43,062 bases of DNA from a virus. The position numbers and the translations under genes are program-made. This document shows, one piece after another, positions 1-43,062 of this stretch. The stretch is from the UHGV virus genome UHGV-1377764; one strand, given 5' to 3'. Below the pieces are notes generated by a model. That model had not been told where the DNA came from. It saw only the letters and a list, made by a program, of their open reading frames with translations, and ran no database searches. The stretch's first letter is position 1; each line of letters begins with the position of its first letter.

Positions 1-13
1 GTTTTTTTTTTTT

Positions 14-199
14 TTACTCATAGTAAAAACTCACATACCTGTGCGCTTTCAGGTAATCTTCTTTTGAAATAATATTAAAACTATCTAACGCTTTTAAGTA
101 TCCATAACAATAATAAAAATATTTATCAGACACCTTCTGTGTTTGATTTTTTGGTGGTAATAGTTGGTCTAGTTTAGTTAGTAATTCATCGTAATTCAT
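14..199 (-). CDS. hypothetical protein (last gene of leftward replication operon in window)
   Basis: ORF 61 aa, ATGA overlap with upstream prim-pol gene; followed by A15 tract at window edge. Confidence 0.45.
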   Translation of the reverse strand: MNYDELLTKLDQLLPPKNQTQKVSDKYFYYCYGYLKALDSFNIISKEDYLKAHRYVSFYYE

Positions 200-939
200 T
201 GGTCTTCCTCCATTCTACGTATTTCACGCTTACGCACGCTCTCATATGTTTGCAGTACTTCATCCTCTGATAATGGTGGATTGCAGCCAATCTGGTTTAC
301 GTATAGAGACCATACCCTCACTTCATCGTGATTTAAACCAGTTGCGAATAATTTACCAATTTGAGTGGTGAGCCAGATATTTCTTCCTCCCTCTCCACTA
401 CCTGTAATTATATCACCTAATAAGTTGGCAGTCCATTTGCGTTCCCTCTTTTTGTTCTTTTTAGTAATTGATTTATCTGTGAACATCTCTAACCATTTTT
501 CAGGTAGTTCTGCCAGTTCTACGTCACGTACTACTTCATAATATTTACCATCAATTTGACTAGGTGGTGCAACAACGTAGCGGCCATGCACCTGAAAATC
601 AACCCCTTTTAGTTGGGGATGATTTTGAATAAACTGTGTGTCATTATATTTCTCATCAAGTTTAAAGTAGTAGTGTAATCCACCACTTGGAGTCTTAACT
701 ACTTTAGTCTTAGGTAACTTAATGTCATACATTTCTAAAAAATCTTTTAAGTTGCCAAGACCATCTACTCCATTGTGATTATCAATGTCAATGACTGCAA
801 TACCACTAGCTAATCCTGTAAGTGTGCCAACGTTACCTCCTTCTTGCACCCAGGCTTGAATTAAGTTAAACTCTTCTCCGTTAAACGCTCCCGCTACTAA
901 TGGTGCTTTACTGTTTTTCTTTAATCTTAATTGTTTCAT
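196..939 (-). CDS. bifunctional DNA primase/polymerase (prim-pol N-terminal domain + PriCT-type C-terminal domain)
   Basis: 247 aa; motifs GIAVIDIDNH, hGGLHYYF, VHGRYVVAPPS typical of Prim-Pol; C-terminal region resembles primase C-terminal (PriCT_1); RBS AAGAGGAGG; promoter TTGACA-N18-TATACT at 969-998. Confidence 0.7.
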   Translation of the reverse strand: MKQLRLKKNSKAPLVAGAFNGEEFNLIQAWVQEGGNVGTLTGLASGIAVIDIDNHNGVDGLGNLKDFLEMYDIKLPKTKVVKTPSGGLHYYFKLDEKYNDTQFIQNHPQLKGVDFQVHGRYVVAPPSQIDGKYYEVVRDVELAELPEKWLEMFTDKSITKKNKKRERKWTANLLGDIITGSGEGGRNIWLTTQIGKLFATGLNHDEVRVWSLYVNQIGCNPPLSEDEVLQTYESVRKREIRRMEEDQ

Positions 940-981
940 TTATTTATCCTCCTCTTATTTATGTACCAAGTATAGCATGAG

Positions 982-2271
982 TCAGCTATACTTGTCAACA
1001 CTTTCAATCATTTCATTTGTAAAATCTTTTCCATTTGTGACTGTTTCAAAAATCTTTTTCTCTATAGGTGTATCAGGCACAATATGGTAATACAATGGAG
1101 TTTTCTCTTGACCATGTCTGTCAGTACGTCCTTTTGCTTGTAAATACTCTGTAGAGCTTAGAGGGATGCTGTTGAAAACTGTCACGTTACTAATCACAAA
1201 GTCGTTTATCCCAGTTGAAGCGGATTTATATTGTGCTAGTACAACTCCATTTTCATTTTGTTTGAAGTTATTTAATTCCTTTATATTACCGTTATACACC
1301 CCATAGGGTCTTTTTAGTTTGTCTAGTAGCATTCTTAGCATTAAATACTCTGCCTTGTAATTATAGAAGATTACTACACGTTCGTTATTGTGTGTTTCAA
1401 GTATAGCTTCCAAACGTTCAAACGGCTCTTTTGATACTGGTTTAAGTACTCCTTCAAGAAAACCATGGCTTACTTGTCTGAGTCTGTTAAATAGATTACT
1501 AGCATTATCTAATTCAACAATATTACCATAGTCATCTTTGTAGATACGTTGTTTTTTCAACTTGTTGTACATTGCTGGTTTCTTAGTTGTGTAAACATAA
1601 TCTTGTGGTAAATAGCCTTTATCACGCTTATAGTTCACACTTGCTTGGTCAATCATTTGTTGAAGTAAATGTTCATTTTGATAACCCACAATATCCATGA
1701 ACCTCATTGAACCCATTTGTCTCATTTGTTTGATAATAAATAGTTGTTCAAACTCTTTCTTAGGCTTTCTAAAGACGTTTGCAATGTATAGTTGTGAGTA
1801 CCAGTTCTCCAGTTTTCCATTACTGATAGGCGTTGCTGTGCATAAATACGTGTATTTTGCTTTCTTACTAAGCTGCATGACAAACTTGGTAACTTTGGAT
1901 TTACTCACTCCCACTTTATGTGATTCGTCAATGATAATGAACGTGTCTTTGTCTACCCATTTTAGTAGTTCAGTTAAGCGCCAAGAGCTTTCAAAACTAA
2001 TTGCAATATTATCTACTGTTTCTAACAACTCTTTATTTTTCTTTGTGCCTTTGTTGAGTGCTGTGATATTAAGATTAAACGCATGTCCATCTTCCACAAA
2101 ATCTAGCACTTTAGGAGCTAAACAGATTACTAATAGTTTAGTACACTCACTTTTTACATATGAGCCTATACTCATATATGACTTTCCAGTTCCAACGTCT
2201 GACAGGTTGAGTGGTTTGTCCTTAAAGTGTTCAATAGCTTCTTGCTGATAGTCAAATAGTTTCACACCCAT
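982..2271 (-). CDS. SNF2-family DEAD/DEAH-box helicase
   Basis: 429 aa; Walker A GTGKS, DEAH-like box IIIDESHK, motif VI QAKGRTDRHGQ. Confidence 0.75.
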   Translation of the reverse strand: MGVKLFDYQQEAIEHFKDKPLNLSDVGTGKSYMSIGSYVKSECTKLLVICLAPKVLDFVEDGHAFNLNITALNKGTKKNKELLETVDNIAISFESSWRLTELLKWVDKDTFIIIDESHKVGVSKSKVTKFVMQLSKKAKYTYLCTATPISNGKLENWYSQLYIANVFRKPKKEFEQLFIIKQMRQMGSMRFMDIVGYQNEHLLQQMIDQASVNYKRDKGYLPQDYVYTTKKPAMYNKLKKQRIYKDDYGNIVELDNASNLFNRLRQVSHGFLEGVLKPVSKEPFERLEAILETHNNERVVIFYNYKAEYLMLRMLLDKLKRPYGVYNGNIKELNNFKQNENGVVLAQYKSASTGINDFVISNVTVFNSIPLSSTEYLQAKGRTDRHGQEKTPLYYHIVPDTPIEKKIFETVTNGKDFTNEMIESVDKYS

Positions 2272-2377
2272 TTTTCTAACTCCTTTTTCAACTCAAATAA
2301 TTTATGCCACATCTCCATATTCTGAGTAATGTTGTAATGGTATTTCATTTTCAAGCGTATATAGTAATAAAATAGTT

Positions 2378-2653
2378 TCATTTAATTTTCTCCACTTCCG
2401 TCATCACATCTCCAACTCTATCAAACGAAAAGACCACGCGACCTGGTTTCTGATCGTAATCTGTGATATATTTTATTCTAATGATTATCATAGTGTTAGT
2501 TACGCGATTTTTATCACTTTCAATTCTAGCATGTTTCAAACAAACATATTGTCCTACGTGAAAATTTTTATTTCTCTTTTCTCTTATCTCAAACGTTTTA
2601 TCCCCAGCAAGTATAGGTAATAGATATTTTTCTTTAATATTCAACGTTAACAT
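2378..2653 (-). CDS. ASCH/PUA-like domain protein
   Basis: ORF 2378..2671 trimmed to ATG (MLTLNIKEK) 10 nt after GGGAGG; sequence resembles ASCH domain. Confidence 0.45.
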   Translation of the reverse strand: MLTLNIKEKYLLPILAGDKTFEIREKRNKNFHVGQYVCLKHARIESDKNRVTNTMIIIRIKYITDYDQKPGRVVFSFDRVGDVMTEVEKIK

Positions 2654-2929
2654 TATTTTACAGCCTCCCATTTATACTGTATTTTACATATTAATAGTCA
2701 ATTAGTTCAATCATCGTGTGGTTCCCAAGTCCATATTATTATAAATACTGCCAGAAGTATCAATGCTGGTAACCCCACAAAACCTACGCCTAATATTAAT
2801 ATAATTATATTTTCAATCACGTTATAGCCTCCCATTTATATCGTATTTTTACGAAATGCATATATTCTTTAGTTGCTGCATATACTGATACTTGTTCTAT
2901 ATCTACTATTCTTGCTTCCATGATCCAAC

Positions 2930-3127
2930 TCATACTTCAAAAACCTCCTTGATATCTTGACAAGGTACTTTTAAGTTATTAATGGCATAGTTGATAGCTT
3001 CTACAATGTTCATTGCTGGTATATTTAGTTCGTGAATTGTTGTATCAATATATTGAAAGCTTGGGTTACTAGCATATACTTTTTCTCGTTTTTCTTCTTC
3101 ATAAATAATGCAATACTCTTTAATCAT
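2930..3127 (-). CDS. hypothetical protein
   Basis: ORF 2930..3196 trimmed to internal ATG (MIKEYCII) preceded by GGAGAAATTGAGT; avoids 77-nt overlap with VRR-NUC gene. Confidence 0.4.
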   Translation of the reverse strand: MIKEYCIIYEEEKREKVYASNPSFQYIDTTIHELNIPAMNIVEAINYAINNLKVPCQDIKEVFEV

Positions 3128-3470
3128 ACTCAATTTCTCCAATCTTAATTTCTGGCAACTCTGGTTGTTTGTATTGTCGTTCAATTCCATTGTCAATGCA
3201 AGATAATAAAACCATGAGTTCTTGAAGCGTGTCTCGTAGAATCAGCCCAAACCCTCCAGCGTCACGTACTTTTTGTAAGTAACTGATTTGTAAAGGATCT
3301 GGCTGATACTTACCTACCTTCAATTCTAAACTAATCCAATAACCTTTATAGCAGCACTCTACATCAGAACGCCCAACTTTGTCAAACATGTTGGCTGTGT
3401 TGACGTTAACTAGCGCACCTTTTTCTTTCAAATATTTAACTACTTGTTTACTGAACTGACTTTCTTTCAT
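3120..3470 (-). CDS. VRR-NUC domain nuclease
   Basis: 116 aa; PD-(D/E)xK-like core GRSDVECCYKGYWISLELK typical of VRR-NUC; sits downstream of SNF2 helicase as in many Gram-positive phages. Confidence 0.65.
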   Translation of the reverse strand: MKESQFSKQVVKYLKEKGALVNVNTANMFDKVGRSDVECCYKGYWISLELKVGKYQPDPLQISYLQKVRDAGGFGLILRDTLQELMVLLSCIDNGIERQYKQPELPEIKIGEIEYD

Positions 3471-3678
3471 GAATTTTACTCAATCCCTTCTTTTTACCTA
3501 AAACCTGATCTTCACAAGTTACTAATACATCATCAATTGTCAAATTGTTTTCTTTCATTAGTTGCAACAATCCACCATATGCAGCCCACAAGAATTTCTC
3601 TTCTTTTTCTCCAGTATTTGGCATTACTTCTGGTGCTAGTTCATCGCAGATTTCATCCCATTCTTTAAGTGTTAACAT
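3448..3678 (-). CDS. hypothetical protein
   Basis: ORF trimmed to MLTLKEWDE start after GGGAGG RBS. Confidence 0.4.
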   Translation of the reverse strand: MLTLKEWDEICDELAPEVMPNTGEKEEKFLWAAYGGLLQLMKENNLTIDDVLVTCEDQVLGKKKGLSKIHERKSVQ

Positions 3679-3893
3679 TATTCTTCCTCCCAATTCATAA
3701 TATGAGTTGTAATAGCGTCTTCTAAATAGCGCTTCACACGTTGTGCCTCTTTACGTGTTAGTGTTACAATGGCACAATCTTCTTCATCATCTGTTAATGT
3801 AATAAAAATACTATTATAATTATCATATGTTGCAACTCGTACTCGCTCATTAGTTTCTGTAGATAAATATTTTTCATAATTCAATTTTTCCAT
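3678..3893 (-). CDS. hypothetical protein
   Basis: ORF 3678..3965 trimmed to ATG (MEKLNYEKY) 5 nt after stop of upstream gene. Confidence 0.4.
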   Translation of the reverse strand: MEKLNYEKYLSTETNERVRVATYDNYNSIFITLTDDEEDCAIVTLTRKEAQRVKRYLEDAITTHIMNWEEE

Positions 3894-3898
3894 TTTGT

Positions 3899-4186
3899 TT
3901 AACCCCCAGTTATCATAAATACTAGAAAAGATATCACAATAAGAGAAAAAGAAATTACTATCCAATTTAAATATCTTGCTAGTGTTAACTCACGTTCTAA
4001 TTCGGTTATTCTGCTAGAAACTGGTGTAGCTTTAATTTCCGTAAAATGATAATAAATACTATCTATTTCGTGTGACCAGTCTTCCATTGCTTTCTCAATG
4101 GCATCCTGTTTGGTAGTTGCTATTACAGTATGACGATATTTGTTTTCATCTGACATTATGCCAGTTACTATATATTGTTGTTTCAT
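3899..4186 (-). CDS. hypothetical membrane-anchored protein
   Basis: 95 aa; C-terminal hydrophobic helix WIVISFSLIVISFLVFMI. Confidence 0.45.
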   Translation of the reverse strand: MKQQYIVTGIMSDENKYRHTVIATTKQDAIEKAMEDWSHEIDSIYYHFTEIKATPVSSRITELERELTLARYLNWIVISFSLIVISFLVFMITGG

Positions 4187-4543
4187 TACTCGTCCTCCTC
4201 TATATCTATCTCAACATCTCTGCCTTCTAAAATGTGTTGAGTATTAATGCCTTTTGTTTTCAATTTATGCATCTTACAACACCTTCACAATTCTAATTTG
4301 ATTGTTTGCATATCCTCTTTTGTTGTAGTAATTACATAATTTATTCAAACTATATAAATCTGTAGGGATATCATACATACCCAACTCCCACTCACCATCA
4401 GTTAATACTTCCATAGCATAAATATGATTTTTGTCTTTAAATCCAGTATGCATCTTAATATCCTCCTTCTTCTAACCAGTGAATAAGTACTCCAGCTCCG
4501 TAAATTACTGCTCCAATAAATAATAGCCCCATCATCATGAATG

Positions 4544-4777
4544 TCATTTTGTTTCCTCCTCTTTATATAGTTCAGTGTTGATAATATATACTGACTGAAT
4601 TAAAAAGTCACGTGTATCCTCTAACCTGTTTATAAGGTTGTTTACCCCAATACTTTTAAAATACTCTATCGTTCTACTTATGTCATTTATTTTACCTTCT
4701 AAGATACTCTTATGCTCAATTAATTCTTCATGTGTCATTTTAAGTCCTCCCTTATCTCTATGAATTAATAATACCAT
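4544..4777 (-). CDS. hypothetical protein
   Basis: 77 aa ORF, RBS AAGGGAGG. Confidence 0.45.
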   Translation of the reverse strand: MVLLIHRDKGGLKMTHEELIEHKSILEGKINDISRTIEYFKSIGVNNLINRLEDTRDFLIQSVYIINTELYKEEETK

Positions 4778-4789
4778 GATATAAAAAGA

Positions 4790-4822
4790 AAGTCAACTGC
4801 TTTAGTCAACTTTCTTTCAAAA
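4790..4822 (-). terminator. stem-loop (9-bp perfect stem AAAGAAAGT/ACTTTCTTT) followed by U-rich tract on minus-strand RNA; internal attenuator/terminator in early operon
   Basis: Read directly: aaagaaagtcaactgctttagtcaactttcttt; minus-strand transcript continues UUUUAUAU. Confidence 0.4.
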
Positions 4823-4825
4823 ATA

Positions 4826-5044
4826 TTAAACTTTTTCTGAGGTGGTGATTGACACAATGTTGTTCACAGTTAGAAGTACCTCGTATTTATATGTTCCCAT
4901 GCCAATTAATTCTTTTTTATGTTGAATATAGATTGATTCTTCTCCCAACTCTATTGCACGTTTAAATAGAGTAATTAGCTCTCTATCTGTTTCTACCAAA
5001 AATGGTTCTGTTGAATTGGTTGTGTAAATACTATATTTTTTCAT
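4826..5044 (-). CDS. hypothetical protein
   Basis: 72 aa ORF. Confidence 0.4.
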   Translation of the reverse strand: MKKYSIYTTNSTEPFLVETDRELITLFKRAIELGEESIYIQHKKELIGMGTYKYEVLLTVNNIVSITTSEKV

Positions 5045-5056
5045 GTTTATGGCCTC

Positions 5057-6643
5057 CTATTGTACATCATTGAAAATGTTTACATACTCTGTTCCTGCTA
5101 GTGCGTTCATCAAATATGGTTTAATTGATTCGTTATCTCCATTGCGTGCGATTTTTAGACCAGTGAGCACACGTGCTTTACTTGTACGTTTTTCTTCAAA
5201 CCCTTGCTTCAGCAGCAATTCTTTCATGGTACGCCAGTTCATTGATTTGTTTATATTGTTCTCTTTTGTGTACACATTAAAGATATTCTTCAATAACGTT
5301 AGGTTAACAGTACCTTCTGCATCTTCCACAATCACAGGTACTTCACTCAAAAACTCTTTAGATGGATCATTTGATTCAATATAAGCTTTTTTGAACGCAA
5401 TCATATCTGCTGTTTCTGTGAATGGGTTTTCACCATTTGTACCAGCGTCTAAAATCTTTTTGAATTGCTGAATACAGAACCATGCAAATTTACCCAGCTG
5501 CTCTTTTGACTCACGTTCCTCACGTTGTTTGTTAAACTCATTAATGCGTTCACGTGCTTCTGGTGTGTCTAAGTTTGTGTTAAAATTTAAAATCAAAATA
5601 CGTCTATACCATCCATTGGTGCGGTCATTAAAAGCTGGTAGTTCATTCATTGAAAACATCAACTTCGCATAGTTGGTAAAGCTAAATGCGTCCTTCCCCT
5701 TTTTCTCAGCATGAACGGCGTCAAGACCTCCTGAAAGCTTTTTCAGTGTTTCAGTACCTTTCACAAAATTGGCACTAGAATCAGCTTCAAAGTTCAATAA
5801 TTTATGGTGTAATGAAGCTTTGTCAAAACGATTGTTTTTATCTGCTAAGCTGTCTAGACCAACTGCTGAGCTGTTTTTGAAGCCAATTAATTTATTCATG
5901 ATAAAGCCACCCACATAAGATTTACCATTTGAACCATTACCTAAGAGGTATAATATTGATTGATATTTGTACTCTCTATAATACATATAACCAATATACT
6001 CATATAATGTCTGTGCTTGATCTTTCAGTAGATAATCAATCCATTGTTTAGCCAATAATTCATCTGTTTCATCTGTCTTAATTAATGGATATGGTAATTG
6101 CAGTGTGTGGTAATCTTCTAACCTGGTCTCACGTATATCATTGGTTTTAAAGTCATATGTCCCATTCTCAAACGCAATAATATTTGGATTAGGATTGTCA
6201 CCTAAGGGTGCATGTTCACCACGTGTCATGGAGCGATTAGCTAACTCAGGTGCTAGTTTCTTCATTTCTTTACGTATTTCATTCCCAAATTCTGGATTTC
6301 TGAATTGTGGTGTAAATTTTGGTGCTAAAATGTTCTCAAAGTACCAATCTGAATATTTGTAACTACCTAGATTTACTTCAGACCAGATACGTGTGTCTGC
6401 ATTGTACACATATGGAGCGTTTAAGTTAGGGTGTGCATACACATAGGCTAACTGATTAAATTTATCAATAAATAATTCTTGTTGGATTTCAAACTTTGGC
6501 TGTGTGCCGTCTTTACCTCCGTAGTACATTCGTCCTAGTTCTGAATTGAAGTCCACAAATTCCTCACTTGGAAAGTGTTTATTTGAAACAGGTAATAACT
6601 CTTCAACAGATGCTGAATAGTCTATTTTCGTTAATTCATTCAT
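5057..6643 (-). CDS. phage primase-helicase, D5/P4 (VirE-like) family with SF3 helicase domain
   Basis: 528 aa; Walker A LLGNGSNGKS, motif C FSMNELP, conserved WYRRILILNF; leader/promoter cassette at 6644-6705. Confidence 0.7.
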   Translation of the reverse strand: MNELTKIDYSASVEELLPVSNKHFPSEEFVDFNSELGRMYYGGKDGTQPKFEIQQELFIDKFNQLAYVYAHPNLNAPYVYNADTRIWSEVNLGSYKYSDWYFENILAPKFTPQFRNPEFGNEIRKEMKKLAPELANRSMTRGEHAPLGDNPNPNIIAFENGTYDFKTNDIRETRLEDYHTLQLPYPLIKTDETDELLAKQWIDYLLKDQAQTLYEYIGYMYYREYKYQSILYLLGNGSNGKSYVGGFIMNKLIGFKNSSAVGLDSLADKNNRFDKASLHHKLLNFEADSSANFVKGTETLKKLSGGLDAVHAEKKGKDAFSFTNYAKLMFSMNELPAFNDRTNGWYRRILILNFNTNLDTPEARERINEFNKQREERESKEQLGKFAWFCIQQFKKILDAGTNGENPFTETADMIAFKKAYIESNDPSKEFLSEVPVIVEDAEGTVNLTLLKNIFNVYTKENNINKSMNWRTMKELLLKQGFEEKRTSKARVLTGLKIARNGDNESIKPYLMNALAGTEYVNIFNDVQ

Positions 6644-6733
6644 TCCATTAAGTCCTCCCTCATATCTTATGCACTAAGTATAGCACAAACTTTTCATTTG
6701 TGCTATACCTTTTATCTAAAAATATTGATTAAT

Positions 6734-6898
6734 TTATTCCACTGAGTCTTTTACATCTAATTGGGTACCACCTAACAGTATGACAATAGTATATTCCCAC
6801 GCTTTACTGTGATAGAATGCTGCAATGTGATTGATGTTTACATATACTGTAGTTTCATCAATTCTTGTTAATGTGATTAGTTCGTTCATTTTATTCAT
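6734..6898 (-). CDS. hypothetical small protein (54 aa)
   Basis: Translated by hand: MNKMNELITLTRIDETTVYVNINHIAAFYHSKAWEYTIVILLGGTQLDVKDSVE; not in ORF track (<60 aa). Confidence 0.35.
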   Translation of the reverse strand: MNKMNELITLTRIDETTVYVNINHIAAFYHSKAWEYTIVILLGGTQLDVKDSVE

Positions 6899-6906
6899 TT
6901 TGACAC

Positions 6907-7083
6907 CTACCAATTCACTTCAAATTCTAAAACTTGGTCTTTTTGAATATATACAATACTACCAATCGGTTTATGCTCTAATATTAGATAGTCATCAGTA
7001 ATTTTATACTGATTCACATCTGTGTATAACATTGTTTCTATACCTTCACCAGCGTTGTATTTGGTTACTGCAATTGTAAACAT
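6907..7083 (-). CDS. hypothetical small protein (58 aa)
   Basis: Translated by hand: MFTIAVTKYNAGEGIETMLYTDVNQYKITDDYLILEHKPIGSIVYIQKDQVLEFEVNW; RBS AAAGGATGA. Confidence 0.35.
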   Translation of the reverse strand: MFTIAVTKYNAGEGIETMLYTDVNQYKITDDYLILEHKPIGSIVYIQKDQVLEFEVNW

Positions 7084-7085
7084 TA

Positions 7086-7496
7086 TTATATCATCCTTTC
7101 AATAAATTCATCCAATTCGTACTTTGCTACTTCTTTCTTTGCTAACTTCAAGTCAAGCTCTTTCTCTGCGAACTCCAAAGCTTGTTGTAAATCTATATAC
7201 TCTTTTAGTTGATAAACTGTTAGTTTGTTTAGGTCTAGTGATTTTTCTTTTTCATCTGGTAGTTCGTGCCTTGAAAACCAGTCGTAGTTGTTAAAGCTAG
7301 GCGTCTCTTTTAGTTTAAATTGACAGATATCGTACTTCAAAGAATCAAGGTACCAGCTATCACCATCATCATCAACTAAGCACAGTTTGCCATGATTGGT
7401 TGATACTGCTTTATACTCCTTTCCTCTCGTCCACCATGGTGTATCTGACTTTGTACAAATATAGGTTTGTCCTTCTTTTAAATGTAGTTTGTTCAT
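7086..7496 (-). CDS. hypothetical protein, N-terminal domain paralogous to adjacent gene
   Basis: ORF trimmed to MNKLHLKEGQTYIC start after AAAGGAGGAAAATAATA; N-terminal 50 aa ~55% identical to 7499..7696 product. Confidence 0.5.
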   Translation of the reverse strand: MNKLHLKEGQTYICTKSDTPWWTRGKEYKAVSTNHGKLCLVDDDGDSWYLDSLKYDICQFKLKETPSFNNYDWFSRHELPDEKEKSLDLNKLTVYQLKEYIDLQQALEFAEKELDLKLAKKEVAKYELDEFIERMI

Positions 7497-7498
7497 TA

Positions 7499-7696
7499 TT
7501 ATTTTCCTCCTTTTATTTTGTAAAAATATCCTTCTATTGGTTGAGGATTGAAGCACTTATCACCGTCATCATCTACTAGTGCTGGACTTCTGTATTTGTT
7601 CAATACAACCTCATATTCTTTACCTACTGTCCACCATCTATATTTTGTGTCTGTACAAATATATGTTTGTCCTTCTTTTAAATCTAAGTTGTTCAT
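7499..7696 (-). CDS. hypothetical protein (paralog of N-terminal domain of 7086..7496)
   Basis: 65 aa, MNNLDLKEGQTYICTD...VDDDGD shared motif; identical RBS context ttattattttcctcc. Confidence 0.5.
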   Translation of the reverse strand: MNNLDLKEGQTYICTDTKYRWWTVGKEYEVVLNKYRSPALVDDDGDKCFNPQPIEGYFYKIKGGK

Positions 7697-7793
7697 TATT
7701 ATTTTCCTCCTATTTATTTGTTTATATGTTTCTTTATTCTGAACTGAGCATCTTTGATTCCTATATAGATTAGTGTAAACAGACTCATTACTA

Positions 7794-7879
7794 GAAAACC
7801 AACGCAGAGTGTTCTAATCATGTATATAATTATTATATGTGGTAGATAGGTGAGACTGAACACTCTGCGTTGGTACTAG
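7794..7879. repeat. long inverted repeat: 16-bp perfect arms CCAACGCAGAGTGTTC / GAACACTCTGCGTTGG (extended by ACTAG/CTAGT) around a 44-nt AT-rich loop
   Basis: Read directly at 7799-7814 and 7859-7874. Confidence 0.7.
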
Positions 7880-8175
7880 TTTATACAATACATTTTTATT
7901 AGCTTTGAAGACTTTTAGTATGGACTTAGTATATCTCATTTTATTTCCTCCTCTGGTATGATTACACTACTAAGTGTACTGTTTGTTAGTTTACTTGTTA
8001 CTATCTATTATAATTAGTTGCTTCCTTACAATCAATAATTTTATACTTCTTTTTGGGATATGTCAAGCGAAACTTATCAATCGCTCCTCTCATTGTTTCA
8101 GCTAAGTAGCTTAATTGAATGGTTTGTGTGTTTCTTTTTGCTAGAATAATAAATGTATTCATTTTGTTTCCTCCT

Positions 8176-8607
8176 TTAGAAAAACCATGCTTTGTGTTGT
8201 AATTTTAGAACAAACTCATTGTCAATAGGTATTACACTTTTTACTTCCATATCTTTGAACTTTTCAATAAACTCAGTTTTTGTATATGTTTCTTTTTCAC
8301 CAAATACTTTAAATTTAGTATGTTCAAAGAATGGTTTTAGTACAAATGGCACAGTGTGAACAGTATAATCAAAATCATGTTTTATATCTCTTACTCTATC
8401 ATCAACAATCCACGCAATTTCTTGTTCAATCTTTTGGGCTTGTTCATCTGTTAAGTCATAATACATTCCTGTTGGTGATAGACAATCATCACATAGGTGG
8501 TTGTCTGAACGGTAGTATGCATTCCAATATTTTATACCTTTACATTTTCTGCATTGACCTTTTGTCCATTCAGTATAGTCTGTTATATAGATAATTTCAT
8601 TCTCCAT
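8176..8607 (-). CDS. hypothetical Zn-ribbon protein
   Basis: 143 aa; CRKCKG...CDDC cysteine pairs near N-terminus. Confidence 0.45.
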   Translation of the reverse strand: MENEIIYITDYTEWTKGQCRKCKGIKYWNAYYRSDNHLCDDCLSPTGMYYDLTDEQAQKIEQEIAWIVDDRVRDIKHDFDYTVHTVPFVLKPFFEHTKFKVFGEKETYTKTEFIEKFKDMEVKSVIPIDNEFVLKLQHKAWFF

Positions 8608-8618
8608 GTTTCTTCCTC

Positions 8619-8945
8619 CTATTTGTAAATATCCATCAGCTTTATAATTCTCTGAAGTAGTTCTTTGTCGTCTGTTAGAAATTCAAAGCGTTCTTGGTGT
8701 AAATTATTTAACCAGTGAAAGCGCTTTTCTAATTCGTTTAACTCTTCAATAATGATCCTCATTTCTTTTTCACATTGTTCAATTTTATTGTGTGTTTGCC
8801 AGTAGCGTTGTGTAGTGTGGTTTTGCATGTTGCCTGGTTCATTCATCTTCATTAACCGTTCAGTTGCCTTATCATGAGCCTTAGAGAGTCGCTTGAACTC
8901 TCTAAGTTGTATTTTCATGATTTCTGTGTAGTATTTTGCTAACAT
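8619..8945 (-). CDS. hypothetical coiled-coil protein
   Basis: 108 aa ORF. Confidence 0.4.
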   Translation of the reverse strand: MLAKYYTEIMKIQLREFKRLSKAHDKATERLMKMNEPGNMQNHTTQRYWQTHNKIEQCEKEMRIIIEELNELEKRFHWLNNLHQERFEFLTDDKELLQRIIKLMDIYK

Positions 8946-9169
8946 GCTAACATTCCTTTCAGTTTTGAGTAGTCAATGGCTAATTCAGCTAAAACTGTAC
9001 TGTCATTTGTGTCAACCCACTCTAAAATGGTTTCTATTTCGTTGTCTAACCAATTTGAAACTTTACTAAAATCTTCGTCACGTTCTTCAGCCTCTGCTGC
9101 TAAGTCAATAAAATCGCTGTAAAGCATGTCCATTTTCTTTTGTAGTTCGTCATATTTTTCGTGTGTCAT
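8939..9169 (-). CDS. small highly acidic protein, first gene of leftward early operon
   Basis: 76 aa, about 21 D/E versus 8 K/R/H; RBS AGAGGAGGAAA; directly downstream of TTGACA-N17-TATACT promoter. Confidence 0.5.
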   Translation of the reverse strand: MTHEKYDELQKKMDMLYSDFIDLAAEAEERDEDFSKVSNWLDNEIETILEWVDTNDSTVLAELAIDYSKLKGMLAC

Positions 9170-9200
9170 TGTTGTTTCCTCCTCTTTATCTTATGAACTA

Positions 9201-9229
9201 AGTATAGCATGTATGGAAACCAGTGTCAA
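9201..9229 (-). promoter_or_regulatory. sigma-A-type early promoter (TTGACA-N17-TATACT) for leftward operon
   Basis: Minus-strand reading: TTGACActggtttccatacatgcTATACTtagttcataagataaagaggagg ATG. Confidence 0.65.
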
Positions 9230-9248
9230 CTGAAAAGATTAAAAATGT

Positions 9249-9592
9249 CATTAATTTTGCGTTTTTGTCACTATATGACACTGAAATGACTTTTTTAAAA
9301 TCGCTCTATCCCTTGATACTCTAAGGATTAGACCAGTTTAGTGACAAAATGACAAAAAAAGTGCCATACTCTTTATATAATATATAATATATAATATATG
9401 CTAATACGCATATTATTTACTTTTTTAGTATTAACTATATAATATTTTGTCATTTTGTCATTATAAAAATAAGAATGTAGGTATATCAAGGGATACAGCG
9501 TTTTCAGGTGTCAAAATTAGTGACAAAACGATGACAAAAATAAGCAATCTAGTGACAAAATGACCATTTTAGGGTGACTTTTTGTCATTAAT
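9249..9592. repeat. control/origin-like region: at least 6 TGACAAAA(T)GACAAAA iteron sites in both orientations, 13-bp inverted repeat TATCCCTTGATAC, and central (TATAA)n AT-rich core
   Basis: Read directly: agtgacaaaatgacaaaaaaa (9340), attttgtcattttgtcatta (9445), agtgacaaaacgatgacaaaaat (9519), agtgacaaaatgacca (9551), tgactttttgtca (9579), tttttgtcac (9262); IR at 9308-9320 / 9484-9497; atataatatataatatataatatat at 9377-9401. Confidence 0.6.
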
Positions 9593-9627
9593 ACTTGGTT
9601 TACTTAACTTACACAGTATCCCTCATA

Positions 9628-9640
9628 TATGATATAATAG
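9628..9640 (+). promoter_or_regulatory. extended -10 promoter motif TATGATATAATAG for rightward operon
   Basis: TGnTATAAT at 9630-9638; weak -35 TTACAC; same 13-mer recurs upstream of many + strand genes. Confidence 0.5.
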
Positions 9641-9661
9641 AAGCAAAGAGGAGGAGATAGA

Positions 9662-9865
9662 ATGAAAGATAATCTTATTGATCTATTAACACTTGCACTT
9701 AGTATCTTACTACTTGTAATAAGTATCATTGGTTTCGGTTACATTGCTATCTATTTAGGCATGAAGTTACCATATGAATTATTCCAACAAGGAGATTGGG
9801 GTTTTGCAATCGCACAACTAGTTATCGTGTGGAGCTGGTTATTATTAGGAGGTAATGGTAAATGA
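9662..9865 (+). CDS. small membrane protein
   Basis: 67 aa, two hydrophobic helices; RBS AGAGGAGGAG. Confidence 0.5.
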   Translation: MKDNLIDLLTLALSILLLVISIIGFGYIAIYLGMKLPYELFQQGDWGFAIAQLVIVWSWLLLGGNGK

Positions 9866-10023
9866 AAAAGATTGAAATCACGTTAGATGAAGAAACTGGT
9901 ATGTATTGTATTGACGAAAAAGTTAATGATAGTTATCAACAAGGAATACGCACCTATGATATTGATGAAGCCTTACTATATCTTGGGAATAGGTTGGAGG
10001 AATTAACTAATGAAAACAGATAA
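9862..10023 (+). CDS. hypothetical small protein (53 aa)
   Basis: ATGA overlap with upstream gene; RBS GGAGGTAATGG; translated by hand MKKIEITLDEETGMYCIDEK... Confidence 0.4.
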   Translation: MKKIEITLDEETGMYCIDEKVNDSYQQGIRTYDIDEALLYLGNRLEELTNENR

Positions 10024-10192
10024 ACAATTATTAGCACTAAATAAAACAGAACTGTTAAAAGAGTATCGTGAGTTAGAAAGTAAACTACAAAACGTAGCAA
10101 CTAATACTAAAGAACCAACACTTGAAGAAGCAATTGAGATAGTAAAGAATCATGACATGATTGTACGTAATAAACAACACTATAACTTCTAG
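10010..10192 (+). CDS. hypothetical protein
   Basis: 60 aa ORF, RBS GGAGGAATTAACTA. Confidence 0.4.
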   Translation: MKTDKQLLALNKTELLKEYRELESKLQNVATNTKEPTLEEAIEIVKNHDMIVRNKQHYNF

Positions 10193-10245
10193 GAGTAATG
10201 AATGAGTTATATGATATCAATACTAAATTAAAGGAGGTGTTTCAT

Positions 10246-10446
10246 TTGCCATATATGTACTGCAATCAAGAAGGATGTAACGAAACAGTTAAGCTACCAG
10301 CACAATACTGTGCCAAACATAAACGCTTAAAGGTACCTGATCCATTACCAGAACCTGAGTCAGTCAAACCGTTACAAGACACAACTCACTTAGACTTATT
10401 AGATAAAGCTAACAAGAGTATGAACACAAAGAAGACTACTAAATAA
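10246..10446 (+). CDS. small Zn-finger protein sharing CxxC-x6-LP-x2-YC-x2-H motif with N-terminus of the HNH endonuclease
   Basis: ORF 10198..10446; probable TTG start 10 nt after AAAGGAGG; YCNQEGCNETVKLPAQYCAKH vs HNH KCAVASCRSYVTLPDHYCDAH. Confidence 0.4.
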   Translation: MPYMYCNQEGCNETVKLPAQYCAKHKRLKVPDPLPEPESVKPLQDTTHLDLLDKANKSMNTKKTTK

Positions 10447-10647
10447 TAGAAATGAGGGTAATTAATATGATTAAACATCACATCACTAAATATAGAACAG
10501 ACGGAGAACAAAGAGTAGTATCATGGTTACAACTAAACCTGTTCAATCGTCAATACTGTTTTTCAATTAAAGACCTAACTATGAATCAAAAGACTACTAA
10601 ATAATGGTAGTCTTTTCTTCTATATAATAGAAGGAAGGAGTAACGCA

Positions 10648-11040
10648 ATGAGACAGCGCAAGTGTGCAGTGGCTTCATGTCGCAGCTATGTAACGCTACC
10701 TGATCACTACTGTGACGCACATCAAGGTCACAACAACAGTCAATATAATAAGCATGTTAGATATAATGATGACAACAAGAAGTATAGTGAGTTCTATCAT
10801 AGTACTCAATGGAGGAATGCACGTAAAGCTAAGCTAATGGAGCAACCACTATGTGAGGTATGCTTAGCACAAGGCAAGTATACCAATGCTGACATGGTTC
10901 ACCATAAGATAGAATTAAGAAGTCCAAACGGATGGAAATATAGACTTGATTTAAATAACTTAGAATCAATATGTTACAAGTGTCACAACAAGGAAGAGCA
11001 TAGCTACAGTTGGAAAAATAGAGGTAGGGAACAGCGCTAA
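10648..11040 (+). CDS. HNH endonuclease (packaging-associated, adjacent to terminase module)
   Basis: 130 aa; HNH core HHKIELRSPNGWKYRLDLNNLESICYKCHNKEEH; position immediately upstream of terS region as in HNH-dependent cos phages. Confidence 0.8.
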   Translation: MRQRKCAVASCRSYVTLPDHYCDAHQGHNNSQYNKHVRYNDDNKKYSEFYHSTQWRNARKAKLMEQPLCEVCLAQGKYTNADMVHHKIELRSPNGWKYRLDLNNLESICYKCHNKEEHSYSWKNRGREQR

Positions 11041-11092
11041 ATCAACAACCACGCAGTCAAAATTATTTTTAGGGAGACCCAAAATGTTTTTA

Positions 11093-11302
11093 CCCGCCCG
11101 CCTTTTTATAACGAATTAATCGCTGCCCCCTCTTCTTCGCATGAAATTCTAAAAATGAACTTTCAAAAACGCCCTTTTCCCCTCGTAAACGTGATTTAAA
11201 CCTGGTTTCTTGTGTTGAAAATCAAGGATTCATACTATATATAGTATGTTATTTCGCTTATACGATTTTTCCCCCTATAAACATGATTGAATCCTGGTTT
11301 CT
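11093..11302. repeat. HNH-terS intergenic region: GC-rich decamer CCCGCCCGCC, second GC island, and two ~35-nt direct repeats (ttttcccctcgtaaacgtgatttaaacctggtttct / tttttccccctataaacatgattgaatcctggtttct); candidate cos / terminase recognition region
   Basis: Read directly; repeats at 11176-11210 and 11265-11302. Confidence 0.45.
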
Positions 11303-11389
11303 CTACACAGGGTTCTTTTTATATGATATAATAGAGCTATATAAGGGAGTTAGCCGTTAACTCAAAAATAAAATAAGGGAGGTTATACA

Positions 11390-11572
11390 ATGCCTGCACC
11401 AAAACCAGTGTACGTAAAAGATTTATCAACTGGGCAGACACGCAAATTCAAATCACAATTCGCAGCAGATGATTTCTATAATAAGAAGCGTGGCTACTTT
11501 AAGGATATTAAAACAAAATTAGGCGGACGCAATCGTCACTTTGAAATTACAGAAGCCCCAAAGGAGGGTTAA
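11390..11572 (+). CDS. hypothetical basic protein
   Basis: 60 aa, RBS AAGGGAGG. Confidence 0.4.
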   Translation: MPAPKPVYVKDLSTGQTRKFKSQFAADDFYNKKRGYFKDIKTKLGGRNRHFEITEAPKEG

Positions 11573-11574
11573 AC

Positions 11575-11868
11575 ATGATTTTATATTATAAGGAAGAGGG
11601 ATACACTTCACTACCTATTGAACAAGTGGAATATAAGCGTATTGAAAATAAAACATATGCTCCTGAGTTTGTTATTGATGGTAAAGAATATGGGGTAGTC
11701 AACCTTATGGAGAGCTATAAAACCTTTGGAGAAGAAGGACACCACCATATGTTAGTAGCTGATGTTGTGTCAGGAGATACAAATTATTTTGCACAATATG
11801 AATTAACTATTGATTATGATGCTAGAGTAATTGTAATTACATTCATCAAAGAAATTAAGGAGGATTAA
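11575..11868 (+). CDS. hypothetical protein
   Basis: 97 aa, RBS AAGGAGGG. Confidence 0.45.
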   Translation: MILYYKEEGYTSLPIEQVEYKRIENKTYAPEFVIDGKEYGVVNLMESYKTFGEEGHHHMLVADVVSGDTNYFAQYELTIDYDARVIVITFIKEIKED

Positions 11869-11870
11869 TT

Positions 11871-12086
11871 ATGGATTTAAGTTATGAAGCAATATCAATG
11901 CGCGTAGATAATATGCTAGATGTAAACACAGGTGGAGAACTCATTAGTAGAGTTACTTATGGCTATCTATGTGGATATTTAAAAGCGTTACTTGAAGCAG
12001 AGATATTAAATGAATATGAATTTTCAAAATTAAAAGAAAAAGTGAATAAACATAAATACACCAACCCGCACTTAAAGGAGGAGTGA
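11871..12086 (+). CDS. hypothetical protein
   Basis: 71 aa, RBS AAGGAGGA. Confidence 0.45.
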   Translation: MDLSYEAISMRVDNMLDVNTGGELISRVTYGYLCGYLKALLEAEILNEYEFSKLKEKVNKHKYTNPHLKEE

Positions 12087-12090
12087 TAAC

Positions 12091-12555
12091 ATGGCAAGAC
12101 CACGAAAATTATTAAACGCTCAGAGTGGTAACTTGACCACTCAGCAACGAGAAGAGCGTGAGAAGGAGGAAGAAGTACTTTATAACTACGAAAAGTTAGA
12201 CTTTAGTTTTTATCCACCAGGTTTATTACCACAAGCATTCAACGAGTGGGATCGCATAGGAGCGTATGTAGGTGATTTGCCTATTTCTGAGTTAGATGTG
12301 AATACAGTCATTAGATATTGCAACTATAATTATCTATACGCTGAAGCAGTAGAGAAGGTGGCTCAAATGGGCGCTATTGACCCTGAGACAGGCAAAGCGA
12401 ACCCTTGGGTTAATGCCATGAACTCCTATTCAAAAGAGCTAAAAACAGCAACCAACGACTTAGGGCTGACAATCAATTCAAGAATGAAAATTATTCTTCC
12501 AGCTGAGAAAGAGAAAGAAGTGATTGATCCATTTGCGAAAATGTTTGAGGGATAA
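12091..12555 (+). CDS. terS: terminase small subunit, P27 family
   Basis: 154 aa; typical P27-family TerS features; RBS AAGGAGGAG; 1 kb downstream of HNH. Confidence 0.7.
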   Translation: MARPRKLLNAQSGNLTTQQREEREKEEEVLYNYEKLDFSFYPPGLLPQAFNEWDRIGAYVGDLPISELDVNTVIRYCNYNYLYAEAVEKVAQMGAIDPETGKANPWVNAMNSYSKELKTATNDLGLTINSRMKIILPAEKEKEVIDPFAKMFEG

Positions 12556-12626
12556 CCTACACAAAACTAATATTGTGTGCTATACTATGTATAGCAAATG
12601 AGTGGTAATCATTAGATACACAATTA

Positions 12627-12654
12627 TCACAAAAGTCGGATTTTGTGATATAAT
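12627..12654 (+). promoter_or_regulatory. promoter with overlapping 8-bp inverted repeat TCACAAAA-N6-TTTTGTGA and extended -10 TGaTATAAT
   Basis: Read directly; would drive transcription into the GC-rich element. Confidence 0.45.
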
Positions 12655-12660
12655 AATTAA

Positions 12661-12990
12661 TAGGTGGCATCTAATACACCTCTCGTGACACCGCAAGCGA
12701 GAGTATGCTAAAACGCGCTCTAATGAGTAGCCATGTGAGAGTTGGAGACCTTAGCTCACAGCGGTAGATAGTGGTTCACCACACTCCACTATAAAAAGGG
12801 TTGCTGTTGGAAACTGAACAGTCGTGGACGGCGCACGTAAACGACCGCTCGCTACAGTGTCTAGCGAATGCGTGATAGTATGACCCTCTTTGACGACAAG
12901 CACGACAAAGCAGTTAGCCACATAACAGAGGGCGTGGAAACCTGCAGATACTACAATCTCCCTAGTCTAGCTAACTAGGGAGTCTTTTTT
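12661..12990 (+). ncRNA. candidate structured non-coding RNA between terS and terL (GC-rich island, no ORF, own promoter and terminator)
   Basis: ~330 nt with many local helices (CTCTCG..CGAGAG, GTGAG..CTCAC, CGTG..CACG) in a 34% GC genome; longest ORF 35 aa without SD; ends in perfect terminator. Confidence 0.4.
12958..12990 (+). terminator. rho-independent terminator (9-bp stem CTCCCTAGT/ACTAGGGAG + T6)
   Basis: Read directly; immediately followed by extended -10 TGTTATAATAG at 12992-13002 and terL RBS. Confidence 0.75.
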
Positions 12991-13022
12991 ATGTTATAAT
13001 AGTATAAAAGGAGGATACATAT

Positions 13023-14795
13023 ATGTTTGATCCAGTACAAGATTATATAGACCTAATTGAAAAAGGATATGTTGAAGGTAAAAAATACATTGTTGAAGAT
13101 GGTAAATATAAGACAATTAAAGTTGACATTCGTGTAGGTAAGAAAATACAAAAAGCGATTGAACGCCATCAAAGAGAAGTAGAATTATCTAAACAGCCAG
13201 ATTATCCATATATTTATAGACCTGATGAAGCATTACCAGTGATTAAATTTATGGAAATGCTTCCTGATCCAAAAAGTCGTAAACCAATGAAGTTAGCAAC
13301 CTTCCAAAAATTCATCATTGGTTTACTATATGGTTGGCGCAAAAAGCGAGATAATACTAGACGTTTTAGAAAGGCATATATATCCCTAGCACGTAAGAAT
13401 GGTAAGTCGTTAATTGTGGCAGGTATTGCACTATATGAGTTTTTGTTTGGTAAAAATCCAGCAGCAAGCCGTCAAGTAGTCGCGGCAGCTAACACAAAAG
13501 AGCAGGCAGGAATCGTTTTCAGAATGCTTAAATCTCAATTAATGGCACTACGCAGCGTATCAAAAGAAGTGAAGAAAAGAACCACTGTGCGTAGATATGA
13601 TATTGAAGCGAGTGATGAATCAACAGTCAAGCCATTATCCAGTGACGCAGACACACTAGATGGCTTAGATGTTTTGTGTGGTATTCTAGATGAGTATGGT
13701 GAAGCTAAAGATACAAGTATTATTGAAGTATTAGAATCATCACAAGCCCAACAAGTGGAAGGTCTAATTTTAATGATATCTACAGCTACAAAAAACTTAA
13801 ATGGTCCTATGTTCACAATAGATTACCAATTTGTTGATAAGCTACTCAATGAAGAAGTGAAAGCTGATGCCTATCTAGCACTATGTTGGGAGATGGATAA
13901 TCTATCAGAAGTAGATGATGAAGCAAACTGGATAAAAGCCAATCCATTATTAGAAATACCAGAGGCTTATGAGTCAATGATGGAGCATAAACGCAACTCA
14001 CTTGATGAATATAAAGGTAAAATGGATTTATCAGGATGGCTTACAAAAGAAGAAAATTTTTGGGTACAATCATCTAAAGATAGTTTTGTAACCAAAGAAG
14101 AGTGGGATTCCGTCAAAGCATCCAATCGTTATGATATTAAGGGTAGAAAAGTATATATTGGGATTGACTTAGCCAGAACATCAGACATGACAGCCGTTTC
14201 ATGGATCATCCCAATAGAAGAAGAACACAAACTATTACTAGATACACATGGTTTTGTATCTTCAGTTGGTGGCATAGACCATAAACAATCAATTGATAAA
14301 ATACCATATAGACAGTATGAGTCAATGAACCTCATTCATATCTCACAACGTGAGGATGGGTTAATAGACACAGAAGAAATGTGTGATTGGATACGTGATT
14401 TTATAGATTATAATGACTTACAACTGGTAGGTATCTACTATGATCCATTTATGATGGATAAAGCTTTAATTAATCTAAGTAAGACCTATCCCAAAAAACT
14501 AATTGAAGTACCACAGAAAATTAACTATTTATCTTCACCAACCAGAGCCCTGCGTGAGTTAATTCGTAGAGGTGAAGTAATACACACAAATAACCCTTTA
14601 TTGAATCGTGCAGCATACAATGCAATGATTAAAGAGTACAATGACAGCGTTGCAATTGATAAGCAAATCAACAGGAATAAAATTGACTCACTTGACGCTA
14701 TAATAAATGCCATGAGTGACGCTCAATATCACGATTATGATGCACCAACATTGCAAGATTTACTAGATAGCGGTGAGTTTGGTTTTGGATACTAA
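13023..14795 (+). CDS. terL: terminase large subunit
   Basis: 590 aa; Terminase_1-like N-terminal ATPase and C-terminal nuclease regions; RBS AAAGGAGGA. Confidence 0.85.
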   Translation: MFDPVQDYIDLIEKGYVEGKKYIVEDGKYKTIKVDIRVGKKIQKAIERHQREVELSKQPDYPYIYRPDEALPVIKFMEMLPDPKSRKPMKLATFQKFIIGLLYGWRKKRDNTRRFRKAYISLARKNGKSLIVAGIALYEFLFGKNPAASRQVVAAANTKEQAGIVFRMLKSQLMALRSVSKEVKKRTTVRRYDIEASDESTVKPLSSDADTLDGLDVLCGILDEYGEAKDTSIIEVLESSQAQQVEGLILMISTATKNLNGPMFTIDYQFVDKLLNEEVKADAYLALCWEMDNLSEVDDEANWIKANPLLEIPEAYESMMEHKRNSLDEYKGKMDLSGWLTKEENFWVQSSKDSFVTKEEWDSVKASNRYDIKGRKVYIGIDLARTSDMTAVSWIIPIEEEHKLLLDTHGFVSSVGGIDHKQSIDKIPYRQYESMNLIHISQREDGLIDTEEMCDWIRDFIDYNDLQLVGIYYDPFMMDKALINLSKTYPKKLIEVPQKINYLSSPTRALRELIRRGEVIHTNNPLLNRAAYNAMIKEYNDSVAIDKQINRNKIDSLDAIINAMSDAQYHDYDAPTLQDLLDSGEFGFGY

Positions 14796-14807
14796 TACAA
14801 CAACTGA

Positions 14808-14836
14808 GGGTATGTTTAAACAGCATACCCTTTTCG
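14808..14836 (+). terminator. hairpin GGGTATG..CATACCC followed by T-rich tract; then extended -10 TGTTAAAAT
   Basis: Read directly after terL stop. Confidence 0.5.
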
Positions 14837-14888
14837 TCTGTTTTGTGTTAAAATAGAGTTAGAAATATCGCAAAAGGAGCGTGAAAAC

Positions 14889-15065
14889 ATGAAATTTGTT
14901 GCGGTTATTGTAGCTGTTTTGTATATAATTAGCGCAGTATTTATCGCTTTATCAGCATTTTTAGTATCAAATATCATAGGTTTATTCATCTGTGGTATAT
15001 TATTCATGATTCCAACAATTGTTTTATATCATGAAGCCACTAATTCAGGAGAAGGGAGGTCATAA
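14889..15065 (+). CDS. small membrane protein (58 aa) between terL and portal
   Basis: Hand translation MKFVAVIVAVLYIISAVFIALSAFLVSNIIGLFICGILFMIPTIVLYHEATNSGEGRS; RBS AAAGGAGCG; its 3' end supplies GGGAGG RBS for portal. Confidence 0.5.
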   Translation: MKFVAVIVAVLYIISAVFIALSAFLVSNIIGLFICGILFMIPTIVLYHEATNSGEGRS

Positions 15066-15068
15066 TAA

Positions 15069-16274
15069 ATGGGATTATTCATAAACAACGGAAACCCAGT
15101 GACCGAGCAACAATTTATTGATTATATCAACACTGGAACAGCTTACACTACCAATTTCACAGGTCTCAAAGCGCTGACAAACTCAGATATTTATACTGGG
15201 GTTAACATTATAGCTGGGGATATTGCTCAGAGTCCATTTAAACCAGCAGCTACAACCTCAGTAGATGATAGTTTGTTATACTTATTAAATAAAGAGCCAA
15301 AGGAAAATCAATCCCACTATACAATGATGTATGCAGTGGTTTCAAACCTTATTTTAACAGGAAACGCATATGTTCTCCTTCATAGACACAATGATGGTAG
15401 TGTGAAAGAGTTAGAATTTGTAGAAACACAACAGGTTAACGTCATTAGAGACCTTGTTACAGGCTTATACAGATATGAAGTTAACATGCCATATGGCAAT
15501 ATTATGTATAAGTGTAACCCACGTGATATTTTACATTTCAAATTAAGTACCACAGATGGCTGGCTAGGACGCTCACCATTGTTATCATTGAATGACGAAA
15601 TATCATTACAAACTAATGGACTAAAAGTGCTAAATAATTTCTTTTCAAAAGGTGTCTTCTCTGGGGGCATTCTTAAGTTATTAAATGGTACAGTCAACAA
15701 CAGTGCTAAGAAACAAATTAGAGACGACTTTGAAGCAGTGAATGGAAACGGTGGAGTTATCGTGATAGATGACTCACAAGAGTTCACTGATAATAAAATC
15801 AATACAGAAGTACTAAAATTGATCCAAGCCAATAAATTTAGTACACAACAGATTGCCAAAGTATTAGGAATTCCAGTAAGTAGGTTTGGTCAAGAATTGG
15901 TCAACTCATCTGACACCAGTCAGAATGACATCTATATTGCAAGTACTATTGCGATGTATGAATCATCTATCTGTGACGAGTTGAATCTAAAATTAGGAGT
16001 AGAGTTAGAGTTAGATTTATCTAAACTACGTCAAGATACAAAAGAAGATAGACTGCGTAGAATTGCAGAAGGAAGAGTGAAGTCTGAATTTGCACAAGCC
16101 TTAACGGTAAATGACGCACGTGAGTATCTTGGTTTTACTGAGATTGAAGGAGGAGAAGCCCTACTTGGTCAAACACCAGAAACAAGTGAAAATAAAACAG
16201 AACAGGATGTGAATGTTAATGAAGAAGAACTTGGAGATCAGAGCCCTACAGACACTGGAGAAGACAGAGGATAA
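15069..16274 (+). CDS. portal protein (HK97-type)
   Basis: 401 aa, position after terL, acidic C-terminus; overall similarity to Phage_portal family. Confidence 0.75.
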   Translation: MGLFINNGNPVTEQQFIDYINTGTAYTTNFTGLKALTNSDIYTGVNIIAGDIAQSPFKPAATTSVDDSLLYLLNKEPKENQSHYTMMYAVVSNLILTGNAYVLLHRHNDGSVKELEFVETQQVNVIRDLVTGLYRYEVNMPYGNIMYKCNPRDILHFKLSTTDGWLGRSPLLSLNDEISLQTNGLKVLNNFFSKGVFSGGILKLLNGTVNNSAKKQIRDDFEAVNGNGGVIVIDDSQEFTDNKINTEVLKLIQANKFSTQQIAKVLGIPVSRFGQELVNSSDTSQNDIYIASTIAMYESSICDELNLKLGVELELDLSKLRQDTKEDRLRRIAEGRVKSEFAQALTVNDAREYLGFTEIEGGEALLGQTPETSENKTEQDVNVNEEELGDQSPTDTGEDRG

Positions 16275-16770
16275 TGTAGTAGAAGGATATGCACTAAAAT
16301 TTAATAAAGAATCACGTAATTTAGGTGGATTTGTGGAAACAATTTCACCAGAAGCATTAGAAGGGGTAGACTTAACAGACGTACGGTGTTTCATGGATCA
16401 TGATTCTAGTAAACTATTAGGACGCACCTCAAGTGGTACACTGGAACTGAACGTAGATGCCATTGGGTTACATTTTCGTTGTGTACTTCCTGACACAAGC
16501 AATGGACGTGACGCAATGGAACTTGTAAAACGTGGTGACCTTAACCAATGCTCATTTGGTTTCACAGTAGCTAAAGACAAATGGATAAAAGGTAAAGACA
16601 TTATGAAACGTTCAATCAACAAAATTGGTTCATTATTAGAAATTTCTCTAGTATCAATTCCAGCATATGATGACACTGATGTACGAGTTGCTACACGCTC
16701 ACTAGAGGAAGCGGTTAATGAATTAGAGAAACAACGATTAGAAGTTGAATTGGAGCTGTTGGGCTTGTAA
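16213..16770 (+). CDS. prohead maturation protease (HK97 family, Peptidase U35/S78)
   Basis: 185 aa; motifs FMDHD and SFGF; overlaps portal 3' end. Confidence 0.75.
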   Translation: MLMKKNLEIRALQTLEKTEDNVVEGYALKFNKESRNLGGFVETISPEALEGVDLTDVRCFMDHDSSKLLGRTSSGTLELNVDAIGLHFRCVLPDTSNGRDAMELVKRGDLNQCSFGFTVAKDKWIKGKDIMKRSINKIGSLLEISLVSIPAYDDTDVRVATRSLEEAVNELEKQRLEVELELLGL

Positions 16771-16839
16771 TTTAAAGCCCACAACTTCTAATATCTATGC
16801 TATAATTAAAACAGAAACCTAGTGAAGGAGTGAGATTGA

Positions 16840-18078
16840 TTGAATCGTGAAGAGCAAATCAAAAAGGCACATGATTTATTATCAGAAGGCAAATTCGAAG
16901 AAGCACGTAGTTTAGTTGAAGCAATTAAAAAACAAGATGCAGAAGAGTTAGAAAAAAAAGCTTCTGACAAAAAGCCTGACGAAGATAAAACCGTTGAAGA
17001 AACAAAAGATGAAGAAAAAGAAGAACCAAAAGAGCAAGAACAAGAAAAAAAAGAAGAAAAAGAACCAGAGAAAAAACAAAAAGATGAAGAAAAACGCTCA
17101 TTAGAGCAAAAAGGAGAAGAAAAAAATATGGAAAAAGTAGTGTTAGATGGAAAAGAAATCTCTCAACCAGAAACAGAAGTTCGTGGATTTTTAAATTATG
17201 TACGTTCTCATAACCCTAAAATGGACTTGCGAGCGCTTCCAGAAGGTGTAAAATCAACTGATGTTGGTGCTATTATCCCTCAAGATATTGTTACAAAAAC
17301 AAAAATGTTACCTGAAACAGTTGTGGATTTACGAAATCTAGTTCAAACAGTGAAAGTAAGCACACCTACAGGTAAATACCCAATTTTGAAGTCAACAGAG
17401 GCTGTAATGCACACAGTAGAAGAATTGGAAGCAAATCCAGATTTGGATAAACCACAATTTGAAAATGTATTGTATGATGTTGATACTTATCGTGGACAAA
17501 TTCCAGTTTCTCGTGAATCTTTAGATGATTCAGATGAGGACTTAGGAGCATTGATTGGACGTCATGTTCAACGCATTGCATTAAACACAGCAAATTCTAA
17601 AATTGTTGAAAACTTGAAAACAGCAACACCTAAAACAGTTAAGAATTTGGATGAAATCAAAACAATCATCAATACTGAATTTGACCCAGCATACAACTTG
17701 CAATTTGTAGTTTCTCAATCATTCTATAATGAAGTAGACTTAATGAAAGATAATGAAGGACGTTACCTATTACAACCTTCAATTACAGCTCAATCTGGTA
17801 AATCTTTACTTGGTTTGAATGTAACTGTACTTTCTGATAAATTGTTAGCTGGATCAGAAGCTCCTAATAAAAAAGTAGCATTCTTAGGTGATCCTGCTGG
17901 ATTTACATCATTCTTTGACCGTAATGAAATGGCAGTTCGTTGGCAAGAACATCAACACTATGGAGAAATTCTAGCCGCAGCTATGCGTTTTGACGTTAAA
18001 AAAGTAGACGCAGCAGCTGGTAAATTCTTAACTCTTGATACAGCGGCTGCAGCAGCTTCAGAAGGTCTAGGAGCATAA
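16840..18078 (+). CDS. major capsid protein (HK97 fold) with ~100-aa Glu/Lys-rich N-terminal scaffold-like (delta) domain
   Basis: 412 aa; TTG start 6 nt after GAAGGAGTG; N-terminal KEEK low-complexity followed by Phage_capsid-like region; no separate scaffold gene. Confidence 0.8.
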   Translation: MNREEQIKKAHDLLSEGKFEEARSLVEAIKKQDAEELEKKASDKKPDEDKTVEETKDEEKEEPKEQEQEKKEEKEPEKKQKDEEKRSLEQKGEEKNMEKVVLDGKEISQPETEVRGFLNYVRSHNPKMDLRALPEGVKSTDVGAIIPQDIVTKTKMLPETVVDLRNLVQTVKVSTPTGKYPILKSTEAVMHTVEELEANPDLDKPQFENVLYDVDTYRGQIPVSRESLDDSDEDLGALIGRHVQRIALNTANSKIVENLKTATPKTVKNLDEIKTIINTEFDPAYNLQFVVSQSFYNEVDLMKDNEGRYLLQPSITAQSGKSLLGLNVTVLSDKLLAGSEAPNKKVAFLGDPAGFTSFFDRNEMAVRWQEHQHYGEILAAAMRFDVKKVDAAAGKFLTLDTAAAAASEGLGA

Positions 18079-18154
18079 TATAAACAGCCACGAAGAGGGG
18101 TGGGGCTCATGCCTCATCTCTCTTTTATTATATGATAAAGGAGTGATAAAGTCA

Positions 18155-18493
18155 ATGTTAACAGTAGAAGAAATTAAAAATAATTTACGTATTGACTATG
18201 ATGAGGATGACACCTACTTAGAAATGTTACTTGGAGCAGCACAACTCTATATTTTAGGGAGTATTGAGGTGACGGTATTACCAGATGACCCAAAAACAAA
18301 CACACTAGTATTCATGCTTGTGTCATTGTGGTATGAAAACCGTGTACCAGTTACAAACGCATTACAACAACAAGTACCATTCACTATTACAGCAATGATC
18401 CATCAATTGAGGGGGTTAACTCATGGCGAATATCAAAACATCCAAGCTGAATCAGCGGATTACACTACTAGTGAAGACACGCTCACGAAATGA
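18155..18493 (+). CDS. head-tail connector (gp6-like) protein
   Basis: ORF from GTG 18143 trimmed to ATG (MLTVEEIKNNLRIDY) after AAAGGAGTG; typical gp6-like N-terminus. Confidence 0.6.
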   Translation: MLTVEEIKNNLRIDYDEDDTYLEMLLGAAQLYILGSIEVTVLPDDPKTNTLVFMLVSLWYENRVPVTNALQQQVPFTITAMIHQLRGLTHGEYQNIQAESADYTTSEDTLTK

Positions 18494-18758
18494 GTTCTTT
18501 GAGTGGATTGAAACATGGAATCCAGATAGGAAAATATGGTGTTCCGTCAAACAGCAGTATTTTAAAGACTATCAAGATACTTATGGAACAACGCTCGCTA
18601 ATACAACAAACTTTATTATTAGATATGATACAGGACACCTGGTTTCAAAATCTAATCGTATTGAGTTCAAAGGTAAACAATACAGAATAGAAGACATTCT
18701 GGAAGGTTCATTTGATAGAGACTTTACTACATTAGTATGCAAACAAGTGGAGGATTAA
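18423..18758 (+). CDS. head-tail adaptor / head closure protein
   Basis: 111 aa, strong RBS GAGGGGG; 71-nt overlap with upstream gene. Confidence 0.55.
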   Translation: MANIKTSKLNQRITLLVKTRSRNEFFEWIETWNPDRKIWCSVKQQYFKDYQDTYGTTLANTTNFIIRYDTGHLVSKSNRIEFKGKQYRIEDILEGSFDRDFTTLVCKQVED

Positions 18759-18760
18759 CC

Positions 18761-19135
18761 ATGAAAAAGAATTATGTGGATTTTAGCTCAGCTTATAAAG
18801 CTATAGGAAAAACAGAAAAAGAACTTGAGAAAGCAATGATTAAGTCTGTAGAAGTAGCTGGAGAATATGCGTCAAAACAGCTGAAGACTCAGACTCCAAT
18901 TGATTATGACACGAAAACACACATGAAAGACCACGTAGTGTACAGTAAACCTACTTCAAAAAAACCAGTGTCAGAAGTTGGATTTGATAAAAAAGTAGCA
19001 TGGCGCGCGCATTTTGTAGAATTTGGAACAATTAAACAAGACCCACAAGCCTTTATACAAAAAACATTACAAGATATAGAGAGTAAAGTTGCAGATATTA
19101 TTCAAAGTGAAATGATGAGGAGGATGAAACAATGA
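18761..19135 (+). CDS. tail component, HK97 gp10-like
   Basis: ORF 18737..19135 trimmed to MKKNYVDF after GGAGGATTAACC; motif GFDKKVAWRAHFVEFGT typical of HK97-gp10 family. Confidence 0.6.
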   Translation: MKKNYVDFSSAYKAIGKTEKELEKAMIKSVEVAGEYASKQLKTQTPIDYDTKTHMKDHVVYSKPTSKKPVSEVGFDKKVAWRAHFVEFGTIKQDPQAFIQKTLQDIESKVADIIQSEMMRRMKQ

Positions 19136-19497
19136 AATTACCAATTCTAATGATTGCGGAAATATTGGAAGAATCCATTCCAGAAATAAATTGGTTTGTC
19201 AATCAGATAGAAGAAGAGAAACAAGTAAACCCACCTTATCCACTAGGACGTATCGTAGAGTTGTCTGGTGACTATGTAGATTATGCCTCAGAGCAACCTA
19301 ATTATCTAACAACAATAGTTCAAGTGGATGTGTGGGTACGTGATGTACAAGAATCAAACAAGTATTACTTTTTACTTGATAAAGTTATGAGAGAGCAAGG
19401 CATTCAATGCTCATACACAGAAGACACGCAAGATCAAGATTTGAAAGAAGGACGTAGAATTATTAAGCGATATGTATTGTCACAACGTGTGTTGTGA
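19132..19497 (+). CDS. tail terminator / tail completion protein
   Basis: 121 aa, ATGA overlap, position upstream of major tail protein. Confidence 0.5.
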   Translation: MKLPILMIAEILEESIPEINWFVNQIEEEKQVNPPYPLGRIVELSGDYVDYASEQPNYLTTIVQVDVWVRDVQESNKYYFLLDKVMREQGIQCSYTEDTQDQDLKEGRRIIKRYVLSQRVL

Positions 19498-19568
19498 TCA
19501 AACACAAAGCGTTGATAATATGCTATAATTAACCTAGTAAGAAAATAAAAATAAAAGGAGTTTTTAGT

Positions 19569-20135
19569 ATGGCATTAGTAGGGTTTGAAAAAGCCATTAT
19601 CTCTGTACCTAACGCAGGCGGTACTGGCGTGGAACAATTAGTAATTGATAAGACAGGCGGAGGTACCATTGAAGCAAGTATCTCAGGCATTTCACCAGAT
19701 CAAACAACAGTATACGCTTCAAATGTACCAATTTGGGTATCCGCAAAAGGTGTGGGTGAGTTAACAGCTTCATTAAATGTATTTGATCTTTACAAAAACG
19801 GTGTATATGAAAAAATCATGGGTATTACACGTGACTCAGATGGAGTTGCTATGGTAGGACAAGATACTGAAGCACCTTATGTATCAGTAGTCTTTGTATC
19901 AAGCACAGCAGATGGGAAGAAGATGCTTCTTGGTTTAACCAAAGGACGCTTCTCACACCCTGAATTAGCATTGAATACTACAGAATCTGGTGGAACAGAA
20001 CCAAATACAGAAACGATTGAAGGTTCATTTGTAACGGACTCGCGTGGTATTGCTTACATGAGTGGTGTGGAAGATGGTACTAAGTTAACACTAGAAAAAT
20101 TTATTAACAAAGTTAATAATGTATCAGAAGGTTAA
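19569..20135 (+). CDS. major tail protein
   Basis: 188 aa, Gly/Thr/Ser-rich, followed by terminator; extended -10 TGCTATAAT upstream. Confidence 0.75.
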   Translation: MALVGFEKAIISVPNAGGTGVEQLVIDKTGGGTIEASISGISPDQTTVYASNVPIWVSAKGVGELTASLNVFDLYKNGVYEKIMGITRDSDGVAMVGQDTEAPYVSVVFVSSTADGKKMLLGLTKGRFSHPELALNTTESGGTEPNTETIEGSFVTDSRGIAYMSGVEDGTKLTLEKFINKVNNVSEG

Positions 20136-20147
20136 CCCTTAAACCTA

Positions 20148-20175
20148 GTCTTAATTGGCTAGGTTTTTTATTTAC
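20148..20175 (+). terminator. terminator hairpin after major tail gene (CCTAGTCTTAATTGGCTAGG + T6)
   Basis: Read directly. Confidence 0.55.
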
Positions 20176-20239
20176 ACACTTGAGGGATTATATGATATAA
20201 TGAAGTAGTAAAGATAAATAAAACATTGGAGGAACTAAA

Positions 20240-20569
20240 ATGATTACACTAAAATTAGAAATTGACGGAAAAACAAAAGAGTTTAAACAAAAATCAGTTA
20301 AAGTGCGTTCAATGCGTGAAATGATGAAGTTTCAAGCACGTATGGAAAAGGTACAATCTGGAGAGGAAGAAATGTCACCATTAGAACAAATTGACGCGAT
20401 GGTAATGTTAGTGGCGGATGTATTTGACAATCCAGAAGTAAACTTTGAAAACATTATTGATGGAGTTGAAGCAGATAAACTAGAAGAAGTACTTGGTGGC
20501 GTATTTGACGCTATTGGTGGTGGACAAGCAGCACCAGCAAAAAAGGAGAAAAAGACCTCTCAGAAATAA
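20240..20569 (+). CDS. tail assembly chaperone (gpG-like)
   Basis: 109 aa, acidic, immediately upstream of tape measure; carries slippery site near 3' end. Confidence 0.75.
   Translation: MITLKLEIDGKTKEFKQKSVKVRSMREMMKFQARMEKVQSGEEEMSPLEQIDAMVMLVADVFDNPEVNFENIIDGVEADKLEEVLGGVFDAIGGGQAAPAKKEKKTSQK
20539..20545 (+). promoter_or_regulatory. -1 programmed ribosomal frameshift slippery heptamer A_AAA_AAG (G to G-T fusion)
   Basis: gcA AAA AAG in G frame; -1 frame continues KKGEKDLSEISWEEHLEAMDKMYTDLL... to stop at 20799, matching frame of ORF 20593..20799. Confidence 0.75.
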
Positions 20570-20799
20570 GCTGGGAGGAACATCTTGAAGCAATGGATAA
20601 GATGTACACTGACCTTCTATCCAGTGAGTCTGGAACATGGTCTCTATCAGAAATTAACAACGCAGACTATAATTTACTAATGGAACTATTTACAAAAGAC
20701 AATAAACCTAAAAAAGAAAAACTGCAAGACCCAATAGATTTCTTTGGTACATTTATGAGTCCACAAGATATAGCAAAAGTAAAAGGTGAGACACTTTAG
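20545..20799 (+). CDS. T-extension of tail assembly chaperone (G-T frameshift product C-terminal portion)
   Basis: Frame analysis: G frame = pos mod 3 = 2, ORF 20593 frame = 1, -1 shift links them. Confidence 0.65.
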   Translation, partial: GEKDLSEISWEEHLEAMDKMYTDLLSSESGTWSLSEINNADYNLLMELFTKDNKPKKEKLQDPIDFFGTFMSPQDIAKVKGETL

Positions 20800-20823
20800 C
20801 ACACAGCTAGAGTGTCTCTTTTT
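20788..20823 (+). terminator. rho-independent terminator (GAGACACT..AGTGTCTC + T5) followed by extended -10 TGTTATAATAG
   Basis: Read directly. Confidence 0.65.
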
Positions 20824-20866
20824 ATGTTATAATAGATTAAGAAAGCAAGCAAAAGGAGTGAAATGC

Positions 20867-23800
20867 ATGGCACAAGATAGACCTATAGGAAATATGAAAT
20901 TTGGCATTGGTTTTGATGGGTTTGATGAGTCTTTAAATACATTAGATAAATTAAACAAAGCCTTAAAACAATCAGAGTCAAGTATGAAGGCAACGATGTC
21001 AACATTTGATAAGGCTGGAGCCTCTGCTGAAGACTTATCACGCAAACAACAAGGATTAATTGATACTACAGAATTACAATCAAAGAAAATACAATTGTTG
21101 GAAAAACGTAGAGAGGAATATATTCAAACCTACGGAAAAGAATCCAAACAAGTGGCTAATGTTACAACTCAAATAAACACAGCTACTGTTAAATACAATA
21201 AGTTATCAAAAGAGCTTGACTCAACTAAACAAGCTTACATTCTAGCTAGTGCTGGCGTGGATAAATACGCTTCAGCAATCAAAGACAATGAAAAAGCAAT
21301 GAATGATGAAATTAAAGCATTCAAAGAAGCTGGAGATAAAGCTGGAGAGCTTGAAGCAAAGCAACGTGGACTAACAAAACAAGCAGAGTTAACAGAGCAA
21401 GCCATTGAATCACAAAAACAAGCAATAAACAAAATGGCGCAAGAGTTTGGTGAATCATCAACCCAAGTAGCACAAGCACAAGCTAAATTAGAAGACTTCA
21501 AACGTTCAGCAAAAAATACAGATACACGATTAGATGGTGTAACTAATGCACTATCTGAGTTAAAAAGAGAAGCTTCTAATGTAGACGATAAAGTAGATAA
21601 AGCTGGAGACGCACTTGAAGAAGCAGGTAAACAAGGTAATAAAGCGGAAGCTGGTTTTAAAAACGCAGCCAAAGAATTTAGTGCCTTAGCTACAGGTCTA
21701 GCAGTTGCCATATCAACAAAAGCTCTAGATATGGCAACTGAGGCAGCAGACGCTCTGAAAGAATCATTCAATGAAGTAGTGGAAGCCTCTAATAGATTTC
21801 AGGGCAAAATGGGAATTACGAAAGGTGAATCTAAGCAGTTCCTAAATTTTGCCAATGAGTTAGTAAAATCAGGAATGGTAGACTCATTGGAAGAAGCCCA
21901 AGAGGCTATTACACAAGTCTATCAAACAGCTGGTAAAAAAGTTACACCAGAAGGATTGAAACAATTAACTAAATACGCAATATCATTCAGTAAAACATTT
22001 GATACAGATGTAAATGAGACCATGCGTGGTGCGTCACGTATGATGGAAAACTTTGGGATTAGTGCTGAAGAAGCTTTTGACTTACTTACAGCAGGTGCAC
22101 AAAATGGACTGAATCAATCAAACGAGTTAGCAGATAACATGGCGGAATACTCTCAATTATTTGGTCAAATGGGGTTTACAGCAGAGGAAACATTTAGTTT
22201 ACTTGAAGCTGGTCTAGACGGTGGAGCATATAACTTAGACAAAGTAAATGATTTAATCAAAGAGATGGGGATATCATTAACAGACGGACGTTTTGAAGAA
22301 AACGCAGATATGTTCAGTGAATCAACAAGAAACCTGTTTAATGAGTGGAAAAACGGTAAAGCAACTCAGGGTGCAGTAGTTAAGAGTATGATGAATGACT
22401 TTTCCAATATGGAAGGAGGATATGCTTCTCTAAATAAAGCGAGTACAGTCTGGTCTGCCTTAGGAGAAGACAACTCACTTAAAGTCATCAAAGCAATGGC
22501 AGGAGCTAGTAATTCCTTTGGAGAAACTAAAGGAAGCGCAGAAGATCTGAATAACACTATGACTAACACTACAGCATGGGATGCTTTCACCAACGGAGTG
22601 AAAGGTACGGTCAATTCAATTGCTATCTGGGCACAAGAGTTTACTGGTGGGATGACACAACCAATTGAAAATTTCTTCAATAAAACATTGCCTAATGCCA
22701 TGAAAACCCTTGATTTCTTTTTCTTTTATGTTGAAAACTTCATCTCAAACTTAAAAGATATTATTGGTAAAATGTGGAGCGGAAAAGATACAATAAATGA
22801 CCAACATATTTTAAATATGATGGGATTCAGCTGGGAAAGTATCTGGGCTCTAGATGATTTCATCACACAGGTTAAAGAGAAAGGTGAAGTATTAACTCAG
22901 TATATTAAAGGTTTCTGGCAACTGTTTACTGGTGATGAAGCTACTCAAATGCAAGGATACTCCTTACTACGTTCATTAGGGATGAGTCAAGAAGACATAG
23001 AAGTATTAGAAACAGCTAAAGAAAATGTTAAGACTGCTCTTGATTCTGTTAAAGAAACTATTGTAAGACTTCTTGAAGACGGCTTGGACAAAATGATTCA
23101 AGCATGGAAAGACTTAGTTAAGATTTGGGAGGAGGTAATTGCACCTGATTTATTACCTCTGTTTGAACAGTTTGCTGGATGGCTCAGTCGTATCACAGGT
23201 TACTTAGCAGACATTAGTGGCGCACTAGATAACTTTGGTGGATCAGGAAAACGCAACAGTGACATTCTTATTAATGCATTCACTATATTATGGGAAACAC
23301 TGAAAATAAAACTTGGGCTCATCATGGCAACAATAGAAACAACCATGATTATCATTTCTAGTACAATCAAGATTTGGAGTGATATTTTCAAAGGTGATTG
23401 GGAAGGCGCTTGGAATGGTATTAAAGGTATGTATGATCGCATATCTGATTCAATCAAAACCAATTTGAAAAACACATTCTTAGGTGATATGATTAAAAGT
23501 ATTGAAGACTGGAATATTAGAACAACAAAGGCGTTCACTGGTTGGATTACTGATATATCTATTAAGTTTGGTACATGGCTAACCAACATGAAGACGTGGT
23601 TCAAAAACTTACCAGGAGAATTAGCTGAGAAGTTTAAATCAGGAGGAAGTACATTAGCAAACGCCTTTAAATCTGTATTTAATGGAGCGCTTAAAGCGAT
23701 AGGTAAACCAGTGAATGGTATTATCAAGGGGGCTTCATGGGTACTTGAAAAATTGGGCGCAGAACCTCTGCAAGAATGGGACGTACCGCAATACGCCACA

Positions 23801-25351
23801 GGTACTCCAAAAGGTGGACATCCAATCAATGGGCCAATGATGGTTAATGATGGACGTGGAGCAGAAACAGTTATCACACCAGATGGTAGAGCCTTCATAC
23901 CTAAAGGACGCAACGTTGTTCTAAACGCACCAAAAGGCACACATGTCTTGACAGCAGAAGAAACAGCACAACTTCAAGGTTCAAAAGCGCCTCGTTATCG
24001 TTACAAAAAAGGTACTAACTTCTTTGGTAACATGTGGGACAGTGTGAAAAATGTTGCTGGTAATGTAGGAAACACACTTAAAAATGTAGTAGGTGACGTG
24101 TGGGATTTCATTTCAGACCCTGGGGCGTTAGCTAGGAAAGTACTTGGTGGTTTAGATGTGTTAGGTGGATTGACAAAATATCCATTAGAAGTAGGTAAAG
24201 GCATACTATCTAAAGCCACAAGCGCACTTACTGAAAAAATCACTGGGTTGTTCTCATCAGGTAACTTGGATACATCTATAGGAACAAATGGTGTCTATAA
24301 ATATTTAGCAGATGTTGCTAAGTCTGTGATGAAGAAATTCCCAGGTTTCATGGTAACTAGTGGGTATAGACCAGGTGACCAGTATTCACATGGTAAACGT
24401 AATGCCATTGATATTGCATTGCCAGGTGTCACAGGAGGCTCACCTAGATACACAGAAGCAGCCAACTATGCGTTTGACAAATTCGCTTCCAAGATTGGTT
24501 ACGTAATCACTAATGGTAAGGTTCGTGACCGTTCAGGACAATCAGGTCAACCAGCAACTGGTGCATGGGAGCCATGGCCCCCTGGAGACCACTACGACCA
24601 CGTGCATTTGAACGGTATAAAAGACCCACAAAACACGCAAATATCAGGCGATAGCGTGGGAGGCAGTGGTGTAGAAAGATGGCGTAATGTAGCCATTAGA
24701 GCATTGAAAATGACTGGTCAATACAGCGCAGGAAATCTAAATGCGTTACTAAATCAAATGCGTACAGAGTCAAATGGTAATCCTAAAGCGATTAACTTGT
24801 GGGATCCAAACGCTATGAAGGGTACACCATCAAAAGGATTAATGCAGGTTATTGACCCAACCTTTAGACAATACGCAATGCCAGGGTTCAATAGTAATAT
24901 CTATGACCCATTATCTAACATTCTAGCATCAATCAGATACGCACTGGCAACCTATGGTTCATTAGGAAATGCATATCGTGGGGTTGGCTATGAAAATGGT
25001 GGAATCATCACCAAAGAACACTTTGCAAGACTTGGAGAAGGTAACAAGGAAGAAGTAGTCATTCCACTAACTGGCTCTGGTTTAAAACGTTCAAGAGCTA
25101 TGCAACTACTGGCATATGCCAATGAGAAACTTGGTAAAAACAATGATACACCTACACCATTGAGTGGTAATAATTCTAATCAAGACTTAACCATCTTGAT
25201 TAATTTGATGCAACAACAAAATGAACTCTTAATGGCGTTACTTGATAAGTCAGCTACGATTGAACTTGATGGACGTAAGGTAAGTAAAGAAATTACAAAG
25301 TATCAAGAATCAGAAACACGTAATAGAAATAGACAAATGGGATTAATATAA
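20867..25351 (+). CDS. tape measure protein with C-terminal M15-like peptidase and SLT lytic transglycosylase domains
   Basis: ORF 20786..25351 trimmed to ATG (MAQDRPIGN) 6 nt after AAGGAGTG; coiled-coil N-half; YSHGKRNAIDI...DHYDHVH (LAS/M15-like Zn motif) and ESNGNPKAI...GLMQV (SLT motif). Confidence 0.8.
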   Translation: MAQDRPIGNMKFGIGFDGFDESLNTLDKLNKALKQSESSMKATMSTFDKAGASAEDLSRKQQGLIDTTELQSKKIQLLEKRREEYIQTYGKESKQVANVTTQINTATVKYNKLSKELDSTKQAYILASAGVDKYASAIKDNEKAMNDEIKAFKEAGDKAGELEAKQRGLTKQAELTEQAIESQKQAINKMAQEFGESSTQVAQAQAKLEDFKRSAKNTDTRLDGVTNALSELKREASNVDDKVDKAGDALEEAGKQGNKAEAGFKNAAKEFSALATGLAVAISTKALDMATEAADALKESFNEVVEASNRFQGKMGITKGESKQFLNFANELVKSGMVDSLEEAQEAITQVYQTAGKKVTPEGLKQLTKYAISFSKTFDTDVNETMRGASRMMENFGISAEEAFDLLTAGAQNGLNQSNELADNMAEYSQLFGQMGFTAEETFSLLEAGLDGGAYNLDKVNDLIKEMGISLTDGRFEENADMFSESTRNLFNEWKNGKATQGAVVKSMMNDFSNMEGGYASLNKASTVWSALGEDNSLKVIKAMAGASNSFGETKGSAEDLNNTMTNTTAWDAFTNGVKGTVNSIAIWAQEFTGGMTQPIENFFNKTLPNAMKTLDFFFFYVENFISNLKDIIGKMWSGKDTINDQHILNMMGFSWESIWALDDFITQVKEKGEVLTQYIKGFWQLFTGDEATQMQGYSLLRSLGMSQEDIEVLETAKENVKTALDSVKETIVRLLEDGLDKMIQAWKDLVKIWEEVIAPDLLPLFEQFAGWLSRITGYLADISGALDNFGGSGKRNSDILINAFTILWETLKIKLGLIMATIETTMIIISSTIKIWSDIFKGDWEGAWNGIKGMYDRISDSIKTNLKNTFLGDMIKSIEDWNIRTTKAFTGWITDISIKFGTWLTNMKTWFKNLPGELAEKFKSGGSTLANAFKSVFNGALKAIGKPVNGIIKGASWVLEKLGAEPLQEWDVPQYATGTPKGGHPINGPMMVNDGRGAETVITPDGRAFIPKGRNVVLNAPKGTHVLTAEETAQLQGSKAPRYRYKKGTNFFGNMWDSVKNVAGNVGNTLKNVVGDVWDFISDPGALARKVLGGLDVLGGLTKYPLEVGKGILSKATSALTEKITGLFSSGNLDTSIGTNGVYKYLADVAKSVMKKFPGFMVTSGYRPGDQYSHGKRNAIDIALPGVTGGSPRYTEAANYAFDKFASKIGYVITNGKVRDRSGQSGQPATGAWEPWPPGDHYDHVHLNGIKDPQNTQISGDSVGGSGVERWRNVAIRALKMTGQYSAGNLNALLNQMRTESNGNPKAINLWDPNAMKGTPSKGLMQVIDPTFRQYAMPGFNSNIYDPLSNILASIRYALATYGSLGNAYRGVGYENGGIITKEHFARLGEGNKEEVVIPLTGSGLKRSRAMQLLAYANEKLGKNNDTPTPLSGNNSNQDLTILINLMQQQNELLMALLDKSATIELDGRKVSKEITKYQESETRNRNRQMGLI

Positions 25352-25369
25352 ATAATTAGGAGTGATTAC

Positions 25370-27460
25370 ATGGAGTATGCATTTTTAAAAAACTTTAGCT
25401 TTGATGGTAAAGAAACATCTCATTTATTTCAGATAGCTAAGGTTACAATACCATTTCTATCAAAACAAAATGAACTCTTACAAGTAGGCAATAGTAATGG
25501 TTCAACATTTTTAAACACACGTAGAACAACGAACACCATTCAAATTGATGGTTTCATGATTAAAGATAACTCAGGTATGAATATTTATGACACTAAAGAT
25601 GAATTAGTAAGAATACTAAACACTAATGAACCCAAGCAGTTAGTTTTTGATATGTTCCCAAACAGATATTTCAATGCGATTTTCAGTGGTACGCAAGAAT
25701 ATGATGCTACTGACTCTAAGTACACACCGTTAACTTTAACATTTGATGTTCCTGATGGGTTAGCACATAACATAAACCCATCATCATACACGAACGTTTA
25801 TACAACTAGTAAAAACTTGGTGTTGGATAGTGAATATAAGCATATTGGTAAGTATTTGAAACCATGGGTTTACTTAGTTGATGATAAATATAATGGTAGT
25901 AATATAGTATCAGCTGACTTCACGGATGGGCTACCACTAAATTTTGAACGACCAGATGACTGGGATACTGAGCGTTGGTATAATCTTAGTCCAATGAGTA
26001 TGCGTAGACTTCCAGATTTAACTAAAGGTACGTCTATATTCTACAGCATAAGTGCTAAGGTTAAATCGATAGATAATGATGATTCTGGAGAATATTCAGG
26101 TCAAGTTGTTCTTGAGGAATGGGATACTAAGAACTCAAGGTTGTTGTATAGACATCCACTATATATCAGCAAAGAAGTCACTTCTGATTTCACCAGAATA
26201 TCAAACATTGTTACTATTCAAGATGAAAGAACTAATGGATTATTACTAAACTATGGATTCTATGGAAAAAACATTATTGAATTTTCACAACCTATGGTTT
26301 CATTTAGTAATACGGAAGAAACTTATATTGCAAGTACTGCTGGGTACTCTGATATAATTGAAATAGAGAACAATGGAACTGCTGAAACATATCCTCAATT
26401 CACATTTACAATGAATGGAGAAAATGGATTAGTTGGTTTGCTACATGAAGATGGATCTATACTACAATTCGGAAATCCTGAAAACGTAGATGGTAAAGAT
26501 ACTACTAAATCACTTGAATTAGGTGTAAACCAATCGTTTTGGGGAAACACATTAAACCCAGAAATCGCAGTGAACAGTGGGTTTAAATCGGTTTGGAATC
26601 CAACACCACCAAATGAGGTAAGAGGTTCTTGGGATATGGCAACCAACGTGAATAGTGTAACGCCTCACTATGCAGGGGTTGGTGATATTGGCGTTTGGCA
26701 TGGGCCCACTATGATGATGGATATCAAGCCGCCATATAACAACGATAGAAACAACGAAGTAGAAGCACGGATGGCGTTTATGTTTGATAATGATGTTAAG
26801 TATAGACGTGGGCGCTATGAATTTAGTGTTTTTGATGAAAATGGAAATCCAATCATGACGACAATTCTTAGTGATGCAAATGCAGTTTCTAATACTATTC
26901 AATTTGAATTATGGTATAAAGGTAGTAAGCTTGGAGAAGTTAGTCTTAATAAATCACGATTTAGTGGTAGAGAATATGAAATTGTAATGCTGCGTAGAGG
27001 GAATAAACTACAATGGAATTTTATTAAAGTGCACACCACCAATCGTGCTAAATATGAAGGCACAACATATGCACAAGTTATTGCAGACACTGTAGAGTCA
27101 TTTAATTGGACACTTGAAGAGAAGGATTCAACGAAGTGGATGCGTGTAGGAGTGTGGGCGCAACGATATTCAAATCAACCTGTAGCAATTCAAGTAATCA
27201 GACACATACAAGTCAGATGGTTGAATACATCATATTATCAAGACATTAGAAACTACTTTCAAGATGGAGATATTGTAGAAATAGATGTGGCAAGTAGAAG
27301 TTTATTTGTAAATGGCGTTATCAATAATGAATTAAATGTAGTAGGTAATCAGTGGGAAAGTTTCATCTTACCTGTTGGTAAAACAGTTATACAACCTGTA
27401 CTATCAACATGGGCTAATAATCCTGACGTGGTTTGTGGTGTTCGTGATTCATGGAATTAA
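25370..27460 (+). CDS. distal tail protein (Dit), extended form
   Basis: 696 aa directly after tape measure; Sipho_tail-like N-terminus; large C-terminal extension. Confidence 0.65.
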   Translation: MEYAFLKNFSFDGKETSHLFQIAKVTIPFLSKQNELLQVGNSNGSTFLNTRRTTNTIQIDGFMIKDNSGMNIYDTKDELVRILNTNEPKQLVFDMFPNRYFNAIFSGTQEYDATDSKYTPLTLTFDVPDGLAHNINPSSYTNVYTTSKNLVLDSEYKHIGKYLKPWVYLVDDKYNGSNIVSADFTDGLPLNFERPDDWDTERWYNLSPMSMRRLPDLTKGTSIFYSISAKVKSIDNDDSGEYSGQVVLEEWDTKNSRLLYRHPLYISKEVTSDFTRISNIVTIQDERTNGLLLNYGFYGKNIIEFSQPMVSFSNTEETYIASTAGYSDIIEIENNGTAETYPQFTFTMNGENGLVGLLHEDGSILQFGNPENVDGKDTTKSLELGVNQSFWGNTLNPEIAVNSGFKSVWNPTPPNEVRGSWDMATNVNSVTPHYAGVGDIGVWHGPTMMMDIKPPYNNDRNNEVEARMAFMFDNDVKYRRGRYEFSVFDENGNPIMTTILSDANAVSNTIQFELWYKGSKLGEVSLNKSRFSGREYEIVMLRRGNKLQWNFIKVHTTNRAKYEGTTYAQVIADTVESFNWTLEEKDSTKWMRVGVWAQRYSNQPVAIQVIRHIQVRWLNTSYYQDIRNYFQDGDIVEIDVASRSLFVNGVINNELNVVGNQWESFILPVGKTVIQPVLSTWANNPDVVCGVRDSWN

Positions 27461-27463
27461 AAG

Positions 27464-27494
27464 AATATTAGGGGGTTGTACACCCCCTAATATT
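27464..27494 (+). repeat. perfect 12-bp-arm palindrome AATATTAGGGGG-TTGTACA-CCCCCTAATATT followed by extended -10 TGTTATAAT
   Basis: Read directly; no T-tract, so a stabilising stem-loop or protein site rather than a strong terminator. Confidence 0.6.
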
Positions 27495-27526
27495 GTGTTA
27501 TAATAGTAACTAGGAGGTGTATACTA

Positions 27527-28933
27527 TTGACTGAATTTTATGTAACAGACCGTAATTTTAATCTACAGACTATCATATCAACAAATGGAAATACACGTTA
27601 TCATCTTAGCAAAGCACATGAAACAACAACTCTAAGCACAAGCTCAAAAACCTTACAATTAGATGTGCGTTTTTCAAAAAATGATTCTTTGGAATTAAGC
27701 AAACAGTGTGCTGTTGGTAACTATATTTTATATAAAGATTCTAAAAATAAAACAAGTGTCATGGTTATTATGAAAGCTAGTCATAACCCAGTAACTGGTA
27801 TCCGTAGTATGGAACTAGAGAGTGGATCACTTGACTTGCTAAATGAAACGACTGGCCCATATGATCCAAAAACTCAAAGAACAATTGCTGAGTATATAAA
27901 CTACTTCATCTATGATAGTGGATTTGAAATTGGTATAAATGAAATACCTAATAGTAAACGTGCGTTAAGTTGGGATGGTAACGCAACAACACTAGAAAGG
28001 GTGCTGTCAGTAGCTACTCAATTTGAAGTTGAGTTGGAGTTCAGATTTGAATTAACTGGTAATAATGTAACACGTTGGTTTATTGATATACGAAAAAAAG
28101 TGGGTGATGATACCTCTCATAAATTATATGTAGACAAAGATATCCATTCTATTACAACGGAAACAGATTTATATCAGATGTACAATGCAAGTAAAGCAGA
28201 AGGCAGTGTTATTGAGGGACATGATAAACCACTAACGTTAAAAGGCTATAAATGGACAGATCCTGATGGAAGATTTTACTTAGATGAAACCACAGGTATT
28301 ATACATGACAAAGCCAATATAACACACTGGCGTAGACCAAACTCAAACAATGGGTATTATCTTCAACTAAAAACATACACTGCTAATACACAAAAAACAT
28401 TATTAGACTCAGCTATTGCAGATCTTAAAAAATATTCTACACCTATCGTTAATTACATTGTAGATGTTGCCAATGTTCCTTTTTCTTTAAATGTTGGAGA
28501 TACATTATATATTGTAGATGAAAACGAAAAACTATTTTTAAATAGTAGAGTACAAATCATTGAATATGATTTTTTAACAAAAGAAACAGTTTTGACATTA
28601 GGAGATTTTGTTCAAGTACCAAGTGGACTTAGTGACATTATGCGTGACTGGGCAAATGAGTTTAATAATAAAATAAAAGAAAATGTACCTTATACTGTAA
28701 ATATCACACAATCAGAACCATTTTTCGTTAATGGAGAGGGTACAATAACGTTAACCGCTACTATTTTGCAAGGTAATTTGGATGTAACGTCATCGTTTCA
28801 TGATTTTAAATGGATACGATATAAATTAGATGGTACGCTAGACAGTGATTTCACTGAATCAGGAATATCTATAACTGTAACTGCTGGCTCTGAATTGCGT
28901 TATACGTATGAAGTTTCAGCTAATAATGATTAG
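27527..28933 (+). CDS. tail-associated lysin / baseplate hub (Tal)
   Basis: 468 aa, TTG start after AGGAGGTG, position after Dit. Confidence 0.6.
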   Translation: MTEFYVTDRNFNLQTIISTNGNTRYHLSKAHETTTLSTSSKTLQLDVRFSKNDSLELSKQCAVGNYILYKDSKNKTSVMVIMKASHNPVTGIRSMELESGSLDLLNETTGPYDPKTQRTIAEYINYFIYDSGFEIGINEIPNSKRALSWDGNATTLERVLSVATQFEVELEFRFELTGNNVTRWFIDIRKKVGDDTSHKLYVDKDIHSITTETDLYQMYNASKAEGSVIEGHDKPLTLKGYKWTDPDGRFYLDETTGIIHDKANITHWRRPNSNNGYYLQLKTYTANTQKTLLDSAIADLKKYSTPIVNYIVDVANVPFSLNVGDTLYIVDENEKLFLNSRVQIIEYDFLTKETVLTLGDFVQVPSGLSDIMRDWANEFNNKIKENVPYTVNITQSEPFFVNGEGTITLTATILQGNLDVTSSFHDFKWIRYKLDGTLDSDFTESGISITVTAGSELRYTYEVSANND

Positions 28934-28943
28934 GAGGTACACA

Positions 28944-29888
28944 ATGGCAATTGTTAATGGAAAAACAGTATTAAACAATATGATAATTGAAACATCTACA
29001 GGAACAGTTTTTATGCAGGAGGAGGAACCGCCAACATTTAAAGATGGTGACGTATGGTTCAAGTTAGTTAATGGTAAAGCTACAAATGCGTATAGTGCTG
29101 AAAATGGACAATGGGTGGAAGTCGCATTTGATAGTAACATTATTGCAGAAAATATCGTTGGTAAAATCATCACAGGTGGGGAAATCAACGGAACAACTAT
29201 CAATGGTTCTGAATTTACTAACGCCTTTAACAATGTTGTTGCAGGAATTAATGTTGTGAGTGATGGTAAAACATCTATTTCAAAAGGTGCGTTATCTGAA
29301 ATAGCCTCTTATTATCTGGTAAACACAGAAGGCGAACGCTTATATTTATTCGCAGACAATGAAGCATACTTGACTAGAGGGTCTCTGGAAGTTAGACAAA
29401 AACTATACAATGAAGCAGGTACTATAACGAGTGAGAGTAGCGCAAAACTTTCTGGTGGATTACTACAATTGAACTTAAGTGATAGCACTGGTACGTATAA
29501 TGGCGTTTTAGATGCTAAGTTATTAGAGTCAATGAGTGGTATTAAGCAACGGATTGTAACACTTCCAAATACAACAAACTACGCTAACGGTCGTATTGAG
29601 TATAGACGTTTTGGACAAATAGTGACAGCTGCTATTAAGTTTGACAGATTAACCGCAAACGGATGGGTCACATTATCAAACATTCCTAACGGGTATAGAC
29701 CATATAGTTATATTGATTCCTCAACCTATCTAGCTTCAACGGGTAATCGTGGTTCATTTGTTTCGTTATATACTGATCCTTCGTTCAACTTTATTTATAT
29801 TCCATCAGTACCTGGAGGGTCAACAAGTACTGAGAGCTATCAAGGATCAGTAACTTATTTTACTAATCAAGCTTGGGCTTTAGCATAA
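28944..29888 (+). CDS. putative tail fibre / receptor-binding protein
   Basis: ORF 28908..29888 trimmed to MAIVNGKTV after TAGGAGGT; Gly/Asn/Thr-rich. Confidence 0.45.
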   Translation: MAIVNGKTVLNNMIIETSTGTVFMQEEEPPTFKDGDVWFKLVNGKATNAYSAENGQWVEVAFDSNIIAENIVGKIITGGEINGTTINGSEFTNAFNNVVAGINVVSDGKTSISKGALSEIASYYLVNTEGERLYLFADNEAYLTRGSLEVRQKLYNEAGTITSESSAKLSGGLLQLNLSDSTGTYNGVLDAKLLESMSGIKQRIVTLPNTTNYANGRIEYRRFGQIVTAAIKFDRLTANGWVTLSNIPNGYRPYSYIDSSTYLASTGNRGSFVSLYTDPSFNFIYIPSVPGGSTSTESYQGSVTYFTNQAWALA

Positions 29889-29906
29889 TAAAAAGGAGAG
29901 ATATTA

Positions 29907-30152
29907 ATGATTGAAATTTATGAAACTTTAGACAATATGAATGAAGAAGGTAAATATTATAATGTTTATATTGTACCAGAAAGCTTGCCAGTTAGTTCTC
30001 CATTCACAAGATTAAAGCCAGCCTCTTCACTAATTAATCCAAGATTTGATTGGTTAAAAGGAGAATGGGTTAGTGACGAAGTTAGCGTTCTTAATAAGCG
30101 TATTACAGACTTAGAAAAAAGAATTAACGAACTAGAAGAACTCTCTAAATGA
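29907..30152 (+). CDS. small tail-fibre-associated protein with C-terminal coiled coil
   Basis: 81 aa, RBS AAAGGAGAG. Confidence 0.4.
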   Translation: MIEIYETLDNMNEEGKYYNVYIVPESLPVSSPFTRLKPASSLINPRFDWLKGEWVSDEVSVLNKRITDLEKRINELEELSK

Positions 30153-30197
30153 GAGTTCTTTATTTGCTTTTAAACGCATAACTACCCAACTATCAAA

Positions 30198-30231
30198 ATT
30201 TAAAGTGCTTAGAATGCTCGTGAGAGACACA
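30198..30231. repeat. 34-bp direct repeat copy A (atttaaagtgcttagaatgctcgtgagagacaca) upstream of lysis cassette
   Basis: Identical except 1 nt to 31987-32020. Confidence 0.8.
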
Positions 30232-30307
30232 CTATTTCGCTTATATAGATGTTATAATGATTACAGACCTAGGAAACGAGGTGATAAATGAATAGGAGTG
30301 TTTTGCT

Positions 30308-30586
30308 ATGAACTTAAACGATAAGGAGTTTGTTTCATTAAAGGAACAGTTAGCAAGAATTGAGGTTAAACTTGATGATATACCTGAGATTAAAGCTGAC
30401 TTAAAAGAGTATGGAAGCCGCTTAGAACGTCAATCTGAAAAAGCAGATAAGGCATACAGCATGTCCATGCAGAATAGAGAAGCATTAGCTGATCTTAAAA
30501 ACAGCTACACATGGTTAACACGCACAACTGTTGGCGCAGTTATTGGAGCATTAATTAGTATTGGTTTATCCTTATTTATGAAATAG
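30308..30586 (+). CDS. XhlA-like holin-associated membrane protein
   Basis: 92 aa, N-terminal coiled coil, C-terminal TM helix VGAVIGALISIGLSLF; precedes holin and amidase as in xhlA-xhlB-xlyA. Confidence 0.55.
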   Translation: MNLNDKEFVSLKEQLARIEVKLDDIPEIKADLKEYGSRLERQSEKADKAYSMSMQNREALADLKNSYTWLTRTTVGAVIGALISIGLSLFMK

Positions 30587-30598
30587 GAGTGATGTAGA

Positions 30599-30880
30599 AT
30601 GAAAAAAATAAACTGGAAAGTTCGTTTTAGCAAAGACAACCTAACATTTATCTTGCGTTTTATTGGCGCATTAGCAGTACCTATCCTAGCATACTTTGGT
30701 TTGAAGTTTGAGGATATAACATCCTTTGACACATTATTGGATGTATTAGTCAGAGCAGTAAGTAACCCTTACGTATTAGGTTTAACTGTAATTAATGCAT
30801 TAAATATGATTCCAGACCCAACAACTAAAGGTATTACAGATAGTGAAAAAGCATTAAACTATACAGAACCAAAGAAATAA
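30599..30880 (+). CDS. holin (SPP1/phi-LC3 Phage_holin_1-like)
   Basis: 93 aa, MKKINWKVRF N-terminus and two hydrophobic segments. Confidence 0.6.
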   Translation: MKKINWKVRFSKDNLTFILRFIGALAVPILAYFGLKFEDITSFDTLLDVLVRAVSNPYVLGLTVINALNMIPDPTTKGITDSEKALNYTEPKK

Positions 30881-30896
30881 GAAAGAGAGTGATATT

Positions 30897-31922
30897 ATGG
30901 TGGAGATTATCAACAAAACAGTCACACGTGGTGTGGCTGGACGTAGACCAGGTTCAGTAAAAGGTGTAGTATTCCATAATACATGGGGTAACTCAACAGC
31001 TAAACAAGAGGCTAATCGTTTAGCAGCAATGAACAACAATCAGTTAGCTGCTGGATTTGCGCATTACTATATTGACAAGAATACAATCTGGCGTACAGAA
31101 GACACCTATAATGCCGCTTGGCATACCGCAAACAGTGACGGAAATACAAACTATATTGGCTATGAAGTGTGTGGTAACGATCAAACACCACTAAAAGACT
31201 TCTTGCAAGCTGAAGAAAATACATTCTGGCAAATTGCACAAGATTTGAAATACTATGGATTACCTGTAAATCGCAACACTGTGCGCTTACATCATGAGTT
31301 TTCAGCCACGCAATGCCCTAAACGTTCATTAATCATTCACACTGGTTTCAACTCAACACAGGCACAGCCAGCTAATGTAACTAATGCAATGAAGGACTAT
31401 GTGATTAAAAACGTTCTTAAGTATTACAATAACACTAGTTTAAAACCAGATGGTAAAGCACCATCCACTGGTGGACAAACACCTCCAAGTGGTGCTAACG
31501 TAACACCTTCAACACCTAGCCAACATGATAAAGCCGTTGCTAATACAAAACCTAAACATCAAGGTAATGCATGGGGTAAACTTGACTACTTCAATGGTCA
31601 TGGTAAAGATCAGATTCGTGTAGCTGGTTGGTTAGTTCCTGATAAGCCACAAGGTCCTATTGGAGGATATGCATATGTTATCTTCATGCAACATGGAACA
31701 AACAAAGAGTTAACACGTGTTCAATCAGCTGGTATTAAACGCCCAGACGTGAAGAAAGCATATGGCTATCAAGGTGGACAAGAGCTTGGTTTTGATGTAA
31801 CTGTTAAGAAAGCTCAGTTCAAAGGTAAAAAAGTAGATGTTATCTTGCGTAGAGCTAATAAAGCTAACGGCGAAGGTGCAGTAAATGATGTGCGAATTGA
31901 TAGTATCTATTTAAGTCTATAA
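30897..31922 (+). CDS. endolysin: N-acetylmuramoyl-L-alanine amidase (Amidase_2/PGRP-like) with C-terminal cell-wall-binding domain
   Basis: 341 aa; N-terminal amidase_2-like region, Pro/Thr/Ser linker, C-terminal binding domain. Confidence 0.7.
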   Translation: MVEIINKTVTRGVAGRRPGSVKGVVFHNTWGNSTAKQEANRLAAMNNNQLAAGFAHYYIDKNTIWRTEDTYNAAWHTANSDGNTNYIGYEVCGNDQTPLKDFLQAEENTFWQIAQDLKYYGLPVNRNTVRLHHEFSATQCPKRSLIIHTGFNSTQAQPANVTNAMKDYVIKNVLKYYNNTSLKPDGKAPSTGGQTPPSGANVTPSTPSQHDKAVANTKPKHQGNAWGKLDYFNGHGKDQIRVAGWLVPDKPQGPIGGYAYVIFMQHGTNKELTRVQSAGIKRPDVKKAYGYQGGQELGFDVTVKKAQFKGKKVDVILRRANKANGEGAVNDVRIDSIYLSL

Positions 31923-31924
31923 TA

Positions 31925-31956
31925 AAAAACCACTGGTTAGACCAGTGGTTTTTTGC
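31925..31956. terminator. bidirectional rho-independent terminator (13-bp stem AAAAACCACTGGT / ACCAGTGGTTTTT, 3-nt loop) where the two gene blocks converge
   Basis: Read directly; A-run on one side and T-run on the other. Confidence 0.85.
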
Positions 31957-31986
31957 TTTTAAATGGGTAATCACCTTGTTTGATTT

Positions 31987-32020
31987 ATTTAAAGTACTTA
32001 GAATGCTCGTGAGAGACACA
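31987..32020. repeat. 34-bp direct repeat copy B overlapping the last 7 codons of the deoxynucleoside kinase gene
   Basis: atttaaagtacttagaatgctcgtgagagacaca. Confidence 0.8.
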
Positions 32021-32693
32021 GCTTTTTAGAAAAATAGGTCTGTTCTTCACCGCTAATGGCTCCCACATGAAATAAATCATTCAGTATCATCATTAGTACT
32101 TTCATACGATGTTCTTGATTATTAACATAGTCAAGAGATGTCACATCTATGATTAATTTAGGGAAGCCTAAATCTTTATTCATCCAGTCTTGATAATTAG
32201 CATGATGGTTCCTAAAGTATTCATATAATTCAGTGCCTTCTTCAACCTTCTCAAATTCTCTTGCTCGTTTATTAATGCGCTTGATTTCTTCTTCAAAACT
32301 ACAATTTAAAACAATCATCAAATCTGGTGATTTCTTAGGTAAAGGTTCTAATTCTTTTAACATGCGATTTAATAATTTTGTATACACATCTAACTCTAAT
32401 TTATCTACAGCACCTTCATCATATAACTGCTTCAAAAATATTGAATCTTCATAAATTGAGCGATCAAGGATTCCATTTTTAACACTCATAGCCTCCTGAA
32501 TAAGTTCAAAACGTTTTGATAACATGTCAATCTGAAATAGAAAGCCATATTTTTTCTTGTCTGCGTAGAACTTTTCCAGTAGGGGGTTATCCTCCACTGG
32601 CTCATAAACAGCCTTGGTTTCTAATAATTCGCTTAATAATTTTGTCATTGAGGATTCACCTACCCCAATAACTCCTGCTAATGTGATCAACAC
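31998..32693 (-). CDS. deoxynucleoside kinase (dNK family)
   Basis: ORF as given (start may be TTG/GTG at 32693/32696 after AGGAGGAAG); DRS motif LDRSIYED and lid RINKRAR; P-loop reads GVIGVGESSMT (Glu where Lys expected). Confidence 0.65.
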   Translation of the reverse strand: MLITLAGVIGVGESSMTKLLSELLETKAVYEPVEDNPLLEKFYADKKKYGFLFQIDMLSKRFELIQEAMSVKNGILDRSIYEDSIFLKQLYDEGAVDKLELDVYTKLLNRMLKELEPLPKKSPDLMIVLNCSFEEEIKRINKRAREFEKVEEGTELYEYFRNHHANYQDWMNKDLGFPKLIIDVTSLDYVNNQEHRMKVLMMILNDLFHVGAISGEEQTYFSKKLCLSRAF

Positions 32694-32705
32694 TAATCTT
32701 CCTCC

Positions 32706-32927
32706 CTATTTAAATTCTTCCCATTTGTTTGGTGCAAATCCCATACTTACAAGCTCACCATCTTTAAACACTACAGGTAGTGTTCTTAGGTTCATAGTAA
32801 GTAATTCATTTAAACCTTCTAGATTATCATCCACATTAACCTCAGTAAAGGTGTGTCCTTTTCCTTTAAACCAGTTCTTTGTCATTTTACAAGGCATGCA
32901 ATTATTTTTAGTATAAATTTTAATCAT
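32706..32927 (-). CDS. nrdH: NrdH-like glutaredoxin
   Basis: ORF trimmed to MIKIYTKNNCMPCK (CxxC) with RBS AAAGGAGGAAATTAAA; start overlaps stop of upstream MTase C-terminal frame. Confidence 0.65.
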   Translation of the reverse strand: MIKIYTKNNCMPCKMTKNWFKGKGHTFTEVNVDDNLEGLNELLTMNLRTLPVVFKDGELVSMGFAPNKWEEFK

Positions 32928-32928
32928 T

Positions 32929-33661
32929 TTAATTTCCTCCTTTAACTTTAAATAATTTTTCAACTCGTTGTTTATTTTTTATATCTCCTTGATTTGTAAT
33001 AGATACCTTTGTGTCTTTACTCCATATACATTCAAATTTATCTTCTGGCATTTGGTATTCACTAATTAATACTGTATTGTTTTTAGCTAATTCAATAGCC
33101 CACTTATCAAAGTCCGCATATGGAAAGTTTCCAGTTGAATAAGATAATGTTTTTCTATATGGTGGGTCTAGATAAAAGACACAGTTTTTATAATCAGTTG
33201 GGTTATAATCAGTAAATGATTTACATTCAAATGTAACATCTTTAAACAGTGTTGATTGTTTTTTTTAAATTTTTGATAGCACCAGCTGACCACTCACCGC
33301 TATCGTCTCCTTTTTTGTTTCTAGCGTATCCACCAAAATACTTAGCTCCAAACGAACCACAAAATCCCACTAAACCAACATACCAGGGTTCGTAGCTATC
33401 TCTATTTGCTTTTACACGATTGTATTCTTCTTCTGAAATTCTTGAAGGTATTAAAGATGAATCATCTCTAGTATAGTTTAATAATGCAATTAATTCTTTG
33501 TGTACATCACTACCTATTTTATTATGATGGTTTATTTTATCAATCATATTAGCTCCACCTACAAATGGTTCAATATATGCTACTGTCTCATCTGTAATGT
33601 AACTTTGAATGATTGGTGCTAATTCTTTACTAAGTCTGTTTTTACTTCCTACGTATCTCAT
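32929..33661 (-). pseudogene. Dam-like N6-adenine DNA methyltransferase, copy 2, split by +1 frameshift at A8 tract
   Basis: N-terminal ORF 33242..33661 (MRYVGSKNRL..EPFVGGANM motif I) stops just after A8 (plus T8 33259-33266); C-terminal 93 codons incl. FYLDPPY motif IV intact in +1 frame to 32929; ~90-95% nt identity to 36045..36773 at both ends. Confidence 0.7.
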
Positions 33662-33694
33662 GTTCTTTACTTCCTCCTCTTAACTTATGAATTA

Positions 33695-33723
33695 AGTATA
33701 ACACCTCAGTTAAGAGGTGTCAA
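33695..33723 (-). promoter_or_regulatory. early promoter TTGACA-N17-TATACT with spacer palindrome ACACCTC-TTAAC-TGAGGTGT, conserved leader
   Basis: Read directly. Confidence 0.55.
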
Positions 33724-33727
33724 GTGT

Positions 33728-36007
33728 TTAATCAATATAATTTTTAACTTCTGGAAATTCTTTCATTTGACTATGTGCTTGTTCAATCCGTTCTTTCCAG
33801 CTAGTACCAAACCATAGTACTAGCAGGTCTTCCACTTGGTTTATATAGTACTCTTTGTCAATATCATCAATAGTTATCCATCCTTCACCAATTGCTTCAT
33901 TGTCAATGGCATAGTACTCAGGCGCATTAGGCAAGCCTTTAGTGTAAGAATCATCACCAATAATTGTAGTACCTTCCTCTTCAACAACAGCTCCACGTTT
34001 TACTTTGAATATTTCAACAGATTTGTTAGGGTCTTTTATTGCAAATGTACGATTCACTTTTTGTGCTTTTCGTTCATTACCATAAACATCACGTACTACA
34101 GTATCGTCAAAAGTCCATCCAGTTTTGGTAATCATTTGGAATTGACGTAGTTCATCAGATTCATTGATAAACTCTTTGTAATCTTTACCACTAACAACAT
34201 AATTAATGAACGCATTTGAAACAATCGCTTTAGAGACTTTCAATCCCTTTGTTAGACCAATTGCTCCTTTGACTTTAACTTTACCTTTAGCAGTCACAGC
34301 TAAATAATTATTGACGTCCTTCTGGAAAATAGCTATAAATGGATCATCATCTAATGTGTACCCTGTTCGTTTCATCCAATCATCTGCGATATCATCAATG
34401 GCTTTTTCATCTTCTGCACTAAATGGAATGTAATAGTGAGCATCTGTGTTTGATTGAATAATGGTGGCATGGTCTTCAATCTTTTCTAGTAAATCCCACA
34501 TTGCCATCTGACCAGTAATACACACTAATAACCGCATGCGTGGGTCATACAATTTGTTAAACTCAGCTCCCATTGCACCATATTTAGTATTTAGAGGTAG
34601 TTTATAACCATCAATTAACAACTCAGTTGGAATCTGAATGCCTTTAATTTCAGTAAACTCTTTATTGGAATACTTGGCTTCCATACGTTCATCTAATAGC
34701 ATTTGATAAATATGACGCTTGTCTTCTGGAATGTTTCTTGATAAGTAGTCAAATAAAACCATTGTATTTGGATAAAGTGAACCAACGTCGCGTGCGTGGA
34801 AGTTACCTACATGAATAAATGACTCTTTAGCACCATGTATACCACCTACCCCTAAAACCTCTGTGACGTCTCTACGTGGTACATCTAATGAAATACTGGC
34901 ATGTCCTTTATCATTAGCTTCAAATTCCTCTGTCATAAACGCCTGACGAATGGTCTCTGACTCAATTTCAAATCCTTCTGGTAGTTCATACTTATCTAAC
35001 TCATCACCTCTATCAGGTGTTTTCTCAGCCCCTAATAGTTCAGCTGTTAAATTTGCGTTAGTCATTGATAGTGCCATTTTATCTAAACCAAAGTATAAGG
35101 CAATTGCAGCTTTAGCTACTAACATACCTATGTTTTGTTCAAAGCGTTTTTCCGTAGCTAACACGTCATTTTTACAATATAGTTCGTTCAATACTTGTTC
35201 TTCTTCAGTTAGTTCTCTATCTAAATCAAAGTCTACTTCAGTTTCTTTAATATTAATACCCATGAAAGCACTATGTTCTTTCAAACTAAACCCTCTATTG
35301 TCTTGATACAAATCCATTCCAAAAAGGGGTGTTTTCTTAGTATCAAACATTTTATATGCTAATGCTCTATCATCACTTTCAATGATTGCTTTTGACACAT
35401 GAAACGGGTTTTTACCCTGTAAATATGCACGCATGACATTGGAGTCATATGAGTGTGAGTTATAACCTACAAACAATGAATCTCTATTCGCAAGATAGAA
35501 CTTGCGTAAAGCGTCTAAATCATTATGAATGACTGTCCATTCTTTAGTGAAGTAATCTCTGAAAACAAATAAATTATCTTTTTTAAATACTTCAATATCA
35601 TAAATATAAATTGTTTGTTTTGTTAGTGCCTCGTTTGGTTTATCAGGTAAGTTTTCAACAACCCCTCCTTCTTGGTTAATGGTTACATTTGGAAAACCAT
35701 TGTTGTATTTTAGAGTAATATTCAACTCCTGACCTACTTGGATATCTTCCCATGTTTTCCAATCTTGTTTACGAAACTTCATGATATAAAATGTAGCATC
35801 ACGCCCATCGTTTGTGCTACGTACTTTAATTTCCTTCATCTCTTTACCTTTAGCGCTTAATCGTTCCTCAGCTTTAAGCACTACAACTTGATGAACTCCT
35901 TCCGTCATTGGATCAAAGCTTTTTCCATTACCTGCTAATGCAGAAAATATTTCCAATAGTTTAGATGCTAGTTTTTCAGCACCTTGAAATTCTGCTATGT
36001 TTTTCAT
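33728..36007 (-). CDS. family B DNA polymerase with 3'-5' exonuclease domain
   Basis: 759 aa; Exo I YIYDIE, Exo II YNSHSYD, Exo III YCKND; Pol motif A DVGSLYPN, motif B KLPLNTKYG, motif C-like SNTDAHY. Confidence 0.65.
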   Translation of the reverse strand: MKNIAEFQGAEKLASKLLEIFSALAGNGKSFDPMTEGVHQVVVLKAEERLSAKGKEMKEIKVRSTNDGRDATFYIMKFRKQDWKTWEDIQVGQELNITLKYNNGFPNVTINQEGGVVENLPDKPNEALTKQTIYIYDIEVFKKDNLFVFRDYFTKEWTVIHNDLDALRKFYLANRDSLFVGYNSHSYDSNVMRAYLQGKNPFHVSKAIIESDDRALAYKMFDTKKTPLFGMDLYQDNRGFSLKEHSAFMGINIKETEVDFDLDRELTEEEQVLNELYCKNDVLATEKRFEQNIGMLVAKAAIALYFGLDKMALSMTNANLTAELLGAEKTPDRGDELDKYELPEGFEIESETIRQAFMTEEFEANDKGHASISLDVPRRDVTEVLGVGGIHGAKESFIHVGNFHARDVGSLYPNTMVLFDYLSRNIPEDKRHIYQMLLDERMEAKYSNKEFTEIKGIQIPTELLIDGYKLPLNTKYGAMGAEFNKLYDPRMRLLVCITGQMAMWDLLEKIEDHATIIQSNTDAHYYIPFSAEDEKAIDDIADDWMKRTGYTLDDDPFIAIFQKDVNNYLAVTAKGKVKVKGAIGLTKGLKVSKAIVSNAFINYVVSGKDYKEFINESDELRQFQMITKTGWTFDDTVVRDVYGNERKAQKVNRTFAIKDPNKSVEIFKVKRGAVVEEEGTTIIGDDSYTKGLPNAPEYYAIDNEAIGEGWITIDDIDKEYYINQVEDLLVLWFGTSWKERIEQAHSQMKEFPEVKNYID

Positions 36008-36044
36008 ATATTTACTTCCTCTCTCGTTTGAATATACTATTATA

Positions 36045-36773
36045 TTATCTTACTTTGAATAGTTTTTCAACTCTTTTTTTATTTTTTATATCTCCTTGAC
36101 TGCTAATTCCAACCTTAACCTCTTTGCTCCAGATACATTTAAATTTATCTTCTGGCATTGCATATTCACTAATTAGTACAGTATTGTTTTTAGCTAACTC
36201 TATAGCCCATTTATCAAACTCTTTGTATGGAAAGTTTCCAGTTGAATAAGATAATGTTTTTCTATATGGTGGGTCTAGATAAAAGACACAGTTTTTATAA
36301 TCAGTTGGGTTATAATCTAAAAATGACTTACATTCAAAAGTAACACCTTGTAAGTTTGGTGCTTGCTGTTGTAAGTTTAGTATTGCTTCATTTGGATAGT
36401 CACGTGGTGTGATACCATCAGCTTTATAACCTCTAGCATATCCACCAAAGTATTTGGCACTAAATGACGCACAAAACCAAACTAAACCAATATACCAATC
36501 TTCGTAATAATCCTTGTTGTTTTTTACATGAGTGTACTCATCTTCAGATATTGTTTTTGGCAAAAAGTTAGAATTATTTTTATTATAGTTGTGTAATGCG
36601 ATTAATTCTTTGTGTAAATCACTACCAATTTTATTATCATGTTTAATTTTATCAATCATATTAGCCCCACCTACAAATGGTTCTATATATGCTACTGTGT
36701 CATCTGTAATATAACTTTGAATGATTGGTGCTAATTCTTTACTAAGTCTGTTTTTACTTCCTACGTATTGCAT
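36045..36773 (-). CDS. Dam-like N6-adenine DNA methyltransferase, copy 1 (intact)
   Basis: 242 aa; motif I EPFVGGANM, motif IV DPPY; 5' UTR (tattcaaacgagagaggaagtaa) duplicated in front of the polymerase gene. Confidence 0.7.
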   Translation of the reverse strand: MQYVGSKNRLSKELAPIIQSYITDDTVAYIEPFVGGANMIDKIKHDNKIGSDLHKELIALHNYNKNNSNFLPKTISEDEYTHVKNNKDYYEDWYIGLVWFCASFSAKYFGGYARGYKADGITPRDYPNEAILNLQQQAPNLQGVTFECKSFLDYNPTDYKNCVFYLDPPYRKTLSYSTGNFPYKEFDKWAIELAKNNTVLISEYAMPEDKFKCIWSKEVKVGISSQGDIKNKKRVEKLFKVR

Positions 36774-36875
36774 ATAGTTACTTCCTCTCTCGTTTGAATA
36801 TAATATAGTATATCACATCTATTATTAGTACACAAGTACAAAGTATAAACTCTATGAAGCTCTCAATTGTGTATC

Positions 36876-37082
36876 TCATTGGAAGAGTCTAAACTGTCTT
36901 GGATGCCCTTGTGTTTGCATATATAATACATTATCTAACTTATAAACAGCAATAGTATTCTTCTTGTTTGCAATCATCATTTGCGTTGGATCAATCTTTA
37001 TATACACCTCATTAAAATGTCTATTGATAATGACACCATCTTCATCTTTGACTGTTAAAATTAAGTTGTCTACTAACATCAT
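36876..37082 (-). CDS. hypothetical protein
   Basis: 68 aa ORF. Confidence 0.4.
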   Translation of the reverse strand: MMLVDNLILTVKDEDGVIINRHFNEVYIKIDPTQMMIANKKNTIAVYKLDNVLYMQTQGHPRQFRLFQ

Positions 37083-37096
37083 TTTAAATTTCCTCC

Positions 37097-37429
37097 TTAT
37101 TTGAAATCATCTTTATTCATCAATGCACCAATAATATTGAATAGTGAAATAATTGTAGGAATACCTGTCCAACAGAACACTAGTTTAATAAGTCCTTTTA
37201 CTGGTTTTCCAACGTAGAAATCATGGGCACCAATTCCTCCTAAGAATAGTGCTAGCAATAAATAAACAGTCAAACTTGGTTTATTAGAATTCTCTTTCAT
37301 GCTTTTAAGTTGTGTTAATTGTTCCTTTAAAATTTCGTTTTGTAATTGCTCGTTGGTCATTTCATTTTCCTCCTCTTGTGTGTGGTTCATTTTCTTCAAC
37401 GTTTCTAATACTGGGTTTTGTTTAGCCAT
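37097..37429 (-). CDS. TM2-domain membrane protein
   Basis: 110 aa; LLLALFLGGIGAHDFYVGKPVKGLIKL matches TM2 domain signature. Confidence 0.55.
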   Translation of the reverse strand: MAKQNPVLETLKKMNHTQEEENEMTNEQLQNEILKEQLTQLKSMKENSNKPSLTVYLLLALFLGGIGAHDFYVGKPVKGLIKLVFCWTGIPTIISLFNIIGALMNKDDFK

Positions 37430-37460
37430 TTTAATCTTCCTCTCTTTATCTTATGAATTA

Positions 37461-37489
37461 AGTTTACCATGCAATGCTTACCTTGTCAA
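37461..37489 (-). promoter_or_regulatory. early promoter TTGACA-N17-TAAACT with conserved leader
   Basis: Read directly. Confidence 0.55.
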
Positions 37490-37682
37490 TGTGTTTAACT
37501 GCTAATTTTAAATCTTTTTCGTCAAACCCTTCGGTTGAGCCTTTGTATAACTTAACCATGTACTCGTATCCATCTACAGGTTTGTACATCTTGTACAGCA
37601 ATACACCTTTATCGCCTTTGTTACCAACACCGTTTTGATTATCTCGTTTTAATTCAACTACGTTTCCAATATTCATTGTCAT
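37464..37682 (-). CDS. hypothetical protein
   Basis: 72 aa ORF. Confidence 0.4.
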   Translation of the reverse strand: MTMNIGNVVELKRDNQNGVGNKGDKGVLLYKMYKPVDGYEYMVKLYKGSTEGFDEKDLKLAVKHIDKVSIAW

Positions 37683-37697
37683 TATTTATTCTCTCCT

Positions 37698-38222
37698 TTA
37701 TTTATATTTGAAGGTATATCCTCCAGTTTGTTTACGTCTACCTTTTAAAACGTCTGTAATATGTGCTTGATTTAACCCTAATTGTCTAGCGCATTCACTA
37801 ATTCCATAGAATTCTCTAAATTCACCAGTTTTTATATTAGTTGCAATGATTGGAATACTTTGCGTTTTAGCCATTCTTTCAGTACGTGTTCCATGATTGA
37901 GGTTCTCTTTTCTAGTAGACCATTCTAGATTGTTAACATTGTTGTTAGTCTTATTTTCGTCTATGTGATTAACCTCTGGTTTATTTTCTGGGTTTGGGAT
38001 AAACGCTTGGGCTACTACACGGTGGGTTTTATGATTTTTATGCTTACCGTTTTTACATAAAGTAACTAGTAAATAACCCTGTGGGTGTCTATGTGGTTTT
38101 AAAACTCTACCTTTACGTATTCTACCTAACTTATCTGTAGTATCAAAACTCTTAACTCTTCCTAAATTACTCACCTGATATAATCCTTCAAAGCCTTCAA
38201 TATCTTTCCAAATTTCTTTCAT
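37698..38222 (-). CDS. free-standing HNH homing endonuclease (NUMOD4 + HNH_3 + C-terminal NUMOD1/IENR DNA-binding)
   Basis: 174 aa; WKDIEGFEGLYQVSNLGRVKS, VNHIDENKTNNNVNNLEWST, GISECARQLGLNQAHITDVLKG; own promoter TTGACT-N17-TAAAAT at 38253-38281. Confidence 0.75.
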   Translation of the reverse strand: MKEIWKDIEGFEGLYQVSNLGRVKSFDTTDKLGRIRKGRVLKPHRHPQGYLLVTLCKNGKHKNHKTHRVVAQAFIPNPENKPEVNHIDENKTNNNVNNLEWSTRKENLNHGTRTERMAKTQSIPIIATNIKTGEFREFYGISECARQLGLNQAHITDVLKGRRKQTGGYTFKYK

Positions 38223-38311
38223 TCTATTTCCTCCTCTTTATCTTACAAGTTAATTTTAGCATGATAAAAGAAAAGAGTCAACCGTTTAGGCTAACTCTTT
38301 TTTAATTTATT

Positions 38312-39004
38312 TTAGAATGGCAACTCTTCTTCTGTCACTACCTCTTTCTGATCGTCAGGATCAAGAGGTTGTGCTTCTAACCATCCATACGGTGATTTAG
38401 GGTCTAACATGTTTTTATTAACGGTGCAATCCACAACCATTCCAATCGCCATTTCTGCAGTATCCCATGTTACATTTACATCTTCAAACAATTCATTGAA
38501 GCGTGCTTTTGCTTTTGCAAGTTTTGCTTGATTTGGAATAAACTTGTTTAGTTTCTCAATATAAACTCCTGAGTTGAAGTTGAATGAGTAGTATTTACCT
38601 TCGTGTTCTACCACAACGGCACGTCCTTTGGCACTGTCTTTGATTTCAACAATTGGTACTTGCTTCAAGCGTTTTAGTGAGATCAGTGGTTTCTCAATCT
38701 TTTTAAAGGAACTTCCTTCTTCAAAGTAGGCTTTACCTGTTTCTTCGTCTACGTACATTTCTAATTCTTTATCCTCAAGGTTATAAAACGACCCACCTAA
38801 CATTTCTAAGGCTTTAGCTAATCGTTCGTTACCTTTTGTATCTTCGTCTGTGAAGTCACTCCATGTTTTAGATTCTTTATCATATGTTTTTTTGAATACT
38901 GCAGCTTCATAGATAGCGCTGTAATCTTCGTTGGCTACCTGTAATTTCACACTAATATCATCTTCCTCTGCACTAACAATAATTACTTTTTTCAATTCTG
39001 ACAT
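38312..39004 (-). CDS. putative ssDNA-binding/annealing protein with T7 gp2.5-like acidic C-terminal tail ending in Phe
   Basis: 230 aa ending DPDDQKEVVTEEELPF; no canonical OB-fold SSB elsewhere in window. Confidence 0.3.
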   Translation of the reverse strand: MSELKKVIIVSAEEDDISVKLQVANEDYSAIYEAAVFKKTYDKESKTWSDFTDEDTKGNERLAKALEMLGGSFYNLEDKELEMYVDEETGKAYFEEGSSFKKIEKPLISLKRLKQVPIVEIKDSAKGRAVVVEHEGKYYSFNFNSGVYIEKLNKFIPNQAKLAKAKARFNELFEDVNVTWDTAEMAIGMVVDCTVNKNMLDPKSPYGWLEAQPLDPDDQKEVVTEEELPF

Positions 39005-39067
39005 TTTAATTCCTCCAATTAAGTTGTTTTATTCTCGCTTACAAAATCTATTATATCATATATTCCC

Positions 39068-39286
39068 TTACTTGTGTAAGTTATTTACACATGATTCAAG
39101 TATTTCGTCAACGGTTGCCTGATTAAGTTTAATTAGACCCAATAATACAATTATACTGCTAGTGTTATACTCTTCTAGGTCACTATGATTCAGGCCTGTA
39201 TATCTAACAATATTTTCCTCAAACTCCACTGCTTTTGAATCATACTCTTCTACCAATTTAATCAGTTCCTCAGTTGTTAAATTCAT
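39068..39286 (-). CDS. hypothetical protein
   Basis: 72 aa ORF. Confidence 0.4.
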   Translation of the reverse strand: MNLTTEELIKLVEEYDSKAVEFEENIVRYTGLNHSDLEEYNTSSIIVLLGLIKLNQATVDEILESCVNNLHK

Positions 39287-40092
39287 TTTACCACATCATA
39301 CTCAATTTTAAGTTTCTTCAAGTCTTCTTTCTTAACCTTAATTGTCACATATTCAACTGGTTTAGGAGCTTCCTGTTTTTGCTCGTTTCCAGTAATAATG
39401 ATAATGTCAGGTACTTTGGTTTCTTTTACTCTAGCCTGTTCTTTTTCAAGACGTTCTTTCTCCGCAATCATGTTCGCATAGTCAATGATAGCTTCTTGCA
39501 TATTAAAGCCATTTTTAGAGTAAGCAATCAAAATCGCTGAACGATCATCTTTGTCAGGGTAGGTTTGTTTCAATTGTTCGTAATCATTCTTAAAGGTGTC
39601 AAAATACGAAACTACTGCTTCACGTATCTTTTTGGCACTCGTAGCCTTGTTAGTTATAAGAGTTGGGTTCTTTGCTAAAAACTTATCAAAAGTAAGCCAT
39701 TGTGGAGCGTTGTATGACTTCTGATATTTCTTAAATAAGTCTTTGATTTGTAACTTACGCTCATCTTGTTCTCGTAGTGTAATCTGTTTAATTTGGGCAT
39801 TAATATGCTCTTCTCCTTCACCCAGGACTTCCTTTAATAATTTAATCTTTTCATTCAATTCATCATAAGGGGTCATGATTTCACGCTTAACCGCTAATCT
39901 TTCTGAATCTAATTTTTTAATTTCTTTACGAATTTCAGCAAGAAGTTTTTTATTCTCTATAATATTTTCCTCATTTACTTCTTGCTCTTTCATTCGTTCA
40001 GCTAACCTCCTTACGTCTTCAAGTGTTTTTTCGTAACCAATGAACTGTATTTCATGTTTACCTGTAGCTTGTATTGATAGTTCAAATGCCAT
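39283..40092 (-). CDS. DUF1351-like coiled-coil protein of phage replication/recombination modules
   Basis: ORF trimmed to MAFELSIQ start 8 nt after AGAGGA; long Lys/Glu coiled coil. Confidence 0.4.
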   Translation of the reverse strand: MAFELSIQATGKHEIQFIGYEKTLEDVRRLAERMKEQEVNEENIIENKKLLAEIRKEIKKLDSERLAVKREIMTPYDELNEKIKLLKEVLGEGEEHINAQIKQITLREQDERKLQIKDLFKKYQKSYNAPQWLTFDKFLAKNPTLITNKATSAKKIREAVVSYFDTFKNDYEQLKQTYPDKDDRSAILIAYSKNGFNMQEAIIDYANMIAEKERLEKEQARVKETKVPDIIIITGNEQKQEAPKPVEYVTIKVKKEDLKKLKIEYDVVK

Positions 40093-40249
40093 GAGTTTCA
40101 TCCTCTAACTTGAGACGTTTGTATTCTACAGCAAAGATTTCATCAATCGTGTAATTTACTTTGAATAGCCATTTGTATTTTTCAATTACATCAAACAACT
40201 GGTTTTCAGTGTAGCCATAGTCTAATTTTAAAAGTGTTTTATAGTTCAT
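40082..40249 (-). CDS. hypothetical small protein (55 aa)
   Basis: Hand translation MNYKTLLKLDYGYTENQLFDVIEKYKWLFKVNYTIDEIFAVEYKRLKLEDETHGI; ATGA coupling with upstream gene. Confidence 0.35.
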   Translation of the reverse strand: MNYKTLLKLDYGYTENQLFDVIEKYKWLFKVNYTIDEIFAVEYKRLKLEDETHGI

Positions 40250-40470
40250 TTTCTATCACCTTCCAATTCAATAGTCATTCCTTCATCTCCATATCCTGGT
40301 GTTTGTGTAATCCATGTAACCACTCGTTCTCCATACTTACCAACAAGCTCATCTATTGTATATCTAGGTGTGTCATAATAAAACCTCTTATCATTTCCAA
40401 ATATAACTTCTATTAACCCATTATCCTCTAGTAGATGTGCTACATCATTCACTGTAAGTTTCTTAGTCAT
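40246..40470 (-). CDS. hypothetical protein
   Basis: 74 aa ORF. Confidence 0.4.
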   Translation of the reverse strand: MTKKLTVNDVAHLLEDNGLIEVIFGNDKRFYYDTPRYTIDELVGKYGERVVTWITQTPGYGDEGMTIELEGDRK

Positions 40471-40471
40471 T

Positions 40472-40699
40472 TTATAACTCCTCCTTCAGTAACTCTAAAT
40501 CTTCATCACTCAAGCGGTCAATCAGTTCAATATCCTCTTCACGTACTTCTTCAAAGCATGCTGCAAAATCTCCTGTTTCAACCAAGACAAGAATGTTTCC
40601 AAACTTGTCTACATGTTGTACTGTACCATCGTCGCCCTGTGCTGCGTGCATTCCATAATTGTTTGTGAATCTAACTAAATCTCCATATTGATATTTCAT
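40472..40699 (-). CDS. hypothetical acidic protein
   Basis: 75 aa ORF, acidic C-terminus. Confidence 0.4.
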   Translation of the reverse strand: MKYQYGDLVRFTNNYGMHAAQGDDGTVQHVDKFGNILVLVETGDFAACFEEVREEDIELIDRLSDEDLELLKEEL

Positions 40700-40701
40700 T
40701 A

Positions 40702-40974
40702 TTATTCCTCCTCAAATCTAATGCCAACATAATTTTCAACGCCGTTAGCTTCGTGGCGTTTTGCGTAACTACTAGCATCTACTTCTAAACGCTCACCTGT
40801 TGCAATATTAATCAGTTTAAAAGTGTATGGTTTTTCTGATAAATCGATAAGTGTAGCTGATTTACCCCAACCAATCTTTACTTCTTTGGTAGGTTTAACT
40901 TCCATACCTATTATGAAATACTTATTCCGTCCAGTCTTACCACTCTCACATAATCCATTTCCAATATATCTCAT
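40702..40974 (-). CDS. hypothetical protein
   Basis: 90 aa ORF. Confidence 0.4.
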   Translation of the reverse strand: MRYIGNGLCESGKTGRNKYFIIGMEVKPTKEVKIGWGKSATLIDLSEKPYTFKLINIATGERLEVDASSYAKRHEANGVENYVGIRFEEE

Positions 40975-41003
40975 TATTATTCCTCCTCTATATATTAACT
41001 ATA

Positions 41004-41759
41004 TCATCTCTTTAAATAATTGTCAACATCTGTTTGAGTAATTTTTCCTTTTTCTAGTCTAATTAATCCTTCAAAACTACGATAACGTTCTGAAATGTGA
41101 AGCTCAACATCTACTGCACCTGGCTTCTTGAATTTAGTAACAAACTCCTCTCTGTCTACAGTACTCAAGTGACGATATGATCCGTTGTTAAAGGTGTCAT
41201 ATCCACTATGAATTTTCATATATTCTGATAACCCAATGACTTTGGGATCATAATTAGCCTCTAAAAGAATAATATCAAGTTTTAACTCATTTGTTAATAG
41301 ATAAGTTTCATAATCTATTAAAGTACTCAAATCAGTGGCATAGATTAAGTTTTGCGAAGGACTCTCTAGGATAAAACCATGTGTTTCTGTGTAGTCTTCA
41401 GCTGCACCATGATAATTTTGAAGTGTTGTAAATTTTACATCTCCAATTTGAAACTGGAAATCATCTTTGAATGTTATGTCTACACTACTAAGTTTGCGTT
41501 TTATTAGTTCATTGTTAACAGTTTCGTTAGATAATATTTTAATGTGTGGAAAGTTTTCTCTAATTTTTTTGTATGTTGTATATACAAGGTGGTCTTGGTG
41601 CTTATGCGTAATAAATACAAATTGTTTATCATATAAATATGGCTCAATGTATTTGTATGGCTTTCCAATATCAATTAGGAAACCAACGTTCTCATAATAA
41701 ATTGAAACACTGTTACCCTTACTCCCTGTGTAATGTACATCAAATTCAAATTCTGACAT
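41004..41759 (-). CDS. metallo-beta-lactamase-fold hydrolase
   Basis: 251 aa; HxHxDH motif ITHKHQDH. Confidence 0.65.
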   Translation of the reverse strand: MSEFEFDVHYTGSKGNSVSIYYENVGFLIDIGKPYKYIEPYLYDKQFVFITHKHQDHLVYTTYKKIRENFPHIKILSNETVNNELIKRKLSSVDITFKDDFQFQIGDVKFTTLQNYHGAAEDYTETHGFILESPSQNLIYATDLSTLIDYETYLLTNELKLDIILLEANYDPKVIGLSEYMKIHSGYDTFNNGSYRHLSTVDREEFVTKFKKPGAVDVELHISERYRSFEGLIRLEKGKITQTDVDNYLKR

Positions 41760-41773
41760 TTGCTTGCCTCCAA

Positions 41774-42244
41774 CTATACTAATTTATTTCTGTCTGCGTA
41801 TTTTGCTCCTTCTAATTCCCAAAGCTCTCTACCTAATCTATTGGCTTCTTTCCAATTTTGTTGCTCACATGCATCTCCAATGGCTACAATTAACGCATGC
41901 CGTTTTGGCTCTACTTTCTTTCTGAATGGACGTGCCACACGTTCTAGTCCTTCTTTTGGATTAATTGCGTAACCAATGTTGGTGTAGTGACTGTTTTGTA
42001 TATTACCATCTTTAAAATATAAATATCCTAAGTTGTGTTCATTTTTAACAAACATTTCTGCTACTAATTGAGAGACGTAGAACTTACGTGACTTCGTATG
42101 TGAACCTTCAAGTACTACATACATTTTTCCATTCTTTGGATCAACTAGTTCAGTTTCGTATCGTTCTTTGTCTAAATGAAACACATGACCTTCATCCGTT
42201 ATGGCATACATATCGTAAGGCTCATTTAATGGTTCAAATCTCAT
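41774..42244 (-). CDS. degenerate HNH_3/NUMOD4-like protein (catalytic His replaced)
   Basis: 156 aa; GKMYVVLEGSHTKSRKFYVSQLVAEMFVKNEHN aligns with GYLLVTLCKNGKHKNHKTHRVVAQAFIPNPEN of 37698..38222 product, but HNH segment reads LYFKDGNIQNSHYTNIGY. Confidence 0.4.
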   Translation of the reverse strand: MRFEPLNEPYDMYAITDEGHVFHLDKERYETELVDPKNGKMYVVLEGSHTKSRKFYVSQLVAEMFVKNEHNLGYLYFKDGNIQNSHYTNIGYAINPKEGLERVARPFRKKVEPKRHALIVAIGDACEQQNWKEANRLGRELWELEGAKYADRNKLV

Positions 42245-42533
42245 TGTGTTTTTCCTCCAGTTTGATTAATTGATCTACATAAACTTTCACTTTTTTCAAG
42301 TCTTGAATTCCATTCTTTTGTTTGTATCTATGTGTATATTTGTATATGTTTGCTTTGTAGAAACCACGTAATTCGTCATAGGTTAATAACTCATCTTCTA
42401 ATACATCAAAGAGTTGTTTTCCTGAACTGGTTTTGTAACGTGTTGTATTTTGTAGTTCTTCAGATTCAATTACACTGCCAGTAATATGTGAACCTTGAAT
42501 TGGGTTACCAATTAAATCTTTAAATGTAGTCAT
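42234..42533 (-). CDS. DUF3310-like phage protein
   Basis: 99 aa; ...YKANIYKYTHRYKQKNGIQDLKKVKVYVDQLI resembles DUF3310 signature; own promoter TTGACA-N17-TATTAT at 42565-42593. Confidence 0.4.
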   Translation of the reverse strand: MTTFKDLIGNPIQGSHITGSVIESEELQNTTRYKTSSGKQLFDVLEDELLTYDELRGFYKANIYKYTHRYKQKNGIQDLKKVKVYVDQLIKLEEKHNEI

Positions 42534-42651
42534 TCTATCAAATCCTCTCTTTGTTTATATATTTATAATATCATATAGTATCTTACTTGTCAACACAAAA
42601 CTTTTAGTTTATGCTATAATAAATTATAGGGATTCCTCCTCCCTCCTCTCG

Positions 42652-42673
42652 TTAAGACTAGCCAATTGGCTAG
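42652..42673. other. perfect hairpin AGACTAGCC-AATT-GGCTAGTCT, T5 on plus side; related in sequence to terminator at 20148-20175
   Basis: Read directly. Confidence 0.5.
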
Positions 42674-42873
42674 TCTTTTTGTTTATAGTTTTGAATATCT
42701 GATAAATATCCAAAAACCTCGCGCGCTGTATGAAAATCAACTCTATGAGTATCTTGTGGTTCGTTAACATGAAAAACCTCTACATAATATTTTAACTCAA
42801 ATCTTGATTGACTGAATACTGTCGCGCAGTATCCATTTGTAAACTCTGTGCTAAATAATCGCTTATCCATCAT
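42670..42873 (-). CDS. hypothetical protein
   Basis: 67 aa ORF. Confidence 0.4.
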   Translation of the reverse strand: MMDKRLFSTEFTNGYCATVFSQSRFELKYYVEVFHVNEPQDTHRVDFHTAREVFGYLSDIQNYKQKD

Positions 42874-43045
42874 GTTCCTCCGTAATTACCCAGTCTATCA
42901 TGATTTTTATGCTACCTCCAAATAGTATATATATTAGAATACTTCCAGTGATCGTTAAAAAACCTTCATTTGAAGCATATACTATTGTTGCTCCTACCAA
43001 TAACACATATAACATGGTGAACATAGTTTTTATAAATAGCTTCAT
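42863..43045 (-). CDS. small membrane protein
   Basis: 60 aa, hydrophobic; RBS AGGAGGAA lies at the window end. Confidence 0.45.
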   Translation of the reverse strand: MKLFIKTMFTMLYVLLVGATIVYASNEGFLTITGSILIYILFGGSIKIMIDWVITEEHDG

Positions 43046-43062
43046 TATTATTCCTCCTTGCT

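Follow-up and report, generated by a model that had tools for sequence, protein, structure and literature searches.

The window, the whole stretch of DNA analysed here, is a complete circular assembly of 43,062 bp, and its source phage is a lytic Enterococcus siphophage, kin of IME-EFm5, RG1 and EF36P1. The same genome sequence is found in two assemblies, of 43,181 (43,062 + 119) and 43,117 (43,062 + 55) bases. Flanking its conserved DNA polymerase gene, polB, are two distinct versions of an optional DNA-methylase gene. Coordinates and orientation agree with the first-pass annotation, which had described two Dam-type methylase sequences as direct repeats flanking polB: the copies, at 36045-36773 and 32929-33661, share one orientation (minus) and lie about 3.1 kb apart. 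Their neighbours are a 68-aa ORF, polB, nrdH and dNK, the last being the final gene of a leftward operon with a terminator at 31923-31955. An HNH gene is also present in the window, at 37698-38222. The features of the locus are as follows:

36774..36875, minus strand: conserved leader of the upstream slot, shown by junction comparison with dArtagnan, IME-EFm5 and RG1
36778..36800, minus strand: 23-nt perfect repeat, copy 1, bearing the RBS of the upstream methylase
36045..36773, minus strand: upstream-slot orphan Dam-like methyltransferase, intact 242-aa ORF (ORF list, profile matches)
36012..36034, minus strand: 23-nt perfect repeat, copy 2, supplying the polB RBS
33728..36007, minus strand: polB, divergent family-B-like DNA polymerase, 759 aa (PHROG 1252 'DNA polymerase', E = 1.8e-168; synteny)
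33695..33723, minus strand: best promoter-like site of the region by promoter scan (TTGACA, 17-nt spacer, TATACT, TG before the -10)
33242..33661, minus strand: downstream-slot methyltransferase, 5' ORF, 139 aa, with motif I and part of the type B recognition segment, ending at TAA 33242-33244
33259..33266, minus strand: A8 homopolymer, read as T8 on the plus strand, where the frame shifts; A7 in intact alleles
32929..33264, minus strand: 3' portion of the downstream-slot methyltransferase, 111 codons in the +1 frame, with DPPY among them (ORF/frame analysis)
32706..32927, minus strand: nrdH-like glutaredoxin, 73 aa, with its ATG 1 nt past the downstream methylase stop codon
31998..32693, minus strand: deoxynucleoside kinase (dNK), 231 aa, with a GTG start and a GGAGG RBS that overlaps the nrdH stop

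The polymerase is divergent. Its profile aligns with Sulfolobus PolB1 (1S5J) over motifs B and C (E = 1.5e-4) and with NCBIfam PRK05761 (E = 2e-6), the match to E. coli Pol II is weak, and a Pfam search returned no family at E <= 0.01, so that the family-B models PF00136, PF03104 and PF03175 were unmatched. Palm motifs read by eye (DVGSLYPN, KLPLNTKYG and SNTDA) correspond to the family-B reference motifs A (DxxSLYPS), B (KxxxNSxYG) and C (DTDS), motif C being atypical; on palm motifs and homology to solved enzymes, polB is a family-B polymerase. Each of the 25 relatives typed has the gene at the syntenic position, whatever its methylase content, and so does every further Enterococcus-phage locus spanning the region. 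The presence of polB among relatives is thus not that of an excisable cassette, and it is the methylases that vary.

The two methylase copies had been described as 90-95% identical at both ends and divergent in the centre, which is roughly correct: nucleotide identity is 92% over the first 190 columns of the alignment, 67% over columns 191-455 and 88% over columns 456-720 (81% overall). The longest perfect tracts measure 89 nt (36229-36317 = 33122-33210) and 57 nt (36712-36768 = 33600-33656), and the former (33122..33210, minus strand) spans the DPPY motif. Synonymous divergence (dS) is about 1.2 in the centre as against 0.2-0.5 at the ends. In a Sawyer-type run test on the window copies, the observed run was reached in 0 of 20,000 permutations; the run test for exchange between the copies of EF36P1-3 was not significant (P = 0.053). 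The type-B recognition segment occupies the downstream slot in the window and the upstream slot in KEN21, and the 5' end of the P0004 allele matches the downstream copy of the window. Genomes in which the upstream slot alone is filled hold the nearest alleles of the upstream copy (98%, 95% and 89% amino-acid identity), and the nearest alleles of the downstream copy occur where the downstream slot alone is filled. The copies are different alleles of one polymorphic, recombining family, with conserved ends and a highly variable centre.

Judged by profile and motif comparisons, both copies belong to the D12/Dam-like family, as the first-pass annotation had supposed. The upstream copy scores 53.9 bits against PF02086 (D12-class, Dam-like N6-adenine methyltransferase; gathering threshold 22 bits) and matches PHROG 56, and hhalign to residues 30-265 of E. 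coli Dam (probability 92%, E = 5e-7) confirms the order motif I, recognition region, motif IV. The motifs F33-V-G-G36 (motif I) and D167-P-P-Y170 are invariant in 121 sequences. In a profile alignment, the variable centre coincides with the region of E. coli Dam that holds the DNA-recognition hairpin, in agreement with the suggestion that variation is concentrated where the target is recognized; a structure model (pLDDT 56) was too poor to confirm the place of this segment. The recognition segment of the upstream copy is of type A (GYARGYKADGITPRD), and this copy carries a private G99W substitution (codon 36477-36479) at a position occupied by Gly in 120/120 homologues among the matches listed. 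Against TIGR00571, the test for a canonical Dam, the score of 55.8 bits lies below the NCBIfam cut-off of 114.85. Furthermore, hhalign shows that the loop bearing R124 of E. coli Dam, a residue which we take from the 2G1P structure to be among those recognizing GATC, is deleted in the present family, so that GATC specificity should not be assumed. In the same alignment, R137 and Y138 are matched to R114 and Y116 in type-A alleles only, a point for which the structure model was likewise unusable. The observed/expected ratio of GATC is 0.45 in the window phage and the same in dArtagnan, which has no methylase; because depletion is equal with and without the gene, base composition gives no sign that the methylase matters. 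No nuclease partner adjoins either copy among the neighbouring genes checked, and both are therefore solitary. We infer from these sequences that the methylases have an anti-restriction role and that their alleles differ in specificity: by modifying phage DNA they may help it evade restriction by the host or other defences that sense methylation, the allele setting the motif.

The downstream copy had been read as one gene, but the A8 tract, which is an A7 run lengthened by an insertion of one A, splits 32929-33661 into two frames. Removal of a single A from the tract gives an uninterrupted methylase of 243 aa. As it stands, motif I and DPPY lie in different frames, and no usable internal start precedes DPPY in the 3' part; the 5' fragment scores 33.2 bits against PF02086, and the 3' fragment alone 16.4 bits, below the threshold of 22. 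The proposed coupling of this copy to nrdH is not confirmed. The final codons of the methylase (GGAGGAAAT TAA) contain the nrdH RBS, GGAGG, and its stop codon stands 1 nt ahead of the nrdH ATG, but translation ends 311 nt earlier, so there would be no coupling without recoding.

The leader at 36774..36875 holds the RBS GAGAGAGGAAG and an extended -10-like element, TGaTATACT, which was read by eye and was not scored by the promoter scan. In relatives with an empty upstream slot, an identical leader lies directly ahead of polB. The repeat motif TATTCAAACGAGAGAGGAAGTAA has exactly 2 matches in the window, with 0 expected in shuffles; its second copy falls within the 37-nt spacer separating the stop of the upstream methylase from the ATG of polB, and the two repeats bracket the upstream methylase cassette. 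The RBS and 5' UTR had been reported as duplicated between the methylases, but this 23-nt repeat is common to the upstream methylase and polB instead, and the leader of the downstream methylase differs from it. The promoter-like site at 33695..33723, with an inverted repeat CACCTC..GAGGTG in the spacer, sits past the polB stop, ahead of the downstream slot. Junction comparison shows that leaders are identical with or without cargo. In our reading, the conserved polB is bordered by two accessory-gene slots, each just 3' of a promoter-like leader. Cargo enters a slot between the RBS of the leader and the start of whichever conserved gene follows, polB or nrdH, and with its 3' end it supplies that gene with a new RBS.

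Among the 25 distinct relatives in which the locus was typed, a slot may be empty or may hold a methylase (in some cases a decayed one), a small ORF or an HNH endonuclease. The two-copy layout of the window recurs only in EF36P1-3, where both copies are intact. Elsewhere the downstream slot alone or the upstream slot alone is filled, the latter being the state of every Efquatrovirus examined; BUCT630 and L011 retain decayed remnants in one slot or the other, frameshifted copies occur in L022, L009/L036 and FX417, and empty slots in some relatives, sometimes with a small ORF or HNH gene instead. Two methylase copies occur in 3/58 Enterococcus phage records and in 0/80 IMG/VR methylase loci around polB, and relatives without a methylase are viable. 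The layout is rare and variable, not ancient and fixed with both copies intact, the pattern that the first-pass annotation had named as contradicting its reading.

The locus probably consists of two optional cassettes, each an orphan methylase of anti-restriction role, whose alleles come from a recombining pool with variable recognition segments, one of the two being inactivated in this phage. It is an instance of ordinary phage gene shuffling, and polB is no mobile cassette. It is very improbable that, as first proposed, a recent tandem-type duplication of the methylase brackets a recently acquired, excisable polB cassette or diversifies specificity here. Direct repeats with perfect 89- and 57-nt tracts, a variable centre over the predicted recognition region and the retention of both intact copies in EF36P1-3 would suit such a history. 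However, polB is syntenic in all relatives with 0, 1 or 2 methylases, which speaks against recent acquisition, and the shared leader is that of the upstream methylase and polB; a central dS of about 1.2 and the much closer alleles that each copy has in single-copy genomes contradict a recent duplication, and diversification is opposed by the frameshift in the downstream copy, for which no recoding signal was found. As for the predicted excision of polB with one methylase, the geometry permits a deletion: recombination between the copies would remove polB and one chimeric methylase. Since polB is found in every relative, the product would be without a conserved replication gene. A possible, though rather unlikely, contribution that is compatible with the cassette reading would come from free-standing HNH homing endonucleases targeting the polB region, which would drive the variability of the slots while methylases hitch-hike on the ensuing double-strand-break repair and co-conversion. 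I-HmuI-like genes do occupy the same slots in L015, L017, L019, L020 and L040, EF36P1-3 and L014 carry HNH and methylase genes together, and the window has its own HNH gene, yet most methylase-bearing genomes lack HNH in the slot, and the leader/RBS repeats suffice to explain gain and loss.

The inactivation in our preferred reading turns on the A8 tract. Homopolymers are error-prone on some platforms, and a single base restores the frame, but a sequencing or assembly artefact concealing two intact methylases is extremely improbable. The tract is found in the window, in its second assembly, made by a different assembler (k119 and k55 overlaps), and in IMG/VR contig L022, which is just 93% identical in the flanks; the truncated 139-aa product is encoded on 13 further contigs from human-gut metagenomes of several projects, and the allele is represented by three independent assemblies and at least 15 contigs. 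The remaining genes of at least 100 aa that were compared are all intact, and internal homopolymer runs of at least 8 number just 3 in the whole genome. All 15 A8 contigs share a single common 3' haplotype, and A7 alleles lie on other haplotypes (these being consensus assemblies, in which minority variants are not visible); the frameshift is real, heritable and of single origin. The tract could instead be a functional switch, operating by reversible A7/A8 phase variation, by leaky RNA-polymerase slippage or by +1 ribosomal slippage (tRNA-Lys on AAA AAA A). A second methylase would then be made in a fraction of genomes or transcripts, as bet-hedging against defences attacking unmethylated or methylated DNA. 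We consider this improbable. Intact A7 alleles (P0099, P0126, P0132) do circulate alongside A8 forms of the same allele group, A8 is widespread, and neither of two haplotypes differing at 19 sites shows any additional lesion in the 3' part, which fits recent inactivation and, equally, leaky rescue; as read from the sequence, slipping by +1 at the final AAA would yield precisely the protein that removal of one A restores. Slippage of bacterial RNA polymerase on long A/T runs is described (PMC6260861); for the E. coli enzyme, the reported minimum is 7 T 'and even more' A residues, which makes A8 marginal. Against a switch, A8 is limited to one 3' haplotype of which no A7 version occurs among the 15 contigs, so that tract-length switching on an otherwise identical haplotype is not seen in these consensus assemblies, where minority variants are not visible. 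No stable RNA structure was found near A8 (fold z-score +1.09), no SD-like stimulator lies upstream of it, and reading the sequence revealed no slow or stop 0-frame codon, the next being ACA. In addition, the A-run merely encodes Leu-Lys-Lys in type-B alleles (A7 in KEN21, A6 in L009), and methylase-less relatives are viable. Even less probable is that an A7/A8 switch, combined with a second allele of different specificity, confers phasevarion-like variation on the methylation of a lytic phage, with the conserved ends as handles for swapping recognition segments. The downstream copy is probably inactivated, its A8 form being predicted to yield no active enzyme; because it is frameshifted, two methylases are not currently in use in this phage, barring recoding.

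In mod/hsdS phasevarions, which are host genes of Type III/Type I systems with demonstrated high-frequency switching, the termini are conserved, the recognition segment in the centre can be exchanged, and the frame is switched by a homopolymer tract. The plan of termini, centre and homopolymer is shared by the present locus, but here the enzyme is a Type II-like orphan of a phage, and reversible switching is unsupported by the 15 A8 contigs. T4 Dam, P1 Dam and lactococcal/streptococcal phage methyltransferases are likewise solitary, lie among early/replication genes and are presumed to serve restriction evasion; such classical phage orphan methyltransferases were reportedly reviewed by Murphy et al. 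in 2013. Similarity of the present methylase to E. coli Dam and DpnM is remote (E ~1e-3 by HMM, 5e-7 by hhalign). EF36P1, EF36P2 and EF36P3 (OP172793-5) have, like the window, the order methylase-polB-methylase-nrdH with differing recognition segments; unlike it, they keep both copies intact, carry an I-HmuI-like HNH gene between polB and the downstream copy, and have a downstream allele of type C, not B. The orphan Dam-like methyltransferase of Efquatrovirus (IME_EF3 gp29, Abitsa_048) belongs to this family too (among the records listed, 69-84% of its amino acids are identical to those of the upstream copy), has about 240 aa and, like the upstream copy, lies directly upstream of polB. In every Efquatrovirus record examined, the gene is present once and confined to the upstream slot; to this the window adds a different, frameshifted downstream allele. 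In the literature the enzyme is annotated as Dam-related, with a possible role in protection from BREX or host endonucleases (PMC13517437). An actinophage methylase family is likewise described as undergoing frequent horizontal transfer and recombination within the gene (PMC9957025); that work deals with inteins and insertion elements and concerns another family and other hosts.

In annotation, the downstream copy should not be called an intact methylase, nor polB mobile. The locus offers two accessory slots at gene boundaries beside an essential gene, with empty, filled, decayed, frameshifted and HNH-occupied states in public data. The practical value is modest. The family presents at least three or four recognition-segment types on one conserved scaffold, and is therefore well suited to connecting sequence with methylation motif; it is also useful for asking which enterococcal defences are evaded by therapeutic-candidate phages, a comparison in which the frameshift allele, being in wide circulation, can serve as a natural knockout.

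The arrangement around the DNA polymerase gene polB is real, and it is ordinary for phage mosaicism. As judged from sequence comparison, a conserved polB appears to be flanked by two promoter-proximal slots, each filled with an optional orphan methylase cassette, and one of the two cassettes is a circulating frameshift allele. The elements concerned are the following.

36045-36773, minus strand: upstream methylase, an intact 242-aa ORF (PF02086, 53.9 bits against a cut-off of 22)
33728-36007: polymerase ORF
32929-33661, minus strand: downstream methylase homologue, in the same orientation as the upstream copy

The first-pass annotation described two Dam-type genes placed as direct repeats around polB, with ends about 90-95% identical and a differing centre. 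The copies are homologous and similarly oriented, and their nucleotide identity (81% overall) is 92% in the 5' third and falls to 67% in the centre, as described; the 3' third, at 88%, lies slightly lower than claimed. The downstream copy, however, is interrupted: its ORF runs from 33661 to a stop at 33242, after 139 codons, and the remainder, including the DPPY motif, is in the +1 frame. The C-terminal ends of the alleles are characteristic of the slot, upstream alleles finishing in ..KVR and downstream alleles in ..KV(R/K)GGx, codons of which form a GGAGG for nrdH. The polB product belongs to PHROG 1252, has no Pfam match, family-B models included, and is matched by profile to Sulfolobus PolB1 over motifs B and C, no other region being detectably similar to solved enzymes; the polymerase is thus family-B-like but divergent. 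Its motif C reads SNTDA where DTDS is usual.

An exact-protein look-up retrieved the same genome from two metagenome assemblies in ENA, one of 43,181 and one of 43,117 bases. Their excess over 43,062 bases is accounted for by overlaps at the termini, 119 and 55 bases long respectively, and the window is therefore a complete, circularly assembled phage genome; a T14 run (2-15) lies at its very start, the point of linearisation. Gene order is that of phage dArtagnan, with structural and lysis genes on the plus strand and a long replication operon on the minus strand, the last genes of which are polB, nrdH and dNK. Database matches to the 4.5-kb polB region come solely from Enterococcus phages, headed by IME-EFm5, RG1, EF36P1-3 and KEN21 (87-88% identity).

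The polB neighbourhood was typed in 25 distinct relatives from a phage-record collection and IMG/VR, and further loci were added through protein look-ups, together with 80 loci found using the methylase as query.

Occupancy of the two slots flanking polB in the window and its relatives (L, locus or contig; P, methylase allele)
Both slots filled: window, EF36P1-3
Downstream slot only: IME-EFm5, RG1, L013, L014, genomes of P0099, P0126 and P0132
Upstream slot only: KEN21, L025, L038-L041, every Efquatrovirus examined
Methylase remnants: BUCT630 (upstream slot), L011 (downstream slot)
Frameshifted copies: L022, L009/L036 (two shifts), FX417
No methylase: some with a 201-nt ORF or an HNH gene in place

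Relatives with no methylase or a single one were thus found, and none of the loci typed lacks polB. Because polB is constant, as is the order 68-aa ORF, upstream slot, polB, downstream slot, nrdH, whereas the slot contents vary, the methylases are best regarded as mobile, dispensable parts and polB as fixed backbone; the idea of a recently acquired or modular polymerase cassette is rejected. The two-copy layout is rare, occurring in 3 of the 58 Enterococcus phage records that have a homologue and not once around polB among the 80 IMG/VR loci. No published description of it was found, the literature giving these methylases a generic annotation as Dam-like, with a suggested role in protection against restriction or BREX.

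The upstream slot of BUCT630 (L006, 4209-4567) contains a frameshifted remnant of a methylase 3' half (approximately residues 121-242), part of which bears the label 'thioredoxin domain', apparently in error. In IME-EFm5 (KT588072; L001, 1605-2549) the stop codon of the downstream methylase is lost (..GGAAATGAAATG..), and the record shows methylase and nrdH joined in frame as a single CDS of 945 nt, a methylase-glutaredoxin fusion of natural origin; the RefSeq annotation of this region is different. Genes for free-standing, I-HmuI-like HNH endonucleases (NUMOD4 plus HNH_3) are present in the window (37698-38222, minus strand) and in slots of L003, L015, L017, L019, L020, L038 and L040. Their positions around polB, nrdH and dNK differ between relatives, and these endonucleases may promote exchange of adjacent cassettes.

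A recent duplication is contradicted by the synonymous divergence between the two window copies (dS of 1.2 in the centre, against 0.22 at one end and 0.47 at the other) and by their affinities: the alleles nearest to the upstream copy (98%, 95% and 89%) come from upstream-only genomes, and those nearest to the downstream copy from downstream-only genomes. The copies are thus separate alleles and no recent duplicate. The type of recognition segment is independent of the slot, type B being upstream in KEN21 and downstream in the window, and the first 190 nt of allele P0004 are closer to the downstream copy of the window than to its upstream copy. In a run test on polymorphic sites, the window copies agreed over 46 consecutive sites, a length reached in 0 of 20,000 permutations, and this result, with an 89-nt identical tract, was at first read as intragenomic gene conversion. 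That reading has largely been withdrawn: the single-copy upstream alleles P0002, P0004 and P0005 already carry nearly the same tract, which is missing from intact downstream alleles with an A7 run at the frameshift site, so that the exchange predates the window genome or occurred elsewhere. Exchange between the two allele lineages is real, but it arose before the window genome or apart from it. Peculiar to the window is only a 3-nt patch (AAC, giving GNF in place of GGF) shared with its downstream copy, and this patch alone resembles conversion within the window lineage. The upstream copy has three private substitutions, G99W among them, a number that does not make it an outlier.

What interrupts the downstream copy is a run of eight A (A8; T8 on the plus strand, 33259-33266). 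The KEN21 homologue has A7 at this position, and removal of one A from the window copy restores a full 243-aa protein. A8 is seen in both assemblies of the window genome and also in the IMG/VR contig L022, whose flanks are just ~93% identical, and 13 more contigs from several human-gut projects are on record with the truncated L022-type product of 139 aa; scans for the A-run pattern in IMG/VR and JGI metagenomes yielded three contigs only. Internal homopolymers of 8 or more number only three in the window, and comparison with dArtagnan showed an unbroken frame in each of the other genes of 100 aa or longer that were compared. We conclude that A8 is a genuine, inherited mutation, not an error of sequencing or assembly. 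Within the same allele group, intact A7 forms also circulate (P0099, P0126 and P0132; loci L042-L044 and L051-L053). Since every A8 allele shares one 3' haplotype and A7 alleles carry others, the comparison points to a single origin of A8, with no sign of repeated A7/A8 switching. Recombination has also shaped the window allele, which is A7-group-like in its 5' part and L022-like in its 3' part. Rescue by transcriptional slippage is possible but marginal, because E. coli RNA polymerase is reported to require at least 7 T, or more A, residues for slippage (PMC6260861); no RNA structure was found at the frameshift site. A second downstream-slot allele, with two frameshifts, occurs in two independent datasets (L009, 5347-6095; L036, ERZ772879 NODE_965), which indicates that decay of the downstream-slot methylase is recurrent.

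The methylase RBS and 5' UTR were said to be duplicated with both copies; instead, TATTCAAACGAGAGAGGAAGTAA occurs exactly twice in the window, once ahead of the upstream methylase and once ahead of polB, and is absent before the downstream methylase. The 102-nt leader of the upstream methylase is the one that directly precedes polB in empty-slot phages, and the spacer 3' of the upstream-slot methylase (35-38 nt) gives polB a second RBS. In the window, 23 nt of the leader recur unchanged in this spacer, and recombination between these two 23-nt copies, which bracket the cassette, would delete it cleanly. The strongest promoter-like sequence in the region (TTGACA, 17 nt, TATACT, with TG) stands ahead of the downstream slot. 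Three similar minus-strand promoter-plus-leader units (33670-33705, 37436-37471 and 38234-38263), which precede the downstream slot, a TM2-protein gene and the HNH gene, follow the pattern TTGAC-, 17 nt, TA-A-T with TG, then TAATTCATAAG..GAGG, and look like a phage-specific promoter family. A further direct repeat of ~70 nt (30160-30231 and 31949-32020; a 34-nt core 97% identical and a 27-nt part 78% identical) brackets the XhlA-holin-endolysin module, its second copy overlapping a bidirectional terminator (31923-31955), so that the lysis module, too, may be a cassette open to exchange.

Across 121 methylase sequences, motif I and DPPY do not vary. The family profile aligns with E. coli Dam at an hhalign probability of 92% (the Dam sequence used agrees with another profile alignment over residues 31-207), the match to DpnM is weak, and the score is under the TIGR00571 cut-off. 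As in this alignment the variable segment lies over the Dam hairpin region, R137 and Y138 included, and the R124 loop is missing, a difference in specificity between alleles is plausible. The idea of diversified specificity stays tenable at the population level only, where many alleles with exchangeable centres exist, and perhaps within the genomes of EF36P1-3; in the window, the downstream copy is a frameshift allele. Activity of the upstream copy is not guaranteed either, since its G99W, unique among the 121 sequences, replaces a glycine kept in all 120 listed homologues and aligned with Dam G121. The AlphaFold2 model of this copy, built on a shallow alignment of 53 sequences, reached a pLDDT of 56 and a pTM of 0.42. 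The window is depleted (observed/expected) in GATC (0.45), TCGA (0.13), GGCC (0.29) and CGCG (0.46), and has 0 CCGG sites; depletion of 4-mer palindromes is almost equal in the methylase-less dArtagnan, which suggests long-term avoidance of restriction sites, independent of the methylases. In an unrelated viral contig (L121, 4501-5955; IMGVR_UViG_3300014039_000089), two methylase homologues stand in tandem with no polymerase between them.

Follow-up and report, generated by a model that had tools for sequence, protein, structure and literature searches.

In the 43,062-nucleotide viral genome UHGV-1377764, which is the whole stretch of DNA analysed here and is referred to as the window, one of two methyltransferase genes is interrupted at a run of eight As. 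Such an interruption could be an error in the sequence, the mark of a gene that is being lost, a site of recoding, or one state of a genetic switch, and the question is which of these readings applies to the interrupted gene, named copy 2. The window represents an Enterococcus (faecium-type) siphophage of ~43 kb that is 84-90% identical to phages Aramis, IME-EFm1, IME-EFm5 and RG1.

Gene layout of methyltransferase copy 2

Copy 2 is located on the minus strand, and its features are listed in Table 1, in which the A8 run is entered as the proposed switch. The N-terminal ORF starts with an ATG at 33661 and stops with the TAA at 33244-33242; in translation, this 0-frame ends with ...AIKNLKKTINTV*, just 3' of the A8 run. 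We thereby recovered the same coordinates as a preliminary description of this DNA, which had placed the end of the ORF right after the run. Relative to an A7 tract, which reads TTA AAA AAA CAA and encodes L K K Q, the A8 run is longer by one A.

Starting from 33258, the +1 frame reads QSTLFKDVTFECKSF...FYLDPPY...KVKGGN* and reaches the TAA at 32931-32929 without an internal stop; it also contains FECKSF, upstream of DPPY. The earlier claim that the downstream frame is free of stops down to position 32929 is thus borne out for all of the 109 codons, and inspection did not reveal further disruptions, which had been named as a finding that would speak against the gene being repairable. The remaining two frames contain ~20 stops across the same 109-codon stretch. 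Removal of one A from copy 2 results in a 243-aa protein (the repaired A7 sequence), which, as had been predicted, is colinear with the product of methyltransferase copy 1, the two being 75% identical.

The 139-aa stub encoded by the A8 allele contains the AdoMet-binding motif I and lacks the catalytic motif. We considered the possibility of a split enzyme, whose C-terminal half is translated separately, and rejected it, because the +1 frame does not contain an ATG, GTG or TTG codon before Met 33051, which is itself located 3' of DPPY. In the A8 state, moreover, the T that precedes the run and the first two As of the run form a TAA in the +1 frame (33267-33265). Therefore, a ribosomal shift would be possible only within the run itself or over the five codons that follow it.

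A 7-bp hairpin is present between the two promoter-like hexamers upstream of copy 2; in L005, its stem is retained and its loop is altered. Judged by its near-consensus promoter-like site, its strong Shine-Dalgarno sequence and its intact catalytic half, copy 2 appears to be ready for expression.

Table 1. Positions of copy 2, its signals and motifs, and neighbouring genes in the window.
Feature	Position	Strand	Remarks
Copy 2, truncated N-terminal ORF	33242..33661	-	139 aa, ending TINTV*
A8 homopolymer (proposed switch)	33259..33266	-	A8 on coding strand, T8 on plus strand
Copy 2, C-terminal half, +1 frame	32929..33258	-	109 sense codons + TAA
Motif I FVGGAN (FxGxG-type AdoMet-binding loop), residues 33-38	33548..33565	-	From translation; Pfam PF02086 N-terminal match
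Catalytic motif IV DPPY, residues 165-168	33157..33168	-	Within shifted downstream frame
Shine-Dalgarno sequence GAGGAGG of copy 2	33673..33679	-	
Promoter-like site TTGACA-17-TATACT + TG extension	33695..33723	-	11/12 matches, best of the region; just upstream of copy 2
nrdH/glutaredoxin-like gene	32706..32927	-	73 aa (PF00462)
Methyltransferase copy 1, intact paralogue	36045..36773	-	242 aa; across the DNA polymerase gene from copy 2

Neighbouring genes and the paralogous copy 1

The stop codon of the methyltransferase gene and the ATG of nrdH (32927-32925) are separated by one base (TAA-A-ATG), and nrdH carries its own ribosome-binding site, GGAGG, at 32940-32936. The two genes are therefore adjacent, and do not overlap as had been stated. 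The preliminary description used both the intact downstream frame and the coupling to nrdH as arguments against a pseudogene. The first argument stands; the second is weaker than claimed, because there is no overlap and because nrdH has a ribosome-binding site of its own.

Copy 1 does not contain a homopolymer at the position equivalent to the tract, where it reads ACAACAG. Copies 1 and 2 are most divergent at residues 110-143, around the tract, which suggests that these residues form the target-recognition part of the enzyme; if so, the copies are not necessarily redundant. In both of the two-copy phages, the window and L047, it is the downstream copy that is broken. Redundancy with copy 1 was rejected as a general cause of the frameshift, because phages of the L022 type, which also carry an A8 allele, lack copy 1 beside the polymerase gene (pol). 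On the 42-kb contig of this type, a search by exact peptide words, which divergent copies could escape, gave no match to a second methyltransferase.

The predicted enzyme is an accessory Dam-like methyltransferase

Both the repaired copy 2 and copy 1 match Pfam family PF02086 (56.1 and 53.9 bits, respectively; cut-off 22), and PHROG 56, annotated as DNA methyltransferase, was matched at E = 2e-38. In the repaired copy 2, FVGGAN precedes DPPY, which is the alpha-group order of the motifs. Based on these similarities, copy 2 is predicted to encode a D12-class (Dam-like) N6-adenine DNA methyltransferase. The score against the model of the Dam subfamily proper, TIGR00571, is under the cut-off (57.4 versus 114.85 bits), and a sequence search of the PDB did not identify a relative of the enzyme. 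GATC is ~2-fold under-represented in the window (54 versus 116 +/- 11), a value that is uninformative on the specificity of the enzyme.

The enzyme is most readily classified as an accessory orphan phage methyltransferase without a cognate nuclease. Aramis, IME-EFm1 and others do not contain a methyltransferase gene between pol and nrdH. Since the gene is missing at this site from close relatives, it is accessory, and the OFF state should therefore be viable.

The A8 allele is present in separate assemblies

The identical 139-aa product is encoded on three ENA metagenome contigs, whose sequence over this region matches that of the window at 100% identity. The same A8 run and frame layout are found in the IMG/VR genome UViG_3300029254_000011, which differs from the window at 19 nt in the gene and is 96.5% identical to it over a 1,061-nt region. 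This second A8 haplotype is present on 13 contigs, all identical across the gene, which originate from several PRJEB6997 samples, IMG 3300029254 and an NCBI TPA record. The names of contigs with A8 alleles give a coverage of ~500x (cov_503) in one case and a multiplicity of ~330 in another, and names of the types k119_, k141_ and NODE_..cov (MEGAHIT-/SPAdes-style) point to short-read assemblies. All allele comparisons were made on consensus assemblies, and some pairs of contigs may stem from repeated assembly of a single sample, so that there may be fewer independent samples than contigs.

We also screened the rest of the window. A tblastn analysis with the stop-to-stop ORFs of Aramis (>=70 aa) did not reveal any other frameshifted gene. 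Runs of at least seven As are rarer in the window than expected by chance (22 versus 46 +/- 10 in shuffled sequences), and the A8 run of copy 2 is the only one of them that breaks a gene.

An error of sequencing or assembly in a genome that truly contains A7 had been named as the trivial alternative. Errors are indeed typical of homopolymers, and the window is a contig assembled from a metagenome. However, A8 recurs in assemblies from separate projects and from different assemblers, it is present in the second haplotype too, and A6 or A8 runs occur in further haplotypes and are reproducible across sequencing runs. Besides, the capsid gene contains the two other A8 runs of the window without loss of frame, and no further gene is broken. 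The independent assemblies lead us to reject an error, which we regard as very improbable.

Working A7 alleles coexist with interrupted ones

The repaired copy 2 was used as query in a search against 5.8 billion proteins. One of the proteins, P0001, is full-length and 98% identical to the repaired copy 2, and, like related proteins, it reads ...AIKNLKKQSTLFKDVTFECKSF... as the preliminary description predicted; on the three contigs that carry its DNA, the tract is A7. The same 90%-identity cluster contains P0127, which is the full-length form of the second A8 haplotype.

Pairs of working (ON) and interrupted (OFF) alleles were also found at the DNA level. The A7 genes of L031 and L032 differ from the A8 gene of L022 at 1 nt in 720, plus the tract. 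The flanking genes of these phages are 8-15% divergent, and the phages share only ~91% identity across 7.5 kb; near-identity is confined to a block of ~1.3 kb with the 3' end of pol and the methyltransferase gene. The presence of such a block in divergent phages indicates that the gene module was exchanged recently and that the tract changed afterwards. Likewise, repair of the A8 allele of L045 gives a product with 100% identity to P0135, an ON protein that is present on six contigs. An ON tract (A7) is also present in a cultured relative, vB_Efm8_KEN21 (PP582175.1). Hence, ON and OFF versions of otherwise identical or near-identical genes coexist in nature.

The tract has changed length repeatedly

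We surveyed the tract across related phages using 90%-identity protein clusters, and confirmed off-length alleles on the DNA. Seven off-length alleles were confirmed in this way, five with A8 and two with A6. Further clusters of the family also contain proteins that end precisely at the tract: P0137 (139 aa, ...NLKKTIRAV), P0145 (139 aa, ...NLKKTIRVV) and P0168 (144 aa, ...NLKKTITIAARHNL) correspond to the +1 state (A8), and P0136 and P0139 (both 163 aa, ...NLKNNQSFLK...) to the -1 state (A6). DNA sequences established A8 for L045/46, L047/48 and L049/50, and A6 for L051/52 and L053/54.

The bases flanking the tract (within 15 nt) differ between the off-length alleles, and the genes are up to 25% divergent (184 of 720 nt). 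Together, these differences imply at least five independent tract events, which is a conservative count. Thus, the tract has changed repeatedly, independently, and in both directions from A7. The OFF alleles occur in different genetic contexts: downstream of pol, upstream of pol, in the two-copy phage L047, and on the podovirus-like contig L053, which encodes a Gp16-type packaging ATPase. The spread of a single A8 origin by gene conversion is ruled out for most alleles by the differing tract flanks. The window and L022 are identical for ~170 nt around the tract, and their A8 runs may share a common origin through gene conversion.

When the run was reset to A7, all seven OFF alleles gave an intact enzyme of 240-243 aa with FVGGAN and DPPY. 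A second lesion was sought in the OFF alleles at the DNA level and was found in none of the seven. Downstream of the tract, the two closest A8 haplotypes differ by only three substitutions, two of which are synonymous. In the surveyed sequences, only one further loss-of-function allele was confirmed, P0158, which has a TAG at codon 183, an intact A7 tract, and is present on 10 contigs. Seven tract alleles versus one nonsense allele indicate that the 7-bp tract mutates much more readily than the remainder of the ~730-bp gene.

In homologues of the wider family, the tract position reads AAAGAAA, ACAAAAA, AGTTAAA, AAAACGC or AAAAAAG, and the run is thus not conserved. In an AT-rich phage, TTA-AAA-AAA is plausibly what codon usage would give by default, and therefore gives no sign that mutability itself has been selected. 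Searches of JGI metagenome contigs with two DNA patterns, and of GTDB genome contigs, gave no match.

Discussion

We consider it probable that the A8 run of copy 2 is a genuine heritable +1 variant and that the hypermutable poly-A tract toggles an accessory methyltransferase, in the way of a contingency locus. According to this model, replication slippage at the tract would insert or delete one A. An A7 tract would give the full 240-243-aa enzyme (ON), and A8 and A6 tracts would give stubs of 139 and 163 aa, respectively, both without the DPPY half (OFF). The window would then represent a phage with copy 2 in the OFF state next to an intact paralogous copy 1. The OFF alleles differ from a working gene by tract length alone, so one more slip could restore the ON state; as a single slip would suffice, the locus would act at the population level as a contingency (phase-variable) switch for methylation of the phage DNA.

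The layout had been described earlier as that of a gene controlled by slipped-strand phase variation or by transcriptional slippage. The former is favoured by the natural A6, A7 and A8 alleles, the ON/OFF pairs and the at least five events; the latter is poorly supported, as argued below. Replication slippage is the presumed source of the tract changes, which are likely to be reversible, and switching may be under selection. A contingency locus is characterized by a simple repeat within an ORF whose length change shifts the frame, and this is the arrangement found here, as are length polymorphism between near-identical alleles and recurrent independent events. It also predicts recurrent changes of +/-1 A, identical ON/OFF pairs, the lack of secondary decay and intact expression signals, and the observed pattern matches these predictions. 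With seven As, the tract is short relative to a classical contingency tract.

As to a possible benefit, methylation in the ON state would block classical restriction, and the OFF state would evade defences that attack methylated DNA, so that switching could hedge between hosts of the two kinds. Alternatively, the OFF state could shed a redundant enzyme and save its cost in phages in which copy 1 is present. More tentatively, the locus might be a selected phage "phasevarion", in which bursts with methylated and unmethylated progeny hedge between hosts, the module recombining between siphovirus and podovirus-like backbones; we regard this extended proposal as possible but doubtful.

The main competing explanation is recurrent non-adaptive loss of a dispensable gene in which the A7 tract is simply the most mutable site. 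The A8 and A6 alleles would then be young polymorphic pseudogenes that become frequent by drift or hitch-hiking and are deleted or lost in time, without selected switching. It accords with this view that close relatives lack the gene, that the tract is lineage-specific and plausibly a matter of codon choice in an AT-rich genome, and that the downstream copy is broken in both two-copy phages. A nonsense allele with an intact tract has reached 10 contigs, and since it is not reversible in the manner of the tract, it illustrates that loss of a dispensable gene can reach high frequency without a switch. However, if OFF lineages persisted, older decaying copies would be expected, and a second lesion is found in none of the seven tract alleles. 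Moreover, identical or near-identical ON versions of OFF alleles coexist, the promoter-like site, the Shine-Dalgarno sequence and the catalytic motifs are intact, and redundancy does not explain the OFF allele of the L022-type phage, which has no second copy at the locus. Loss without switching is therefore an explanation that deserves to be kept in mind, although we hold it to be unlikely. An old decaying pseudogene was rejected, given that no OFF allele carries a second lesion and that neither the promoter-like site nor the Shine-Dalgarno sequence is damaged.

A different possibility is that the A8 gene still gives a useful full-length enzyme by programmed or leaky recoding, the frameshift serving to tune the dose. 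This could occur by slippage of RNA polymerase, giving mRNA with A7 or A10, or by a +1/-2 slip of tRNA-Lys on A-AAA-AAA-A. Indeed, the target frame opens exactly inside the run, the downstream frame is uninterrupted, and slippage on A8 is productive in some systems, at ~10% in human apoB and also in certain IS elements with 8A (PMC1088944). Yet homologues do not share the shifted arrangement: the majority consist of one in-frame ORF, those outside the sub-lineage have an interrupted tract, and ON/OFF pairs exist. The run consists of eight residues, and the usual bacterial threshold is nine A/T (PMC1088944). To rescue the A8 allele, the RNA would have to lose 1 nt or gain 2 nt, and the A6 alleles require the opposite correction. 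The commonest transcriptional slip would give A9 and leave the frame unrescued; in E. coli and Buchnera, +1 insertions predominate among transcription errors at A/T runs, and deletions are rare (PMC5574713). Near the run of copy 2, we detected no Shine-Dalgarno-like sequence upstream, no rare codon and no stable structure (fold z = -1.1) that could act as stimulators, and Rfam gave no match at E <= 1 for a known recoding RNA. In one study, non-programmed frameshift suppression amounted to ~1% in E. coli and was barely detectable in B. subtilis (PMC10861913). We thus judge it improbable that recoding explains the A8 allele; slips of RNA polymerase or ribosomes on A8 may yield a minor amount of full-length enzyme, without being the main mechanism.

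Returning to the switch that we favour, the locus is, as far as can be read from the sequences, an ON/OFF switch formed by a homopolymer within the gene for an orphan Dam-like methyltransferase of phages, and it comes from natural gut-phage populations and not from laboratory stocks. It is only lately that experiments have demonstrated phage contingency loci, with coliphages and vibriophages kept as laboratory stocks. Here, in natural human-gut Enterococcus phages, one 7-bp tract is found in three length states as the consensus in many metagenomes, and the OFF phages were common enough to yield assemblies from many samples. Because the target is a methyltransferase, the ON and OFF states plausibly face opposite restriction pressures. 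If the locus is indeed a selected, phasevarion-like switch, the bet-hedging shown in the laboratory for T2 and T4 would have its first example from a natural phage population. There are also practical implications: annotation pipelines will label such alleles as "hypothetical protein" or as split genes, and therapeutic Enterococcus phage stocks may vary internally in methylation and hence in host range.

Comparison with known systems

The gene shares features with several known systems. We know of no report of homopolymer switching in the dam gene of T4 or the dmt gene of P1. Like T4 Dam and P1 Dmt, as these are presented in a review, the enzyme has the fold and motifs of the D12 class (FxGxG, DPPY), lacks a cognate nuclease, and is accessory (Murphy et al. 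2013, via PMC12707154). It differs from Dam proper in its score under the TIGR00571 cut-off and in having no relative in the PDB by sequence.

With Thermus dnaX (A9), Shigella mxiE (T9) and IS elements (A8/A9), the locus shares an A/T homopolymer that joins overlapping frames (PMC1088944), and, as in genes that use transcriptional slippage, the full-length product needs an altered run length. In those genes, however, homologues retain both the shifted frames and the run, which typically has nine or more residues, whereas here the in-frame A7 form is common and A8 and A6 are variants.

The resemblance to bacterial phasevarions (Mod of Type III systems, and Type I systems) lies in a simple sequence repeat (SSR) in a methyltransferase ORF that serves as an ON/OFF switch; in phasevarion methyltransferases, methylation is switched by slipped-strand mispairing at the SSR (reviewed in PMC12707154). 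Phasevarions, however, are based on chromosomal restriction-modification genes of host-adapted bacteria, usually have longer repeats, and regulate sets of host genes. The enzyme studied here is an orphan Type II-like member of the Dam family from a virulent-type phage, and presumably protects the phage DNA. Being an orphan enzyme of a phage and belonging to neither a Type I nor a Type III system, it falls outside the strict phasevarion class.

In T2 agt and T4 rIIA, poly-A runs serve as contingency loci of the phage, with reversion ~1,000-10,000x that of point mutants (bioRxiv 10.1101/2025.10.21.683753), and the ON and OFF states of agt reflect a trade-off between two host restriction systems (Gomez, Barrick & Waters 2025, bioRxiv 10.1101/2025.10.21.683753). 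As in these two genes, a short poly-A run is located inside a phage ORF, and +/-1 changes result in frameshift null alleles. T2 agt also encodes a DNA-modification enzyme, but this is a glucosyltransferase, in contrast to the predicted m6A methyltransferase of the window. The T2 and T4 cases were studied in the laboratory with E. coli myoviruses, and their reversion rates were measured, whereas the evidence presented here is comparative and consists of natural A6, A7 and A8 alleles from human-gut Enterococcus siphovirus and podovirus-like contigs.

Possible mobility and allelic state of the methyltransferase gene

The methyltransferase module, together with the same poly-A tract, was detected in two pairs of contigs, L053/L054 (SRR25571658 and SRR25571653) and L051/L052 (SRR8731942 and SRR8731938). 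The phage backbones of these two pairs differ widely, and one of them encodes both a packaging ATPase (Podovirus_Gp16) and a lysis cassette of a different kind. The presence of the same module and tract in dissimilar backbones suggests that the methyltransferase gene transfers among Enterococcus phage types.

Besides the tract, a second type of disruption was found. Protein P0158 (182 aa; L056-L059) ends at a TAG at codon 183 of a methyltransferase gene in which the A7 tract and all of the remaining gene are intact. Ten contigs, taken from several runs, carry this nonsense allele, showing that non-reversible loss of the methyltransferase has also spread.

In the window, paralogous methyltransferase genes lie on either side of the DNA polymerase gene. 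The intact one, copy 1, corresponds to an insertion of ~0.7 kb that is missing in Aramis and in phage of the L022 type, an A8 haplotype. A second two-copy phage, unrelated to the window, was found in SRR25571571 (L047 1-155), and its downstream copy is OFF (frameshifted) at the same tract.

In the related phage IME-EFm5 (L001, KT588072.1; 3100-4044), the methyltransferase and the nrdH/thioredoxin gene form a single continuous ORF of 314 aa, the junction being one base shorter in IME-EFm5 (GGAGGAAA-TGAAATG vs GGAGGAAATTAAAATG). This ORF may be a genuine fusion or may stem from a wrong homopolymer length in the sequence of the isolate. The same methyltransferase-NrdH fusion is seen, independently of IME-EFm5, in the metagenomic protein P0152 (318 aa).

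Other sequence features of the window

Features of the window with their positions
Feature	Position	Strand	Context
T14 run	2-15	+	Extreme start of contig, adjoining assembly break point
A8 run	16952-16959	+	In frame, major capsid ORF (16840-18078)
A8 run	17045-17052	+	In frame, major capsid ORF (16840-18078)
Near-consensus promoter-like site	33695-33723	-	Intergenic, polymerase/methyltransferase copy 2
Methyltransferase copy 1	36045-36773	-	Beside DNA polymerase gene

The promoter-like site contains a 7-bp hairpin (ACACCTC...GAGGTGT) between its -35 and -10 hexamers. Because the stem is kept in the related genome UViG_3300029254_000011 while the loop differs (TTAAC vs AATTA), the hairpin may represent a conserved structure or an operator.

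Both capsid A8 runs are located in the Lys/Glu-rich N-terminal region, and the homopolymer is broken up at the matching positions of Aramis (GAAAACAAAG, GAAAAAGAAC). Both could act as hot spots for slippage, and the gene that holds them is essential. The T14 run could reflect either a genome end or an edge effect of the assembly.

GATC occurs 54 times in the whole window, whereas shuffles that preserve dinucleotides give 116 +/- 11. Such ~2-fold avoidance is as expected under pressure by GATC-cutting restriction enzymes.

A cultured relative

The cultured E. faecium phage vB_Efm8_KEN21 (L055, PP582175.1; 3001-3723) carries, upstream of its polymerase gene, a methyltransferase of 87% identity whose A7 tract is intact, and thus offers a ready experimental system for tract instability.
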